From: Candidatus Latescibacterota bacterium
GTDB taxonomy: Bacteria > Latescibacterota > UBA2968 > GCA-2709665
NCBI GenBank assembly: GCA_965222075.1
Contig: OZ244937.1
Span: 736,001 to 800,000 of the forward strand
Length of the DNA: 64,000 nucleotides
Direction of reading: 5' to 3'
In this document: piece after piece, positions 1 to 64,000 of the stretch
Numbering within the stretch: the first letter of the stretch is position 1
Layout: each line of letters begins with the position of its first letter
Program-made: the position numbers and the translations under genes
Notes under the pieces: model-generated
Told to the model about the DNA's origin: nothing
Databases searched by the model: none
Seen by the model: the letters and a program-made list of their open reading frames with translations, nothing else

Positions 1-463
1 CTTTATCGTGTTCCCCGGAGATTACGAAGAGCCGGAACTGCGGGGCCAGCTGGGGTTTGGGGGGCTGTGGTCGCACATGCCGGTATACGGAAGCATCACC
101 ATGGTGGCCTATTTTGCAGCGCTGGGGTTGCCGGGGCTTTCCGGGTTTATCAGCGAGGCGCTCTGCTTCTTAGGGGCGTTTCCGGTCCACAGGACGCTGA
201 CGATTCTGGGCACGCTGGGGGTGCTGCTGGGCGCCGGGTATATGCTGTGGGCCTTTCAGCGGCTGTTTATGGGGCCGTTTAACGAGCGCTACAAGGACCT
301 GCCCGAGATCAACAGCCGGGAGGTCTTTACACTGGCGCCGCTGGCGGCCATCGTGGTGCTGCTGGGGATCTATCCCGCGCCGGTGTTGAATTTGATCAGC
401 GTCTCTTTGGGGCAGCTGTCCCAGGTGCTGGGATCGGCGACGATGTCTGTGTCGGGGTTTTAA
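1..463 (+). CDS. nuoM: NADH-quinone oxidoreductase subunit M, C-terminal part (gene starts before the window)
   Basis: Motifs LGLPGLSGFISE, YMLWAFQR and LLGIYP; lies directly upstream of nuoN. Confidence 0.9.
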   Translation, partial: FIVFPGDYEEPELRGQLGFGGLWSHMPVYGSITMVAYFAALGLPGLSGFISEALCFLGAFPVHRTLTILGTLGVLLGAGYMLWAFQRLFMGPFNERYKDLPEINSREVFTLAPLAAIVVLLGIYPAPVLNLISVSLGQLSQVLGSATMSVSGF

Positions 464-507
464 TCGTAAAGCGCATGAGAAGGCAGAGGGCATAGGTAAA
501 AAGGAGG

Positions 508-2040
508 GTGGTTTTGCTGCCGGAGGCTATAGCACGCGCAGTGGCGGTGAACCTGGAGAGCCTGAGCTATTTCTGGCCCGAGGTGATCCTGACGCTTGCG
601 ATCCTGGTCATTGTAGTGGTGGACCTGATCGTGTCCGGGAAGAAGGTGGGGTTGCTGACCGGGCTGACGCTGGCGGCCCTGGGGGTTTGCCTTTTTGCGA
701 TTGTGGGGCTTTACGATGAGGAGCCGCGGGCGCTGTTTATGGGGATGATGGCCTTAGACGGTTTCTCCCTCTTTTTCAAGGCGCTGTTTGTGGTTACCAC
801 CATCGTGGTCACCCTGTTCGGCCTGCAATCTCCGGATATCGACCAGGACCGGATCGGGGAGTTCTACGCGATCTTCCTTTCGGTGGTCCTGGGCGGGTTT
901 CTGATGGCGTCTGCCACGAACCTGCTGATGATGTACCTTTCGCTGGAACTGGTCAGTGTGCCTTCGTTTATTCTGGCCGGATACCAGAAGAAGGTCCGGC
1001 GGTCCAACGAGGCGGCCCTGAAGTACGTGGTCTACGGAGGGGTCTCGTCGGGGATTATGCTCTACGGGTTCTCCCTGATTTACGGGCTGACCGGAACGCT
1101 GGATATCCACCAGATCGCCGCGCAGCTGGGCAGGACGACACCGTATAGTCTGACGCTCTTTTTGGGGGCGACGTTTGCGATGGCGGGCTTTGGCTACAAG
1201 GTGGCGTCGGTGCCGTTCCACTTCTGGTGCCCCGATGTGTACGAGGGCGCGCCCACGCCGGTGACGGCCTTTCTGTCCGTAGCGCCAAAGGCGGCCGGAT
1301 TTGCCATGCTGTCCCGGTTTTTTTACATGGGGCTGTCGGCCTACAACGGAACGTCGGGGCAGGCGCTGGACGTGGACTGGCAGTACCTGCTGGCCCTGAT
1401 TTCGGCCTGTACGATGACCCTGGGCAACCTGACGGCGATCTGGCAGAACAACCTGAAGCGGCTCCTGGCCTATTCGAGCATCGCCCATGCGGGATATATT
1501 ATGATGGGTGTGGTGATGCTGTCCGCGTCGGGATTGATGGCGGTGATGTTCTACACCGCGGCCTATCTGTTTATGAACCTGGGGGCGTTCCTGGTGGTCC
1601 TGGTGCTTGCGGTGCGGATCGGGAGCGAGGATATCAGGGATTACAAAGGCCTGGGCTGGCGGTCTCCCTGGATTGCGCTGGCGATGACGGCGTTTCTCCT
1701 GTCGCTGACCGGAATTCCGCCTACGGCGGGTTTCGTAGGGAAGGTCTACCTGTTTTCTGCGGTGATCGAGGGGGGGCTCTACTGGCTGGCGGTGGTGGGC
1801 GCGTTGAACAGCGCGGTGTCACTCTACTATTATGCCAGGATTTTCCGGACGATGTACCTGGAGGCCCCGGCCGTTGAGGAACGCGTGACGATTCCCACGT
1901 TCGCCACGGTGACGCTGGCCGTGCTTTTTGCAGGTACGATACTGCTGGGGGTCTACTGGGCGCCGCTGGCGGACCTGGCCGACCGGTCGACTGCGCTGTT
2001 TATGGGGAGTATCGAAGGTGCGCAGGCGGTGGTGAAATAG
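508..2040 (+). CDS. nuoN: NADH-quinone oxidoreductase subunit N
   Basis: Hydrophobic 510 aa; motifs SNEAALKY, VPFHFWCPDVYEGAPTP, KRLLAYSSIAHAGY, SLTGIPPTAGF. Confidence 0.95.
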   Translation: MVLLPEAIARAVAVNLESLSYFWPEVILTLAILVIVVVDLIVSGKKVGLLTGLTLAALGVCLFAIVGLYDEEPRALFMGMMALDGFSLFFKALFVVTTIVVTLFGLQSPDIDQDRIGEFYAIFLSVVLGGFLMASATNLLMMYLSLELVSVPSFILAGYQKKVRRSNEAALKYVVYGGVSSGIMLYGFSLIYGLTGTLDIHQIAAQLGRTTPYSLTLFLGATFAMAGFGYKVASVPFHFWCPDVYEGAPTPVTAFLSVAPKAAGFAMLSRFFYMGLSAYNGTSGQALDVDWQYLLALISACTMTLGNLTAIWQNNLKRLLAYSSIAHAGYIMMGVVMLSASGLMAVMFYTAAYLFMNLGAFLVVLVLAVRIGSEDIRDYKGLGWRSPWIALAMTAFLLSLTGIPPTAGFVGKVYLFSAVIEGGLYWLAVVGALNSAVSLYYYARIFRTMYLEAPAVEERVTIPTFATVTLAVLFAGTILLGVYWAPLADLADRSTALFMGSIEGAQAVVK

Positions 2041-2064
2041 GCAAAGGGCGATATGCACAAATCT

Positions 2065-2098
2065 AAAGGCGCTGCGGGTGACCGCAGCGCCTTTTTTT
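2065..2098. terminator. Intrinsic terminator, probably bidirectional
   Basis: AAAGGCGCTGCGG-GTGA-CCGCAGCGCCTTT followed by a T-tract, between convergent genes. Confidence 0.85.
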
Positions 2099-2115
2099 AG
2101 AGGACGAGAACGGTG

Positions 2116-2544
2116 TCATCTTCCCCAGGCTTTGCCGCTTGGGCTTTGCCTCTTTTTCTTTTTCGGAAGGTCTTTTTTTTCTACGACAAATCCGACGAGG
2201 CGCTTTTGTCCCAGCTTTTTGAGGTAGGCCAGGAGGGAGATTTCGGCCTCTTTCGCGTTGAGTTTGTGGGTTTCGCTGAGGTTTCGGATCATGGCCTCTA
2301 CCGTGGTGCGACCGTCGCATATCTCCCAGACCTGGGTGCCGAGTTCGTCCAGGACGAGGGTGCGATTTTCGGGGATCCAGAAGATTTTGGAGAGGATCCG
2401 GACCTTCAGGCTGTCTCCCCGTTTGAGGGTGATGGCCACTTCGCCGTCTTCGTTTTTCTCCCATTCCAGCTGGTCGTTGCGGGCCGGCTTGGAATTGAGC
2501 ATGGCCTCCCGGCCGATGTTGGGTTGCTTTTTTTTGAACAACAA
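2116..2544 (-). CDS. PqqD-family (RRE-like) protein
   Basis: LDELGTQVWEICDGRTTVEAMI...LLAYLKKL is the typical PqqD winged-helix signature. Confidence 0.8.
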   Translation of the reverse strand: MLFKKKQPNIGREAMLNSKPARNDQLEWEKNEDGEVAITLKRGDSLKVRILSKIFWIPENRTLVLDELGTQVWEICDGRTTVEAMIRNLSETHKLNAKEAEISLLAYLKKLGQKRLVGFVVEKKDLPKKKKRQSPSGKAWGR

Positions 2545-2615
2545 GACAATACGCTCCCGATATAAGTTGCACCCATGATCTATCGTTCTGCCAGGCTTTC
2601 TGGCATCACCATATG

Positions 2616-2644
2616 AATTTACAGTTGTTGTGAATTTCTGTCAA
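2616..2644 (-). promoter_or_regulatory. Sigma70 promoter for the PqqD-family gene
   Basis: TTGACA-N17-TAAATT on the minus strand. Confidence 0.6.
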
Positions 2645-2671
2645 GCCAAAGGGGCCGTCAAAAAATAGTGG

Positions 2672-2700
2672 TTGACGGATGCACTTTTCCGGGTTATTTT
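2672..2700 (+). promoter_or_regulatory. Sigma70 promoter for the leader peptide and leuS-like gene
   Basis: TTGACG-N17-TATTTT. Confidence 0.55.
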
Positions 2701-2728
2701 CTTTGAACACCACTCTCTGGGGTATTCG

Positions 2729-2899
2729 ATGATGCAAATAGATCGTGCAGGCACAACCCTCCGGATGGATATACCAGCTGCGCCGGCAGCGCCGTGTGTT
2801 CGGTTCGGATGGACCCTCCTTCTTAGCGGTGGGCTCCTCGGTCTTTGCGCCGGGGGCTCTGCAGGGGGAGAGGCGTGCCTTAGACCGTTCGTATTTTAA
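2729..2899 (+). CDS. Putative leucine-rich leader peptide (alternative starts 2732 or 2765)
   Basis: ...VRFGWTLLLSGGLLGL...; Leu codons CTC CTT CTT..CTC CTC..CTT; sits between a promoter and a terminator upstream of the leuS-like gene. Confidence 0.6.
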   Translation: MMQIDRAGTTLRMDIPAAPAAPCVRFGWTLLLSGGLLGLCAGGSAGGEACLRPFVF

Positions 2900-2923
2900 C
2901 CGTTTTGGACACCTATTCTTTTT

Positions 2924-2961
2924 GCCCGCTGCCGAGCCCGATCGGTAGCGGGTTTTTATTT
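2924..2961 (+). terminator. Attenuator-type terminator upstream of the leuS-like start
   Basis: GCCCGCTGCCGA-loop-TCGGTAGCGGGT followed by TTTTATTT, about 20 nt before the ATG at 2981. Confidence 0.75.
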
Positions 2962-2980
2962 GTTTCCCGGGAGGTTTCTC

Positions 2981-4594
2981 ATGGTTGCCGAATACGATTT
3001 CCAGAAGATCGAACGGAAGTGGCAGGAGGTCTGGCGGCGAGAGGGGACGCAGCAGGATGGGAGCGGCGCAAAACCGCAGGGCGTACCCACAGGAGCCGAC
3101 GCGATCCACCCTCTGATCGGTGTGCGGGTGCCGGTCTGGATTGCCGACTATGTGCTGATGGACTACGGGACCGGGGCGGTGATGGGGGTGCCGGCGCACG
3201 ACGCCCGGGATTTTGCGTTTGCACAGGCCTACCGGCTGCCGGTGGTGCGGGTCATCGATGGGGGAGGGCGCCTCGAAGCGGGTCTGCCCTATGAAGGGGA
3301 GGGAACGCTGGTGGGGTCGGGGCGGTTTGACGGGATGGGGAACCGGGATGGGGCAGCGGGGATTGTCGAGGCGCTGGAAGCGCAGGGGGTTGGCGGTAAG
3401 GCGGTGAGCTACCGGCTGAGGGACTGGTGCATCTCCCGGCAGCGCTACTGGGGGACGCCGATTCCGATTGTGGACTGCGTCCGCTGCGGCGAGCTACCCG
3501 TGCCGGAGGCGGATCTGCCGGTCCGCCTGCCTCACCTGGTCGATTTTCGGCCCGACGGCCGATCGCCCCTGGCACGGGCGCCGGGGTTTGTGCAGACGGT
3601 GTGTCCGCAATGCGGTGGGACAGCCGGGCGGGAGTGCGATACCATGACGGGGTTCGTGTGTTCGTCCTGGTACTTCCTGAGGTTCGTCTCGCCTGAGGAA
3701 GGACAGCGGCCGTTCGATCCGGAGTTGGTGCGCCGGTGGCTGCCGGTGGCGCATTATATCGGCGGGAAGGAACACGCGGTGGGACACCTGCTCTACGCGC
3801 GTTTTATGACGCGGTTTCTGAAGGATATCGGGTGGGTGGACATCGAGGAGCCCTTTGTGCGCCTGTTCAACCAGGGAGTGGTCTACAAGGACGGGGCGAA
3901 GATGTCCAAGTCTAAGGGAAACGTGGTGGGGGTGGACGAGATGGTAGAGATCTATGGCGCGGATACGGCGCGGGTGTTTGTGCTGTTTGCCACGCCGCCG
4001 GACCGGGATATGGCGTGGAGCGATACGGGCGTGAAAGGGATCTTCCGGTTTTTGACGCGGGTGTGGCGGGCGGTACTGGGTGAAGAGGGAAGATCCGGTG
4101 TGGAGCGGGAAGAGGGGCTCGTGCGTGTGACCCACCGCACCATCCGGGCGGTGACGGAAGATTTGGAGCGGATGCACTTTAATACGGCGATCAGCCGGCT
4201 GATGGAACTGACAACGGCGATCCAGCAGGCGGTTCAGGCAGGAGGGAATTGGACCGGGGTCCGGGAGGCTCGCGAGGCCCTGGTGTCGATCCTGGCGCCG
4301 TTTGCACCTCATATTGCGGAGGAGCTGTGGCGCCTGTTGGGAAAGTCGGGAAGCGTACACCGGACGCCGTGGCCGTCCTACGATCCGGCGCTGGCTGCGG
4401 AAGAGGTGGTCACGGTGGTGGTGCAGGTCAATGGGAAGGTGCGGGACCGTTTCCAGGTGCCTGCCGGCACGCCGGAGGAGGCGCTGAGGCGGAGGGTCGA
4501 GGGCCGGAAACGGGTGCAGGTGCACCTAAGGGGACGAAAGGTGTTGCGGACGGTGGTGATACCGGATCGGCTGGTGAATTTCGTGGTAGCGTAG
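2981..4594 (+). CDS. leuS: Leucine-tRNA ligase-like protein, internally deleted (no HIGH motif), 537 aa
   Basis: YDFQKIERKWQ N-terminus, GTGAVMGVPAHD, RLRDWCISRQRYWG, KMSKS, APFAPHIAEELW, VQVNGKVR; SD GGAGG. Confidence 0.85.
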   Translation: MVAEYDFQKIERKWQEVWRREGTQQDGSGAKPQGVPTGADAIHPLIGVRVPVWIADYVLMDYGTGAVMGVPAHDARDFAFAQAYRLPVVRVIDGGGRLEAGLPYEGEGTLVGSGRFDGMGNRDGAAGIVEALEAQGVGGKAVSYRLRDWCISRQRYWGTPIPIVDCVRCGELPVPEADLPVRLPHLVDFRPDGRSPLARAPGFVQTVCPQCGGTAGRECDTMTGFVCSSWYFLRFVSPEEGQRPFDPELVRRWLPVAHYIGGKEHAVGHLLYARFMTRFLKDIGWVDIEEPFVRLFNQGVVYKDGAKMSKSKGNVVGVDEMVEIYGADTARVFVLFATPPDRDMAWSDTGVKGIFRFLTRVWRAVLGEEGRSGVEREEGLVRVTHRTIRAVTEDLERMHFNTAISRLMELTTAIQQAVQAGGNWTGVREAREALVSILAPFAPHIAEELWRLLGKSGSVHRTPWPSYDPALAAEEVVTVVVQVNGKVRDRFQVPAGTPEEALRRRVEGRKRVQVHLRGRKVLRTVVIPDRLVNFVVA

Positions 4595-4646
4595 ACATAA
4601 GAATCCCAAACGGATCGGCGTTGGTGCTGATCGTAACACCGGGGCA

Positions 4647-5606
4647 TCATACCTCTTGCGTTGTTTCTGCATGGCAGAGAACGTTCCGGCAGCACGCCTC
4701 GATGTCCGGGGCGTCGTCCGCTTTTTTCCAGTAGGACTGAACGACGTAGATCTTGTTGGATTCCGGGCAGGCCCAGACGCGGCCGTTCAGGTGGAGGCGG
4801 GGTCTCACGTGCCAGAAAGGGAGGGGGTGCAGAAGGGCGCGCCAGCGGCTTTTGGGCCTGCCCTGCACAAGGATGCCCGGATGGCCTGCTGTGGTGGCTT
4901 CTTCGGTCTCAAAGACCAGGTGACGGAGATCTTTCCGGAAAAAGTCCCGGTACCAGTCTGCGTGCGTGCGGTCCTTAAGGAGTGTTTTGGCCAGGCTGAG
5001 GCGGTCGACCTGCAGGGTGTTCCTGCCCTGCTCGAAGCGGAAGCAGAGATGGCCCGACTTGAGGTCGTAGGTCTCCAGGGCATAGCCGGGGAGAGAGGTG
5101 AACACCAGGTCGAAGAGCGCCCAGGTGTGAGGCCCGTCGGGAGGGCTGTCTTCAAGGGAGTTGAACAGGCGGGCCAGGAAGTCGGCCATGTCTTCGTCGG
5201 GACGGCCCATGATTCTGAGAAAGAGGAAGCGGTCGGAGGCCGAGCTGTAGCAGGTCAGGGTGTAGACCCGGGCGTCGGACTCCCAGATGAAATACTCCAT
5301 CGGGTGCATGTCGGGCAGGTTGAGCCCGGGACACTCGGCGTTGCGTTCAACGTGGAGGCCTGTCTTCTGTTTCTGGGCGGTTTTGGCCAGGCCTTCTACA
5401 AAGCGGTCTACAATCAGGGTTATCCGATTGTCTCCGTGGGCCTCCCGCCACTCTATTTCCATACGGATGGTCGTCGCGTCGTCGAGCCGGACGCTGCCGG
5501 ATTTACGGTCCCCGACGATCTTTCCAGGATTCCATTCGGCCGGGATGTCGAGGCGAATGCCGTGCCAGCCGAAGGGTACCCAGTGGGCATAGCGCAAGCG
5601 TTTCAC
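4647..5606 (-). CDS. Hypothetical protein, 319 aa
   Basis: Long ORF with globular composition; own TTGACA-N17-TACTTT promoter at 5660-5688. Confidence 0.7.
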   Translation of the reverse strand: MKRLRYAHWVPFGWHGIRLDIPAEWNPGKIVGDRKSGSVRLDDATTIRMEIEWREAHGDNRITLIVDRFVEGLAKTAQKQKTGLHVERNAECPGLNLPDMHPMEYFIWESDARVYTLTCYSSASDRFLFLRIMGRPDEDMADFLARLFNSLEDSPPDGPHTWALFDLVFTSLPGYALETYDLKSGHLCFRFEQGRNTLQVDRLSLAKTLLKDRTHADWYRDFFRKDLRHLVFETEEATTAGHPGILVQGRPKSRWRALLHPLPFWHVRPRLHLNGRVWACPESNKIYVVQSYWKKADDAPDIEACCRNVLCHAETTQEV

Positions 5607-5783
5607 GTGAGGCGGTCTCTAAGTAAAGGTTTTTAAGGAGGTTCTAACCAGCGATCCTAAAAGTATATACGCACGGGGGGGGTGTCAAGAGATTTCGGGG
5701 TTGGGGGTGGTTTTCGTGAGCAAGATGGTGCGTTTAAAAGAGAAATCCAGGGGGAGGTTATGTGCGGTCTACGAAATTAATGC

Positions 5784-5836
5784 TTGACGAATGAACTAAT
5801 GTGCAGTATATTGCATTATACTAATGTGCAGTATAT
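5784..5836 (+). promoter_or_regulatory. lexA promoter with two candidate LexA operators
   Basis: TTGACG-N17-TATATT; 17-bp direct repeat ACTAATGTGCAGTATAT at 5795 and 5820. Confidence 0.8.
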
Positions 5837-5883
5837 CCCGCTTTTCAGATCACGGTTCAACTGATCTCAAGGAGGTGTTGCCC

Positions 5884-6513
5884 ATGCGCAAGAAATTGAC
5901 CGACAGACAGCAGGAAATTTACGGGTTTATCGCCCAGACGATCCGCGATAAGAGGTTTCCGCCCACGATCCGGGAGATTATGGAGGCCTTTCAGATCGCC
6001 TCCACCAACGGGGTGAGGACCACGCTGGCTGCGCTGGAGAAGAAGGGGTTTATCAAACGGCGGCCGATGCTTTCCCGGGGCATCGAGTTGACCGATTATG
6101 TGGAACGCGATCTGCCTGCATCCCTTGAGATTCGGGAGATCCCGGTGATCGGGCGGGTGGCCGCAGGGGAGCCGATCCTGGCCGCGGAAAATGTGGAGGG
6201 GACGGTGGCCGTGGACCGCTCGTTTGTGCGTTCAGACGAGGTCTTTGCGCTGCGGGTGAGGGGAGAAAGCATGCGGAATGCCGGGATTATGGACGGCGAC
6301 TACGTGCTGGCCCGGCAGCAGCCGACGGCAACTGCCGGAGATATTGTGGTGGCGGTGATCGGGGAGGAGGCCACGGTTAAGCGCTACTACCCGGAAGGGC
6401 GGAAGGTGCGGCTGATGCCGGAGAACGAGATGTTTGAGCCGATCGTGGTGGACCCCCGGCAGGACGCGTTCCGGATCGCGGGCAAGATCGTGGGGTTGAT
6501 GCGGCGGTTCTGA
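5884..6513 (+). CDS. lexA: SOS repressor LexA
   Basis: HTH LTDRQ..PPTIREI, Ala-Gly cleavage site in VAAG, catalytic GESM and ATVK. Confidence 0.95.
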   Translation: MRKKLTDRQQEIYGFIAQTIRDKRFPPTIREIMEAFQIASTNGVRTTLAALEKKGFIKRRPMLSRGIELTDYVERDLPASLEIREIPVIGRVAAGEPILAAENVEGTVAVDRSFVRSDEVFALRVRGESMRNAGIMDGDYVLARQQPTATAGDIVVAVIGEEATVKRYYPEGRKVRLMPENEMFEPIVVDPRQDAFRIAGKIVGLMRRF

Positions 6514-6531
6514 TATTACGGAATCATATAG

Positions 6532-6570
6532 AAAAAAGCAGCCTCCCGTGTTGCAGCGGGGGGTTTTTTC
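6532..6570. terminator. Bidirectional terminator between lexA and dprA
   Basis: A-tract, CCTCCCG/CGGGGGG stem, T-tract. Confidence 0.65.
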
Positions 6571-6590
6571 TTGTTGCAGGGTAATCGTTG

Positions 6591-7691
6591 TCAAATTTTT
6601 CGAACGAATTGCTTGCCCGGGCGCTGCTCCACCCGGTTGGCAAGCTCTAAGGCGAGCAGGACCGGGAGGGCCTGCGCGGGGGAAAGGCCAGCCTGGGCGG
6701 CGATGGCGTCGATGTGCTGGGAGAGGTCTGGGGAGAGGCTGTTGAGGACGGCCTGCTCGTCCCTGGGGAGGTCGGGCGGAGCGCCTTTCGGGACCAGCCG
6801 GTCGGGCGCCTGCCGCAGGGCGGCGGGAAGCTCCTGGAGGATGTCGTTCACGGTTTGTACCAGCACGGCGCCCTGTTTGATCAGTCGGTTGGTGCCGGCG
6901 CTCTTCCCCGAATAGATGGGGCCGGGAACGGCGAAGACTTCCCGGTTCTGTTCTAAGGCATGCTGCGCGGTGATCAGAGCGCCGCTGCGCTCGCCGGCCT
7001 CAACGACGACCACACCCAGGCTCAGGCCGCTGATGATCCGGTTGCGCCTGGGAAAGTTGTGGGATTCGGGGGTTGTGCCCACGGGGAATTCAGAGATGGC
7101 CGCCCCGGTTTCGCAGATCCGGCCGAAGAGGTCGATGTTTTCCGGCGGATAGGGACGGTCCAGGCCGCACCCCAGGACGGCGGCGGTGCGCCCGTTTCGC
7201 CCAAGGGCGCCCTGGTGGGCGTGGGTGTCGATGCCTATGGCCATCCCGCTGACAACGGTGATGCCCCGCAGGGCGAGTTCGTCGGCCAACCGGCAGGCGG
7301 TGTCCCGCCCGTAGGGCGTGAACGAGCGGGAACCGACCAGGGCAACGGTGGGATCGGCGCAAATGTCGATCGTTCCGCGCACGAAGAGGATGGGGGGTGG
7401 GGCGTAGATCTGCCGGAGGAGGGGCGGATAAGCGGCATCGGCCAGGGTGAGGATCCGGACATCGGCGCCCCTGGCCCTGGCCATCTGCTTTTCAGCCCAG
7501 CCCTCGTCCCGGTCTTCCTGAATGGCACGGGCCGTTTCCGCACCGATGTTGGGGACTTTGCAGAGCTGGGCAGGGGGGGTGCGCAAGACCTCGCCGGGGC
7601 TTTGGAAATGTTGAACGAGCCCGGAGAAGGCGGCCGGGCCCAGGCCGGGCACCGAGAGGAGGGTCAACCAGTCGTGCGGGTCTTGTGACAT
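6591..7691 (-). CDS. dprA: DNA-processing protein DprA
   Basis: VALVGSR, VSGMAIGIDT, FPRRNRIISGLS, SGALITA, GTNRLIKQGA; C-terminal winged helix. Confidence 0.95.
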   Translation of the reverse strand: MSQDPHDWLTLLSVPGLGPAAFSGLVQHFQSPGEVLRTPPAQLCKVPNIGAETARAIQEDRDEGWAEKQMARARGADVRILTLADAAYPPLLRQIYAPPPILFVRGTIDICADPTVALVGSRSFTPYGRDTACRLADELALRGITVVSGMAIGIDTHAHQGALGRNGRTAAVLGCGLDRPYPPENIDLFGRICETGAAISEFPVGTTPESHNFPRRNRIISGLSLGVVVVEAGERSGALITAQHALEQNREVFAVPGPIYSGKSAGTNRLIKQGAVLVQTVNDILQELPAALRQAPDRLVPKGAPPDLPRDEQAVLNSLSPDLSQHIDAIAAQAGLSPAQALPVLLALELANRVEQRPGKQFVRKI

Positions 7692-7843
7692 AGAGGTATT
7701 CTAACGCAAACAGGATGCCAGGGCAAAAAACCCTGAATTTACAGGGAGAAGGCGTTTGGGGGGGTGAACGGGGTTTTCAATTTGGGCAGTGGGAAATGAA
7801 CGCAGCGTTCAGGTCGCAAAGGGCAGCGGATCGATCCGGAGGC

Positions 7844-9792
<1,949 letters not shown>

Positions 9793-9849
9793 TTCTGCCT
9801 CCGATCTGAGAGCCCACAGGAAAATCCCATCCGGATGAGCCCTTTTTAT

Positions 9850-10341
9850 CTATTCAGATGTTTTTAAAAGAAACTTGGACTGCAGTTTTTCTGCAACCAG
9901 AGGAGGCACAAAGGGCGTCAGGTCTCCTCCAAACTGGGCGATTTCCCGGACAATTGTCGAACTGAGATAGGTATACTTTTCACTGGGCATCAGGTAAACG
10001 GTTTCGACCCTGGGGTCTTGCTGACGATTGGCTACCGCGGTGGCCAGTTCCAGTTCGTATTCGGTTGCGGAGCGGAGACTCCGAATAATGGTGTAGATCC
10101 CACGCTGCTGCGCATAGTGTACCGTAAGACCCGTAGACTGGGTTATTTCCACTTCCGGGTAGGAACGGGTCAGTTCCCGGATCATTTCAACCCGTTCACC
10201 GGCCGAGAACAGGGGGCGTTTCTGCGGATTGATGCCTATGGTGACCACGAGGTGATTAAAGATCCTGACCGCGCGTTCGATCAGGTCGAGGTGTCCATAG
10301 GTGATGGGGTCGAAGGTGCCCGGATAGATCACTTGGCTCAT
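9850..10341 (-). CDS. coaD: Phosphopantetheine adenylyltransferase
   Basis: YPGTFDPITYGHLD, LSSTIVRE. Confidence 0.95.
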   Translation of the reverse strand: MSQVIYPGTFDPITYGHLDLIERAVRIFNHLVVTIGINPQKRPLFSAGERVEMIRELTRSYPEVEITQSTGLTVHYAQQRGIYTIIRSLRSATEYELELATAVANRQQDPRVETVYLMPSEKYTYLSSTIVREIAQFGGDLTPFVPPLVAEKLQSKFLLKTSE

Positions 10342-10399
10342 TGGTGAATCCTTTGTTTAAGCGGGCCCGCCTCCGGCTCACCGGGATCGTCTCCCCACC

Positions 10400-11347
10400 C
10401 TATTTCACGTTTTGTAGCCCCCGGTAGGCGAGGCCTGCGGCGATGCCAAAGGCGTTCTGCCGGGAGAGGAGTGGGCGCTGGGCTTCTGGAATGTGCCGGG
10501 TCTCACAGGCCGCAAAGGGCTGTAGCGGAGTCAGCTGCGGAGAGGAGGGGGCACGCAGCCGCCGGATCAGGTGGAGGGTGCGGTCCTGGTCGCCGCAGAA
10601 AAAGACCTGATTGTAAGCCCTGCGCCGGCGGTCCGGCGTTCGATCGCCATAGATCCAGCGTTGGGCCACCTTGAATATGTTTTGCAGGTCGGGCGAGTCC
10701 GGACCCTTTTTCACCTCGGCTGCGAGAGATGGCCCATCTGCGCAGACGGTTTCTGCGGCCACCAGCCTGCCTCCCTCGGCCGCCACAAAGGAGAGCCAGG
10801 GATATCCAAACAGGATCGCCGCATTGCGCCCGGACCTCCAGAGGTCGGCCATTTCGCAGGCGTAGAAGAGGGCCATCGGTTCGACTTCCAGGCTATTTGG
10901 TGAGATGCCTGCTTCGGCATAAAGGTCGGTGCAAAGGTCGAGGACTTCCCGCCGGACGGCCACCCAGAAGGCGGCGCGGCCGGTGGTGTGGAAGTCGATG
11001 AGGTAGTCCCTGGCCGGTGAGATCAGGGCCTGTGAAACCTCCCAGCCGATTTGATCCCGGCGGTCTTCCTCTGAGGCGACCTCGAGGGGGATCTTCTGGA
11101 TTTGAAAAAACCCCCCGCCAAGGGATGAGACCACCCTTCCCAGGTCGTCTCCAAAGCCCGAAAGGGTTTGTTTCAGGGCCCGGGCAATACGCTTGCGGGT
11201 GCTGTTCCGGAGGAGTTGCGCAGGCTGGAAGGCGACCGGCAGCTGGGCCTGGGCGATGGCGCACAGGCGGCACCCTGAGGGCGTGCGCTCTAAGGCGACA
11301 AGCCGAAGCGTGCGGCCGGTGAGATGGATGCCCGTGGCTTTGCTCAT
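10400..11347 (-). CDS. PilM-like (actin-fold) protein
   Basis: N-terminus GIHLTGRTLRLVAL, LEVEPMAL, FFCG, C-terminus FGIAAGLAYRGL, all resembling PilM. Confidence 0.6.
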   Translation of the reverse strand: MSKATGIHLTGRTLRLVALERTPSGCRLCAIAQAQLPVAFQPAQLLRNSTRKRIARALKQTLSGFGDDLGRVVSSLGGGFFQIQKIPLEVASEEDRRDQIGWEVSQALISPARDYLIDFHTTGRAAFWVAVRREVLDLCTDLYAEAGISPNSLEVEPMALFYACEMADLWRSGRNAAILFGYPWLSFVAAEGGRLVAAETVCADGPSLAAEVKKGPDSPDLQNIFKVAQRWIYGDRTPDRRRRAYNQVFFCGDQDRTLHLIRRLRAPSSPQLTPLQPFAACETRHIPEAQRPLLSRQNAFGIAAGLAYRGLQNVK

Positions 11348-11736
11348 GGGCTGGTTACCGTTATCAGAGGCCTGAGGCGTTCGACCGTTTTGGGGCCAAC
11401 ACCCTGCACGGCGGTGAGGTCTTCCAGGCGACGGAAGGGCCCGTGCTGCTTGCGGTATTCCACGATCCGGCGTGCGGTTTTCGGGCCGATCCTGGGGAGG
11501 CGCTGGAGGTCTTTTTCCAGGGCCCGGTTCAGGTCGATCAGGGCGGTGTGGGTCGGCATATTCTGCGCAGTGTCCGGGACGGTCTCCGAAGGAGGGGCAA
11601 CAGCCCCTTTTCGGACCTCGAAGTCCGGCGTGCGGTCGGCTGCGTAGCGGCTTACAAGGCTGACTACCCCACCGATGAGGAGCGCCCCCGCAAGGAGGAT
11701 GAGGGCGATTTGTTCGTTGCGGTTGAAGGAGAACAT
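11344..11736 (-). CDS. comEA: ComEA-family helix-hairpin-helix DNA-binding protein (130 aa)
   Basis: N-terminal TM helix, then IDLNRA..LQRLPRIGPKTARRIVEYR..GPF..L..VQGVG; its ATG overlaps the sprA stop. Confidence 0.85.
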   Translation of the reverse strand: MFSFNRNEQIALILLAGALLIGGVVSLVSRYAADRTPDFEVRKGAVAPPSETVPDTAQNMPTHTALIDLNRALEKDLQRLPRIGPKTARRIVEYRKQHGPFRRLEDLTAVQGVGPKTVERLRPLITVTSP

Positions 11737-14700
11737 CAGTTGAAACGGATCTCGCCCCACAGCCGGAATTCCCAGGTCCTGTTGGTGAGTTCCCGGAGGC
11801 GGTCCATCCGGCTTTCGTGTCGAAGTTTGGCGCCGCCCGTAAACTGGCTGCTGAACCGGTATTGCGCGGCGAGGCTGCCCTGCCAGGTGCTTTCGCTGCG
11901 GCGGATGACCGGCTCGACCGGCTCTTCGGGAGCGGTGCTCTTTGGGAGTTCCTTTTGCAGGCTTGAGGATTTTCTGTAGCCCAGGTCGAGGTCGATGTTG
12001 CTTTGGAGCTTCTTGAAAAATTTCAGGGTATATTTGAGGTTGCCCTGGATCGCGGAACTCTCCTCCAGGGTGGTTCCAATCAGGCGTTCCTGGAGGGTAG
12101 GCTGCACGGTTGCGGTGTCGGCCGTTACATTGCGCTGATAGCGGAGGGCGCTTTGCTGGCTGCGGTTGCTCCGCACGGTGGTCGTCATCTGGTTTTTCCA
12201 CCTTCCCGACCAGGAGATGAGGGGGTTGTAGGCGGTCTTCCGGCTGTCGCCGGTCAGAGAGAGGGCCCCCAATCCCCCGTCTCCACCGCGGGTGTGGACA
12301 TTCTGGTAGCTGAAGTTGAAGTTGGAACTGGTGAGCAGCCACCGGAAGACCGGAAGGCGTTCCAGCCCTCTCCATCTGGCGCTCAGGTTGGGGAGCGTGA
12401 TACTTTCGTTTTCGGTGATGGCGTTCCCAAACTTTCGGCTGTGGTTGTAGCTCGCCGAGCCTTGCATGTTGACCCCCAGGGGGAGGCGGACGCTGCTGCT
12501 GAGGCTCGCCCGGTCCGTGGTTACGCGGGTGTTTATCCTCGTCACACCGCCGGTCCTGAACACCTCGACGTGGGCGGTGTCGGTGAATCCGAATTGAAAC
12601 TTAAACGGGGGACGGCTGCGGAGGCCGAAGAGGTTGAACGTCTTGGCCCGGGATGCGGTGGCCTGCAGGGGCGATAAGGACGCTCCGGCCCGTCCAATGA
12701 GGCGAAGGAGGGAGAACCCCTTTTTGGGGCGGCGGGCGAGGGGTTGGAAAAGGCTTGGAGTGTTCAGGCTGACGCGGACGTTTGTGTTGTTCGTGCTGTT
12801 GGTGGTCAGGCCCCGGCGCGTATTTCCATATACGGAGCGCTGTCCCCCGGTTTCGAGGTTTTCCCGGTACCGGGAGGCGTACTGGGTGCTGAAGGTGAAC
12901 CAGCGGGAAATCCGGGGCGAGTAGCCAAAGGAGACGTTCTGGTGCCGGTTGGTTTCACGGCCAAGCTGGAGCAGGGTGAAGGCGAAGCTGTTGCGCAGGT
13001 CCCGGTTGACGTTCAGGTCGTAGCTGGCGCTCAAGCTCTTGAAGGGGGTAAGCTTGAGGGCGTAGACCTCGGTGAGGCCAAAGGTCTCGTTGAGCGTGGC
13101 GATCACATCGGAGGTATCGCCGGTAACGGCAGAGAAGGAGCGTTGATCCCGAAGGCTGCGGTTGAACCGGACGTTGTAGCGGATGTTTGAGGGAAGGTAG
13201 AAGAGTTCGGCGTCTTTGAGGGATTTGAAGAAGGGCAGCCAACCGAAGGGCCGGAGCGATTTCCGCTGGGGCCAGTTGAGGTCGTAACTGAAGGTGCCGT
13301 TGAGGTTCTCGTTGCTGCTGGACTGCCGGCGGGTGATGGCCCCGGTCTGGGAACTTTGTGTGGAAAAGTTCAGCGAGGCGCTCATCCGGTCGAAAAAGAG
13401 ACGGGCCAGGAGCCGGGGGGCTTCCGGAGCGGCGCGTTTTCGGAGGGAGACGTTGAACCGGGCGCCGGTCCGGATATCGCTCTCCTTGGCCTTCTGCTGG
13501 GGGGTAAGGACGATGTCGGAGCCCCGGCGGATGCGGGGCACAGTGGTGTTGCGGTCGTAAGAAAAGCGGACCGGGACGGACGTGTGCCAGGACTTGGGCA
13601 GAAACTTGCTCAGGTTGAGCTGTGCATTCAGAGAGACCCGGGAGGTGGTGTTGCCGCTGGCCCGTCCCTGCAGGTCCTGAAAATCGCCGCTTTTGCGTTC
13701 GAGGTTGACCGAGAGGTTGCCCAGGTCGGCCAGGACGGTCCGGAGGTTCAAAAGCCCCGACAGGGCTCGTTTTTTGCGAATGTTGTCCAGGCGGAGTTCG
13801 TCAACCCAGATTTCGTTTTCTCCCTCCAGGATGCGATCGCTCAGGTTTCGGATGCCGAGGGTGAAGAATTTGATTTCGGAGAGGGCCGGATTCCCTCGCA
13901 CGACGTAGGTTTTGCCCCCCAGGTCGACTTCGATGCGGTTCACCTCCTTGCTGTAACGCGCCTGGAGGTCTCCCTTCTGCAAGGAGAGGCTGAGGGTGTC
14001 TGAGGAGGCCCGCCCGGACGTCCGAAGGTCGAAGAGCTGGCCCTTGAGTTGTGACATGAGTTCCAGGTCGATCTCGACGGTATTGACGTCTGGGGCCCAG
14101 CCGCGGTAGACCCGTGTCCGGTATTCATAGAAGTTGAGGGTATCTCCGCTGATGGGGGCAAACCGGAGGAAGAGTTCGATCGGGCTGAGGGTGCCGCCGA
14201 GGGTGTCACCTTGTGCTGGAAAATTCTGCTCGGAGGCCGGGTTGGAAGGATTCCCCCCATGCACGAACATGGTCATGGTGCCGTATTGGGTATAGTTGCC
14301 TCTCTGGAAAAAGGTGCGAGAGGCAGAGATGTGTTCGCCCGGGTAGAGGTCTTCGAATTTCAGGTCCAGTGAGCGTTCCAGCAGCCGAAGCCCCGTGGTG
14401 GGGTTAACCTCCCGCTCGAGGTCCGGCGGCGACTCGTATACGGCGTTGTCCGTCCCAATGCTGGCCACTTTGAAATCCCCCGACTGCTGGGTAAAGGGAG
14501 GCGGGTCTTCCAGCCAGTCGCTGCCTACGATGTCGAGGCTGTAGAGCTGGATGGAGGTGGTGGCGTTATGCTCAATCCAGAGCCGGGCAAAGTCGATGGC
14601 GCTTGCAAAGGTGGTGTCGGGCCCCCCCTCTTCGGTTCTGGGGGCCGTCCTGCCCCGCAGGGGGATGCGGATGAGCCGCCAGGGGCGGTCCGTGGGGTCG

Positions 14701-17700
14701 GACCGGGTACCCTCGACCAGTAAAGAAGGCCCGTTGTAGACGCCCGTTTCGGAGTTGAACCCCTGGTTCGTGCCCAGGTCGATGCTGTAACGCACAAAGC
14801 TGTTGCGGTCGTCTAAGATGCCGTTCCGGTTGAGGTCTTCGGTATCCGGAGTCGAGTCCCGTTCGGGGTTGTTTCCCTGGGTGCCGTTGACGCCGGAGGG
14901 ATAGCGCAGGAGGTTGGCTTCCTGGCGGAGGTCCACATCGGCGAAGTTGTCGCCGGAGGGGTCGGCGGGTGAGAGGGAGCCGGGATAGATGAGCTGGAAG
15001 ATCGAGTCCTCCTGGGCGTCGGTGAGTCCGTCCAGGCCGATGTCTTCTTCGGACGTGGCCACGTCGTCGCCCCTGGGGAGGCCGGGTAGCGGTTCGTCTT
15101 CGGTGCGGAAATCCCTGGGGGGAGGCGGGTTGTGGATGGGGTGGTCCAGCGGGAGGGCGACCCGCTCGGAGATCTCGCCCATGTCGATGTGAAGCCGTCC
15201 GGCGTTGCCGCGCACCCAGAGTTCGAGGAATTTGGATCGGGAGGGGTCAAGGCCGTCCAGGTATTGTGTGATTCCCGCCCAGGACATCTCCGGGAATCCC
15301 CCCTCTGTGTTGCGAGTCCTTTCGGGAAAGCCGTTGGTCCGGTGGGGGTCAAACCGGAGGTGCAGCGTTTCGACAATACTCTGTTCTGCGGGGATGTCGT
15401 CCCGGTTGGGCTGGATGCGGAAGATGGAAATCCGGTCGCGTTCCACCGGGTTGTACGATGTCAGCCTTCCCTTGGGGAGGAGAATGGTACTGCTGTTCAG
15501 GACGGGCGTGCTTGCAGAGGTCAAGGCACGTTTGTAGATACTGAAGGCTTGCCTGTCCTCGGTGCCTTCAAAGTCGTCGATGTAGGCGACCCCCCTGGTG
15601 TTGGGGTTGGGCAGGCTCTGGGCGACCTCCGCATCGATGGTGAGCGAGGAGGGTGTCTCGGTGGCCACAAAGGGGAGCTTGTTGACCATATCGGTGATGG
15701 CCTGAGGCTGAAGCCGGAACCGGGCATTGGCATCCCATATGATGGTTCGTTTGGGCTCTTCACCCACGCGCACGCGCGGTGAAGCGGCGCCCTGGCTGCC
15801 GTAGAGGAGGGTCAAGCCCACCCGCGAGAAGTTGTCTTTAAACGGGTGTTCGACGCGGATGCCCAGGAGGCTTTTCTGCCCTCCGAAGCCGCCGAACAGA
15901 CTTTTGCTGCTGTAGTTGATCGTGAGGTTGGCCGAGGGGTCGGAGGCCTGTTCGGCGGCGTCACCGATGATTTTGACGGTGCCGAACTGGTATTCGATAC
16001 TGTAGTCCTGGCCCCTGACGAGCCGCCGGTTGTTGAGGATGACCTCTTCAGTGTTTTCGATGATGCCGGGGCCTAAGTTGTACTGGGTGGCCCGGCTTTT
16101 GGACCGGATGCGCATAAAGAACTTGCTTTTTTCCCTCCGCGTGGTACTGTTGATGGTTGTGTAGATTTCCGGTGCCCGGGCGTTATTGTCCAGTTCTTCA
16201 ACGCCCACCCCCCTGGCCCCGAAAGGTTCTAAGGTGGAGAAGACGAGGTGCCCGTCGCGCAGGTTGAGACCGGGCAGGTTGTTCCCCCCGTCGATGTCGA
16301 TGATATTGTCCGGAGACGAGGACTCGGATGAGCCGTTGGTGTGGGTATCCAGGCCGAAGATCTGGAGGTAGGGTCTTCCGCTCTGGTTGTCAACGGGTTC
16401 CTGCCCCGGCACGTCCCGGAGGATCTGGAGTTCAAACCCCTGGGGTTCTATGTTGCGGCCGCTGAGGCTGTAGACGTTTCGCCAGGAGAGGTCCCAGGTG
16501 GGGAAGTCGGGGCGCTGCTGCCTGGCTTTGAGGAGCTTGAGCCTGATCCTGGTATCGGGGTTCTGTGGGTTGGGAATAAAGGAGAGGTCCCCAAAGGTTC
16601 GTCCATCCGCGGTGCGATAGGCAACGCCCAGGGCCCAGCCGGGGAAGACCCGGCCCCTGCGTATGATGAGGTAGCCCCTGGCGTCGACAAGGAACTGGTC
16701 GCGTTCCAGTTCGTGGAAGGAGCCTTCTTCAAGGCCGCCCCCTTGAGACTGAGACAGGGTTTCGTTGGGGGCGCCGTTGTCATTCCAGAAGGCGAAGGCG
16801 GCGCCGGGAATCGCCCGCTGTTCGATGTCGTTGATGTCGTTGAAGTCGTTGACGAAGACCCGCAGGGTATTGATGTCGACCAGGTCGCGGGCGGCAGGCT
16901 CATCCGGAAAGGCATCTCGATAGTCTCTGTCGAGGAAGAAGTAGACATCTTCGAGGTACTGAAAGTCCCGGATGTCGTTGGCGGTCTCCTCGGCCTGGCC
17001 CTGGAAGGTCTTGCGGTTGCTGGCGCCCTTGTCCTGGGTGGTAACAACCGTGAATTTCAACCCGCCCAGCCGGCCCCTGGTCTTGATCCCGAAGAGCCCC
17101 CCCCGATTCTGGGCGTTGAAACCGACCAGCCGTGTGTTGGGGAGGGTCAAAGAGGTGCTGCCGGCCTCAATTTCCTCAATAATGCCGTCTTCGTCGCCGT
17201 CGTATCGAAGTCTGAGTGTCTCGCCGATGTCGCGCTGGCTCCGGCTGTCTTCCTGAAGTTCGATGGAGATTCTGTCGCCGATGGTTCCCTGCACGTTCAG
17301 CTGAGACTCCTGTTCAAAGTTGACGGTAAACGGGGTCGGCCGGGTTCTGGCCGTCTGGGCCTGACCGCTGGTGGACCGTTTGGTACCGGAAAGGTCAATG
17401 CGGCGGGTGGTGGTGATATTGAGGTTGGTTTCTCCTTCTCCGGTGATGACGCTCAGTGCCTTGGGGACTTTGACCGGAATCTTGATATTGACGAGCCCGC
17501 CGCTCCCCCTTCTTGGGTCGCGCTTTGGTTTTTCCCCCAGCTTTGAGGCAATAAGACGCTCCTGGTCTTTTTGGTATTTATAAGCGACAAACTGGCCGAG
17601 CGGAATAACGGCCGGCAGGCCATAGATCCCCCCCGCGGCTTCCCGATAGACGAAGAGGGTCGTTGTTTCGCCGTCAAGGAGGCGGACGCCGGGTTTGATC

Positions 17701-17909
17701 AGCCGGCTTCTGAGTGTCTGGACGGGATCTTTTCCTGCGCGCCTGCCAGTGGAGGGGGAAGCGAGGAAGGCCTCAAGGGGAGCGTCCACGATGCTTTTGT
17801 CAATTCCAGGTGGCGCGGCATCCACGGGCACCATCGGGGTGCCCATGGCCACAAGACAAAGAAGGATGCATATGTCGTGCAGAGTCGGTCCTGGTTGTCT
17901 GGATATCAA
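11736..17909 (-). CDS. sprA: SprA-family giant outer-membrane beta-barrel (T9SS translocon homologue)
   Basis: 2057 aa with signal peptide; WDLSWRNVYSL, LVRGQDYSIEY, YIDDFEG, TEDLN.NG.LD, IWVDELRL; amphipathic strands; C-terminus EIRFN. Confidence 0.88.
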   Translation of the reverse strand: MISRQPGPTLHDICILLCLVAMGTPMVPVDAAPPGIDKSIVDAPLEAFLASPSTGRRAGKDPVQTLRSRLIKPGVRLLDGETTTLFVYREAAGGIYGLPAVIPLGQFVAYKYQKDQERLIASKLGEKPKRDPRRGSGGLVNIKIPVKVPKALSVITGEGETNLNITTTRRIDLSGTKRSTSGQAQTARTRPTPFTVNFEQESQLNVQGTIGDRISIELQEDSRSQRDIGETLRLRYDGDEDGIIEEIEAGSTSLTLPNTRLVGFNAQNRGGLFGIKTRGRLGGLKFTVVTTQDKGASNRKTFQGQAEETANDIRDFQYLEDVYFFLDRDYRDAFPDEPAARDLVDINTLRVFVNDFNDINDIEQRAIPGAAFAFWNDNGAPNETLSQSQGGGLEEGSFHELERDQFLVDARGYLIIRRGRVFPGWALGVAYRTADGRTFGDLSFIPNPQNPDTRIRLKLLKARQQRPDFPTWDLSWRNVYSLSGRNIEPQGFELQILRDVPGQEPVDNQSGRPYLQIFGLDTHTNGSSESSSPDNIIDIDGGNNLPGLNLRDGHLVFSTLEPFGARGVGVEELDNNARAPEIYTTINSTTRREKSKFFMRIRSKSRATQYNLGPGIIENTEEVILNNRRLVRGQDYSIEYQFGTVKIIGDAAEQASDPSANLTINYSSKSLFGGFGGQKSLLGIRVEHPFKDNFSRVGLTLLYGSQGAASPRVRVGEEPKRTIIWDANARFRLQPQAITDMVNKLPFVATETPSSLTIDAEVAQSLPNPNTRGVAYIDDFEGTEDRQAFSIYKRALTSASTPVLNSSTILLPKGRLTSYNPVERDRISIFRIQPNRDDIPAEQSIVETLHLRFDPHRTNGFPERTRNTEGGFPEMSWAGITQYLDGLDPSRSKFLELWVRGNAGRLHIDMGEISERVALPLDHPIHNPPPPRDFRTEDEPLPGLPRGDDVATSEEDIGLDGLTDAQEDSIFQLIYPGSLSPADPSGDNFADVDLRQEANLLRYPSGVNGTQGNNPERDSTPDTEDLNRNGILDDRNSFVRYSIDLGTNQGFNSETGVYNGPSLLVEGTRSDPTDRPWRLIRIPLRGRTAPRTEEGGPDTTFASAIDFARLWIEHNATTSIQLYSLDIVGSDWLEDPPPFTQQSGDFKVASIGTDNAVYESPPDLEREVNPTTGLRLLERSLDLKFEDLYPGEHISASRTFFQRGNYTQYGTMTMFVHGGNPSNPASEQNFPAQGDTLGGTLSPIELFLRFAPISGDTLNFYEYRTRVYRGWAPDVNTVEIDLELMSQLKGQLFDLRTSGRASSDTLSLSLQKGDLQARYSKEVNRIEVDLGGKTYVVRGNPALSEIKFFTLGIRNLSDRILEGENEIWVDELRLDNIRKKRALSGLLNLRTVLADLGNLSVNLERKSGDFQDLQGRASGNTTSRVSLNAQLNLSKFLPKSWHTSVPVRFSYDRNTTVPRIRRGSDIVLTPQQKAKESDIRTGARFNVSLRKRAAPEAPRLLARLFFDRMSASLNFSTQSSQTGAITRRQSSSNENLNGTFSYDLNWPQRKSLRPFGWLPFFKSLKDAELFYLPSNIRYNVRFNRSLRDQRSFSAVTGDTSDVIATLNETFGLTEVYALKLTPFKSLSASYDLNVNRDLRNSFAFTLLQLGRETNRHQNVSFGYSPRISRWFTFSTQYASRYRENLETGGQRSVYGNTRRGLTTNSTNNTNVRVSLNTPSLFQPLARRPKKGFSLLRLIGRAGASLSPLQATASRAKTFNLFGLRSRPPFKFQFGFTDTAHVEVFRTGGVTRINTRVTTDRASLSSSVRLPLGVNMQGSASYNHSRKFGNAITENESITLPNLSARWRGLERLPVFRWLLTSSNFNFSYQNVHTRGGDGGLGALSLTGDSRKTAYNPLISWSGRWKNQMTTTVRSNRSQQSALRYQRNVTADTATVQPTLQERLIGTTLEESSAIQGNLKYTLKFFKKLQSNIDLDLGYRKSSSLQKELPKSTAPEEPVEPVIRRSESTWQGSLAAQYRFSSQFTGGAKLRHESRMDRLRELTNRTWEFRLWGEIRFN

Positions 17910-18178
17910 ACCCCTACCTCGGGATGAGCGGATGGCGTGTTTTGAAAAGCGGGAAGTTGTGGTTGGATAACAGGTTAATCGCCGATGTGGCCGATAATAA
18001 TACCATACCCTCTTTGAAAGATCAAGAGAAAATGCCGGGGAAGCGCAAAGGCTATGGCATGGTGTCCTAACCCGAAAAGGGCTTTCCTGTGCGGGGGAAA
18101 AGGCGTATATTCCGTTTCAGGCAGTGTATATTTACTTTAACTCCTTTGTAACCATAAGGTTCCCTGTGGAGGTCCGGA

Positions 18179-19471
18179 ATGGTGCTGCGGTGGTATGTGC
18201 TGAGGGAGCATCTGGCGCCGTTTCTGTTCAGCTTTGCTGTGATTATGTTCCTCCTGGTGGTCGATCTGATCCTCCAGATGATCGACCTGATTTTGGGAAA
18301 AGGGATTGCCATCGAGGTGGTCCTCGAACTCTTTTTTCTGAATACGGCCTGGATGGTGGCCTTAGCCGTTCCAATGGCCGTGCTGGTGGGCACATTGATG
18401 GCCTTTGGGCGTTTGAGCGGAGATAATGAGGTTACGGCGATGCGCGCCCTGGGTGTTGGGCTGCAGCAGGTGGCCTGGCCGGTGTTTCTGGTTGGGGCGC
18501 TGGTCGGGATGCTTTTGATTGTCTTCAACGATCAGGTGCTGCCGGAATTTAACTATCGCGCGCGTCTTCTGATGTGGGACATTCAGCGAAAACGCCCTGC
18601 CGTGACCCTGGAGGAAGGGATTTTTATTCAAGATTTTGAAAACTACAAGATGCTTATCGGGCATATCGACGAGCGCACATCGGCCTTAAAGGATGTGGTG
18701 ATTTACAAGTATGAACCGGGAGGGTATCCCGTTGCGTTTGTGGCCGAGCGGGGGGCGGTGTTTTTTTCCGAGCAGGACGACGAGGCGCTTTTGACGCTTT
18801 ACAACGGGGAGACGCACCGGGTGGATGAGACCGATCCGGAGCTTTATGTACGGACGGTATTTGAGAGGATGACGCTGCGCCTTGGAGAGGCCGGGCGCCG
18901 GCTCTCCCGTACGATCTCGCATTACCGGACCGACCGGGAGATGGGGATAGGGATGATGCTGGAGCGTGTGGTGGACTACGAAGCGGAGGTGCGGTCCTTA
19001 CAGGCAGAGTCGGCAGGCCGGATCGGGGATTTTTTTTGCCGCTATTTTTTTGAGGATCCTCCCGGCGCGGCCCATACGGTCGACCTGGAGTTTCATGGGC
19101 TTCTGGCCCAGATTCAGGCCGATGCCGCGCTTGTGGGGCACAAACGGCGTGAGGCAGACCGCTACCGGGTGGAGATCCACAAGAAGTTCTCCATACCCGC
19201 CGCCTGCCTCACCTTTATCCTGGTGGGGGTGCCCCTGGGCGTGCGGGTGCGCAGGAGCAGTCCGGCCGTGGGGGCCGGAATCAGCATCGGGTTCTTTTTG
19301 ATCTACTGGCTGTGTCTTATTGGTGGAGAAAAACTGGCGGATCGGGGATTTGTATCGCCCTGGTTTGCGATGTGGAGCCCCAATATTCTGATCGGGCTGG
19401 TCGGGGGCTGGATGGTGGTGCACACGGTTTTTGAGCAGAGGCGATGGTGGGGGGGAGGATGCGCATCCTGA
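18179..19471 (+). CDS. lptF: LPS export permease LptF family
   Basis: GRLSGDNEVTAMRALG, EIHKKFSIP, W.PN. Confidence 0.85.
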   Translation: MVLRWYVLREHLAPFLFSFAVIMFLLVVDLILQMIDLILGKGIAIEVVLELFFLNTAWMVALAVPMAVLVGTLMAFGRLSGDNEVTAMRALGVGLQQVAWPVFLVGALVGMLLIVFNDQVLPEFNYRARLLMWDIQRKRPAVTLEEGIFIQDFENYKMLIGHIDERTSALKDVVIYKYEPGGYPVAFVAERGAVFFSEQDDEALLTLYNGETHRVDETDPELYVRTVFERMTLRLGEAGRRLSRTISHYRTDREMGIGMMLERVVDYEAEVRSLQAESAGRIGDFFCRYFFEDPPGAAHTVDLEFHGLLAQIQADAALVGHKRREADRYRVEIHKKFSIPAACLTFILVGVPLGVRVRRSSPAVGAGISIGFFLIYWLCLIGGEKLADRGFVSPWFAMWSPNILIGLVGGWMVVHTVFEQRRWWGGGCAS

Positions 19472-20529
19472 GTCGATACGTCCTGCGGCAGTTTCTTTCA
19501 CCGCTGGGGCTTTCCTTTTTGAGTTTTCTGGCGATCTTTGTGGTTGTGGACCTGGCGGACCGCCTCAGCGCTTTCTTAGACCGGGGCGTGGACGTCAGGA
19601 CGATTCTGCTTTATTATACCTGGTATATTCCCTACATCTCCGTGCTCGTCCTGCCGATGGCCATGCTGCTGGCCAGCCTGTTTTGTATCGGCGAGCTGGC
19701 CCGGCATCAGGAGTTGACGGCGATGAAGGCGGCCGGCATCAGTCTGTACCGAATCGTGCTGCCGGTTCAGGCCCTGGCCCTGCTGGTCAGTGTCGGGGCC
19801 TTTTTTCTGGCAGACCGGGTGATGCCCGAGGCCAATCGTCGCCGGATGGCGATTGAGCGGGGCGAAAATCCCATCTCACCGCGGGGGATTCGATCCCGGG
19901 TTGTACTTCGAGATGTGCATGGGCAGATTCTATCGGTAAGCAAATACGATCCGGAAGAGAAGCGAGGATGGCAGGTCACGCTGGACCAGTACAAAGGCCG
20001 GCGGCTGGTTCGCAAGGTCCGGGGGGAAGAGATGGTTTGGGAGGCGGGTGGATGGACGCTCTACAGGGGCGAACAGCGACAGTTCGGAGCAGAGGGCCGG
20101 GAGACGGTTTCCAAATTCGAGTCTATGCGCGCCGAGGGGGTGACCCTCCGCCCGGAGGACCTGATCCGGGAATCCCGCCCGGTTGACCAGATGCGCTATG
20201 GAGATCTTAAAGCATTTATTGGGCGGAAGGCCCGCAACGGAGAAGAGACCACCAGGGAGCGTGTGGAGCTGCACCTGCGGGTGGCTTTTCCTTTTGCCAA
20301 TTTTGTGATCGTTCTGTTCGGGGTGCCGCTTTCATCCAGGCCCCGCGGTACGGGGAAGCCCCTTCAGGTCGGGATCTGTCTCCTGGTTTCTTTTGTGTAC
20401 TACGGATGCATCCAGGCCGGGCGGGCGACGGGATGGAACGGCCTGCTTCCCCCGTTCTGGGCGGCCTGGGGCGCCAATTTTCTCTTTTTGGGGGTTGGGG
20501 GCGGGATGCTTTTTCGGGCGCATAAATGA
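19459..20529 (+). CDS. lptG: LPS export permease LptG family
   Basis: MRILSRY, ELTAMKAAGISLYR, AFPFA; tandem with lptF. Confidence 0.85.
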   Translation: MRILSRYVLRQFLSPLGLSFLSFLAIFVVVDLADRLSAFLDRGVDVRTILLYYTWYIPYISVLVLPMAMLLASLFCIGELARHQELTAMKAAGISLYRIVLPVQALALLVSVGAFFLADRVMPEANRRRMAIERGENPISPRGIRSRVVLRDVHGQILSVSKYDPEEKRGWQVTLDQYKGRRLVRKVRGEEMVWEAGGWTLYRGEQRQFGAEGRETVSKFESMRAEGVTLRPEDLIRESRPVDQMRYGDLKAFIGRKARNGEETTRERVELHLRVAFPFANFVIVLFGVPLSSRPRGTGKPLQVGICLLVSFVYYGCIQAGRATGWNGLLPPFWAAWGANFLFLGVGGGMLFRAHK

Positions 20530-20576
20530 ACAGGGGCCGGAAAGGCCCCCTGTGGTTGTTTTCTGAATTTTTCAGA

Positions 20577-21524
20577 TTAGTAGATGACGGACAAAGTTCT
20601 CTTGTCGAAGATATATAGCTTGGGATTTTTCGCGAGCTTGTCGCGGTTGACTGCGTAGTGGAGATGGGGGGCCGTAGACCGGCCGGAGTTCCCCATTTTG
20701 CCGATCACGCCGCCCCGTTGGACTTTCTGGGTTTTTTTGACGGGTGGCCTTTTGAGAAGGTGGGCATAGAGGGTAGACAGACCGGACCCGTGATCGATGG
20801 ATACATACCATCCCAGGAGTTTGTCTCTACCCACCTTTTTTACCACGCCATCCGCAGTGGCCAGGATATCGGTTCCCTTGTGTCCGGCAATATCAAGACC
20901 CTTGTGGAATTGTCGCCTTCCGGTAAACGGGTCGGTACGCCAGCCGAATCCTGAGGAGTACCAATATTCCGCATCGGGAGGAAGGGGTAAAATAGAAGGC
21001 AGATGGCGCCGTTCTTGCTCATTTTGCGTCATGTAGCTCCTGATACTGTCGAAGCTTGTCTGGAGAAAACGGGCTTCTCGAAGGAGCTGATCCAGGTCGG
21101 TATGGGTCTGGGTGAGTAATGCCGAGGTTTCATATGAAACCCGGTTCTCCCAGAGGGGGACCTCTTCGGAGATCCCGCCAGCACCCATCTTCCGGACATC
21201 TTCACCCGGTTCGGAGAAGCTGACCCAGGCACGCAGCTTGCGGTCGATTTGCGTGAGTCCATCGACCTGGTTGCGGAGGGTCTTCAGTCTTTTCTGCACC
21301 CTCTCAAACTGAACTTTCAGCTCTTCATTTTCCGTTTGAAGAACGGAGAACTCGATTTCTCGGTTGAGTTGAATGTAGTAGCCGATGGCGTGGAAGATCA
21401 GCGCACACAGGGAGATGACGCATACGGTCAAGAGCCCCCAGAAGAAGGGACGGGAGATGTTGAGTTCCCGGATACGGTCCTCATTGTGGGGAATGACCAG
21501 GAGGGTGAGGTATTTCTTGCTCAT
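20577..21524 (-). CDS. M23-family metallopeptidase
   Basis: TM helix plus coiled coil; FGWRTDPF, HKGLD, STAPHLHY. Confidence 0.9.
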   Translation of the reverse strand: MSKKYLTLLVIPHNEDRIRELNISRPFFWGLLTVCVISLCALIFHAIGYYIQLNREIEFSVLQTENEELKVQFERVQKRLKTLRNQVDGLTQIDRKLRAWVSFSEPGEDVRKMGAGGISEEVPLWENRVSYETSALLTQTHTDLDQLLREARFLQTSFDSIRSYMTQNEQERRHLPSILPLPPDAEYWYSSGFGWRTDPFTGRRQFHKGLDIAGHKGTDILATADGVVKKVGRDKLLGWYVSIDHGSGLSTLYAHLLKRPPVKKTQKVQRGGVIGKMGNSGRSTAPHLHYAVNRDKLAKNPKLYIFDKRTLSVIY

Positions 21525-21656
21525 CGGCGAGCCCCTCTCATAACTCTACTTAATTGAACTCTTTTTCGTTATTATAGAATTTCATAACAAATTCGTCGCA
21601 ATGTAAGCATTTTGGCGCCTTTTGTCAAGCCAAGAAAAGAAGTTCACCCGGGAGGC

Positions 21657-23015
21657 CTATCCCCTGCCTTTGGGGGTCAGATAGGCTTTGACTTCCGATT
21701 TAAGCGCACCGCGCAGCACAGGATCGTCGATGCAGAATACCCGTACGACCTTGGCCTGGACCTCAAAATTGTCGATGAGGGATTCTTTGAGCATCGAGAC
21801 TTCGGGGTCGTCGAAGGTGAGGGGATCGGCCTTGTCCACGGGGATGTGGGAGCCGAAGTAGACCTTGAGGTCGACTTCGGGGCTTTTGCCGAAGCGAGGG
21901 ATGTCGATGAGGATCTCATCGCCTTTCAAAGCGAGGCCCGTTTTTTGGGAGAAGATTCTGCAAAGGTCGATTTCCAGCTCCCGGCGGTCCTCCGGATTGT
22001 AGTAAAGGCGGGCGAGTTCCTCCATCAGGTCTTGCCCTCGCTCGTGCGGGAAGAAGATCCGGGCGACCTTGTAGAGCTTCCGGCGCTTGAGACGCCCGAC
22101 CATGCTGGTACGTCTGTCAATGCCGAGCCGGTCCATTTCCATTCCCAGGCGGTGGACCAGATCGGCTTCGGTGGATCGGTCGAAGTCGGTTTCGTGAAGG
22201 CTGCATTCGGGGTGGTGGAGCAGGTCCTGCACCCCCCGTTTGAACATGGCATTGGCCGAGCGGACGGCGTGGTGCAAGTAGACATTTCGGTACATCAGGT
22301 AGTTTGTAAAGATGAGCGCCTCTACGGCCGAGACGCCTTTGTAGGTGATGGCGGGCCGCTGGCTTTCCGGGTCGAAAGTGATGGATTTGATCAGGCGGTC
22401 CCGGTTGACGCTCTCCCCGAAGGGGACGCCGCAGTAGCGGGCGTCTCGCAGGAGATAGTCGATCTTGTCCGGGTCGAGGGTGCCGCTGAGGATGTGGGCC
22501 AGCCGCAGGTCCCGGTCGGGAATTTCAACGGCCTTATTGTTGTAGTCGATGACATTGGCGACCCGGATCGGATCGGTTCCGGCGTTGTGGAGGGCTGCGT
22601 GGATTTCGGTGGTGGGGTCCAGGATGATCTGCCGGCCGCGCGTTTCGTGGTCGATGAAGAACATCTGCATTTCTTCGAAGAGGTGCGAAAAGGGGTAGTG
22701 GCCGATATCGTGGAGGAGGCTCGCCACCAGCAGCACCCTGACGTCTTCCAGGTCGATGTGGAGGGGCGGGTCCGCCTGGAGGAGCCGGTGTAAAAACTGA
22801 CCGGTGAGGTGGAAAACCCCCAGGGAGTGCTCAAAACGGGAGTGGCGGGCGCCCGGATAGACCAGAAAGACGTGGCCAAGCTGCGAGATGTCGCGCAAGC
22901 GCTGGAATTCATCCGTATCCAACAGGGGGACCACATCCCAGGGGATGTGGATGTAGCCCCAGATAGGATCCCGGATGGCTTTCCCTGTTTGCAGAAATTG
23001 GAGGTCAATACGCAT
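21657..23015 (-). CDS. HD-domain phosphohydrolase (SAMHD1/dNTPase-like)
   Basis: IRDPIWG, FQRLR.I.QLG, HSRFEHSLG, LLHDIGHYPFSH, DKIDYLLRD. Confidence 0.9.
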   Translation of the reverse strand: MRIDLQFLQTGKAIRDPIWGYIHIPWDVVPLLDTDEFQRLRDISQLGHVFLVYPGARHSRFEHSLGVFHLTGQFLHRLLQADPPLHIDLEDVRVLLVASLLHDIGHYPFSHLFEEMQMFFIDHETRGRQIILDPTTEIHAALHNAGTDPIRVANVIDYNNKAVEIPDRDLRLAHILSGTLDPDKIDYLLRDARYCGVPFGESVNRDRLIKSITFDPESQRPAITYKGVSAVEALIFTNYLMYRNVYLHHAVRSANAMFKRGVQDLLHHPECSLHETDFDRSTEADLVHRLGMEMDRLGIDRRTSMVGRLKRRKLYKVARIFFPHERGQDLMEELARLYYNPEDRRELEIDLCRIFSQKTGLALKGDEILIDIPRFGKSPEVDLKVYFGSHIPVDKADPLTFDDPEVSMLKESLIDNFEVQAKVVRVFCIDDPVLRGALKSEVKAYLTPKGRG

Positions 23016-23179
23016 AAATGGGAAGAGGAATGGAGGAAGCGACGGGTGTTTTCCGTGATTCTCATGTCGCAGTGTTTCTGAGAGATCCGCATCAGGACGG
23101 TGAAAAGTAAATAAGCCAATTCAAGCCCCAAAGGCAAGGACAAAAGTCAAAACAGCTTCTAAGGCAAAGGATTCATGAA

Positions 23180-23872
23180 ATGAAGCAGGCGACGGACGCC
23201 CGTAGGAGGGTGGTCAGAAAAATGGTCCGCGCACTGGACCGGGTGTTTGGTGGCGCAGCGTGGGACCGCAAGCAAAAACCGCCAGATCCCCTGGACAGTC
23301 TGATGCGGACGATTTTGTCTCAGAATACTACGGATGAGAATCGGGATCGGGCTTACGAGCGTCTGAGGGAGCGGTTTCCGACCTGGGAAGCAGTGATGGA
23401 GGCCAGGCCAGAGGAGGTGAAAGACGCGATTCGGGTTGCCGGGCTGGCCAACCGGAAGGGCCCGAATATGCAGGCGTTTTTGCGGTGGCTGAAGTCGAAG
23501 CGGGGGGAACTCAGGCTGGATTTTATTCGAGATCTGCCAGAAGATAGCGCGATCGACACGCTGACCCGGCATCGGGGCGTCGGGATCAAGACGGCGTATA
23601 TTGTTCTGGCGTTTGCCTGCAACAGGGATCTGTGTGCGGTGGATACGCACGTGCACAGGATCTTAAGGCGCGTGGGGGTTATCGACGAGGGGTGCGGACG
23701 CGAGAAGGCGCACACAGAGCTGGCGCCGCTGATTCCAAAGGGGAAGGCGCGGGAATTTCACGTCAATCTGATCGATTTTGGCAAAACGGTCTGCACCGCC
23801 CGGAACCCGGCGTGTGAGACGTGTCCAATCGCCCGCATGTGCCGGTATTATCAGATGGGGCGGAAGGGGTAG
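23180..23872 (+). CDS. nth: Endonuclease III-family DNA glycosylase
   Basis: ILSQNTTD, HhH motif GVGIKTA, VDTHV, 4Fe-4S motif C-x6-C-x2-C-x5-C. Confidence 0.85.
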   Translation: MKQATDARRRVVRKMVRALDRVFGGAAWDRKQKPPDPLDSLMRTILSQNTTDENRDRAYERLRERFPTWEAVMEARPEEVKDAIRVAGLANRKGPNMQAFLRWLKSKRGELRLDFIRDLPEDSAIDTLTRHRGVGIKTAYIVLAFACNRDLCAVDTHVHRILRRVGVIDEGCGREKAHTELAPLIPKGKAREFHVNLIDFGKTVCTARNPACETCPIARMCRYYQMGRKG

Positions 23873-23913
23873 GGGGGATCGTCCGGGTGGGGGGGGTGAC
23901 ACTGTGTTTTTGC

Positions 23914-23942
23914 TTGACACCAATGGGGGAATCGTCTATCTT
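23914..23942 (+). promoter_or_regulatory. Sigma70 promoter of the tRNA pair
   Basis: TTGACA-N17-TATCTT. Confidence 0.7.
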
Positions 23943-23987
23943 TAACCATTCGATCTGAAATAAGTGGCTTTGTAGGCTGGACTTGGA

Positions 23988-24061
23988 GCTCCCGTAGCTC
24001 AGGTGGATAGAGCAACTGCCTTCTAAGCAGTAGGTCGCAGGTTCGAGTCCTGCCGGGAGTA
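23988..24061 (+). tRNA. tRNA-Arg(TCT), CCA not encoded
   Basis: Acceptor stem GCTCCCG/CGGGAGT, anticodon arm ACTGC-CTTCTAA-GCAGT, T-loop GGTTCGAGTCC. Confidence 0.95.
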
Positions 24062-24075
24062 GAGACGGACAGTGT

Positions 24076-24154
24076 GGTGGGTGTAGCTCAGTATGGTTAG
24101 AGCGCCTGGTTGTGGCCCAGGAGGTCGGGGGTTCAAATCCCCTCACTCACCCCA
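24076..24154 (+). tRNA. tRNA-His(GTG) with G-1 and encoded CCA
   Basis: Anticodon arm CCTGG-TTGTGGC-CCAGG, GGTTCAAATCC, C discriminator. Confidence 0.95.
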
Positions 24155-24186
24155 CAATACGCATCTTTCTACCTGTTCGATTTACG

Positions 24187-24232
24187 GCCTTTGGCTCTTG
24201 GCGATTCGCATGGAGGGCTAAAGGCTTTTTTG
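24187..24232 (+). terminator. Terminator after the tRNAs
   Basis: GCCTTTGGCTCT...GGGCTAAAGGC followed by a T-tract. Confidence 0.65.
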
Positions 24233-24319
24233 GAATAATCCCGTCACGCGTCGAAAGTGGTGTGTCCCGCCTGACGCGTGGATGACTCGCGACGCTCGAC
24301 TATCCGATATGGGCCTGAG

Positions 24320-25672
24320 ATGAACCTGTTCAAGCGTTTTCGAAAGCGTCCCTTCCGCGCCGTGGTGATCGGGCTGGACGGGGTGCCCCACAGTCTGGTG
24401 CAGCGGCTGGTGGACGAAGGGCGGATGCCAAATTTTTCGGCGCTGTTAGACAGGGGGTGCCTGTTGCCGATGCAGTCGGTGCTGCCTACGGTGTCGTCTG
24501 TGGCCTGGGCGTCGATTGTGACGGGGTGCAATCCGGGAAAGCACAATATTTACGGATTTATCGACCGGGTGCCGCAGACGCATGAGATGTTTATCCCCAC
24601 GTCCCGGAATCTGAAGGCCAAAACCTGGGTCGAACTTTTCAGCGGCCTGGGGAAGCGGATCTTCTCCATGGGGGTGCCAACGACGTATCCGCCCAGGGCG
24701 GTGAACGGCGTGCTGATTTCCGGGTTTCTGGCTCCGGATTTACAGCGGGCGACCTATCCGCTTCAGATTGCGAAGGAGCTGGAGGAGATGGGGTATGTCA
24801 TCGATATCGACGCCTGGCAGGCGCGTGAAGACAGGGATAAATTCCTGGATGAGGTCTTTCACGCCTTAGAGCGGCGGTGTGAGGCGATGTTCCATTTTTT
24901 AAGCCAGGGGCCCTGGGATCTGTTTGTGGCGCATGTGATGGATACGGATCGGCTGCACCATTTTCTGTGGGGGTACATAGAGGATGGGAACGAGGCGTAC
25001 ACTTCCTGGTTTCACCGATTTTACGAGCGGGTTGACGAGGCCCTCGGAGAGTTGGTAAGCAGGCTGGATGAAGATGTGCTTTTGATGATTTTGTCGGATC
25101 ACGGATTTTGCAGGCTGAAGCAGGAGGTCCACCTCAATACCTGGTTGAGGCAGGCCGGGTACCTGCAATTTGCTTCTAAGGCGCCCAGGCAGCTTCGGGA
25201 TCTGTCGCCTTCTACGCGGTGTTATTCGCTCCTACCGGGGCGCTTCTACGTCTGTGTTCAGGGGCGGGAGCACAACGGCCGTGTGGCGCCTGGGAGCGAG
25301 TACGAGGCCGTGCGGCGAGATGTTGCAGCGGCGCTGCTGGAGATCCGGGACCCGGAAACGGGAGGCCAGGTGGTCCAAAAGGTGCTGATGCGGGAGGAGG
25401 TCTACAGCGGTTCCGCCTGTGACGCCGCCCCCGATTTTGTGGCGATGCCAGCCGAGGGATACGATCTCAAAGGGGGATTTGAAAAGGATGTCCTGCTGGA
25501 AAGGGGTCCGGTAAACGGCACCCATACGTTTGAAGATGCGATGTTTTATGTGAACCGTCGGTGCGAGGAGAGCAGCGATCTGTCGGTGATCGACGTGATG
25601 CCAACGCTCCTGGAAGAGATGGGGATAGAGGTGCCCGAGGCGTTGGATGGGTGCCCGCTGGTTCTGAGATAG
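24320..25672 (+). CDS. Alkaline phosphatase-superfamily nucleotide pyrophosphatase/phosphodiesterase
   Basis: VIGLDG, TVSSVAWASIVTGCNPGKH, TDRLHH, SDHGF, GTH. Confidence 0.85.
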   Translation: MNLFKRFRKRPFRAVVIGLDGVPHSLVQRLVDEGRMPNFSALLDRGCLLPMQSVLPTVSSVAWASIVTGCNPGKHNIYGFIDRVPQTHEMFIPTSRNLKAKTWVELFSGLGKRIFSMGVPTTYPPRAVNGVLISGFLAPDLQRATYPLQIAKELEEMGYVIDIDAWQAREDRDKFLDEVFHALERRCEAMFHFLSQGPWDLFVAHVMDTDRLHHFLWGYIEDGNEAYTSWFHRFYERVDEALGELVSRLDEDVLLMILSDHGFCRLKQEVHLNTWLRQAGYLQFASKAPRQLRDLSPSTRCYSLLPGRFYVCVQGREHNGRVAPGSEYEAVRRDVAAALLEIRDPETGGQVVQKVLMREEVYSGSACDAAPDFVAMPAEGYDLKGGFEKDVLLERGPVNGTHTFEDAMFYVNRRCEESSDLSVIDVMPTLLEEMGIEVPEALDGCPLVLR

Positions 25673-25687
25673 GCAGGTGAGGGACCT

Positions 25688-26794
25688 ATTTCTCAGCCCT
25701 GTAAAATCATCCTCGTTGTCAGTGCGCGGCCGAATTTTATGAAGGTCGCCCCTATTTTGAGCCATCTGAAGGCGATGCCGGATCTGTTTCGGCCGCTGCT
25801 GGTACATACCGGACAGCACTACGACGTGCAGATGTCGGATGTGTTCTTTCAGGAACTGGGGCTTCCGGAACCGGATTACCACCTGGGCGTCGGATCTGGT
25901 ACGGAGGCGGAACAGACGGCCGGGGTGATGGTGGCCTTTGAGGAGGTCCTGCTGAAGGCGATGCCGGATCTGGTGGTGGTGGTGGGAGATGTGACCCCCA
26001 CGATGGCCTGCAGCATCAACGCCGCAAAGCTGTGGGTTCCGGTTGCCCACGTGGAGGCGGGGCTGCGCAGCGGAGACAGGCGGATGCCGGAGGAGATCAA
26101 CCGGATTGTGACAGATGCGCTTTCCACCTTTTTCTTTACGCCTTCGCCGGATGGGGATGCAAATCTGCTCCGGGCAGGGGTTGTACCGGAACGGATCTTC
26201 TGTGTGGGGAATGTGATGATCGATTCCCTGCGCCGGCTGGAACCTTTGGCAGACCGGTCGGATGTGGTTGAACGGCTGGGGGTTGAAGAGAAAGGGTATG
26301 CGCTGCTGACAATGCATCGGGTGTCCAATGTGGACCAACAGGACGTGTTAAAGGGGATTCTGAGCGCTGTGGAACAGGTCCAGAGGGAACTGCCCATTGT
26401 GTTCCCTCTTCACCCTCGGACCCGGAAGCGCATTGCTGCGTTCGGGCTGGAGGGGATGGTTGGGGGAATGAAAAACCTGAAGGTGACGGAGCCGGTGGGC
26501 TATTTCGACATCCTCAAGCTCCAGAAGGCGGCCCGGCTGGTGCTGACCGATTCGGGAGGCATACAGGAAGAGACAACGGCCCTGAGGGTACCCTGTCTGA
26601 CGCTTCGAGAAAATACGGAGCGTCCGGTGACCATTGAGGTAGGGACAAACACGCTGGTTGGGGTGGACCCCAAAGCCATTGTGGAGACGACGCAGAGGGT
26701 TCTGAAAGGGGATTATAAGCAGGGGAGGGTCCCAGACCTCTGGGATGGGCACGCGGCAGAGCGGATTGTGGGGGTGCTGTGCGAACAGTTGTGA
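25688..26794 (+). CDS. wecB: UDP-N-acetylglucosamine 2-epimerase (probable ATT start)
   Basis: KIILVVSARPNFMK, HTGQHYD, HVEAGLRS, MPEEINR, TDSGGIQEE, RENTERP. Confidence 0.9.
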   Translation: MSQPCKIILVVSARPNFMKVAPILSHLKAMPDLFRPLLVHTGQHYDVQMSDVFFQELGLPEPDYHLGVGSGTEAEQTAGVMVAFEEVLLKAMPDLVVVVGDVTPTMACSINAAKLWVPVAHVEAGLRSGDRRMPEEINRIVTDALSTFFFTPSPDGDANLLRAGVVPERIFCVGNVMIDSLRRLEPLADRSDVVERLGVEEKGYALLTMHRVSNVDQQDVLKGILSAVEQVQRELPIVFPLHPRTRKRIAAFGLEGMVGGMKNLKVTEPVGYFDILKLQKAARLVLTDSGGIQEETTALRVPCLTLRENTERPVTIEVGTNTLVGVDPKAIVETTQRVLKGDYKQGRVPDLWDGHAAERIVGVLCEQL

Positions 26795-26841
26795 AGCACA
26801 CCAGGAGATCGTGCACGATCGACCAACGGAAAAGAGAATTT

Positions 26842-27447
26842 ATGGGGTGTATGCGTATTTTGCCTTCGCTTCTGATTCTGGCGATGGGAGGGGTATGGAT
26901 GCAGGCAGAGGGGTATGGGGACGGGCATGTCCTGGATACGAGTGAGGAGAACATGAAGCGGATCGCCAGGTCGCTGGGGGTGGAGTGTACACATTGTCAC
27001 CTTGCACCGGATGGAAAGATCGACTACGAGGCGCCCTCCCCTCTTAAGGAGACAGCGATTCATATGAAGGTCCATTTTGTGGACAGTCTGAAGACGGTGG
27101 ACGGAGAGGCGCTGAGATGCGTTTCCTGCCACAACGGCGCGGCCCGGTTTCTGCCCCGCAACGTGAAGGACGCCAAGCCCTCCAATCTCTCTGAACACAT
27201 GGACCGGAAAGAGATTATCAGGATGATGAGGCATCAGGCGAAGCAACTGGGGGTGAACTGTGATTTCTGCCATGTCAGGAGCGAGGACGGCAGACTGGCG
27301 CCTGCACAACCGACCAGGCATAAATTGATCGCCAAATACATGATGGATCATTTCGCGGGCAAGCTGGTGACGCTGGACGGAAAGCCCGCGACCTGTCAGA
27401 CCTGTCACCACGGGCAGGCGGAGTTCCTGCCGCGTTCCAGGCATTAG
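26842..27447 (+). CDS. Periplasmic tetraheme c-type cytochrome (PufC-like diheme repeat x2)
   Basis: Signal peptide; CTHCH, CVSCH, CDFCH, CQTCH; repeated M...LGVxCxxCH unit. Confidence 0.8.
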   Translation: MGCMRILPSLLILAMGGVWMQAEGYGDGHVLDTSEENMKRIARSLGVECTHCHLAPDGKIDYEAPSPLKETAIHMKVHFVDSLKTVDGEALRCVSCHNGAARFLPRNVKDAKPSNLSEHMDRKEIIRMMRHQAKQLGVNCDFCHVRSEDGRLAPAQPTRHKLIAKYMMDHFAGKLVTLDGKPATCQTCHHGQAEFLPRSRH

Positions 27448-27531
27448 ACGGAGTAGGAAAGGCGACCGACAAAATGAAAGAGGTCGGACAGCGGGTGCTG
27501 TCCGACCTCTTTTTGGTGTTTGCAAGTGGGG

Positions 27532-30500
27532 TTAAGAACATCCCACCGAGTTGCCGCAGTTCAAACACCGATAGCAAGAGCCGTTCCGGACGGTGATGTG
27601 CCCGCAGGTGTCACAGAAGGGCGCGTCGCCCATCATGTGAGAGAGCTGCTCGTCTAAGACCAGGGTCTGCGACTGAGGATGTGTCTGCTGGTGTTCCTGT
27701 GGATGTTCCTGCTGGTGTCTGGTCGCGGTGGCCCGAACTTTCGTGCCCAGTCCGTTGCCGCTCGCAGCAGGGGCGGCGGCGGTGGGCAGGGAGATCGTCT
27801 GGGGTGAGGATGATTCCCGTTTTGCAGCAGGTTTTGATCCGTTGGCACCAACGGGCGGAGCCGATGCAGACGCGTCCGGAGAGGGTCTGTCTTGCGCAGT
27901 TGACCCCACCTGCTTCTCGGCTTCGTGTGCCGCCTCTTCATTGATGTCCGACGCAATATCTTCGGGTTTGACCTGGAGGAAGTCGGTGCGTCCGAGGTAC
28001 TCGTAGCCGAGCAACCGGAAGACGTAGTCGATTATAGAGGTCCCAAATTTGATGTTGGGGTGGTCTACCGTTCCCCAGGGTTCGAACCGCGTGAAGGTGA
28101 AGGTGTCAACGAATTCCTCCAAGGGCACCCCGTACTGGAGACCCTTGGAGACGGCAATGGCAAAGCAGTTGAGCATGATTCGGAACGGCGCCCCCTCTTT
28201 GTGCATATCGATGAAGATCTCGCCCAGGGTGCCGTCTTCGTATTCCCCGGTGCGCAGGTAGACCTTTTGACCGGCCACGCGGGCCTCCTGGGTGAAGCCC
28301 TGCCGTTTGGACGGCAGACGGCGCTGGACGGCGCGTTGGGCGACAGCGGGCTGTTTTTCGTCGGTTTCGGGCACCGGGGCTTCGGCTTTGCTGACTTCGG
28401 TTTCCGTGTCTTTGTCGTCGGAAGAGGTGCTGAGGGGCTGGGAGAGTTTGGAGCCGTCCCTGTAAATGGCCACCGCTTTGAGGCCCAGCCGCCAGCCTTC
28501 TACGTAGAGGTCTTCGATCTCCCCAGCAGTGGTCTCCTGGGGAACGTTGATGGTTTTGGAGATCGCCCCGCTGATAAATTTCTGCGCCGTGGCCATCATG
28601 GTCAGGTGCGCCATAGGGGCGATGAAGCGTTTGCCGTGCTTTCCGCACTTGTTGGCACAGTCGAAGACCGGGAGGTGCTCCTCCCTGAGGTGGGGGGCGC
28701 CTTCGACGGTCATGCGGCCGCAGACCACATCGTTGGCCTCCTGGATCTGGGCAGGGCTGAAGCCGAGGGCCCTCAGAAGGTTGAAGGCGGGAGCATTGTA
28801 CTGCTCAGGGGTGAACCCGAGCCGCTGCATGGCCTCTTCCCCCAGGGTCCAGGGGGCGAATGCAAAGGGGAGTTCAAAGGCGCCGGGCAGCGCCGTTTCG
28901 ATCTTTTTCAGTTCACCGTCCGTAAAGCCCACCTCACGCAGGGTTTTGGCGTTGATGTGGGGCGCGCCTTCCAGCGAGAGGGTGCCGCAGATGTAGGTGA
29001 GGATATCCCGTATCCGGTCATCGGCATACCCGAGCTGCCGGAGGGCTTTGGGCACCGAGGCATTCACGATTTTGAAGTAGCCGCCCCCGGCGAGTTTTTT
29101 GAATTTGACCAGTGCAAAGTCGGGCTCAACGCCGGTGGTGTCGCACTCCATGAGGAGGCCGATGGTGCCCGTGGGGGCAAGTACGGTGGCCTGGGCGTTC
29201 CGGTAGCCGTGGGTTTCACCCAGTTTTACAGCACGGTCCCAGTTTTCACAGGCGGCGCCAAGGAGGTCTGGCGGGCAGGCCGCCGCATCGATCTCATAGG
29301 CGGCGTCCCGGTGCATATTCATCACCTTGAGCATGGACTTCCGGTTGCGCTCGAAGCCGGGGAACGGGCCTTTATCGGCCGCCATCCGGGCCGAAGTCTC
29401 ATAGGCCTGCCCACACATGATGGCGGTAATGGCCCCGCACACGGCCCTGGCTTCGGGGTTGTCGTAGGGCAGGCCCATGACCATCAGCAGGGTGCCCAGG
29501 TTGGCATAGCCAAGGCCCAGCGGCCGGTAGTCGTGGCTGTTTTGCGCGATCTGTTGGGTGGGATAAGACGCAAAATCGACGAGGATTTCCTGGGCGATGA
29601 AAAAGAGCTTGCAGGCGTAGCGGAAGCCCTCGATGTCGAAGGTGCCGTCCTCTTTGAAGAACTTTATCAGGTTGATCGAGGCAAGGTTGCAGGCGGTGTT
29701 GTCCAGGAACATGTATTCGGAGCAGGGGTTGGACCCGTTGATCCGGTCGGTTTGGGAACAGGTGTGCCATCGGTTGATGGTGGTGTCGTACTGCATCCCG
29801 GGATCGGCGCAGACCCAGGCGGCCTCGGAAATTTGGTGCATGAGGTCCTGGGCCTTAAATGTCTCGTGGATTTCCCCGGTGGTGCGCAGGTGGGTACTCC
29901 ATTCGCCGTTGTTGGCGTAGGCGTCCATGAACGCATCGGAGACGCGTACGGAGTTGTTGGAGTTCTGACCGGAGACGGTTTTATAGGCCTCGCCATTGAA
30001 GTCGGCGGTGTAGCCTGCCGCGATGAGGGCCGCCACTTTCTTCTCTTCACGCGCTTTCCAGTTGATGAAATCGATGATTTCGGGGTGGTCCATGTCCAGG
30101 CAGACCATCTTGGCTGCCCGGCGGGTGATGCCGCCCGATTTGGTGGCCCCGGCGCCTTTGTCGAACACCTCTAAGAAGGACATCAGGCCAGAAGAGGTGC
30201 CGCCCCCGGACAGCTCTTCCATTCTGCCCCGGATTTTAGAGAAGTTGGTGCCGGTTCCGGAGCCATATTTAAAGAGTCTGGCTTCGTTCTTAAGCAGGTC
30301 GAATATATCCATCAGATCGTCACCGACCGATTGAATATAGCAGGCCGAACACTGGGGGTGAGAATAGGAGTCTCTGGTCTCTAAGACCCGGTCTCGCATC
30401 CGGTCCCAGTACCAGTGGCCGCCGTTGCCCTTTTTGATTTTATATTCGTGGTAGAGCCCGCAGTTGAACCAGACCGGAGAGTTGAAGGCGCCCATCTGGT

Positions 30501-30843
30501 GGACGAGATGATAGGCGAGTTCGGCCTCAAAGGTGTCGGCATCCTCCCGGGTATCGAAGTAGCCCCCCTGTCCCTCGCCTGCGGCCCGGATGGTGTGGGC
30601 CAGGCGGTGGACCACCTGCCGCACCGAGGTTTCGTGTCCGGTTTTGGGAACGCCTCGCTTGCGGAAATACTTGGACGCCACGATGTCGGTTGCCAGCTGG
30701 GACCAGGAGACGGGGACTTCCAGGCCTTCCATTCGGAAGACCTCTGAACCGTCCGGGTTGGTAATGACGGTCGTGCGCTTTTCGTAGGTGGTCTGATCGA
30801 GGGGGTTTTGGCCGGGCGATGTATGTCTGCGTTCAAGCTTCAT
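27532..30843 (-). CDS. nrdJ: Class II (B12-dependent) ribonucleotide reductase
   Basis: [35 protein letters not shown]; TSCPD-type region; C-terminal CxxC..CxxC. Confidence 0.95.
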
Positions 30844-31095
30844 AAAGGCTCTTCCTCCGGGGTTTGGTAGGATTTTTGAGTAGCAGCTCAACAATGTGAA
30901 ACCTTCAGGGAGACATCCCCGCTCTCAGACGGTCCGGTAAGGGAGACCGGCCGTAGAGGATACTGGCGCTATTGGGTGAGGGATGCCGATATGCTCCAGG
31001 CGTTCGCGGACGATGGGGAAACGCCATGACAAGAGGAGGAGAGGAGAAAGAGAAGTCTCTGAAACAGGGGATTGTTTATGGGATGGGGAGAGATT

Positions 31096-31554
31096 TTAAC
31101 CCGGCGACCCGAGCTGGCGGAGTTCCTTCTCAAAGTCGCTGAGGTCTTTAAACTGCCGGTAGACCGAGGCAAACCGAACGTAGGCCACGTCATCGAGGTT
31201 TTTCAATTCTTTCATGACCAGCTCGCCAATCTGTTCGTTGGCCTCAACTTCCCGTTCGCCCAGGCCGATGAGCTGGGCTTCAATGCGGTCTACGACCTCT
31301 TCGATCTGGGTGGTGGCTATCGGGCGTTTGTTGCAAGCGAGCTGGATTTTGGCAAAGAGCTTGTTTTTATCGAAGGATTCACGCCTGCCGTCGGACTTGA
31401 TAACCGTCAGGGGAGTGTCTTCGATGTATTCGTAAGTGGTAAACCGTCGGCCGCACGTAAGACATTCCCGGCGCCTGCGAATGGCCGTTCCTTCCTTACT
31501 GGATCTGGAGTCAACGACTTTGTCCTCTATCCCTTCACAGTAAGGACACCTCAT
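31096..31554 (-). CDS. nrdR: Transcriptional repressor NrdR
   Basis: MRCPYC..VVDSR..IRRRREC..RFTTYE; ATP-cone; [10 protein letters not shown]. Confidence 0.97.
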
Positions 31555-31617
31555 AGGAATTCTCCGGAAAAACCCTCGGGGAGCCCCAATTTGATAAATA
31601 AAGGGCCCTGGACTAAG

Positions 31618-31671
31618 GACCCTTATATTGTGGGGTGCACATAATTATAATACAAAATGTTGGGTTGTCAA
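31618..31671 (-). promoter_or_regulatory. nrdR-nrdJ promoter with tandem NrdR boxes
   Basis: TTGACA-N16-TATAAT; boxes ACCCAACATTTTGTAT (31665-31650) and CCACAATATAAGGGTC (31633-31618), 32 bp apart. Confidence 0.8.
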
Positions 31672-31970
31672 GAGAAATTTGGCCGGTTTGGGGTCACTTC
31701 CGGGTATGGTTTCAGGATAAGAAATTGAGGAACAATCGGTTAAGAGAAATTGAAGAAAAAGATCACAACGGACACGAAACCATCCCCCCCGGTCCCACAC
31801 GAAAGGCGCCCCCCCGGTGTGGTGCGGTCCCGGGTGGAGGGAGATGGGTTTCGTGTTCCGAATTTTCTCCCTTGTCTTGTCCCTCCGGAAAGTCGTATAT
31901 TTACTTATTCCCCTGTTTTGTTCAGTCCCCGGTCTGTAGGGTGCTTTCTTTTCGATTTTTTCCTATTCCG

Positions 31971-33305
31971 ATGACTTCTCTTTTGAACCGTTTGAACTCC
32001 GAAGGGATGCAGCTGAAGGGTCGGATCGTTTCGGCGTTTTTTGAGAACCCATTTCTGGAGGCGGATGCGCCGGCGCTTGCCCTGCGGTGCGATTCCGATC
32101 TCAAAGCGCTGCGTGCTGCCCTGTCTGACCTCTGCCGCTGCGGCGTGCTCAGGCATGAGGCAGAACGCTACCGTTTCGAGCCTGAAGCGGGGGTCTATGG
32201 TGAGGCTGCCGCGCTGGCCGGGATGCACTGGGAAGCAGAGGCCCCCGTTCGGCAGCAGGTGGTGGAGCTGGAGACGCTGGCCCGGCTGCTGGAGGCACTG
32301 GTGCGGCAGGCGTCGGAGACCGAGGCGGGGGACGAGCGCATGGCGGCGGTGGCTGAGCTGAAGGCGATGCGGATGTGCCAGCAGGTGGCCCATGTGCTGT
32401 GCGATTGTGTGCGGACCGGGGCGCACCCGGCCTGGCGGGCGACGGCGGCCGGGGCGCTGGGCTACCATGGGGCTGCGGCGGCCTTCCCGGAGCTTCAGGA
32501 GGCGCTTCTGGCACATGCCCGGGAAGAGCCGGACCTGGTGGTGGCAAAGGCGATTGCCTTTGCGTTGCGGGACACCCAAGAGGCACTTGCCCTCTTGGAT
32601 CACGGCCAGGTGGGAGTGGCGGCCGAGGCGGTACTGGGAGTGACGCTTTCGGAGGTGGGGTGGACGGCTCTCATGGCGCGGTTTTTTGACGGGGTGGACG
32701 GGCAGGTGGAGGCCCTGATGTTGCGGCGGGTGCAGGCGGGGGAAGAGGCCGTTGCGCGGGTGGTCTCGTTTCTGTTGACGGCCGATTTTCCGGAGGACCG
32801 CGTGGGTCTGACGCCGCGGGTGTTCCGGCTGTTCGGGGCGCTGCCTCAGCCGGCCCTGTTCGCCGCGCTGGTCGGCGTGGAGGAGGAGATCCGGAGGACC
32901 CACAAAGAGATCTGGCCGGGCATCCAGCGGCGGGGGCGGAAGCGGGCGCTGATGGAGATTTTTGAGGATCGTGTGCGGGAAGACGGGGCTTCGGAAGCCC
33001 TGCTTGAGGCCCTGCTTGAGCGGACTGTAGAGGATGAGGGGTTTTGGGACCGGTACCTCCGATTCGTACGGTCCCTGCTTCGAACGCTGGATGCTGAAGG
33101 GACCGATGTTGTGATGGATCGGGTGGAGCGGATTGCGGGTGAGATCAACCGGGAGGAGATCGCCCGGCTGGCAGAGTTCTTAGTGGCGCTTGTCCAGGCG
33201 GTGCCGGCGACCGGGCTGAGGGTGCAGAAGGTGCTGGGCCGTTGGGAGGCGATTCTGCCGGGGGTGCAGGTGAAGGCGTTTCATGCGCGGCTGGGGGCGG
33301 GATAA
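31971..33305 (+). CDS. Hypothetical alpha-helical (HEAT-like) protein with possible N-terminal winged helix; start uncertain
   Basis: Ala/Leu-rich segments WRATAAGALG and VAKAIAFAL. Confidence 0.55.
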   Translation: MTSLLNRLNSEGMQLKGRIVSAFFENPFLEADAPALALRCDSDLKALRAALSDLCRCGVLRHEAERYRFEPEAGVYGEAAALAGMHWEAEAPVRQQVVELETLARLLEALVRQASETEAGDERMAAVAELKAMRMCQQVAHVLCDCVRTGAHPAWRATAAGALGYHGAAAAFPELQEALLAHAREEPDLVVAKAIAFALRDTQEALALLDHGQVGVAAEAVLGVTLSEVGWTALMARFFDGVDGQVEALMLRRVQAGEEAVARVVSFLLTADFPEDRVGLTPRVFRLFGALPQPALFAALVGVEEEIRRTHKEIWPGIQRRGRKRALMEIFEDRVREDGASEALLEALLERTVEDEGFWDRYLRFVRSLLRTLDAEGTDVVMDRVERIAGEINREEIARLAEFLVALVQAVPATGLRVQKVLGRWEAILPGVQVKAFHARLGAG

Positions 33306-33448
33306 ATCTGCGAAAATGGGTTTGACCAACGCCGACCGCTTGAGGGACCAAACCCGGAATTTTAAGACGGCTGCTAAGACAGCTTCTAAACAAGAAAAAC
33401 GGCGCAGGGTGTATATCCTGCGCCGTCTGCGTTTCAGTGCAAAACCGA

Positions 33449-34366
33449 TCAGAAGTATTTGCCCAGGCCGATGGCGATGGAGAACCCGCTGAAATCGCCC
33501 GGGCTGCCGAGCATGTCGGTAAAATGGGCGAGGGTGTATCGGCCGTCTAAAGTCAGGGCGAAGTCCTTGTTTTCCCCCAGGCGAATGTCGATTCCCGAGG
33601 CGACAAAACCACCTACGGTCAGGGAAAGCCGGGGCAAGTCCCCGAATGGAAGGGCAACGCTGAGGTCCAGGCCGTTGTAATAGCCGGCCCGATAGGGGGT
33701 GCCAACACCGGCGTTGAACCCGATGCCGGTGTGCGGATAAAAGCCCGGGGGACCGGTCTGATGGTCGAACCGAATGATCGGACCGGCTCCAAACCCGATG
33801 TGGGGTACAATGCGTTTGTCTGCGGCGAACTGCCGCTGCAGGCCAACAGGGAGGGAGGCAAGGGTGATGCGGCTGACGCTACCGGGCATGGCGCTGCCCA
33901 GCCTGGCGGCCGACTGCTGGTAGCCGTAGGTGAGCATTTCGATTCCGACCATGAGCCGGACTATGGGCGAGAGCCGCCGGTCGTAGCCGATGCGGAAGCC
34001 GATGCCGCCGGTGGCGCTGGAGAAGAAGGCGCTGAGGCCGTTGAGGTCGGGGAGACGGGTCGGCGGCAGGAGGATGTCGCGCGGTTCGGGATAGACTGTC
34101 TGTGCAATGAAGGGGGCCTGATCGAGGTCGATCAGGAGGTCGCTGCCGGGCGGCGCCTGCACAGGGGTGCCGTTTTCGGCCCCTGTACTGCCGAACTCGC
34201 CTGGAAGGCGGACGACGATGCGGCCGTTTTCGTCGATGATGGTCACGACCGTCTTGGAGACAGATGCGCGCGCTTCAGGGTGAGCAGGGCGCGGCTTCTC
34301 TGCTGCTGAGAGGGGTACGGAGATCAACAGCGCAAGAGAGGCAAAAACCGGGATGAATCGTTGCAT
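33449..34366 (-). CDS. Putative outer-membrane beta-barrel protein
   Basis: Signal peptide, alternating strands, C-terminal IGLGKYF; SD AAGGAGG. Confidence 0.65.
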   Translation of the reverse strand: MQRFIPVFASLALLISVPLSAAEKPRPAHPEARASVSKTVVTIIDENGRIVVRLPGEFGSTGAENGTPVQAPPGSDLLIDLDQAPFIAQTVYPEPRDILLPPTRLPDLNGLSAFFSSATGGIGFRIGYDRRLSPIVRLMVGIEMLTYGYQQSAARLGSAMPGSVSRITLASLPVGLQRQFAADKRIVPHIGFGAGPIIRFDHQTGPPGFYPHTGIGFNAGVGTPYRAGYYNGLDLSVALPFGDLPRLSLTVGGFVASGIDIRLGENKDFALTLDGRYTLAHFTDMLGSPGDFSGFSIAIGLGKYF

Positions 34367-34639
34367 GGGGCACCTCCTTTAAGGCGTACAGGGCGCAGCG
34401 TATCACGACGGTTTTCCGTTGTTTTACGGAGTAGGCCACCACAAAGTATTTGACAGGTGCGTCTTCAAGAGATATTTTGGTCCTTGACTGCCTGGATTTG
34501 CGGCCAGGGTGTCGCTTTTGGGTCAAATATAATATACCACAATTGGAAGGTGTAGTCAACGGTGGTGGGTTGGAGCCTTCCAGTCTCACAATCGGCAGAG
34601 GTACGGGGTCTCTCTGCGTGACTCAGTCTGGAGGCCGCG

Positions 34640-35542
34640 ATGCGCAGGAAAGGAAGATTTGCTCTGGCTGTTGCCGCTGTTCTGGTGATGGCATTTTTGT
34701 TGTTACGATATGTTGAATTTTTCCCCGGAGACAGGGAGAAAGCACCGCGAAGGGCCCGGGGAGGGATCGAAGAGCACGTGTATGGGGGCCTGCCGGACGA
34801 GGGTCCGGTTCTGGTTCGGAATGGGTACGTACTTTCCTACGATCCGGATCGCAGGGTGCCATCCTGGGTCGCCTACCACCTGAGGCCGGACTATGTGAAG
34901 ACGCCCAAGAGAAGAGGGGGGTATGCCAGGTTCCGCCCGGACGCTGAGGTCGAGCACCCTGTCCGGCCTGGGGACTACCGGGGGGCAGACTACCACCGGG
35001 GACATCTGGCCCCGTATTTTGCGATGGGGGGAGACCGGGATGGGGACGGGCTGTATGCGGCCGATGGGGACCGGGAGGACCAGGAGACGGTTTTTGAGGC
35101 GAACCGGATGAGCAATATCGCGCCTCAGCACGCTAAGTTCAACGGTCCCGGCGGGGTATGGTACGGTCTGGAGACCTGGGTGCGGGAGGAGGTTGTGAAG
35201 AAGCGGGGGAGAGAGGTCTGGGTGTTTGCAGGGTGCGTGTTCGGGCCGGGCGAGCACGAAAGGATCGGACCGGAGGAGGATATTTATGTGCCGCCGATGT
35301 TTTTCAAGATTGTGATTGTCGAGGAGGGATCAGAGCCGGTGGTGCTCGCTTTCCTGTTTCCCCACCAGCGTGTGATTCACAGGTCCGGGAAGGAGCGGAT
35401 TTTCCCTTATTTCCTGGTTTCTGTGGATGTGATCGAGGCGCTGACCGGGCTGAATTTCCTCCGGGGGCTGGAGGGGGAGGAGGTGCTTGAGAAGGTGGAT
35501 ACGTGGGTGAACTGGAAGCAGTTTGTGCGTATGCATCCGTAG
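34640..35542 (+). CDS. DNA/RNA non-specific endonuclease (NucA/EndA type)
   Basis: N-terminal anchor; PSWVAY, YHRGHLAP, SNIAPQ..N...W..LE, VP..FFK, IE.LTGL.F. Confidence 0.88.
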   Translation: MRRKGRFALAVAAVLVMAFLLLRYVEFFPGDREKAPRRARGGIEEHVYGGLPDEGPVLVRNGYVLSYDPDRRVPSWVAYHLRPDYVKTPKRRGGYARFRPDAEVEHPVRPGDYRGADYHRGHLAPYFAMGGDRDGDGLYAADGDREDQETVFEANRMSNIAPQHAKFNGPGGVWYGLETWVREEVVKKRGREVWVFAGCVFGPGEHERIGPEEDIYVPPMFFKIVIVEEGSEPVVLAFLFPHQRVIHRSGKERIFPYFLVSVDVIEALTGLNFLRGLEGEEVLEKVDTWVNWKQFVRMHP

Positions 35543-35692
35543 CCCGGTGGGTAGTGGGCTGAGATTATCCCAGGACACGACCCGGGATAAAGTTGAGCTT
35601 GACATTGCCTCTTCCCGGAGTAATATTCTCTTAGGAATGAACCTCATCCAGTGGTATATGGATGCGTTTTTTAATTCAATGGGAAAATATCA

Positions 35693-35853
35693 ATGGAGGA
35701 TATCATTCGCAAGGCCCGGTTGACAGATGTTCCATATATGGTCGGGCTCTCAGAACAGAAAAGAATTCAGTATGAGAAATACCAGCTAAACGGACGATGC
35801 TGCAATCACAGGATTTTTCAATTGCATCGGAATGGTATGTGAGAGAAATATAA
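35693..35853 (+). pseudogene. Internally deleted GNAT-like gene remnant
   Basis: MEDIIRKARLTDVPYMVGLSEQKRIQYEKYQ joined out of frame to KRTMLQSQDFSIASEWYVREI*. Confidence 0.5.
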
Positions 35854-35903
35854 CGTGAAAGATTCATAAAATCTGTTTCCGTTCATGAAATTAATCAGGT
35901 TTA

Positions 35904-36644
35904 ATGAGTGAAATCGAGGCATATACAATGTATATCGACATCAAGACGGACCAGCAGTATTGGAGTCGTAAGAAAGTTTGCTTGCCGAGCGCGTGGAAGC
36001 GCGTCAAAGACGCCAGGCACTTCCTCAAGGGCGAGTGGATCACTATCGACGCCAACGACGAAGTGCGGCGCATCACCCGCGATCCGCATGACAACATCAG
36101 TGTATTTCCGGTTATCGAAGAGGCGGGACCGCTTACTCAAAAGCTGGGCGTGGCTATGGGCCTGTATGAGGCCGAGACCGACAACTACTGTGGTGCGCCA
36201 TCGCGCAACGACCCGCTGACGATAGCCAGCGATGGCGGTACGCCCAATCGAGGCCGTCTGCGCGTGGCGGCGACTGGCGAGCCGGTCATCGCCATGGTTG
36301 AGAAGTCACCGATTCGGGACGTTAACGACCTGGTCTTTCGCACGGTAATTACAATCTGCGTAACCGAGCAAATCGATGGATATACTTTCCGACTTGACCC
36401 CAGAAGCAAGACCGCCGTAACGGCTCAGGCGTCTCGGCAGCTGGTCAGAAGCGTTTTTATTTCTCATGACACATATCACACTGCCAGGCCGGTTTTTGAG
36501 TTTCTACATCCATCAATGCGGATTCATATTGCAGAGATGTTGACCGATATTCCGGCAGAAAAACTGCGAGATCTCGTCAGAGTATTTTTTGTAGATCCAA
36601 AGACTAAGGAAAGGTTATTTGACCTCTCGGCACACCATGTCTAA
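35904..36644 (+). CDS. Hypothetical protein, 246 aa, lower GC
   Basis: ORF whose stop overlaps the next gene's start; no motif recognised. Confidence 0.6.
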   Translation: MSEIEAYTMYIDIKTDQQYWSRKKVCLPSAWKRVKDARHFLKGEWITIDANDEVRRITRDPHDNISVFPVIEEAGPLTQKLGVAMGLYEAETDNYCGAPSRNDPLTIASDGGTPNRGRLRVAATGEPVIAMVEKSPIRDVNDLVFRTVITICVTEQIDGYTFRLDPRSKTAVTAQASRQLVRSVFISHDTYHTARPVFEFLHPSMRIHIAEMLTDIPAEKLRDLVRVFFVDPKTKERLFDLSAHHV

Positions 36645-37113
36645 AAGGGGTAATCTGTACACAGGTAGAGCAGGTCATCTTGCGGTTATGGCGGAGTTGC
36701 TGCTTCGAGGGTGGAACACCGCTATTCCGGAAGTCGATGTGGGCGACGATATTTTCGTCGTCCACGATAGCAAGGGGGACTTGCGCCGCGTACAGGTGAA
36801 GACGGCTTTGGCAAAGCGGTTGAAGGTGGGTCACAGCGCGCAGTTCAATCTCTCGCTCTCGCAACTCCAAACGTCTATGACTCCGGAAGTAACATATATT
36901 TTTGCCGTCCGACTTCTCAATCATTGGGACTCTTTTGTCGTGATTGACAGGGAAATTTTGGATGAGGAACATAGCTCGTATCGTCTGGGGAGCGGAAGCA
37001 CCGACAGGCTCGTATTGCGGTTGCGTTTCGAGGGAACAAGCGTTATCTGTAAAGAGCGGGACTTGTCGCAATACCGCAATAACTGGGAGGCCTTTTCCAT
37101 TATCGAGCACTGA
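36637..37113 (+). CDS. Small PD-(D/E)XK nuclease
   Basis: GRAGHLAVMAELLLRGW..P.VDVGDD....VQVKT pattern. Confidence 0.75.
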   Translation: MSKRGNLYTGRAGHLAVMAELLLRGWNTAIPEVDVGDDIFVVHDSKGDLRRVQVKTALAKRLKVGHSAQFNLSLSQLQTSMTPEVTYIFAVRLLNHWDSFVVIDREILDEEHSSYRLGSGSTDRLVLRLRFEGTSVICKERDLSQYRNNWEAFSIIEH

Positions 37114-37336
37114 TCGCACCGGGGAACGCGCGAGTCACTGAGCGTTTTAAGACCTAAGTCATATAGAGATTCATCGTGGGGGGATGCGTCTGGGGAAACG
37201 GAGTTTGCAGGCCGCCTTTGTATGACTGGTTCGGCAGGCCGCGTAGGTCTTCTGGAGCAGGGCGTGCAGGTCCGCCTGCGCGTAGCGCGCGGGCAGGCGG
37301 TTATGGTGGTGGTATTGACCTGAAAGGAGGCTCGAG

Positions 37337-37717
37337 ATGTTTGAATGGGAGACCTTTTTCGAGATTATTGTCGCTTACGCGATCGCTGCTCTGGTGATCG
37401 AGCGGGCTTTGTACCAGGTCTTCGACACGAAACTGTGGAAATGGGTTGAGGAGAAGGTCAACGAGGCGGCAGGCGGCGATCATGCGGATCTGAAGCCCTG
37501 GATTTCGGTTGTGGTCTCTGTTGGAGTCGCACTGAAGCTGGACCTCGATATATGTGCTTTTATGTTCGGCAGGGCGCCCAATCCGCTGACGGTCTTGCTC
37601 ACGGGGCTCTTTATCGCGGGGGGGAGCACCGGGGTCTATAAATTCTTCAAAAGGGCACGGAAACTCAAGGATGCCAGGAAGAAAGCCGCCATTGTAGAGG
37701 CGAAAAGGACCGAATAG
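37337..37717 (+). CDS. Small 3-TM membrane protein, holin-like
   Basis: Strong SD AAAGGAGG; LLTGLFIAGGSTGVYKFFK followed by a basic C-tail. Confidence 0.65.
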   Translation: MFEWETFFEIIVAYAIAALVIERALYQVFDTKLWKWVEEKVNEAAGGDHADLKPWISVVVSVGVALKLDLDICAFMFGRAPNPLTVLLTGLFIAGGSTGVYKFFKRARKLKDARKKAAIVEAKRTE

Positions 37718-37767
37718 AGAAGCGTTCGGCTGGCGCTGGTCCACGGTTTCCTCCAGCCGATAAGCAA

Positions 37768-37980
37768 CCCGGAAAGGACGCGGACAGGAAGACCAACCCA
37801 AAGATACTGATTGTCGACGACGATGGCCCCGGCGCCGCACACCTGGAAGAATGCCTGAAAAACCTGGGATACACGGTGTGCGCCGTGGCCTCGTGCGGGC
37901 GCGAGGCCACGGAAAGGGAACGACCATGCGCGTGACACTGCCGCTTTCCTCGGTCGCCCCCCATGCAACGACAGGATAAC
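37768..37980 (+). pseudogene. Collapsed remnant of a paralogous receiver/histidine-kinase gene
   Basis: 37768-37910 resembles 38477-38620; 37910-37980 is identical to 40540-40610; start codon lost. Confidence 0.85.
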
Positions 37981-38305
37981 CAATGACAAAACGGTCCGAT
38001 CCGCGTTCCGTCGGACCGATGCAGGTTCCATACGCCTCGCAAGGGGCTCCCGAGTCCGGCGTGCCGCTGCAAACGTGTTGCAAAACGCGCCTTCCGTTGC
38101 AAATTGCACCAAATCCTCTACTTCCCTCTCGGATATTTCCCATAAGTCCTTCATAAACATCCATTTATATCTCCTGTTATGGTGGAAAAGCGGCCGCTCC
38201 GGCGGCTTGCCATGGAGCATTCTGCAACACGCCGAGAAATTCCCCCGTCGTTGCATATATTCTAACTCCCTTATACACAATCAGTTGGGTGTTTAATTGG
38301 AAAGG

Positions 38306-38321
38306 TGGCACGAATTTTGCG
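38306..38321 (+). promoter_or_regulatory. Sigma54 -24/-12 promoter
   Basis: TGGCAC-GAATT-TTGCG; several GTTGCA/TGCAAC sites 60-230 bp upstream; precedes a kinase and a bEBP gene. Confidence 0.75.
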
Positions 38322-38496
38322 TTGTCTGTTTGGAAATTACCAGAGTTCCCCGCTGGCGAGACGGTTACTCGAGGAATACGCCGACATTAGTATTGCCATC
38401 GCCACCACCCGCTCTGCGCGTGGTCGTTGATTCTCGCGGACCTGCCGGCACTGATACATCCGCGCCCGTGGGACGCCCGGAAAGGACGCGAACAGG

Positions 38497-40609
38497 TTGA
38501 CCAACGCGAAGATACTGATCGTCGACGACGATGAATCCGGCGCCGCTCACGTCGAAGAATGCCTGAAATCCCTGGGATATACGGTGTGCGTCCCGGTTTC
38601 CAGCGGCTGCCGGGCCATGGAAAGTGCCGAGGCCACGCGACCCGACCTGGCCCTGGTTGACCTCGGGCTGGAAGGGGAACTCACGGGCCCGGAAACGGGG
38701 GAGCGGATCGGCAGCCGGTTCGAGATTCCCGTGGTTTACCTGACCGACGATGCCGATGCGGACCTGTTGCGACGGGCGTGGGCGACCGACCCGTTCGGCT
38801 ACGTGCTGAGGCCGTTCGAAGTGGTGCAGCTGCACCTGAACATTCAGACCGCCGTCTCCCGGCACCGGAGGGAATGCAGGCATAGAGAAACGCGGATCAG
38901 GTTGAACAGAACCATTGACGAACTGAAAGATCTCGTCCAACTTATGAAGACCGTATTCGACAGCATGGGCGAGGCCGTGCTCGCCGTCAGTAGGAACGGC
39001 ATGCCCGTGGTCTTCAACTCGAATGCGCAGCAGATGGTCGGAGCCTGTGAGCTGGAGGGAGACATCCATAAATGGGCTGACAAATACGGTGTTTTTCAAC
39101 CCGATGGAGAGACGACCGTTCGGAAGCATGGGAACCCGTTGCGGCTTGCCATAAACGGCCAGGCCACGGACAACATCGAGCTGTTCATACGCAACAAGCA
39201 GAATCCGGACGGCATTCATGTCAACGTAAGCGGTAGACCCCTGATAGGAAAAACAGGTGTTATTAAAGGGGGCGTGGTCGTCGCCCGTGACGTCACCAGG
39301 CTCAAGCAGGCGGAAGCCGAGCTGGAACGGACGCTCGCCCGGCAGCAGGAACAGGCCGGCCTCATGCAGACCATTTTCAGCAGCATCAGCGACGGCGTGG
39401 TGGTCGCCGACGCCGAGGGGAAATTCACGCTCTTCAATCCCAGCGCCGAACAGATTGTCGGCGTCGGTATGCTGGATCTGCCGCCCGAACAATGGACCGA
39501 GCGATACGGTGTCTTTTATCCCGATAAAACGACCCACGTGCCAACGGAACGGCTGCCCCTGGTGCGCGCCATGCGGGGCGAGGCAACCGACGAGATCGAG
39601 CTGTTCATCCGCAACGAGCAGAAGCCGGACGGCGTTTATATCAGCGTCAGCGGGCGGCCTCTGCAGGCAGACGTTGACGGGCACGGCGGCGGGGTGATCA
39701 TTTTCCGCGACGTCACCGAGCGCAGTGCTGGCCGAGGAGGCGCTGGCGCGAGCCTTCGCGCAGGGGCGGCTGGAGATCGTGGATACCATTCTCCACAACA
39801 TCGGCAACGCGATCAACAGCGTCACCACGGGCATCGAGACCGTGCGCCGCAACCTGGTGAACGACCCGGTGGGACGCCGTCTCTTCGCGCTGGCCGCGGC
39901 GGTGCGGGCGCACCGGAACGACTGGGTCGACTATATCGCGAACGACCCTCAGGGCCGCAAGGTGATGCCGTTCATCGTCGAACTCGCGGAAAGCCTTTCC
40001 AGGCGGAACGAAGAGCTGATGAAGACCGTGGGCCGCGTCCGGGACCGGGCCAACCATATCGCCGATATCGTCCGCACCCAGAAGGCGCTCGCCAGTCCCA
40101 GCAGTATGGATCGCAAGGACGTGGACCTGCACGACGCGCTCTCGGGCGCCGTGAGGGTGTTGAGGGACTCGCTCAACAAAAGGGGCATCCAGGTCGCCAT
40201 CGACTGCGAAAACGCGCCGCGGGAGATTCGCATCCAGGAGAGCCAGTTTCACCAGATGCTGGTCAACCTGGTGAAAAACTCGCTTGAAGCCATCGACGAA
40301 CTTGCCGCAGCGCGGGGACTCGACGATACGCCCCGCATCCGGATCAGGGCCAGCGCCGGAGAGGAATTTCTCAACCTGGAAGTGATTGACAACGGCATCG
40401 GCATCAGAAACAAGGACACCAGGGTGCTTTTTTCACCCGGTTACACGACGAAAGAATCGGGGAGCGGGCTCGGTCTCCATTCCGCGGCCAATTTCGTCAT
40501 TGCCTCCGGCGGACGAATTGAGCCGTTGAGCGAGGGAACCGGAAAGGGAACGACCATGCGCGTGACACTGCCGCTTTCCTCGGTCGCCCCCCATGCAACG
40601 ACAGGATAA
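38497..40609 (+). pseudogene. REC-PAS-PAS hybrid histidine kinase split by a +1 frameshift at about 39724
   Basis: Frame 1 ends its coherent part at RDVTER; the shifted frame continues VLAEEAL..ILHNIGN..NLVKNS..DNGIG..GSGLGL. Confidence 0.8.
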
Positions 40610-40644
40610 CGACAGTAACGACCGATGGACAGGGCGGTTCGGGA

Positions 40645-42604
40645 ATGAAACCCATGAATCATGAAAACAACCGTGTGCTGATCGTGGATGATCAGGCTGA
40701 GATCCACGAGGACTTCGTGGAGATGTTGAAGCCGATTATTGCCGGGCCGTCGACAAATGACCTGGCGGCGGCCTTCGTGAGCGAGGAAGAAGAGTTCTTT
40801 CTCCCGGAGTTCGAGTTGCTGCACGCGAGCAACGGGGAGGAAGCATACGACATCATCCAGGCGGGAAAGGAATCGAACCACCCCGTCGCCGCGGCCTATA
40901 TCGATATCAGAATGCCTCCGGGCATCGATGGTATCGAGACGATCCGCCGGGTGAGAAAGATCGATCGCGACATCGAGATTGTCATCATGACGGCGTACAC
41001 AGACAGGTCGCTGCCCGAGATCATCCACAACATGGAGTTGCTGCACAAGCTGCTCTATATCAGGAAACCTTTCACGCACGAGGAGATACAGCAGATCACC
41101 CTTTCCCTGGTGGGGAAGTGGAACATCGAGCGGGATCTGGCGGAAAAACGGCGGCAATTCGCTATCGGTCATCGAAGACTGGAAGCCGTGCTCAATGCCA
41201 CCGGAGATGCCATTGCGATGCACGACGTCTCCGGACGCCTGGTCTTCGCCAACCAGGTGTACGAGAAGCTGATGGGTCTGAAGGAGAGCGAACTTAAGAA
41301 AGCGTCGGCGCGGGATCTGAAGGCGCGCCTGGAAGCGCGGTTCCGGGAACCCGATCTCGGCGACCTGGAGGGAAGGTTTCTCCTCGACGGCGGCAACGTG
41401 GTGGAGACGACCGGCGCCGGGAAGGTGCCGGAGCAGCGGCTGTTCTACCGCTCCACCGCGCCGGTGCGCGACGGGCGCGGAGAGACGATCGGCGGCCTCG
41501 TCGTGTACCGGGACGTGTCCAAGGAGATCGAGGCCGAGCAGATGAAGGCCGAGGTGCTGCGTCTGCGCACCGAACTGGAGACGACCTACTCGCTTGCCGG
41601 CATGGTGGGCGCCAGCCCCGGAATGCAGCGGGTATACGCGCTGATGAAACAGGCCGCTGAAAGCGATATCACAGTGCTTATCCGGGGCGAAAGCGGCACC
41701 GGCAAGGAGTTGGTGGCCAAGTCGTTTCACTTCAACAGTTCGCGAAAGAAGGGGCCGTTCGTTGCCCTCGATTGCGCCGCCATCCCCGCAACGCTCATCG
41801 AAAGCGAGCTGTTCGGACATGAACGAGGGGCCTTCACGGGGGCGACGCAGCGGAGAATCGGAGCTTTCGAGCGCGCTGATGGGGGCACCATTCTTATCGA
41901 CGAGATCGGCGACCTGCCGTACGTCCTGCAGGGGAAGCTGTTGCGCGTCCTGCAGGAGCGGGAAGTCCAGCGGATCGGAGGAGCCGCCCCGATATCCGTA
42001 GACATCCGGGTGATAACGGCGACCAACAAAGACCTTGAGCGCGCCGTAAAGGAGGGCGAAATCCGCGAAGATCTGTTCTATCGGATCGCGGCCTTCCCCA
42101 TCCTGATTCCGCCGCTGAGAGAGCGGCGTGAGGATATTCCCCTGCTTGCCAGACACTTCCTGGAGAAATACGCCGAACGCGCCAACAAATCCGTAAACGG
42201 CATCTCCACCGCTACCCTGCGCCTGCTGCTCCAGTACGACTGGCCGGGAAACGTCCGGGAACTGGAGAACGCCATCGAGCGCGCCGTGCTGCTGGAGACG
42301 GACGCCGTGCTGCAGGCGGGCAGCCTGCCGCCCCAGTTGTCGCCGGTCCTCGCTTCCGCAACCGATCGTCCGGTGCCGCTGGCGGAGGTCGAGCGACAGG
42401 CCCTGCTGCGCGCCCTCGAAGCCACGGGGAACAACGTGAAGGAGGCCGCGGGCGCGCTGGGCATCAACCGATCGACCCTGCACCGGAAGTTGAAGAAGGC
42501 CCTGCTGCGCGCCCTCGAAGCCACGGGGAACAACGTGAAGGATGGGCATCAACCGATCGACCCTGCACCGGAAGTTGAAGAAATACAACCTCGGCCGGGT
42601 GTAG
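40645..42604 (+). CDS. Sigma54-dependent response regulator REC-PAS-AAA+-Fis HTH; a 3' duplication pushes the ORF to 43062
   Basis: [55 protein letters not shown]; original stop TAG at 42602-42604. Confidence 0.9.
42399..42582 (+). repeat. Tandem duplication 99 bp + 85 bp
   Basis: 42399-42497 is repeated at 42498-42582 without GGCCGCGGGCGCGC. Confidence 0.95.
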
Positions 42605-42627
42605 GGCGGTTCGCGAACCGCCCCTAC
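42601..42627. repeat. GTAG-type REP palindrome
   Basis: GTAGGGCGGTTCGCGAACCGCCCCTAC. Confidence 0.7.
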
Positions 42628-42662
42628 AACTCCAGTTTTTTTTACGTGAGCATGAAACAGGG

Positions 42663-43604
42663 TCATGCTCCGATTGATGCAACTCGTATACCGTCAAGCT
42701 CATCAGCACTGAAGACCCTGGCCTTGAACAGGTTCATGTATTCTTGCGAGACGCTCTGCCCGAAGACCATAAGATCGTCTGTGTTGATAGTTACCTCAAC
42801 ACCGTGGTCGAACAACACGCGGATGGGGTGGGTCTTGAGACTGGTCGTCGCGCCCAGCATGACGTTGCTCGTTGGGCAGATGTGCAGCCGAATTCTGTTT
42901 TCTGCCAACCACTCCATAACGTCGGTAGATTCCGCGGCCGCAATACCGTGTTGTATTTCCGCCAACCCAAGCACGTCAGCAGTTTCCCTCACCCGTTCCG
43001 CTCCTGTAAATTCACCCACGTGTGCCTTCAATTTCATCCCGGCTGATTGCGCGCGCGCGTAGAGCGCAGTCACAGAGTCGAGCGCACGCGCGTCCTCATC
43101 CCCGTAAAGGTCGATGGACACGAACAGGCCGGAGTCAATTCCCTCGCGGGCCCTATCCTCGATCTCCGTGGTACCGATGGTTTCTCGTGCGATCCCCAGT
43201 TCCGGCCTCAGATCAATCTGATCGCGATGGCGCTCTACCAGTTTCCGGATGAATGAAGTAAAACCGGCGAAGCCGGCTTTGAAGTGGCCAGCCGAGCGCA
43301 CATCAAAGCTCATCTCCAGTCGCCGGACGCCATCTCGTGTTGCATCGGCCACAGCTGCCTCGGCTGTGAATTTAAAACCAGCCAGCGAGTTGACGTAGGG
43401 GTCTATGGCCCTGGAGGCGTAGTCCAGCATTCCTCGCAGCCCTCGCATTGGGGTGATCGGTCTATCCAGCGAGTGCCCCAGCCAATGCTCAACGTTCTCG
43501 ATCCGCGTACCGAAGTACGCATGACAGTGGTAGTCAGCCTTCGGTGCACGCCGTATTGACGACAGGTCCCCTGCCTCAAGGGCCTGAGCAAACGGAACAG
43601 TCAT
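42663..43604 (-). CDS. Adenosine/adenine deaminase-family protein
   Basis: [25 protein letters not shown]. Confidence 0.88.
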
Positions 43605-43632
43605 GTTTTTACGCTTGTTGGACCCCTGCCGC

Positions 43633-45714
43633 TCATTGAGCGTTCTCCAGTATTGTGACATAGGCGTCGTATAAATTCTGAATGTTCTCGACATAGTGTA
43701 CGGGCTGGCCGCCACGGCAGAAGCCGTATCGCGCCCGCTTGTAGTAAGCCGGTTGGGAAAGCAGGCGCATCGCCTCTTCCACCTGGCCGAACCAGCGGTC
43801 GGGATCCCATCCCTTTTCCCGCGCCAATCGGCGGGCGTCGAGCAGATGGCCGTAGCCGACGTTGTAGGATGCCAGGGCAAAGCGAATCCGCACTTCCGTG
43901 GGGATCTCGAGATCGAAGCGGTCGATAAGCTGATACATGTACTTTGTACCCGCGTGGATGCTCACCTCCGGATCCTGCAGGTTGGTGAATCCCAACTGGC
44001 GCCCCGTGTCTGACATAACCTGCATCAATCCCTGGGCCCCGACCCAGCTGACGGCCTCGGGATCGAATCTCGATTCCTGGTACATCTGCGCGGTAATCAG
44101 GCGCCAGTCCTGGCTGTACCGCAGGGCGTACTTTTTCGCCAGTTCGTCGTAGGGCGACAACCGCCCGCTCAAATCGACCCGCGTTGAATCCTTGGCCCTG
44201 GCAATACCGCGACTGTTCTGGAAATATCTCTTTTTCATCATGTTGAAAAACAGACCGCCTTTTTCCCGCTTTATGTACTGGTTGAGCGATGCCAGCAAGG
44301 CCGGATTCTCCTTGCGCCCAGCCCAGCCCAGCACCGTCGACTTGATGCTGAAGGCGGCCTTGAGCCGGCGGCCATAGGCGCGTTCCACGTCCAGCAGGTT
44401 GGAATCGGACAAGGTGACGTCATAGAGGCCCGACTCGACCCCGGCGAGGATATCCTCGGTCTCTACGTTCTCAGGCAGCAGTACGATCTCGAGGCCTTCC
44501 AGGGAATCCTGCAATGCCGTCAGTGTCGTATAAAACGAAGAGCTGGCGCGCACGTGGACGGTCCGCCCGGCCAGGTCGCGCAGGCCGGTAATCGAATTTT
44601 CATCCGCACGTACCACAACCAGTTCTTCCACCTCGTTATAGGGCCTGGTAAAGGCCGCCCGAACCTGCCTTTCAGGCGTTATGGTCATGGCCGCGGCGAC
44701 GATGTCCCCCTTGCCTTCGTTCAAATGCGACAGCAGTTCGGCGTGGGTGTCCGGGATGACGATTTCAAGACGCAGGCCGTGCTCGGAGGCGAACTTTTTC
44801 ATCAGCTCGTACTCGAACCCCACCTGCAGGCCCCGGTGAATGAAATAGGTCATCGCGTTGTTGCGCGTGATCATGCGCAAGCGGCCGCGTTCGATCAGCC
44901 CGGGCAGGTCGTCGGTGAATTCCTGCTGGCGCTGGCGCGTAAACTGACGGGCGAGAAGAAATTCATCCACCTTCGTCTTGAGCCGGGTATCGCCGGGCCG
45001 CATCATCAGGGCGATCGGACGGTCCCTGGCCAGCACCAGCGGCGTCGCCAAACCGTCGTAATAGCCGGACAGGGCCTGCCACAGGTGCGCGTCGGATACG
45101 GTGGCCTCGTATTGGCCGTTAGAGACTCCTTCCAGCAATTTCTCGAGGTTGAGCGTTTCCGGTACGGTGTGGATGCGCAAAGACGGCACCTGTTGCTGAA
45201 GCTCGACCAGGGTCTGGTAGTACGAGCTTGACCGCCGCACGCTGATCTCCATGCCGGCCAGGTCGGCGACCGTCTCGGGCTGATCGCCGCCCGACCTTGT
45301 GATCAGGTATTCGTCGACGTAGAGATAGGGGACTGAAAACGCCGCCTGCTTTTCGCGATCGGGCGTGATGGTCAGGCTGGCCGCGACCAGGTCGCCCTCG
45401 CCTTCCAGCAGCTTCCCCATCATCCGGGAAAAGTCCCCGACCTCGACAAGCACAAGGTTCAGCTTGAACGCCTCGGCAAGGTCGTGGGCGATATCGTAGT
45501 CGAGCGTCACCTGCTCCCCGTGCCGGGGCATATAGGAGATCGGCTCCAGGGGGACGATCACCCGCAGTGCGCCGCGTGACCGCAAGTGGGGAAGATCGCC
45601 GGTATATATGAGCGGCAGCGGAGGCGGAGGGGTCTGCCCGGGTTCGCTGCATTGCACCAGGACGCACAGGGCGGTCAGCCCTGCAGGAAGAAGCACGCTG
45701 ATTCGTGACAACAC
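43633..45714 (-). CDS. mltF: MltF-like lytic transglycosylase with two SBP_bac_3 domains
   Basis: Two DL..L..RG.LR SBP units; YQESRF, GAQGLMQV, LASYNVG. Confidence 0.85.
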   Translation of the reverse strand: MLSRISVLLPAGLTALCVLVQCSEPGQTPPPPLPLIYTGDLPHLRSRGALRVIVPLEPISYMPRHGEQVTLDYDIAHDLAEAFKLNLVLVEVGDFSRMMGKLLEGEGDLVAASLTITPDREKQAAFSVPYLYVDEYLITRSGGDQPETVADLAGMEISVRRSSSYYQTLVELQQQVPSLRIHTVPETLNLEKLLEGVSNGQYEATVSDAHLWQALSGYYDGLATPLVLARDRPIALMMRPGDTRLKTKVDEFLLARQFTRQRQQEFTDDLPGLIERGRLRMITRNNAMTYFIHRGLQVGFEYELMKKFASEHGLRLEIVIPDTHAELLSHLNEGKGDIVAAAMTITPERQVRAAFTRPYNEVEELVVVRADENSITGLRDLAGRTVHVRASSSFYTTLTALQDSLEGLEIVLLPENVETEDILAGVESGLYDVTLSDSNLLDVERAYGRRLKAAFSIKSTVLGWAGRKENPALLASLNQYIKREKGGLFFNMMKKRYFQNSRGIARAKDSTRVDLSGRLSPYDELAKKYALRYSQDWRLITAQMYQESRFDPEAVSWVGAQGLMQVMSDTGRQLGFTNLQDPEVSIHAGTKYMYQLIDRFDLEIPTEVRIRFALASYNVGYGHLLDARRLAREKGWDPDRWFGQVEEAMRLLSQPAYYKRARYGFCRGGQPVHYVENIQNLYDAYVTILENAQ

Positions 45715-45871
45715 AGGTATCTCCTCCGAATTTTTCCAGTTGCCCTTGCTCGATCTTTAACTCGGAAGTGGCTTGGTGCCAGGCCGAAATCTCGCAAAGG
45801 AGAGGTACATTTCTGAGTCGAAGGGAGGGACGGCTCCTCCAAAATCAAAATCGCTTGACATGAGTTCTACG

Positions 45872-46231
45872 TTAGGGTTCCAACCCATGGATCTCGTCCG
45901 GTTCAGGCATGGACGTGAATTGAACTGCTTTTATGGTCTTGTGTCCTTCAAGTATCGCTTTGCACAGGCGGTGACCGCCATCCATGAGCGAGCCATCGGC
46001 ATTTAGAATGATGGGCTTTTCCAGGGAAGCGTTGTTAATTCTCCGACAATGTTGCGCGATCTTTCTGAGCGTAGGTTTTTTTTCCGGACCGAACCAACAG
46101 TCTTCGTCCAGCTCTTTGACCGACGATACCTCGATTTCAAATGGAGAAAGACCGTGGGACTGAATCCAGAGCTTTTCGGTGTACCACACGAGCCGTTTGC
46201 CATGGCGTATCGTACTGTGTTTCTGTGGCAC
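45872..46231 (-). CDS. Small ParB/Srx-like protein
   Basis: PIIL..DGSLMDGGHRL.KA motif; GTG start with SD AAGGAGG. Confidence 0.65.
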   Translation of the reverse strand: MPQKHSTIRHGKRLVWYTEKLWIQSHGLSPFEIEVSSVKELDEDCWFGPEKKPTLRKIAQHCRRINNASLEKPIILNADGSLMDGGHRLCKAILEGHKTIKAVQFTSMPEPDEIHGLEP

Positions 46232-46378
46232 GAATCCTCCTTTGGGTCCAGCGTAGAATTCCGAAACATCTATGGGGAAGAAGTACGATGGTCCGGAGCC
46301 GTGGATGCTCGTGTTATATCCAGTTGTGCCTATCCGTGTCCCTGAATTGAAGCTCGGACCATGAGTACTTCAGGAACA

Positions 46379-46882
46379 TCACAGTCCATCGGCAAAGGAG
46401 ATCGTTTTCTTCAGCGTGTACCGGACCTCTTCATAGCCGTCGTGCCACTCGATTTTCCCTCTTTTCCAACCGAGATACTCGTAGAAACCCTCCGCTCGGG
46501 TGTTCGTCCCCGTCGTAAGCCAAATCTCCTCTACTTCATTTTGCCATAGCCAGTCAACCGCTACCTCCAATAGCCTTCGCCCTATCCGGCGACCTTCGTA
46601 TGCTGGAAGAACGAATAGGGCCCAGATGGACCTGGAATCGGAGTTGGCGATACAGAATCCAACGAGACGATCACCAACGTCCGCCACCCAGCACTTGCCG
46701 CAGGTTTGCAGCAAAGCCGCGATGCTCTCAGGAGTTATTCTCGACTCCTTCAGTTCCTCCTCCGTCATCGCATTCTCTATGGTAGCCGTCCGAATGTCAA
46801 AGATCACTGGAATGTCGACTGCGTTGGCTTCACGAATCTGAACCGGATTTCTGCTCAAATCAAACGCTCTTTCGGTAGTCAA
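46379..46882 (-). CDS. GNAT acetyltransferase
   Basis: LFVLPAYEGRRIGRRLL, AEGFYEYLGW. Confidence 0.85.
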   Translation of the reverse strand: MTTERAFDLSRNPVQIREANAVDIPVIFDIRTATIENAMTEEELKESRITPESIAALLQTCGKCWVADVGDRLVGFCIANSDSRSIWALFVLPAYEGRRIGRRLLEVAVDWLWQNEVEEIWLTTGTNTRAEGFYEYLGWKRGKIEWHDGYEEVRYTLKKTISFADGL

Positions 46883-47001
46883 GATCTACGATCCAAGCCC
46901 GGCGGGCCGATCAAATACGAACTGTTGCTGGTCCCTCCGAGCGATTTCTCGTTATGAGCTGATTGTTCGCGGTGGTGGTTTCACCCGGGAGGTCAAACCC
47001 C

Positions 47002-47054
47002 GCCTGCCTGTCGAGCAGAACTCGGCGCAGGCAGGCCACCCGCTCTGCGGGTGG
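47002..47054. repeat. Two adjacent hairpins (REP-like or terminator)
   Basis: GCCTGCCTG..CAGGCAGGC and CCACCCGC-TCT-GCGGGTGG. Confidence 0.5.
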
Positions 47055-47057
47055 TCA

Positions 47058-47603
47058 TTAATTCAGGAGAATAGTGCCAGGAACTCGAAGGATCTCGGCC
47101 CCTGTGAATCTGTCTTCATCGAATATTAGCCGTACTCCTTCGCAATAGTTGCAGGATGGCCCCCAGGCTTCATATTCAGCATTGGGTACACAGCCAACCG
47201 CACTTGCCTCAACGATGCCTCCATGAGAGATAATCAGTGCGCGTCCACCTTCCTGCAACGACTGAGCAATCTTGAAGTGGAAGTCGGCCAACTTGCTGGC
47301 GAAATTTGCCGTCACGCTCTTCGGATTCTCCCGGACGTAGCAAGAGAATCGCTCAAAGCCTTCGTCGAAGGAAACCTCAATGTTCTCCGGCATAGACGAG
47401 AGCAGCTCGATCTGACGGTCAACTGCAAAACCCATCGCTACGCTTGTTTCGAACGCACGAGGCACCGTGCTTGTCAAGACCTGGTCGAAAGGACCCACTT
47501 TTTCCCCAACTCGACGGGCAAGATCAACTCCGGCTTGGGAAAGATGCTGCCCGGGCTTCGTTCTCATTGAATGTCGTCGATGTTCAATGTATCTCAGGTT
47601 CAT
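47058..47603 (-). CDS. Histidine phosphatase (phosphoglycerate mutase) family protein
   Basis: RRHS, TS...RAFET, ISHGG. Confidence 0.8.
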   Translation of the reverse strand: MNLRYIEHRRHSMRTKPGQHLSQAGVDLARRVGEKVGPFDQVLTSTVPRAFETSVAMGFAVDRQIELLSSMPENIEVSFDEGFERFSCYVRENPKSVTANFASKLADFHFKIAQSLQEGGRALIISHGGIVEASAVGCVPNAEYEAWGPSCNYCEGVRLIFDEDRFTGAEILRVPGTILLN

Positions 47604-47905
47604 TCACGTTGTCTCGGCAAACCTGTGAAGCGGCGCGAGTTGATATAGCCTGAGCCGAAGCCTCGATGTTCGGGCGTGGGTCCAAATGGCATGGCCGGTA
47701 GAACCAGAGCACGAACGCCGTGACTGCGTGCCACGTACTGTGCAGCCTCCAGGGCAACGGCTTCCGCAAACCATGTGTCGAAGTCCACTGGCAAATGTGG
47801 GCCTTGCTGCTCCGTGCATCCTGTGGGTACGATCGCCAAACACCCTGTGCCAATAAGGGTTTTTATCTCTAAATATGTATAATCACTGAATTTATGGGAT
47901 TTCAT
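47600..47905 (-). pseudogene. Creatininase-family N-terminal fragment (101 aa)
   Basis: VPTGCTEQQGPHLPVDFD, FG.TPEH.GF; ends before the NGHGGN region. Confidence 0.7.
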
Positions 47906-47966
47906 TTTGACATGTTTCAGGTAGTACCTCCGGTATCAGGTGTCGGCACGAGCCAGTATTTCACAT

Positions 47967-49766
47967 CTATTTGACCTTCAGGTGCAGATTTATGTTTCGT
48001 CCTTGCCAGGGTTCGGCCTGATTGTTCGGCGAGAATGATCCAGTGAACGAATTCACGCGAGATGCTATCTGCCCCGCCAGGTCACGCAGTGCTCTGTTCA
48101 TCATATCCGTTGGGTTCTCCAGATCTCTCCTGGCCGTGAATCGAGAATCACTCTGGCTGATGAAATGGAACTTGCCTTTGACTCTAATAGCAAGTCGTTT
48201 ATAATCTCCGTAATAAGACGCATACTCGACCTTGTCGTTGATCCGGCTACTCAGGGTCTCCGAAACAAGAACATCGCCAGTAGAAGTATCCAGTACGCGG
48301 AAGTTTGCCTCGCAATTCGCATTGGCTGATTGGGTCACAATATGGTAGGTCCGCTGACCCAGTGACATTAACAGGTTATCCCCTACCTGCGTTACCTCTT
48401 CCGCAGTCATACCGACCCGGTTCGGGCTGGTCCGGGATGAAGACGCTGTCAGGAGATCACACAGCACGGCCAGCCTTATATCGGAAGACTTGGCCGCGTT
48501 CAGCGTAGCCATTGGATCAACGAGGCTGATGCTGACTCCCTGACTTTGGAAGAGACGGTTAAGCGTGGCCTGGTCCACATAGTCAACGAACTTCGACTTG
48601 CCTTTTGTCAAAGAGGACATCAGGGATTGCTGAAACAGCCCAATGTTTGCACCGAAGACCGAAGTTTTTACAGGGTAAACAGCAACTCGATACCTCGCCT
48701 TTTCGTATGCCTCTTGCTGCTTGACCGACGAATCCTTGTATCCAGGCACCATGATCATAGCGGATTCAAAGCTGTCGTAGGCCTCTCGATATAGCCCTTG
48801 GCCGAACTGAGCTACGCCCAACCGATAATGCCCTTCCGCAATTAACGCCTGCGCCTCCGAATCTCCGGGAATGTATTCTACATACTTACGCAATTCCCTG
48901 ATGGCGTCGCCGTACGAACCGTTTTCAAATGCGCGCTTTCCCTTCTCCAGATGTTGAGAGGCAGTCTTTTCCATTTGTCCGGGTACGAGCAAAGGAGCGA
49001 TTGCCGGAACAGACACAAGACTGGCGCCGCCAACGAGTCTCGCATCGCTGCGGCCAGTCACAACATTGGGCACCATCCCCCCTTCGGCCTCTGAGAAGCG
49101 CCAGTAGCCAACAAGCCCCTCCTCAGCCCCTGTCAGAGTCCTGTTCATTCTCTGTGTAATCTCATTCCGAGAAAGAGGCCGCGACCATACTCTGAACTCA
49201 GATATTGAGCCGTCAAGCATCTTATCCTCAGGCCAGTTGGATTTGCCAATCAGGTTGTTTCCACCTGCGCTTTCGGAAAGTGAACCATAATAACTTTCGT
49301 CGCCAACAAGATTCCCGTTCACATAGAGTTGCATACCACCATAGCCCGACACTGCGGCTATGTGATACCACGCGCCAGTACTCACGACTTTCCTGGCCTT
49401 GATGCCTCGCTGTTTCCCGCCACGATCCCAGATCCGGAAGTTCAGGCCGTTACTCGTCTTCTCCGTCTGCACGACTGTGGCGTTGCCCTCCCTTCCGAAA
49501 TCAAATACACGCGCCCACTTGTTGAATCTGTTCCACTTTATCCAGGCTTCCACAGTTGCACTTTCCAGGCGGTCGAAGGCCCCCCCGGGTAACTCCACAT
49601 AGCCGGATTTTCCATCAAGCTGCAGTACCATCATTTCGTCAGCCAAACCCTGTGAATAGAGGCAAGTGACAACAACAACCCCAATGCCCAGCCTCACCAG
49701 CAAGCCACTGGACCGGCTGTTTCGACGTATGACTATAGAACTGATCCATGTTGACTTTGACAACAT
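47967..49766 (-). CDS. Secreted LamG + TPR + CsgG/HfaB-like protein
   Basis: TVEAWIK..WYHIAA..LYVNG..G.ISEFRVW..GLVGYW; two or three TPRs; C-terminal RVAV...RVLDTSTG. Confidence 0.7.
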   Translation of the reverse strand: MLSKSTWISSIVIRRNSRSSGLLVRLGIGVVVVTCLYSQGLADEMMVLQLDGKSGYVELPGGAFDRLESATVEAWIKWNRFNKWARVFDFGREGNATVVQTEKTSNGLNFRIWDRGGKQRGIKARKVVSTGAWYHIAAVSGYGGMQLYVNGNLVGDESYYGSLSESAGGNNLIGKSNWPEDKMLDGSISEFRVWSRPLSRNEITQRMNRTLTGAEEGLVGYWRFSEAEGGMVPNVVTGRSDARLVGGASLVSVPAIAPLLVPGQMEKTASQHLEKGKRAFENGSYGDAIRELRKYVEYIPGDSEAQALIAEGHYRLGVAQFGQGLYREAYDSFESAMIMVPGYKDSSVKQQEAYEKARYRVAVYPVKTSVFGANIGLFQQSLMSSLTKGKSKFVDYVDQATLNRLFQSQGVSISLVDPMATLNAAKSSDIRLAVLCDLLTASSSRTSPNRVGMTAEEVTQVGDNLLMSLGQRTYHIVTQSANANCEANFRVLDTSTGDVLVSETLSSRINDKVEYASYYGDYKRLAIRVKGKFHFISQSDSRFTARRDLENPTDMMNRALRDLAGQIASRVNSFTGSFSPNNQAEPWQGRNINLHLKVK

Positions 49767-50079
49767 CGCATTCCCCCTCTTGCGGACCGACAGTGCATTA
49801 AGGAAACAAGGGAATGTATACCCTTTCAATGGTTATTGCAATGACAATCTCGTCCCCGGGGTATGTTAAGGATCATGTGCTCCCCGTGCTCCCGTCGCCG
49901 CTTGTCAACGTTACACGAAATGAAAATTTACTTGACTGCGATCGCTATATGAAGCTATATTGCAGGTTGTACTGAAGATTTTGCAGTGTTTGGTGTGGTA
50001 CATCGTTGTGTATAATTGCGAGTTAGGTTCCAGATAGGAAAGTCAAGATGAACAACCTGAAAAGAGGAGGAGGCCCGGT

Positions 50080-51594
50080 ATGTTTAGCAGTATTCGCAGT
50101 GTGTTTGTGTTACTGCTTGCCGGAGGCGTAGTGTGGAGCTGCAGCGGTGAACGTGTGACGACGTCACCGGTAACGGATGCAGAGGAACAGATTGGACAGC
50201 CGCTGAGTAAACCGGCTGTAAACAGGGACTTGACACAGGCTTTGGTGGTGGCCAGGGTGCACCAGGATCAGGTGCCTGTGAGTGATGTAACCGTAGCGTT
50301 TTCGCGTTCTGTTTCAGGACGGGCAGCGAATTATGAGTGGTCTGCCACAACCGATGAGAATGGTGAGGCGAGGGTGGAGATTGGGGCGGACGATGTGGGT
50401 GGTTATTATCAGGCGCGCGCCTTGCAGGGTGGGAGCCTTCTGGGTTCGTGGTCGAGTATTCCGATTAACGGTGGGTATGAGTTGAGGGTTGATTTGCCCG
50501 TTGGTGGGAAGGCACGCGTGACGGGTTCATCCATTCTGACATCGGTTGGCGTCGTCTTGCCCCTGACCATTCAACTGGGCGGCCTGACGACGGAAAGCCC
50601 ACGCGGCCTGACGATAAAAAATGGCTTTGAGCTCGCTCTTGAAGAGGTCAACAGCTCATCGCAACTCGGCGGGGCAAGCATCAAGTTCGTTGTCGAGAAT
50701 TCTCAAGGCACCGCAGAGGGGGCGGTTGAAGCGTTCAATAAGCTGATTCACCAGGACGGCGTGTCTGCCATCCTCGGTCCCGCCATCTCAACCGCCGCCG
50801 TAGAGGCTTTCCCCATCGCGCAACAAAATCAGGTCGTGGCTTTTAGTTCGACCTCAAGCGCCCCTGGCCTGAGTGCGATTGGCGATTTTATTTTCCGCGC
50901 TGGTCTCACCGTAGATGTGCTTGTGCCCGGTAGCGTCAAGATAACTCAGGAGAAGCTGGGCTATCAGAGGGTGGCTATGATGGTCGATCAGCTTGATCTC
51001 TTTTCCAAGAGCAGCGACGAGGCGTTGAGGAGCGCGCTCGCTGAAAACGGCGTCGAGATTTTGGTTAGAGAGACTTTTGAAAGGGGCGATACCACCTTTT
51101 CCGAGCAGTTAAACCGGATAAAGGCGTTGCGTCCGGATGCCATTTTTATCTCAGCTTTACCACCAGACCAGCCTGAGATTCTGATCCAGGGCCGCCAGTT
51201 TGGTATTCCCTCGGATGTTCCCTTTATTGTTCCGTTAATGACCATAGACGAAATACAAGCTGCGGGTGTTGCCGCCGAAGGTGCAGTTACGTTTACGGGC
51301 TGGACCAGTATGGCTTCCACACCGGGAAATCAAACCTTCGTTGAGAATTATAGAGCGAAATACGGTATTGACCCGAACCCCTGGGCCGCGCAGTCGTATG
51401 CCGCTCTCCATATTCTTGCGGAGGCGATCGCGAATGCCCAATCAACGGAGGCGATCACGATTCGAGAGGCGATGGCGGGTATCAGAGATTTGGACACGAT
51501 TTTGGGCCAGTTCTCTTTTGACGCCGATGGGGACGCGGTTTACGACCCGATTGTACTGATCGTCCGGGATGGCAAATTCGAGGTTTTCGAGTGA
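50080..51594 (+). CDS. LivK-type solute-binding lipoprotein with N-terminal Ig-like module (copy A)
   Basis: Lipobox-like VWSC; GFELALEEVN, ILGPAIS, YAA, F..DGD. Confidence 0.85.
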   Translation: MFSSIRSVFVLLLAGGVVWSCSGERVTTSPVTDAEEQIGQPLSKPAVNRDLTQALVVARVHQDQVPVSDVTVAFSRSVSGRAANYEWSATTDENGEARVEIGADDVGGYYQARALQGGSLLGSWSSIPINGGYELRVDLPVGGKARVTGSSILTSVGVVLPLTIQLGGLTTESPRGLTIKNGFELALEEVNSSSQLGGASIKFVVENSQGTAEGAVEAFNKLIHQDGVSAILGPAISTAAVEAFPIAQQNQVVAFSSTSSAPGLSAIGDFIFRAGLTVDVLVPGSVKITQEKLGYQRVAMMVDQLDLFSKSSDEALRSALAENGVEILVRETFERGDTTFSEQLNRIKALRPDAIFISALPPDQPEILIQGRQFGIPSDVPFIVPLMTIDEIQAAGVAAEGAVTFTGWTSMASTPGNQTFVENYRAKYGIDPNPWAAQSYAALHILAEAIANAQSTEAITIREAMAGIRDLDTILGQFSFDADGDAVYDPIVLIVRDGKFEVFE

Positions 51595-51729
51595 GTGCGC
51601 ATTTCACATCTTTTGGAAGTTTATGCACCGGGAGATTATTTTTTCCGAAATGACAGGTAGGCTCAGGAAGCGATTGACTCGTTTTTCCGGGTAATTTCGC
51701 TGGTCATTTCCAAATTAAGGAGGCTCGCT

Positions 51730-53346
51730 ATGTTTAGACGTATTCGCAGTGTGTTTGTGTTGCTGCTTGCCGGAGGCGTGACGTGGAGCTGCAGCGGTGA
51801 GCGTGTGACGACGTCACCGGTAACGGATGCAGGCCTGCCTGTTGGGGGGCCGCTGAGTAAACCGGCTGTAAGCAGGGACTTGACACAGGCTTTGGTGGTG
51901 GCCAGGGTGCACCAGGATCAGGTGCCTGTGAGTGATGTAACCGTGGAACTCTCGCGTTCTGTTTCAGGACGGGCAGCGAATTATGAGTGGTCGGGCACAA
52001 CCGATGAGAATGGTGAGGCGAGGGTGGAGATTGAGGGGGATGATGTGAGTGGTTATTATCAGGCGCGCGCCATGCAGGAGGGGAGCCTGCTGGGGATGTG
52101 GTCAAGTATTCCGGTTAACGGTGGGTATGAGTTGATGGTTGATTTGCCCGTTGGTGGGAAGGCGCGTGTGACGGGTTCATCCATGCGGGCCTTAGTCACG
52201 ATTGGCGAAGGTGAGGCCGTGCAGATCCGTTCGGTGCTCGCGCACATCGTCGTGCCGTCGGTTGCGGCGTGGTCGCGGTACAGCATCGAGTTAGCTATCC
52301 AGGACTTCGGCAGCATCCACGGTCACGAGGTCGAACTCGGCGAACCAATAGACGGCATGTGTTCGCCAGAGGGCGGACGCACAAGTGCCGAGCAGGTCAT
52401 CGCCGACCCACAGGTAGTCGGCATCATCGGCACATTGTGTTCTGGCTCAGCAGTGGAGGCCTCACCGCTGCTCAGCGAGGCAGGGCTGGTGATGATCTCG
52501 CCAGCCAACACGTCGCCTGTGCTCACCTCCGACCTCGCCGGCAACGCGAGTCCCAACTACCACCCCGGCTATTTCCGCACGACTAACAACGACCTCTATC
52601 AGGGGCAAGCGGTCGCCGACTTCGCATACAATGAATTGGGCCTGCGGCGCATGGTGTCCATAGACGATGGCGACCCGTACACCATGGGCCTCACCGTCGC
52701 GTTTGGCAATGCGTTCCGCGCCCTTGGCGGCGAGGTCGCGGTCACCGCCCGGATCGAGAAGGGGACCACGGACATGACATCCGTCCTCGCGGAATTCGCG
52801 GCAGCCGAGCCGGACGGCATCTTCTTCCCGCTCTTCATCGCAGAAGGCTCGCCATTTGCCGAGCAGGTGAGGGAGGTCGATGGCCTAAAAGACGCGACAC
52901 TCATCACGGACGCGGCTCTCCTCTTGGCGGAATTCCTCGGCACACCGCAGTCTGAGGGCATCTACTTTGCAGGGCCGGAGCCGGTGCAGGGCGCAAACGT
53001 CAATGTTGCCACCGGCAAAAACGGAGATGCGATTCTCGCCGAGATCGAATCTATTTACGGCGGGTCTCATACCTCTCCTTTCTGGGCGCACGCATACGAC
53101 GCCACGACGCTGTTGCTCAGTGCCATCAACTCCGTTGCGGTGGCGGATGGCGGAAAGTTGTACATAGACCGCGCCGCGCTGCGCCAGGAGATCGCGGCGA
53201 CGGACGGCTTCCAGGGTCTCCTCGGCACGCTCTCCTGTGACGATTTCGGCGACTGCGGCACCGGGCGCGTAAGCATCTACCACCACACGGACCTGAGCAT
53301 CATAGACCCCGCGCAATTGCCGGTGGTCTATCGGTTCCCGCTGTGA
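51730..53346 (+). CDS. LivK-type solute-binding lipoprotein with the same N-terminal module (copy B)
   Basis: TWSC; IGTLCS, MISPANT, YFRT..ND, AYDA. Confidence 0.85.
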   Translation: MFRRIRSVFVLLLAGGVTWSCSGERVTTSPVTDAGLPVGGPLSKPAVSRDLTQALVVARVHQDQVPVSDVTVELSRSVSGRAANYEWSGTTDENGEARVEIEGDDVSGYYQARAMQEGSLLGMWSSIPVNGGYELMVDLPVGGKARVTGSSMRALVTIGEGEAVQIRSVLAHIVVPSVAAWSRYSIELAIQDFGSIHGHEVELGEPIDGMCSPEGGRTSAEQVIADPQVVGIIGTLCSGSAVEASPLLSEAGLVMISPANTSPVLTSDLAGNASPNYHPGYFRTTNNDLYQGQAVADFAYNELGLRRMVSIDDGDPYTMGLTVAFGNAFRALGGEVAVTARIEKGTTDMTSVLAEFAAAEPDGIFFPLFIAEGSPFAEQVREVDGLKDATLITDAALLLAEFLGTPQSEGIYFAGPEPVQGANVNVATGKNGDAILAEIESIYGGSHTSPFWAHAYDATTLLLSAINSVAVADGGKLYIDRAALRQEIAATDGFQGLLGTLSCDDFGDCGTGRVSIYHHTDLSIIDPAQLPVVYRFPL

Positions 53347-53380
53347 AGCCCTAACTTGCCGCTCTAATGGCAAGGTCCCC

Positions 53381-53403
53381 AGGGCGATCCTTGTGGTCGC
53401 CCC
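53381..53403. repeat. REP-like palindrome
   Basis: AGGGCGATCCTTGTGGTCGCCCC. Confidence 0.5.
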
Positions 53404-53538
53404 TTTGGCTTACCGACGAGTATCCCCGGCCGGTGCAGGATTTCGGTTGATCCGGAGGACCGGTTTTGGTAATTTTCATACAGTTGGTGTCGGCCCTGAT
53501 GGATAAGATGGTCGTTTCCAAAATTAAGGAGGCTCGCT

Positions 53539-55155
53539 ATGTTTAGACGTATTCGCAGTGTGTTTGTGTTGCTGCTTGCCGGAGGCGTGACGTGGAGCTG
53601 CAGCGGTGAGCGTGTGACGACGTCACCGGTAACGGATGCAGGCCTGCCTGTCGGGGGGCCGCTGAGTAAACCGGCTGTAAGCAGGGACTTGACACAGGCT
53701 TTGGTGGTGGCCAGGGTGCACCAGGATCAGGTGCCTGTGAGTGATGTAACCGTGGAACTCTCGCGTTCTGTTTCAGGACGGGCAGCGAATTATGAGTGGT
53801 CGGGCACAACCGATGAGAATGGTGAGGCGAGGGTGGAGATTGAGGGGGACAATGTGAGTGGTTATTATCAGGCGCGCGCCATGCAAGAGGGGAGCATGCT
53901 GGGTTCGTGGTCGAGTATTCCGATTAACGGTGGGTATGCGCTGGTGGTTGATTTGCCCGTTGGTGGGAAGGCACGTGTGACGGGTTCATTCATGCTGCCC
54001 TTAGTCACGATTGGCGAAGGTGAGGCCGTGCAGATCCGTTCGTTGCTCTCGCACACCGTCGTGCCGGGGCTTGCTGAGGGGTCGCGGTACAGCATCGAGT
54101 TAGCTGTCCGAGACTTCGGCAACATCCACGGTCACGAGGTCGAGCTCGGCGCGCCAATAGACGCCATGTGTTCGGCAGAAGGCGGACGTATGGGTGCCGA
54201 GATGATCATCGCCGACCCGCAGATAGTCGGCGTCATTGGCACGTCCTGCTCGGGTGCGGCCGTGGCGGCCTCGCCGCTGCTCAGCGAGGCGGGGCTGGTG
54301 ATGATCTCGCCGTCCAACACCTCGCCTGCGCTCACCTCCGACCTCGTCGGCAACGTGAGTCCCAACTACCACCCCGGCTATTTCCGCACCTCCAACAACG
54401 ACCTCTATGAGGCGAACGCGGTAGCCAATTTCGCCTACGGTGAACTGGGCCTGCGGCGTATGGTGACCATAGACGATGGCGACCCGTACACCATGGGCCT
54501 CACTGTCGCGTTTGGCAATGCGTTCCGCGCTCTTGGCGGCGAGGTCGCGGTCGCTGCCAGGATTGAGAAGGGGGTCACGGACATGACGGCCGTCCTGGAA
54601 GAGTTCGCGGCAGCCGAGCCGGACGGCATCTTCTTCCCGATCTTCGACCTGGAAGGCGCGCCCTTCGCCGAGCAGGCGAGGGAATTCGACGGCCTAAAAG
54701 ACGCGACACTCATCACGAGTTCGGCCCTCCTCTTGACGGAGTTCCTCGCCATGCCGCAGTCGGAGGGCATCTACTTTGCCGGCCCGGAGCCGGTGCAGGG
54801 CGCAAACGTCAATGTTGCCACCGGCAAGAGCGCGGACGAGGTGCTCGCCGCATTTGCAGCCACGTACGGCGGGTCTCCGAACACGCCTTACTGGGTGCAT
54901 TCCTACGATGCCGCGACGCTGCTGCTCAGTGCCATCGAGTCTGTTGGGGAGGTGAAGGACGGCAAGTTGTACATAGAGCGCGCCGCCCTGCGCCAGGAGA
55001 TCGCGGCGACGGACGGCTTCCAGGGTCTCCTCGGCACGCTCTTCTGCGACGATTTCGGAGACTGCGGCACCGGACGCATCAACATCTACCACCATACGGA
55101 CCCGGACATCACGGACCCGGCGCAGTTGCCGGTGGTCTATCGGTTCCCGCTGTGA
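53539..55155 (+). CDS. LivK-type solute-binding lipoprotein (copy C, tandem duplicate of B)
   Basis: Same length as B (538 aa); near-identical ends, including the UTR AATTAAGGAGGCTCGCT and 3' TGAAGCCCTAACTT. Confidence 0.85.
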   Translation: MFRRIRSVFVLLLAGGVTWSCSGERVTTSPVTDAGLPVGGPLSKPAVSRDLTQALVVARVHQDQVPVSDVTVELSRSVSGRAANYEWSGTTDENGEARVEIEGDNVSGYYQARAMQEGSMLGSWSSIPINGGYALVVDLPVGGKARVTGSFMLPLVTIGEGEAVQIRSLLSHTVVPGLAEGSRYSIELAVRDFGNIHGHEVELGAPIDAMCSAEGGRMGAEMIIADPQIVGVIGTSCSGAAVAASPLLSEAGLVMISPSNTSPALTSDLVGNVSPNYHPGYFRTSNNDLYEANAVANFAYGELGLRRMVTIDDGDPYTMGLTVAFGNAFRALGGEVAVAARIEKGVTDMTAVLEEFAAAEPDGIFFPIFDLEGAPFAEQAREFDGLKDATLITSSALLLTEFLAMPQSEGIYFAGPEPVQGANVNVATGKSADEVLAAFAATYGGSPNTPYWVHSYDAATLLLSAIESVGEVKDGKLYIERAALRQEIAATDGFQGLLGTLFCDDFGDCGTGRINIYHHTDPDITDPAQLPVVYRFPL

Positions 55156-55197
55156 AGCCCTAACTTTCACGATGATCCTGTTGGGGATCGAGTCATT

Positions 55198-58100
55198 GTG
55201 ATCCGAATGCTTGTCCTTAAGGGTGTGGTCCTGGCACTTGCTGCGGGTGAGTGCCTGGCTGTGCGGCCCTACGAGCCGATGCAGCCCGATCCGGTTCTGG
55301 AGTCCTGGCGCTGGCGGTCCTTCCCGGAGCTGAAAGGGCTGGGGCTCCAGTGCATGGTCGAAGACCGGTATGGGAACATGTGGTTCGGTACGGATGGGGG
55401 GGTGCGGCGCTATGACGGGCTGAACTGGAAGGTCTATACGCCGGAGGATGGTCTTTTGGGCGCGCCGGTGTGGACGCTTTGCGCAGCGCGGGACAGCAGC
55501 GTATATGCGGGCACGGAGATGGGGATCAGCCGGTTCAGGGAAGGGGTCTGGCGTCGTGTTTTCCCTCCGGAGGGCGATTTGTTCTGGTATGTGCTTGATT
55601 TGATGGAGGCGTCCGATGGGAGCCTGTGGGCGGGCACGGAATGGGGTGCGCTGCATCTGAGTGCCAGGGGCGCTACGCTTTACACGAATGAGGAGATCGG
55701 CGCTGCGGTCCGGATGCTTGCGCCCTATGTGCGGGTCTCCATCGTGCCGGATCGGGTGGCGCCGGTCTATCCCTGGACCAAAGAGATTCCCATCGGTATC
55801 CGGATAACGAATCAGGGGATCATCTGGGCGCTGGCTTCCGGGGGGCCGGAAGCGGCGGCGGGTCTGAAGGCCGGAGACCGCATCACGGCCGTGGATGGAG
55901 CGCCTGGGGTGACGCAGGGCCGACTGAACGGGCCTGTGGGCAGTCAGGTGAGGTTGACCGTGCAGCGGGAGGGGCGTTCCGGTCCCTTCGAGGTGAGTTT
56001 CACGCGGGGGCCGGTGGAAGGGACCTACCGCCGCTTCAAGTTTGCCGATGTTTTCGAAGACCGGGACGGGGCTATGTGGTTCGGTCTGCTAAGGGGTGAG
56101 ATTGTCCGCTACGATGCCCGCGGAACCGGGCCTGACGATCCGGCGGCGTGGCGGCTCTACACGGAACAGGACGGTTTGGATACCGGCAATCACCCCCGTA
56201 TTGCCCAGACCCGGGATGGGACGATCTGGACGGTCTCGGACAACAGCCGGAAGGGGGTGAACCGGTTCGATGGGAAGACCTGGGCGCGCTTCCGGCTGCA
56301 GGATCTGGGAGGGTATGACCACAGTACTTCTATTTTGGAGACGGGGGACGGGACGCTCTGGGTCGGCGGAAAGTTCGCCCTTCACGCCCTTCGGGATGGA
56401 AAATGGCACGTGTACCGGTCCGGGGAGGTGCCGGTTCCTTCCCATCGCGTCCGCCTCCTGGAGGCGTCCGACGGGGCGCTGTGGGTGGCGGGTCTGGGCC
56501 AGGAGGCGGTGCGGCTGGACTACAGGACAGGCCGGTGGATGAGCTACAAGGGGCTGTACTTTCAGTGTGAGACGCCGGATGGGTCGCAGTGGTTTGTGGC
56601 CCGGGATACCAGCGGTATGTGCAGCGTCGTGCGCCGCGCCCCTTCGGCAGGCTCGGGGCAAGGCGGAGGGCGGTGGACGCGCTATGGCGTGGAGGACGGG
56701 CTGATGGATTTCCCCCGCAGGCTTATCGCAACCCGACAGGGCGCGCTCTGGGCTGCGGGGAGTCACCAAAACACAGCGGCTACGGCCCGGTTCAACGGGA
56801 AGGGGTGGTCTCTAAAGGTGCATCCCCGGCTCTCCTGGTCGATCAATACGAGGGGGGTCTACGAGTCTCCGGACGGCGCGCTCTGGTTTGGGGCGGATAT
56901 TCCCTGGAATAGGGAGCACCGCTTTGGCCTGCTCCGCTTTGAGGGGAGACGGTCCGGTGAACCGGGGACCTGGACGCACTATGCCCCACCCGGGGCGCCT
57001 ATTATGGCTTACGGCATTGGACAGACTGCCGATGGCACGATCTGGGCGGGGGGATATGACCTGGCCCGGTTCGATGGACGTTCCTGGACGTTGCTCAAGG
57101 AACCGAAAGCGCTGACCGTACCCTTCATCAACGTGGTGTATGCCACTGCAAAGGGAGACCTTTGGGTGGGGCACCGGTCCTATGGTATTTTTCACTACAA
57201 TGGGCAGGCATGGACCCGCTACGACGTGCGGAACGGGCTGGCGGACAACGCCATCGGAAGCATTCTCCGGACGGTTGACGGCAGCGTCTGGGCCGGAACG
57301 GAAAAGGGGATCAGCCGTTTCGACGGGCGGTCCTGGACGACGCATGCCGTTTCTCCGGACCTGCATCTGGACCGGGCCGGATCGCTCCGGCAGTCCCGGG
57401 ACGGGGCGCTGTGGATCAATACCATGTTTAAGAAGGAAAGCAGGTGGGTGTGGCACACAATCCGCTATCGGCCCGATACCGATCCTCCGGAGACGGAGAT
57501 TACCCTGTTTTTGCGTGAGGTCTCCCAGCCGGGCAATACCCCCCTGGCCTGGACGGGCGCAGATCCCTGGCGTATCACCCCGGAAGAGGACCTCCAGTAT
57601 GCCTGGCGCCTGGATGGGGGTGAATGGTCTGCGTTCTCTGCCGAGCGGAGCCGCATCTTCCAGACCCTGGCCAGCGGGGCGCACACTTTCGAGGTGAAGG
57701 CGCGGGACCAGGATTTCAACGAGGATGCCACGCCGGCGGTTATGCAATTTACGGTGGTTCCCGTGGTCTGGCGGCAGCCCTGGTTTATCGCGATGGTCGT
57801 GGTCTTTGTGGGGACCGTGACGCTCCAGGCTTCCCGCATTGTGGTGCGGGACCGGAAGCTCAAACAGGCCAATACGGCGCTTCGGGACGCCAACGATGCT
57901 CTGAAACAGGAGATGGCGGAACGGGCCAGGCTGGATGCCCAGCTTGAGCACATGCGCTACCTCCACCGCCTGCGCGCGGCCCTGGAGCCGGCGCGGTCCG
58001 CCGAGGCGGTGATCCGCAACGCCGGGGGGATCATGGTGGAGGTCCTGGAGGGGGCGACATCGGCCGGCGTGCTGATCGAACACGATGGCCGGGAATGGCG

Positions 58101-59034
58101 GTTCGGGCAGGAGGGCGCGCAGGGCCGGGTGCACTACAAACGGCCGATTGCCTGGGGAGCGAAAGAGCGGGGGCGGTTGCACCTGTTCAGCAGCGTGGCG
58201 CTATCCCAGTCCCAGGAAGGGGCGCTGTTGGACGAGACGGCCGGACAGATTGCCCGGGCGCTGGAGGCCCGAGAGCTGGAGATGCAGATTCTCCAGTCCG
58301 CCCGGCTGGTCTCGCTGGGGCAGATGGCCGCCGGGGTGGCCCACGAGCTCAAACAGCCGCTGACGGTTATCGAGACCACGGCGGGGGATGTCTGTTCCCG
58401 CCTGATGGAGGGTCTGGACCTGCCGCCTGAAGACCTGAGGGAAATGATGCAGAAGGTCCGGAAGGTTGTTGAGCGCATGGCCGGTACGGTCGATCACATG
58501 CGCGTCTTTTCCCGGGACGTGTCCGAGGAACCGCGCAGGGCGTTCTCCCTCAACGAGATCATCCACAACAGCCTGAGGATAATCGGCGCCCAGCTCAAGA
58601 ACCACGGCATTGAACTCACCCTGGACCTGGCCGGGGATCTGCCTTTGGTGTGGGGCCACCCGTACCCGATGGAGCAGGTGTTCATGAATCTGCTGGGCAA
58701 CGCCCGGGACGCCCTGGATGAACGGGCACGGCAGGATGCCGGCGGAAACGGCGCGTTTGAGAAGCGCGTGGCCGTCCGGACGCGGTGCGAAACATACGGC
58801 ATCCGGTGGGTGGTCGTCCAGGTGGAGGACAACGGCATCGGGATGGAGGTGGCGGACCGGGAGCGGATTTTCGAGCCTTTCTTCACGACCAAGGAGGCGG
58901 ACCAGGGCACGGGGCTGGGGTTGTCGATCTCGTATGCGATCGTGCAGAACCACCACGGGCGGATCTCCTGCGAGAGCAGCAAAGGGAAGGGTACGATCTT
59001 CCGGGTGGTTCTGCCGGTGTCGGAGGGGAAGTGA
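55198..59034 (+). CDS. Sensor histidine kinase: beta-propeller repeats, PDZ insert, Y_Y_Y domain, TM, HisKA, HATPase
   Basis: Repeated DG.lW.GT..G; AGLKAGDRITAVDG PDZ; QYAWRLDG.EW..HTFEVKARD; GVAHELKQP; DNGIG, GTGLGL. Confidence 0.9.
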   Translation: MIRMLVLKGVVLALAAGECLAVRPYEPMQPDPVLESWRWRSFPELKGLGLQCMVEDRYGNMWFGTDGGVRRYDGLNWKVYTPEDGLLGAPVWTLCAARDSSVYAGTEMGISRFREGVWRRVFPPEGDLFWYVLDLMEASDGSLWAGTEWGALHLSARGATLYTNEEIGAAVRMLAPYVRVSIVPDRVAPVYPWTKEIPIGIRITNQGIIWALASGGPEAAAGLKAGDRITAVDGAPGVTQGRLNGPVGSQVRLTVQREGRSGPFEVSFTRGPVEGTYRRFKFADVFEDRDGAMWFGLLRGEIVRYDARGTGPDDPAAWRLYTEQDGLDTGNHPRIAQTRDGTIWTVSDNSRKGVNRFDGKTWARFRLQDLGGYDHSTSILETGDGTLWVGGKFALHALRDGKWHVYRSGEVPVPSHRVRLLEASDGALWVAGLGQEAVRLDYRTGRWMSYKGLYFQCETPDGSQWFVARDTSGMCSVVRRAPSAGSGQGGGRWTRYGVEDGLMDFPRRLIATRQGALWAAGSHQNTAATARFNGKGWSLKVHPRLSWSINTRGVYESPDGALWFGADIPWNREHRFGLLRFEGRRSGEPGTWTHYAPPGAPIMAYGIGQTADGTIWAGGYDLARFDGRSWTLLKEPKALTVPFINVVYATAKGDLWVGHRSYGIFHYNGQAWTRYDVRNGLADNAIGSILRTVDGSVWAGTEKGISRFDGRSWTTHAVSPDLHLDRAGSLRQSRDGALWINTMFKKESRWVWHTIRYRPDTDPPETEITLFLREVSQPGNTPLAWTGADPWRITPEEDLQYAWRLDGGEWSAFSAERSRIFQTLASGAHTFEVKARDQDFNEDATPAVMQFTVVPVVWRQPWFIAMVVVFVGTVTLQASRIVVRDRKLKQANTALRDANDALKQEMAERARLDAQLEHMRYLHRLRAALEPARSAEAVIRNAGGIMVEVLEGATSAGVLIEHDGREWRFGQEGAQGRVHYKRPIAWGAKERGRLHLFSSVALSQSQEGALLDETAGQIARALEARELEMQILQSARLVSLGQMAAGVAHELKQPLTVIETTAGDVCSRLMEGLDLPPEDLREMMQKVRKVVERMAGTVDHMRVFSRDVSEEPRRAFSLNEIIHNSLRIIGAQLKNHGIELTLDLAGDLPLVWGHPYPMEQVFMNLLGNARDALDERARQDAGGNGAFEKRVAVRTRCETYGIRWVVVQVEDNGIGMEVADRERIFEPFFTTKEADQGTGLGLSISYAIVQNHHGRISCESSKGKGTIFRVVLPVSEGK

Positions 59035-59215
59035 CACTGATTCAGATCCCATTTCTCTCGAAAAGACTCTGTGCCGAATACGGAATTTGAACTGGTGAGG
59101 GGATCAGCATTCTGACCCTGTGGTTCCTGTTCTACATCCTCTCTACATCCTCCCGGCTTTCGGCCTCCGGTCTTCGCCTCGCGTTTTATCCTTCCGAACG
59201 ATTCCGCTGACACAA

Positions 59216-59280
59216 CTGTTCAATTCTGGCCCACCTGCTGTTCAATTCTGGCCCACCTGCTGTTCAATTCTGGTGCACCT
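59216..59280 (+). repeat. Three tandem 22-bp repeats
   Basis: CTGTTCAATTCTGGCCCACCTG twice, then CTGTTCAATTCTGGTGCACCT. Confidence 0.95.
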
Positions 59281-59310
59281 CTCTTTTGTTATGTTTTCGA
59301 TGCATGTTTC

Positions 59311-59370
59311 AAAAGGGATTGATTTTAAACGAAATAGAACATTATCGTGTGTATTGGCAAGGAATTTGCC
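59311..59370 (+). promoter_or_regulatory. IHF-like site and sigma54 promoter
   Basis: AATCAATCCCTTT on the minus strand near 59311-59323; TGGCAA-GGAAT-TTGCC at 59355-59370. Confidence 0.7.
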
Positions 59371-59383
59371 CCTCTGTATGCGT

Positions 59384-60289
59384 ATGAACAGCACACGCCC
59401 ATCATCGCCACGCCTGTCCAGGGCCCTTTCGACCGACGAACCGTATGCCTTACAGACGGTAGGCCGCCAGGCGGAACTCCGAAAGCTGCAGGAAAATTTG
59501 AACAAGGGGATAGACTCCCTGCTGGTCGGACCGGTCGGGGTGGGGAAGAGCCACCTGCTGGGCCTGCTGGAGGGGGACAGAATCATCCGCGTGAAGGGCC
59601 TGGGGCCCGTGCGGCAGGCCATTATTGAGATTGCCGAAGCACTGCACAACGCAGGGGTGTTCCAGCCTGACGCGGGAGATTTCGAAGCGGTCAAAAAGCA
59701 GCATACACGGACCAGCGTCCAGGGCTGGACGCAGATGGTGCTTGACTCCGTGAAACACAACGCCTGGGTACTCATTGTGGACGATCTGTCGGATCTGACC
59801 GCGTCCATGGCCCGGCTCATCCACAGGCTCAACAAAAAGTTCGTGATCATCGCCGCGCTGCACGAGGTGAAGGCGAGTCACGAGAAGTACTTCTGGAAGT
59901 TCGACCGGGTGGAGCTTGCCAACCTGCCGCCGCCGGACGCCAGGCAGCTCATCCGGCAGTGCGCGGCCGGGGCGGATGTCGAAGATCTCCGGATGTTGCA
60001 GACCTATGTGCTGCACAAAAGTGCAGGCAACCCCCGCGCGATCGTGGAGATCGTGGGCCGGCTGCGCAAAGAATCCGTGATTACCAGATCAGCCGTTCGA
60101 GATGTGGTCCACACCGGGGCGCGGCCCCGGATCGACCTGACGCCGGGGCTGATCGTTGTGGCGATGGTCCTGCTCGCCGCCCGGTTTATCGCCCGGGGCA
60201 CAGGCAGCGTGGACGGATACGTGATCGCGGGGGTAGGCAGCGCCTTTGTCATGGGCATCCGGTTCTTCCTCTACCGCTTCCGGAGGTGA
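59384..60289 (+). CDS. P-loop AAA-type ATPase with two C-terminal TM helices; start uncertain
   Basis: VGRQAEL, Walker A GPVGVGKS, Walker B LIVDD, AGNPRA; hydrophobic tail. Confidence 0.8.
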   Translation: MNSTRPSSPRLSRALSTDEPYALQTVGRQAELRKLQENLNKGIDSLLVGPVGVGKSHLLGLLEGDRIIRVKGLGPVRQAIIEIAEALHNAGVFQPDAGDFEAVKKQHTRTSVQGWTQMVLDSVKHNAWVLIVDDLSDLTASMARLIHRLNKKFVIIAALHEVKASHEKYFWKFDRVELANLPPPDARQLIRQCAAGADVEDLRMLQTYVLHKSAGNPRAIVEIVGRLRKESVITRSAVRDVVHTGARPRIDLTPGLIVVAMVLLAARFIARGTGSVDGYVIAGVGSAFVMGIRFFLYRFRR

Positions 60290-60298
60290 TCGTCCGGG

Positions 60299-61528
60299 GT
60301 GGGCATCCGTAATCTCTTCTTTATGACTGCTTCTACTCACATCGCCTTCGGCCTGCTGTCCGCTGCGGGCGCCTTTTCTCTGACCTCGGTCCCCTTGCAT
60401 CAGGATGTGTCGGCGGTTGGAGGCGCCATCCTGGGCAGCCTGCTGCCGGATATCGACTCTCCGAAGAGTTCCATCGGTCGGATGCTGCCCTTTGTGTCGG
60501 CGCCTATCGAGCAGAGGTGGGGGCACCGGGCGGTAACCCACTCCCTCCTGGCCCTTCTGGCCCTGGGCCTGGTCACGCTGCCACTGTTTTTTTATTGGGG
60601 GTCCTGCTTTACCGCCCTTCTGACCGGCTACGCAAGCCACTTATTCGCCGATTGCGCCACCAAAAGCGGGGTGCCCCTTTTCTATCCCAACCCGGCCGTG
60701 TGCGTGTTTCCTGCCAACGACCGCTACCGCATCCGTACGGGGTCGCTGGTCGGTGAGGGGCTGGTGCTGGTCTTGCTGTTGATCCTGCTGGCGGTGTCGA
60801 TGCCGGTGCTGCGGGTGGGAGGCATCTGGCGGGCGGTGCGCTACCTGATCGCCTCGCAGAGGACGGCCTATGCGGACTACCGGGAGGCGGCCTCGGAGGC
60901 GGTGCTGAGCTTCGAGGGCCGGTGGCGGGAGTCAAGGCGGCCGGTCCGGGGAGAGGCGCTGATCCTGGACGCCACCTCAGGGAGATTGCTGATTGCCTTT
61001 GAGGGCCGGGTCCTGACCGTGGGAGAAGAGGGGGATATCCTGTCGGACAAGTCGCGGGTGCGAGAGACGGGCCGGCCCATCCGGCTGAGTAGCCTGAGGG
61101 TGCGTGGCAAGACCTTTGAGGAGATCCTGGCGCAGGTCCCGGAGGGGGCGTTTGTATCGGGACGTCTGGAGGGGGATGCATCCGTTCACCTGAGCGGCCG
61201 AAAAGAGGTCTTCCAGGCCCGGCACGTCTGCGTCCGGGCATCCGGAAGGACGCTGGAACTCACGTTTGTACCCCGATCAGCGCTGGCCCGCCTGGCCCCG
61301 AGGCGGCAGGTGGATGCGGGCCGGATCACTGAGCTCCGGGCGCAGATCGGGGGGCTGGCCTCGGCTCTGCAGGCGATGCAGCTCAAGCGCCCTCCGGTGC
61401 ACTATCTGAAGCTCCGGGAGACCCGGGAGGAACTCGAGGCCGGGCAAAGAGAGCTGGCCGGGCTGAGGGAGCCGACTGTACGCTTTACCGGGTTGCTGTC
61501 TCTGCGGATTCCGGGAGGGGTAAAATGA
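60299..61528 (+). CDS. YdjM-family membrane metal-dependent hydrolase with a long extracytoplasmic C-terminal extension
   Basis: TH..FG, GSLLPDID, GHRAVTHS, GYASHLFAD..T.SGV. Confidence 0.85.
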   Translation: MGIRNLFFMTASTHIAFGLLSAAGAFSLTSVPLHQDVSAVGGAILGSLLPDIDSPKSSIGRMLPFVSAPIEQRWGHRAVTHSLLALLALGLVTLPLFFYWGSCFTALLTGYASHLFADCATKSGVPLFYPNPAVCVFPANDRYRIRTGSLVGEGLVLVLLLILLAVSMPVLRVGGIWRAVRYLIASQRTAYADYREAASEAVLSFEGRWRESRRPVRGEALILDATSGRLLIAFEGRVLTVGEEGDILSDKSRVRETGRPIRLSSLRVRGKTFEEILAQVPEGAFVSGRLEGDASVHLSGRKEVFQARHVCVRASGRTLELTFVPRSALARLAPRRQVDAGRITELRAQIGGLASALQAMQLKRPPVHYLKLRETREELEAGQRELAGLREPTVRFTGLLSLRIPGGVK

Positions 61529-62256
61529 AGGTACGACGCTTATGGTTTGTGATTCTGCTGTGGTCCACCAGCGCCGGGGCCGGGGACCTGGAGTTGACGG
61601 CGCCTTTGGAGCCGGCGCGGTCGGCGGATGTCTACGCCAGGATGACCGGGCAGGTTGAACGCATTGCGGTATTGGAGGGAGACCGGGTGGCCGCTGGCGA
61701 TACCCTGGCCCTGCTGGAGGAGGGCATACTGCGCCTGGCCGAAGCAGCAGCGGGGGTGGCCTGCCGGAAGGCGCGGGGGAGGCTGGAGCGGGCCGAGCAG
61801 ATGTGGACCAGAGGGCTGATCAGTGTCCAGCAGGTAGAGTCGATCCGGTACGAAGCGGAGGCCGCGTGCATCCGCTGGGAGAAGGCGCGGTTTGTCCTGG
61901 CCAAAGCGGTCGTGCTGGCTCCGATGGGCGGCCTTGTTGCCAGGTGTGGGGTTCGGGTCGGGGATCTGACGTCTCCCCGGATGCTGCTGTTCCGGATTAT
62001 CGATCCGGAGGATCTGGTGGCGGACCTGTTCGTGCCGGCCGATCGGCTGGACCTGGTGGGGCCGGGCCAGGCGGTGACGGCCCGGTCGACCCTCTCGCCC
62101 GAACCGCTCCTTTCGGGCCGGGTTTTGAGGATCAGCCCGGTGATCGATGCGGAAAGCGGGACCTGCCGGGCGGTGGCGGCGTTTCCCGGGGCGGGAAAGT
62201 GGGTCCGACCCGGGACCCCGGTCCGGGTGGTGCTCACAAATAGGGCAGGGAAGTGA
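61525..62256 (+). CDS. RND-type periplasmic adaptor (membrane fusion protein), short
   Basis: Signal peptide; V.EGDRVAAGD.L, APMGG.V, I.PVIDAESGT; ATGA-type overlap with the upstream gene. Confidence 0.8.
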   Translation: MKVRRLWFVILLWSTSAGAGDLELTAPLEPARSADVYARMTGQVERIAVLEGDRVAAGDTLALLEEGILRLAEAAAGVACRKARGRLERAEQMWTRGLISVQQVESIRYEAEAACIRWEKARFVLAKAVVLAPMGGLVARCGVRVGDLTSPRMLLFRIIDPEDLVADLFVPADRLDLVGPGQAVTARSTLSPEPLLSGRVLRISPVIDAESGTCRAVAAFPGAGKWVRPGTPVRVVLTNRAGK

Positions 62257-62338
62257 AGTCACTAAAACATAAAACAATCCTTCTTGTTAGCTGCTGGCCG
62301 ACGCAGATGAGGAAGTAGAAAATTAACAGACAGAACGG

Positions 62339-62842
62339 TCATCTGACCATGGTTCGAGCTAAGCAGTGAATGATTTCCTTCCCTGCTTCATAGGAAGAGA
62401 CAACTTCGGAATACGTAGCGGTGGAAGGGATCTGGCCTTGGTGGGCGAAGGCATTTCGCCATTGGATGATATTGTTGTATGACGACAACACGCTTACACC
62501 CTGTGAACGAAGGATTTGCCGTTCTGCCTGCTGCTCCTGCTTCTTGTAGCGAGATACATACTTATCACCGAACCGAGGGATGTGTGTATTCCGCAAATCT
62601 TTTGTTCCAATTCGACCGTTTAACCTCTCAAAATAAGACCTGGCATACTGCCCGAACACTTTGTGCTTCTTCTCACAGAAGTCTATGAATATTTCTTTCA
62701 CTGCCAGTTCGTAGACTGTAGTCGCTGCTACAGCCACAAAACCAACGTATCTGGATGTGATGAATGGATCTTTCAACGAATTAATAACCCCGTTGAGATG
62801 GATGAGCAAATCGTCTGCGAGCTTGAAATGGTCAGAGTACAT
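62339..62842 (-). CDS. HEPN-domain protein (putative RNase toxin)
   Basis: All-helical; YE in helix 2; RNAFAH matches the Rx4H motif. Confidence 0.8.
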   Translation of the reverse strand: MYSDHFKLADDLLIHLNGVINSLKDPFITSRYVGFVAVAATTVYELAVKEIFIDFCEKKHKVFGQYARSYFERLNGRIGTKDLRNTHIPRFGDKYVSRYKKQEQQAERQILRSQGVSVLSSYNNIIQWRNAFAHQGQIPSTATYSEVVSSYEAGKEIIHCLARTMVR

Positions 62843-62848
62843 ATCACA

Positions 62849-63922
62849 TCAGCGGACGAGACGATCTCTTGCTGTCGTGAATCGATCTTTGAGTAGCTGA
62901 GTGTTAGTTGTGCTACCTCGAGTACCAGCCAGGAAGGATTCGTCTTTTGTGAGTTGTGAGTACCGGTTCTTCAAATCCGGTGGCAGCGTGGCCAAGTTGT
63001 CCAGAAGTGTGCAAAACACTGCGTCAAGAACTGAAGCGTTGAGTGGTCCTCTCAGGTGGAAGGGCTTCTCACCAAGAGTCTCTACAATTACTTCACAGGT
63101 TTGGGTAAACAGACTAACGTACCGCGTAACACGGTTAGAATTTCCCCTTTGGTTTCGCTTCATAGCCTGGTTCAGATACTCTTTCATTGGCTTCTCGTAT
63201 GACTCCCATTTGCGGCTGAGTGCGAAGACCCGGAGTATCAGCTCGACATCGCGCTGATGCTTGTCGCGATCCTTTCGTCCCACTATCGATCGCCAGTTGG
63301 GATCCTCATTGAGCTTATGAAGCGTTTCCGCGAAGGCACCGCGAAACACGCAGTTTCGTATCTCCTGGGGTTTCAGGGCGGTCCCACCAGTGTTCAGCCT
63401 TTCAAATATGTGGTAGATGCTTGTGTTTTCGTCGGTGGGACTGAGTTGGCGAACGTTGATTGCCCGCAAGACCGAATTCTGAAGCTTCCTTCTGTCCGAG
63501 TCACTCAGGTCTACAAAGCGAAGGTTGTGGTATGGGCCTCTTTCATCGAGCCCTTTGAGCCTGAAGACTTGTTTGTGCTCCTGTGTGTTCTCCTCCCCAA
63601 AGTGCCCATCAATGAAATAAACGATGCTCAGAATGCGCTGCTGACCATCGATAACAAGATTTTTGTTCTGGTCATCGATGTAGAAGAAGACATTAGGAAC
63701 CGGAAGACCAAGCAAGAATGACTCAATGAGAAGAGAAGACTGCTCGATTTTCCATACAAAGGCACGTTGGAAAGGTGGGATCTCGATATCGCCCTTATGC
63801 CACATTTCGTGGATACCACCTAACGTGAAGTCTGAAGGATAAGTGGCTATGTCATACTCAACGGGTGTCTCTTCCTCCAGCTCTTCTTCGACTATTTCCA
63901 GTTCAACAAGCTCAGCAGCCAT
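62849..63922 (-). CDS. DUF262 (GmrS/ParB-like) protein
   Basis: PFQRAFVW, LIES.L.GLPVP, IDGQQR, IFERLN.GG..L. Confidence 0.9.
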   Translation of the reverse strand: MAAELVELEIVEEELEEETPVEYDIATYPSDFTLGGIHEMWHKGDIEIPPFQRAFVWKIEQSSLLIESFLLGLPVPNVFFYIDDQNKNLVIDGQQRILSIVYFIDGHFGEENTQEHKQVFRLKGLDERGPYHNLRFVDLSDSDRRKLQNSVLRAINVRQLSPTDENTSIYHIFERLNTGGTALKPQEIRNCVFRGAFAETLHKLNEDPNWRSIVGRKDRDKHQRDVELILRVFALSRKWESYEKPMKEYLNQAMKRNQRGNSNRVTRYVSLFTQTCEVIVETLGEKPFHLRGPLNASVLDAVFCTLLDNLATLPPDLKNRYSQLTKDESFLAGTRGSTTNTQLLKDRFTTARDRLVR

Positions 63923-64000
63923 CGGTCGTTTCCTCTATGCCGCCAATACGGTCCAGGTTGGTATATTTATTTTGCATTATTGTCCATTGAATTAGTGTTT

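Follow-up and report, generated by a model that had tools for sequence, protein, structure and literature searches.

The 64,000-nt stretch of DNA analysed here (the window) carries a truncated copy of a second, accessory LeuRS gene, leuS2, from which an in-frame deletion of exactly 786 bp has removed the half of the catalytic domain that bears the HIGH motif. We consider it probable that this is a young inactivating deletion allele, in effect a young in-frame pseudogene, whose product most likely has no enzymatic function. The host bacterium probably lives in association with a sponge or a coral, and the accessory gene is most likely non-essential beside the canonical leuS of the same genome.

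A sequence-only reading of this DNA had described an open LeuRS-like frame with a clean in-frame loss of the HIGH half, and our analysis agreed with this description; the loss, put there at about 270 aa, is of 262 codons. An in-frame TTG is found upstream of the leuS2 ATG, at 2960, and the orthologues begin at the ATG. Alignments with the canonical LeuRS of the host and with full-length orthologues showed that residues 1-23 (MVAEYDFQKIERKWQEVWRREGT) run straight into QQDGSGAKPQGVPTGADAIHP, and that exactly 262 codons are absent, with HMGH (the HIGH-type motif), GWDAFG, the first Cys cluster and FTTRPDT. The HIGH-type signature of the orthologues, PSGPLHMGH, is located at residues ~44-52, within the deleted codons 24-285, and is absent from the window gene. 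The CP1 editing domain is incomplete in this gene; TTRPDT is deleted and GTGAVMGVPAHD is kept. Over their common part, the window protein and the full-length P0003 (799 aa) are 96% identical. The features of the locus are collected in Table 1.

Table 1. Features of the leuS2 locus, with positions as in the window.
Feature	Positions	Strand	Details and basis
Promoter-like TTGACG-17-TATTTT	2672..2700	+	Consensus scan, pattern match only
Small leader ORF, 56 codons, MMQIDR...WTLLLSGGLLGLCAGG...RPFVF	2729..2899	+	Six Leu codons within ten codons
Strong intrinsic-terminator-like hairpin and T-run	2924..2963	+	12 pairs, 8 of them G-C; ends ~18 nt before the leuS2 start
Truncated leuS2 ORF	2981..4594	+	537 codons and stop; ATG start, no internal stop
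Codons 1-23, first LeuRS helix (MVAEYDFQKIERKWQEVWRREGT)	2981..3049	+	Equals the N-terminus of full-length P0003 and L009; model helix 7-22
Deletion junction, one remaining GGACGC of a 6-bp direct repeat	3045..3050	+	DNA alignment; blastn segments overlap there
CP1 remnant, second half only, with GTGAVMGVPAHD, without the TTRPDT strand region	3050..3376	+	PF13603 partial match
C-terminal half of the catalytic (Rossmann) domain: RDWCISRQRYWG, Cys pairs, DTMTGF, GGKEHAVGH, KMSKS	3413..3913	+	Motifs, PF00133
Anticodon-binding and C-terminal tRNA-binding domains, apparently intact	4118..4591	+	PF08264; pLDDT

Family models gave the same picture of the retained and lost parts. The bacterial LeuRS model TIGR00396 (leuS_bact) matched the window protein with 531.8 bits, below its cut-off of 548.4, in an alignment that starts at about profile position 283 (best stretch 283-569 of 843; 285-842 in the search of the locus). 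The archaeal model TIGR00395 reached only 107 bits, and the protein is therefore of bacterial type. The match to the PF13603 editing domain began only at profile position 56 of 185 (56-184, residues 8-132), whereas the anticodon-binding family PF08264 matched residues 380-501 with an E value of 3.2e-24, and the KMSKS-bearing C-terminal end of PF00133 was present. KMSKS itself occupies residues 307-311 (nt 3899-3913), and four Cys residues (166, 169, 208 and 211) are retained, as are both DTMTGF and GGKEHAVGH. Through P0003, the C-terminal domains align to residues 635-876 of the T. thermophilus LeuRS. Shadow ORFs on the minus strand (3494-4525 and 2606-3199) and on the plus strand (4249-4734) matched no Pfam family. 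Judged from the architecture of class I synthetases, a protein of this composition should be unable to aminoacylate alone, as had been proposed from the sequence, and editing would be lost as well.

Comparison with relatives placed the deletion at a short direct repeat. L009, the closest relative, has GGACGC at both edges of the segment that is missing from the window, and this footprint of 6-bp microhomology points to a slippage accident. The same locus encodes a full-length orthologue of 799 aa in a genome of the same genus (G001) and of 801 aa in a genome of another genus of the same family (G004); from nuoN on into the genes downstream, the flanks are collinear with those of G001 (94-97% identical nucleotides) and of G004 (85-87%). 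On the sequences compared, the deletion is specific to one lineage, and the gene is whole in the two closest relatives. In the course of events that we propose, canonical leuS serves translation, and a few related lineages carry an extra full-length LeuRS2 of a distinct clade. Slippage during replication, or illegitimate recombination, would then have joined two GGACGC copies 786 bp apart and removed codons 24-285, and with them ZN1, the opening third of CP1 with its Thr-rich motif, and the first Rossmann half, in which the HIGH-type motif lies. The frame is still open because 786 is a multiple of three, and stops or frameshifts would be absent as yet because the deletion is too young.

The junction was also found in public sequencing runs. 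Words of the window locus were present at a share of 0.97-1.00 of those sampled in six runs from three studies, which indicates that the deletion allele has spread and is at least tolerated, and contigs were compared across the junction in three of these six runs (X19, X20 and X21). A 3913-bp contig of X19 (record 9, covering 2400-3844) and an 8653-bp contig of X20 (record 17, 2400-4700) span the junction with 0 differences; the assembly itself may derive from X20. Since the junction is spanned in contigs of other public runs, we take it to be real, and misassembly, which the sequence-only reading had named as a way in which the deletion might fall, does not account for it. In X21, two long contigs (depths 43.2 and 30.8) stop exactly at 3050 and 3045, and the sole piece that joins them is 54 nt long, has a depth of 10.2 and lies over 3021-3074. 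This break appears to be a graph branch between the deleted and the undeleted form, that is, a segregating polymorphism. Run X1 (share 0.49), which we did not count as evidence, covers the locus in pieces only; the match of a 196-nt contig ends there at 3050 and is followed by 37 more letters, which may be the undeleted form.

The host genome (closed, a single contig of 5.36 Mb, 97.6% complete by marker genes) contains a separate canonical leuS of 815 aa, so that the earlier designation of the window gene as a LeuRS paralogue is upheld. The canonical protein scored 974.5 bits against TIGR00396 (cut-off 548.4), with HIGH, TTRPDT and KMSKS all there. When the whole genome was searched for the deleted piece, both as protein (262 aa) and as DNA (780 bp), no second copy was found; the only matches were the canonical leuS (47% at the amino acid level; 70% over 149 nt) and IleRS/ValRS/MetRS-like genes. 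A free N-terminal LeuRS fragment was likewise not detected in the genome by family model.

We then considered selection on the gene. Between L009 and L010, dN/dS was ~0.11 in the deleted part and 0.32 in the rest. The deleted part is thus the best conserved in LeuRS2, which places the intact gene under purifying selection and shows that the lost part matters to it. The window branch carries 14 substitutions, 8 synonymous and 6 non-synonymous, with an omega of ~0.26 against a background of 0.29. Tested over the whole window branch, neutrality was rejected (binomial P = 0.012); for half of the branch the result was marginal (P = 0.075). The omega of this branch fits a very recent deletion, and fits continued constraint on the truncated product too. 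None of the 20 differences between the window protein and P0003 falls on an invariant column. The sequence-only reading had named, as the situation that would speak against its interpretation, full-length orthologues in close relatives together with a strain-unique deletion under relaxed selection; the full-length orthologues and the confinement of the deletion to this lineage are indeed what we found, and the 8 synonymous and 6 non-synonymous changes are too few to show relaxed selection.

Structural models were compared for the truncated and the full-length forms. AlphaFold2 returned a mean pLDDT of 68.7 and a pTM of 0.47 for the truncated protein, compared to 88.1 and 0.80 for full-length P0003 modelled with the same homologues. 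Block means over residues 21-320 of the truncated model were 32-86 and mostly <65, while residues ~330-537 were at 83-95, pLDDT not being a measure of stability; the stretch of the P0003 model that matches the low-confidence part was mostly at 80-96. The CP1 remnant had a pLDDT of mostly 30-65 in the truncated model and 78-95 in the full-length one, and in the Rossmann remnant residues 141-161, 221-240, 256-264 and 294-314 were below 50. As modelled, AlphaFold2 is confident only for the last ~200 residues when the protein is truncated, and the N-terminal ~330 residues may fold poorly.

The leader of leuS2 is shared with relatives. The small leader ORF, which has no Pfam family, differs from that of L009 and L010 by a 9-nt in-frame indel; its 3' part is identical at the nucleotide level in all three genomes (window, L009 and L010), and the terminator-like hairpin is conserved in L009 and L010. 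An Rfam scan of 2000-6000 (E <= 1) detected no T-box and no other leader family, and returned only weak matches at chance level, located at the nuoN terminator and inside the gene. In a simple folding test of leader-peptide attenuation, a ribosome footprint of 28 nt was set at 12 points along the small ORF; no antiterminator was seen, and the terminator hairpin was kept in every minimum-energy structure. Covariation in the leader (1 of 92 pairs changed on both sides) is uninformative, the comparison consisting of three sequences of which two are near-identical.

That the deletion is an assembly artefact, from a collapsed repeat or a chimeric join, is a thought raised by the 6-bp repeat at the junction, by a metagenome-like setting that mixes strains and by the X21 contigs that break there. 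We regard it as very improbable, given that the separately assembled X19 and X20 contigs cross the junction unchanged, that X21 has the short joining piece and that 6 bp is far too short a repeat to collapse an assembly. It is barely conceivable that the protein is one half of a split LeuRS of the Aquifex alpha/beta kind, with HIGH on a second half that another gene encodes. The architecture, a C-terminal part with KMSKS and the tRNA-binding domains, is what speaks for such an enzyme. However, the closed genome contains no other copy of the missing piece; whole-genome searches gave only canonical leuS and the IleRS/ValRS/MetRS-like genes, the family model gave no free N-terminal fragment, and the break is inside CP1 and the Rossmann fold and not at a domain border. 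This rules out the split enzyme that had been suggested from the sequence.

A truncated protein that is functional in a new role, as a tRNA-Leu-binding module (anticodon-binding and C-terminal domains with catalytic remnants) expressed under the leuS2 leader and acting as regulator, decoy or protector of tRNA-Leu, is unlikely. In its favour, the frame is open, with start and leader intact; the C-terminal ~200 residues are modelled at high pLDDT; omega on the window branch is not 1; the allele was found in runs of three studies; and archaeal full-length LeuRS paralogues that do not aminoacylate are reported still to bind tRNA-Leu (PMC9437257). On the other hand, the edges of the deletion are set by the repeat and not by domain borders, so that the Rossmann fold and CP1 are both cut to half-domains, and ~300 residues drop in model confidence compared to the full-length form. 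The deletion is found in one lineage only, the two closest relatives hold the whole gene under purifying selection, the apparent presence of an undeleted allele beside it in X21 points to a variant of very recent origin, and the 14 substitutions on the branch are too few to demonstrate constraint. A protein dedicated to regulation or protection, as put forward earlier, does not sit well with a full-length orthologue at the collinear locus in the closest relatives and a lineage-specific deletion. That the allele is kept because its product works, with the tRNA-Leu-binding C-terminal module, under a conserved and possibly leucine-responsive leader, titrating or protecting tRNA-Leu in a sponge-associated symbiont, appears rather doubtful. 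Alternatively, loss of the LeuRS2 activity might itself have been selected, if the spare enzyme were costly or error-prone; the product would still be inactive in such an adaptive knock-out. The patchy occurrence of LeuRS2 described below suggests that it is easily gained and lost, and the deletion allele is the sole form in X19 and X20, but selected loss is indistinguishable from drift with the present data, and we hold it to be quite unlikely. A young inactivating deletion of leuS2 is thus the reading that we prefer; counted against a pseudogene are the 537 open codons, the intact start codon, ribosome-binding site and conserved leader, and the lack of an excess of amino acid changes on the window branch.

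In a quick tree (LG+G4, 44 rows, with L017_can and L018_can to be ignored as wrongly cut ORFs), the window gene fell within a clade of 13 rows (SH-aLRT 100), apart from canonical LeuRS including that of the host, which falls inside a Chloroflexota clade (SH-aLRT 100). We define this LeuRS2 clade here by grouping with P0003-P0012, P0030, L010 and L103. Of 41 close genomes, 3 carry LeuRS2, and its motif occurs in 4 of 168 genomes of a phylum sample. The differences in normally conserved motifs that had been pointed out earlier, DTMTGF and GGKEHAVGH, are present as described; they are no sign of decay, as DTMTGF and GGKEH.(V/T)GH are carried by the clade members inspected, with minor variants (DTMTGI in P0011; GGKEHSVGH or GGKEHATGH in some). 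From the metagenome scan, L104, L105 and L111 were dropped as members because they have the canonical-type DTMDTF or DTMPQW and GG(V/I)EHAILH, and the tree placed L106 and L110 in a sister group instead. A scan of genome contigs with P0003, near relatives left out, gave only canonical LeuRS of other phyla among the matches listed, the best at 53%.

LeuRS2 is found directly behind leuA in some other members of the clade, and a fragment upstream of the L101 leuS2 matches LeuA. Searches of open-access papers turned up no account of a bacterial LeuRS paralogue linked to leuA. In P0012, P0030, P0013, L102 and L103, CP1 is cleanly swapped for a short linker and the whole catalytic core is kept, indicating that in-frame domain loss recurs in the LeuRS2 clade; these CP1-less forms, with HIGH and KMSKS in place, should be able to charge tRNA. 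Induction of the family by leucine starvation is conceivable, and the leuA adjacency in other members and the conserved leader with its terminator here would favour it. Rather doubtful, too, is a related reading of the whole clade, in which LeuRS2 would be a spare synthetase tied to leucine biosynthesis, its amino-acid pocket remodelled and editing dispensable for it.

We compared leuS2 with canonical LeuRS (T. thermophilus, PDB 1h3n; E. coli, 4aq7). P0003 aligns end to end with the Thermus enzyme (824.9 bits) and shares with canonical LeuRS HMGH, TTRPDT, GTGAVM.VPAHD, KMSKS, the four-Cys motif and the anticodon-binding and C-terminal domains. The window gene retains everything from mid-CP1 onward and lacks the equivalents of Thermus ~23-293, where ZN1, the beginning of CP1 and the Rossmann half with HIGH are located. 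In the alignment, two positions of the Thermus active-site motif are changed in the LeuRS2 clade (V539 to K and L544 to G), which has DTMTGF in place of the DTMDTF of others. The clade is without the leucine-specific insertion, as is the canonical enzyme of the host.

The LeuRS of Aquifex aeolicus is a split alpha/beta enzyme, that of Mycoplasma mobile is without a CP1 editing domain, and thrZ and tyrZ of Bacillus subtilis are duplicated, amino-acid-responsive spare synthetase genes. The window gene resembles the Aquifex case in encoding a polypeptide without part of the enzyme, but has no partner gene, and its break is not at the Aquifex split site. Five LeuRS2 members are CP1-less like the Mycoplasma mobile enzyme (on this LeuRS, see PMC3643597), whereas the deletion in the window removes HIGH. 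Similar to spare synthetases and to duplicated aaRS in general (PMC9437257, PMC4787780), leuS2 is a second gene for the same synthetase, found in some lineages only and with its own regulatory leader. Unlike thrZ/tyrZ-type spares, no T-box or other Rfam family was detected in its leader, a leucine response is putative, and the window copy is truncated. LeuRS-I of Sulfolobaceae and haloarchaeal LeuRS2 are extra copies in which aminoacylation is reported to be lost or very low and tRNA-Leu is still bound (PMC9437257, PMC4005665). They are full-length and family-wide; the window gene is of bacterial type, its truncation is private and its nearest relatives are intact. AgnB2 of Agrobacterium radiobacter K84 is a self-immunity LeuRS, an extra copy with altered synthetic-site residues (PMC5059758). 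LeuRS2 is also an extra copy with altered synthetic-site residues, but a gene cluster for the biosynthesis of a LeuRS inhibitor was not seen beside the window gene.

By itself, the finding is minor, one more accessory synthetase gene being lost. It provides a clear case of in-frame deletion through microhomology, with a long and deceptive frame left behind, apparently caught with both alleles in one sample, and a warning for annotation, because a frame just below the leuS cut-off could be called a leucine--tRNA ligase. If the product did work, a synthetase would have been caught turning into a non-catalytic tRNA-binding protein. The wider value is in the parent LeuRS2 clade, which is rare and bacterial and has changed residues beside the two active-site histidines. 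With leuA adjacency in some members, a conserved leader here and repeated loss of the editing domain, this clade may represent a starvation-time or low-fidelity LeuRS.

The truncated gene joins the first helix of a leucyl-tRNA synthetase (LeuRS) to the second half of the CP1 domain, and retains KMSKS (residues 307-311), four Cys, the anticodon-binding domain and the C-terminal domain. The sequence-only reading had described all these points, and the absence of stops, correctly. Pfam recognised three parts in the protein. Its LeuRS editing domain was matched only from profile position 56 of 185; the other two parts were the C-terminal end of the class I catalytic domain and the anticodon-binding domain. 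The match to TIGR00396, the model for bacterial leuS, began only at about position 283 and then ran to the end (best stretch 283-569 of 843; locus 285-842), and the score of 531.8 bits just missed the cut-off of 548.4. The best explanation is that the gene is an allele of an accessory LeuRS gene, leuS2 (encoding LeuRS2), with a young, in-frame deletion mediated by microhomology.

Coordinates of the features discussed (window positions unless a contig or locus is named)
Feature	Position	Strand	Remarks
PqqD-like gene	2116-2544	-	stand-alone, 142 aa; PF05402, E = 4.2e-9; divergent from leuS2, adjoins nuoN
Promoter-like site	2672-2700	+	leuS2 leader
56-codon ORF	2729-2899	+	MMQIDR...WTLLLSGGLLGLCAGG...RPFVF; six CTC/CTT Leu codons within ten
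Terminator-like hairpin	2924-2963	+	strong; ends ~18 nt before the leuS2 start codon
Truncated leuS2	2981-4594	+	open, 537 codons, starts MVAEYDFQKIERKWQEVW, no stops
319-aa gene	4647-5606	-	convergent with leuS2; no Pfam family; gene and position conserved in G001 (319 aa) and G004 (322 aa)
Canonical leuS	C1:1379204-1381633		815 aa; 974.5 bits; HIGH, TTRPDT and KMSKS present
leuA (2-isopropylmalate synthase) adjoining LeuRS2	L101:1-130; L103:56-845; L122:1607-3155		
CP1-less LeuRS2 loci	L103:845-2731; L102:1-837		further CP1-less members: proteins P0012, P0030, P0013

The best database match of the truncated protein was a full-length orthologue of 799 aa (P0003; 96% identity over 97% of the query), which has the same first 23 residues and then continues into a normal HIGH half. 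Of 41 genomes, the window's own and those of 40 relatives, three carried a LeuRS2-type paralogue: the window's, in truncated form, a genome of the same genus (G001, 799 aa) and one of another genus in the family (G004, 801 aa). The remaining matches, at 40-48% identity, were either canonical LeuRS or genes of more distant relationship, and one relative genome, 82% complete, gave no match to the paralogue search. Both full-length orthologues lie at the same locus as the truncated gene, with flanks collinear from nuoN through the downstream genes (nucleotide identity 94-97% with G001 and 85-87% with G004). Exactly 786 bp, or 262 codons (orthologue codons 24-285), are missing from the window. In G001 this stretch is bordered on either side by the hexamer GGACGC, of which a single copy is left in the window at 3045-3050. 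Replication slippage or illegitimate recombination between short direct repeats typically leaves this pattern; either event between the two hexamers would have removed the 786 bp and kept the frame, a length divisible by three having a chance of one in three.

The junction itself was followed in public sequencing runs. The stretch occurred in sponge, coral and marine metagenomes and in runs of three coded organisms, with 0.97-1.00 of sampled words found in six runs from three studies. When contigs of four runs were aligned to the window, a 3913-bp contig (run X19) and an 8653-bp contig (run X20, which may be the source of the window's assembly) crossed the junction with no differences, which rules out the misassembly that had been raised as a concern. 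In a further run, X21, two long contigs (depths 43.2 and 30.8) stopped exactly at 3050 and 3045, and were bridged only by a 54-nt piece (window 3021-3074, depth 10.2). Since 54 nt is the length expected from junction-specific 31-mers with a 6-bp repeat, the break was read as a branch between the two alleles. This suggests, from the contig ends, that the sample holds deleted and undeleted alleles together.

The sequence-only reading had taken the truncated gene for a tRNA-Leu-binding regulatory or protective protein, or for half of a new split enzyme. The genome, a single contig of 5.36 Mb that is 97.6% complete by marker genes, was found to contain a full canonical leuS, 48% identical to the truncated protein; the latter is therefore a paralogue and not the working enzyme of the cell. 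A genome-wide search with the deleted piece (262 aa and its DNA) returned only this canonical gene (47% at the protein level; 70% over 149 nt) and further synthetases of class I. With no second copy of the missing fragment, a split enzyme is refuted.

When P0003 is aligned to Thermus thermophilus LeuRS (1h3n), the missing stretch maps to about residues 23-293 of that enzyme. Lost with it are the leading half of the Rossmann fold, where the HIGH-type motif lies, the first zinc module, and the beginning of CP1, which contains the Thr-rich TTRPDT. The edges of the deletion do not coincide with domain borders and leave two half-domains. AlphaFold2 models were built with the same 29 homologues for the truncated protein (mean pLDDT 68.7, pTM 0.47) and P0003 (88.1 and 0.80). 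Residues 21-320 of the former had block means of 32-86, mostly below 65, with even invariant core motifs below 50, and the matching stretch of P0003 was mostly at 80-96; residues 330-537 of the truncated protein reached 83-95. The models hint at, but do not prove, independent folding of the anticodon-binding and C-terminal domains and of no other part. Between G001 and G004, dN/dS was 0.11 in the deleted part and 0.32 in the rest, making the former the most constrained part of the intact genes. With G004 as outgroup, the window branch had 8 synonymous and 6 non-synonymous changes (omega ~0.26), compared with 7 and 14 on the G001 branch and 64 and 53 on the G004 branch. Neutrality was rejected over the whole window branch (P = 0.012) and was marginal over half of it (P = 0.075); none of the 20 differences from P0003 fell at invariant columns. 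This pattern fits a deletion that arose late on the branch and also fits continued constraint, two cases that the data do not separate. The product is probably enzymatically dead, and a regulatory role for it is unsupported and the less likely reading.

In the window's lineage, leuS2 does not adjoin leuA and has a leader of ~300 nt. The window, G001 and G004 share about 72 nt of it (roughly 2833-2905) without a single difference, whereas the gene is only 87% identical to that of G004. The 56-codon ORF, which has an in-frame 9-nt indel compared to the relatives and matched no Pfam family, may encode a leader peptide or a small membrane peptide, or may be no gene at all. Leucine-responsive control of leuS2 stays an idea and not a result, because the leader matched no Rfam family and a simple ribosome-footprint folding test formed no antiterminator. 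Elsewhere on the contig, 41 nt (C1:2231738-2231778) are 85% identical to the leader hairpin and may just be a similar terminator. In peptide-modifying systems, PqqD-like proteins often serve as the peptide-binding partner; the neighbourhood of the one here showed no partner enzyme.

Known comparisons include the split LeuRS of Aquifex and B. subtilis thrZ/tyrZ. Others are archaeal non-charging LeuRS paralogues (PMC9437257), the CP1-less Mycoplasma mobile LeuRS and the AgnB2 immunity LeuRS.

A quick tree was built from 44 rows, two of them wrongly cut and to be ignored. In it the LeuRS2 paralogues formed a clade of 13 (support 100), and the host canonical LeuRS fell among Chloroflexota sequences (support 100), a placement that points to a Chloroflexota host. 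The LeuRS2 clade is rare: of 168 genomes in the phylum sample, 4 held its motif DTMTGFVC and none the reversed control pattern. A sister group of longer LeuRS-like genes (L106:4402-7023 and L110:4108-7023; about 850-970 aa) reads DTMTTF and GGKEHAVGH, and lies upstream of MlaE/ABC transporter genes, not adjoining leuA. CP1 was cleanly replaced by a short linker in five LeuRS2 members (P0012, P0030, P0013, L102 and L103), which have 621-629 aa where complete and intact HIGH and KMSKS; as these do not form one group in the tree, CP1 was lost more than once. Two different members from metagenomes (L101, encoding P0004, and L103/L122) lie directly behind leuA and start a few bases past its stop, an arrangement that links the spare synthetase to leucine biosynthesis. 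The leuA of L122 (1607-3145) is broken into two frames (1607-2602 and 2609-3145), probably by a frameshift or sequencing error; L103, the only other contig with this gene, begins within leuA and misses the break point. In the clade sequences inspected, the motifs are DTMTGF (DTMDTF in other LeuRS) and GGKEH.(V/T)GH, both with minor variants. Beside the two active-site histidines, LeuRS2 sequences have Lys and Gly in place of the canonical Val/Ile and Leu/Met (V539K and L544G in Thermus numbering; residues 525 and 530 of P0003, 263 and 268 of the window protein). These residues may alter the amino-acid pocket or confer inhibitor resistance. The truncated gene itself is of low interest, and it is the LeuRS2 family that is worth following.
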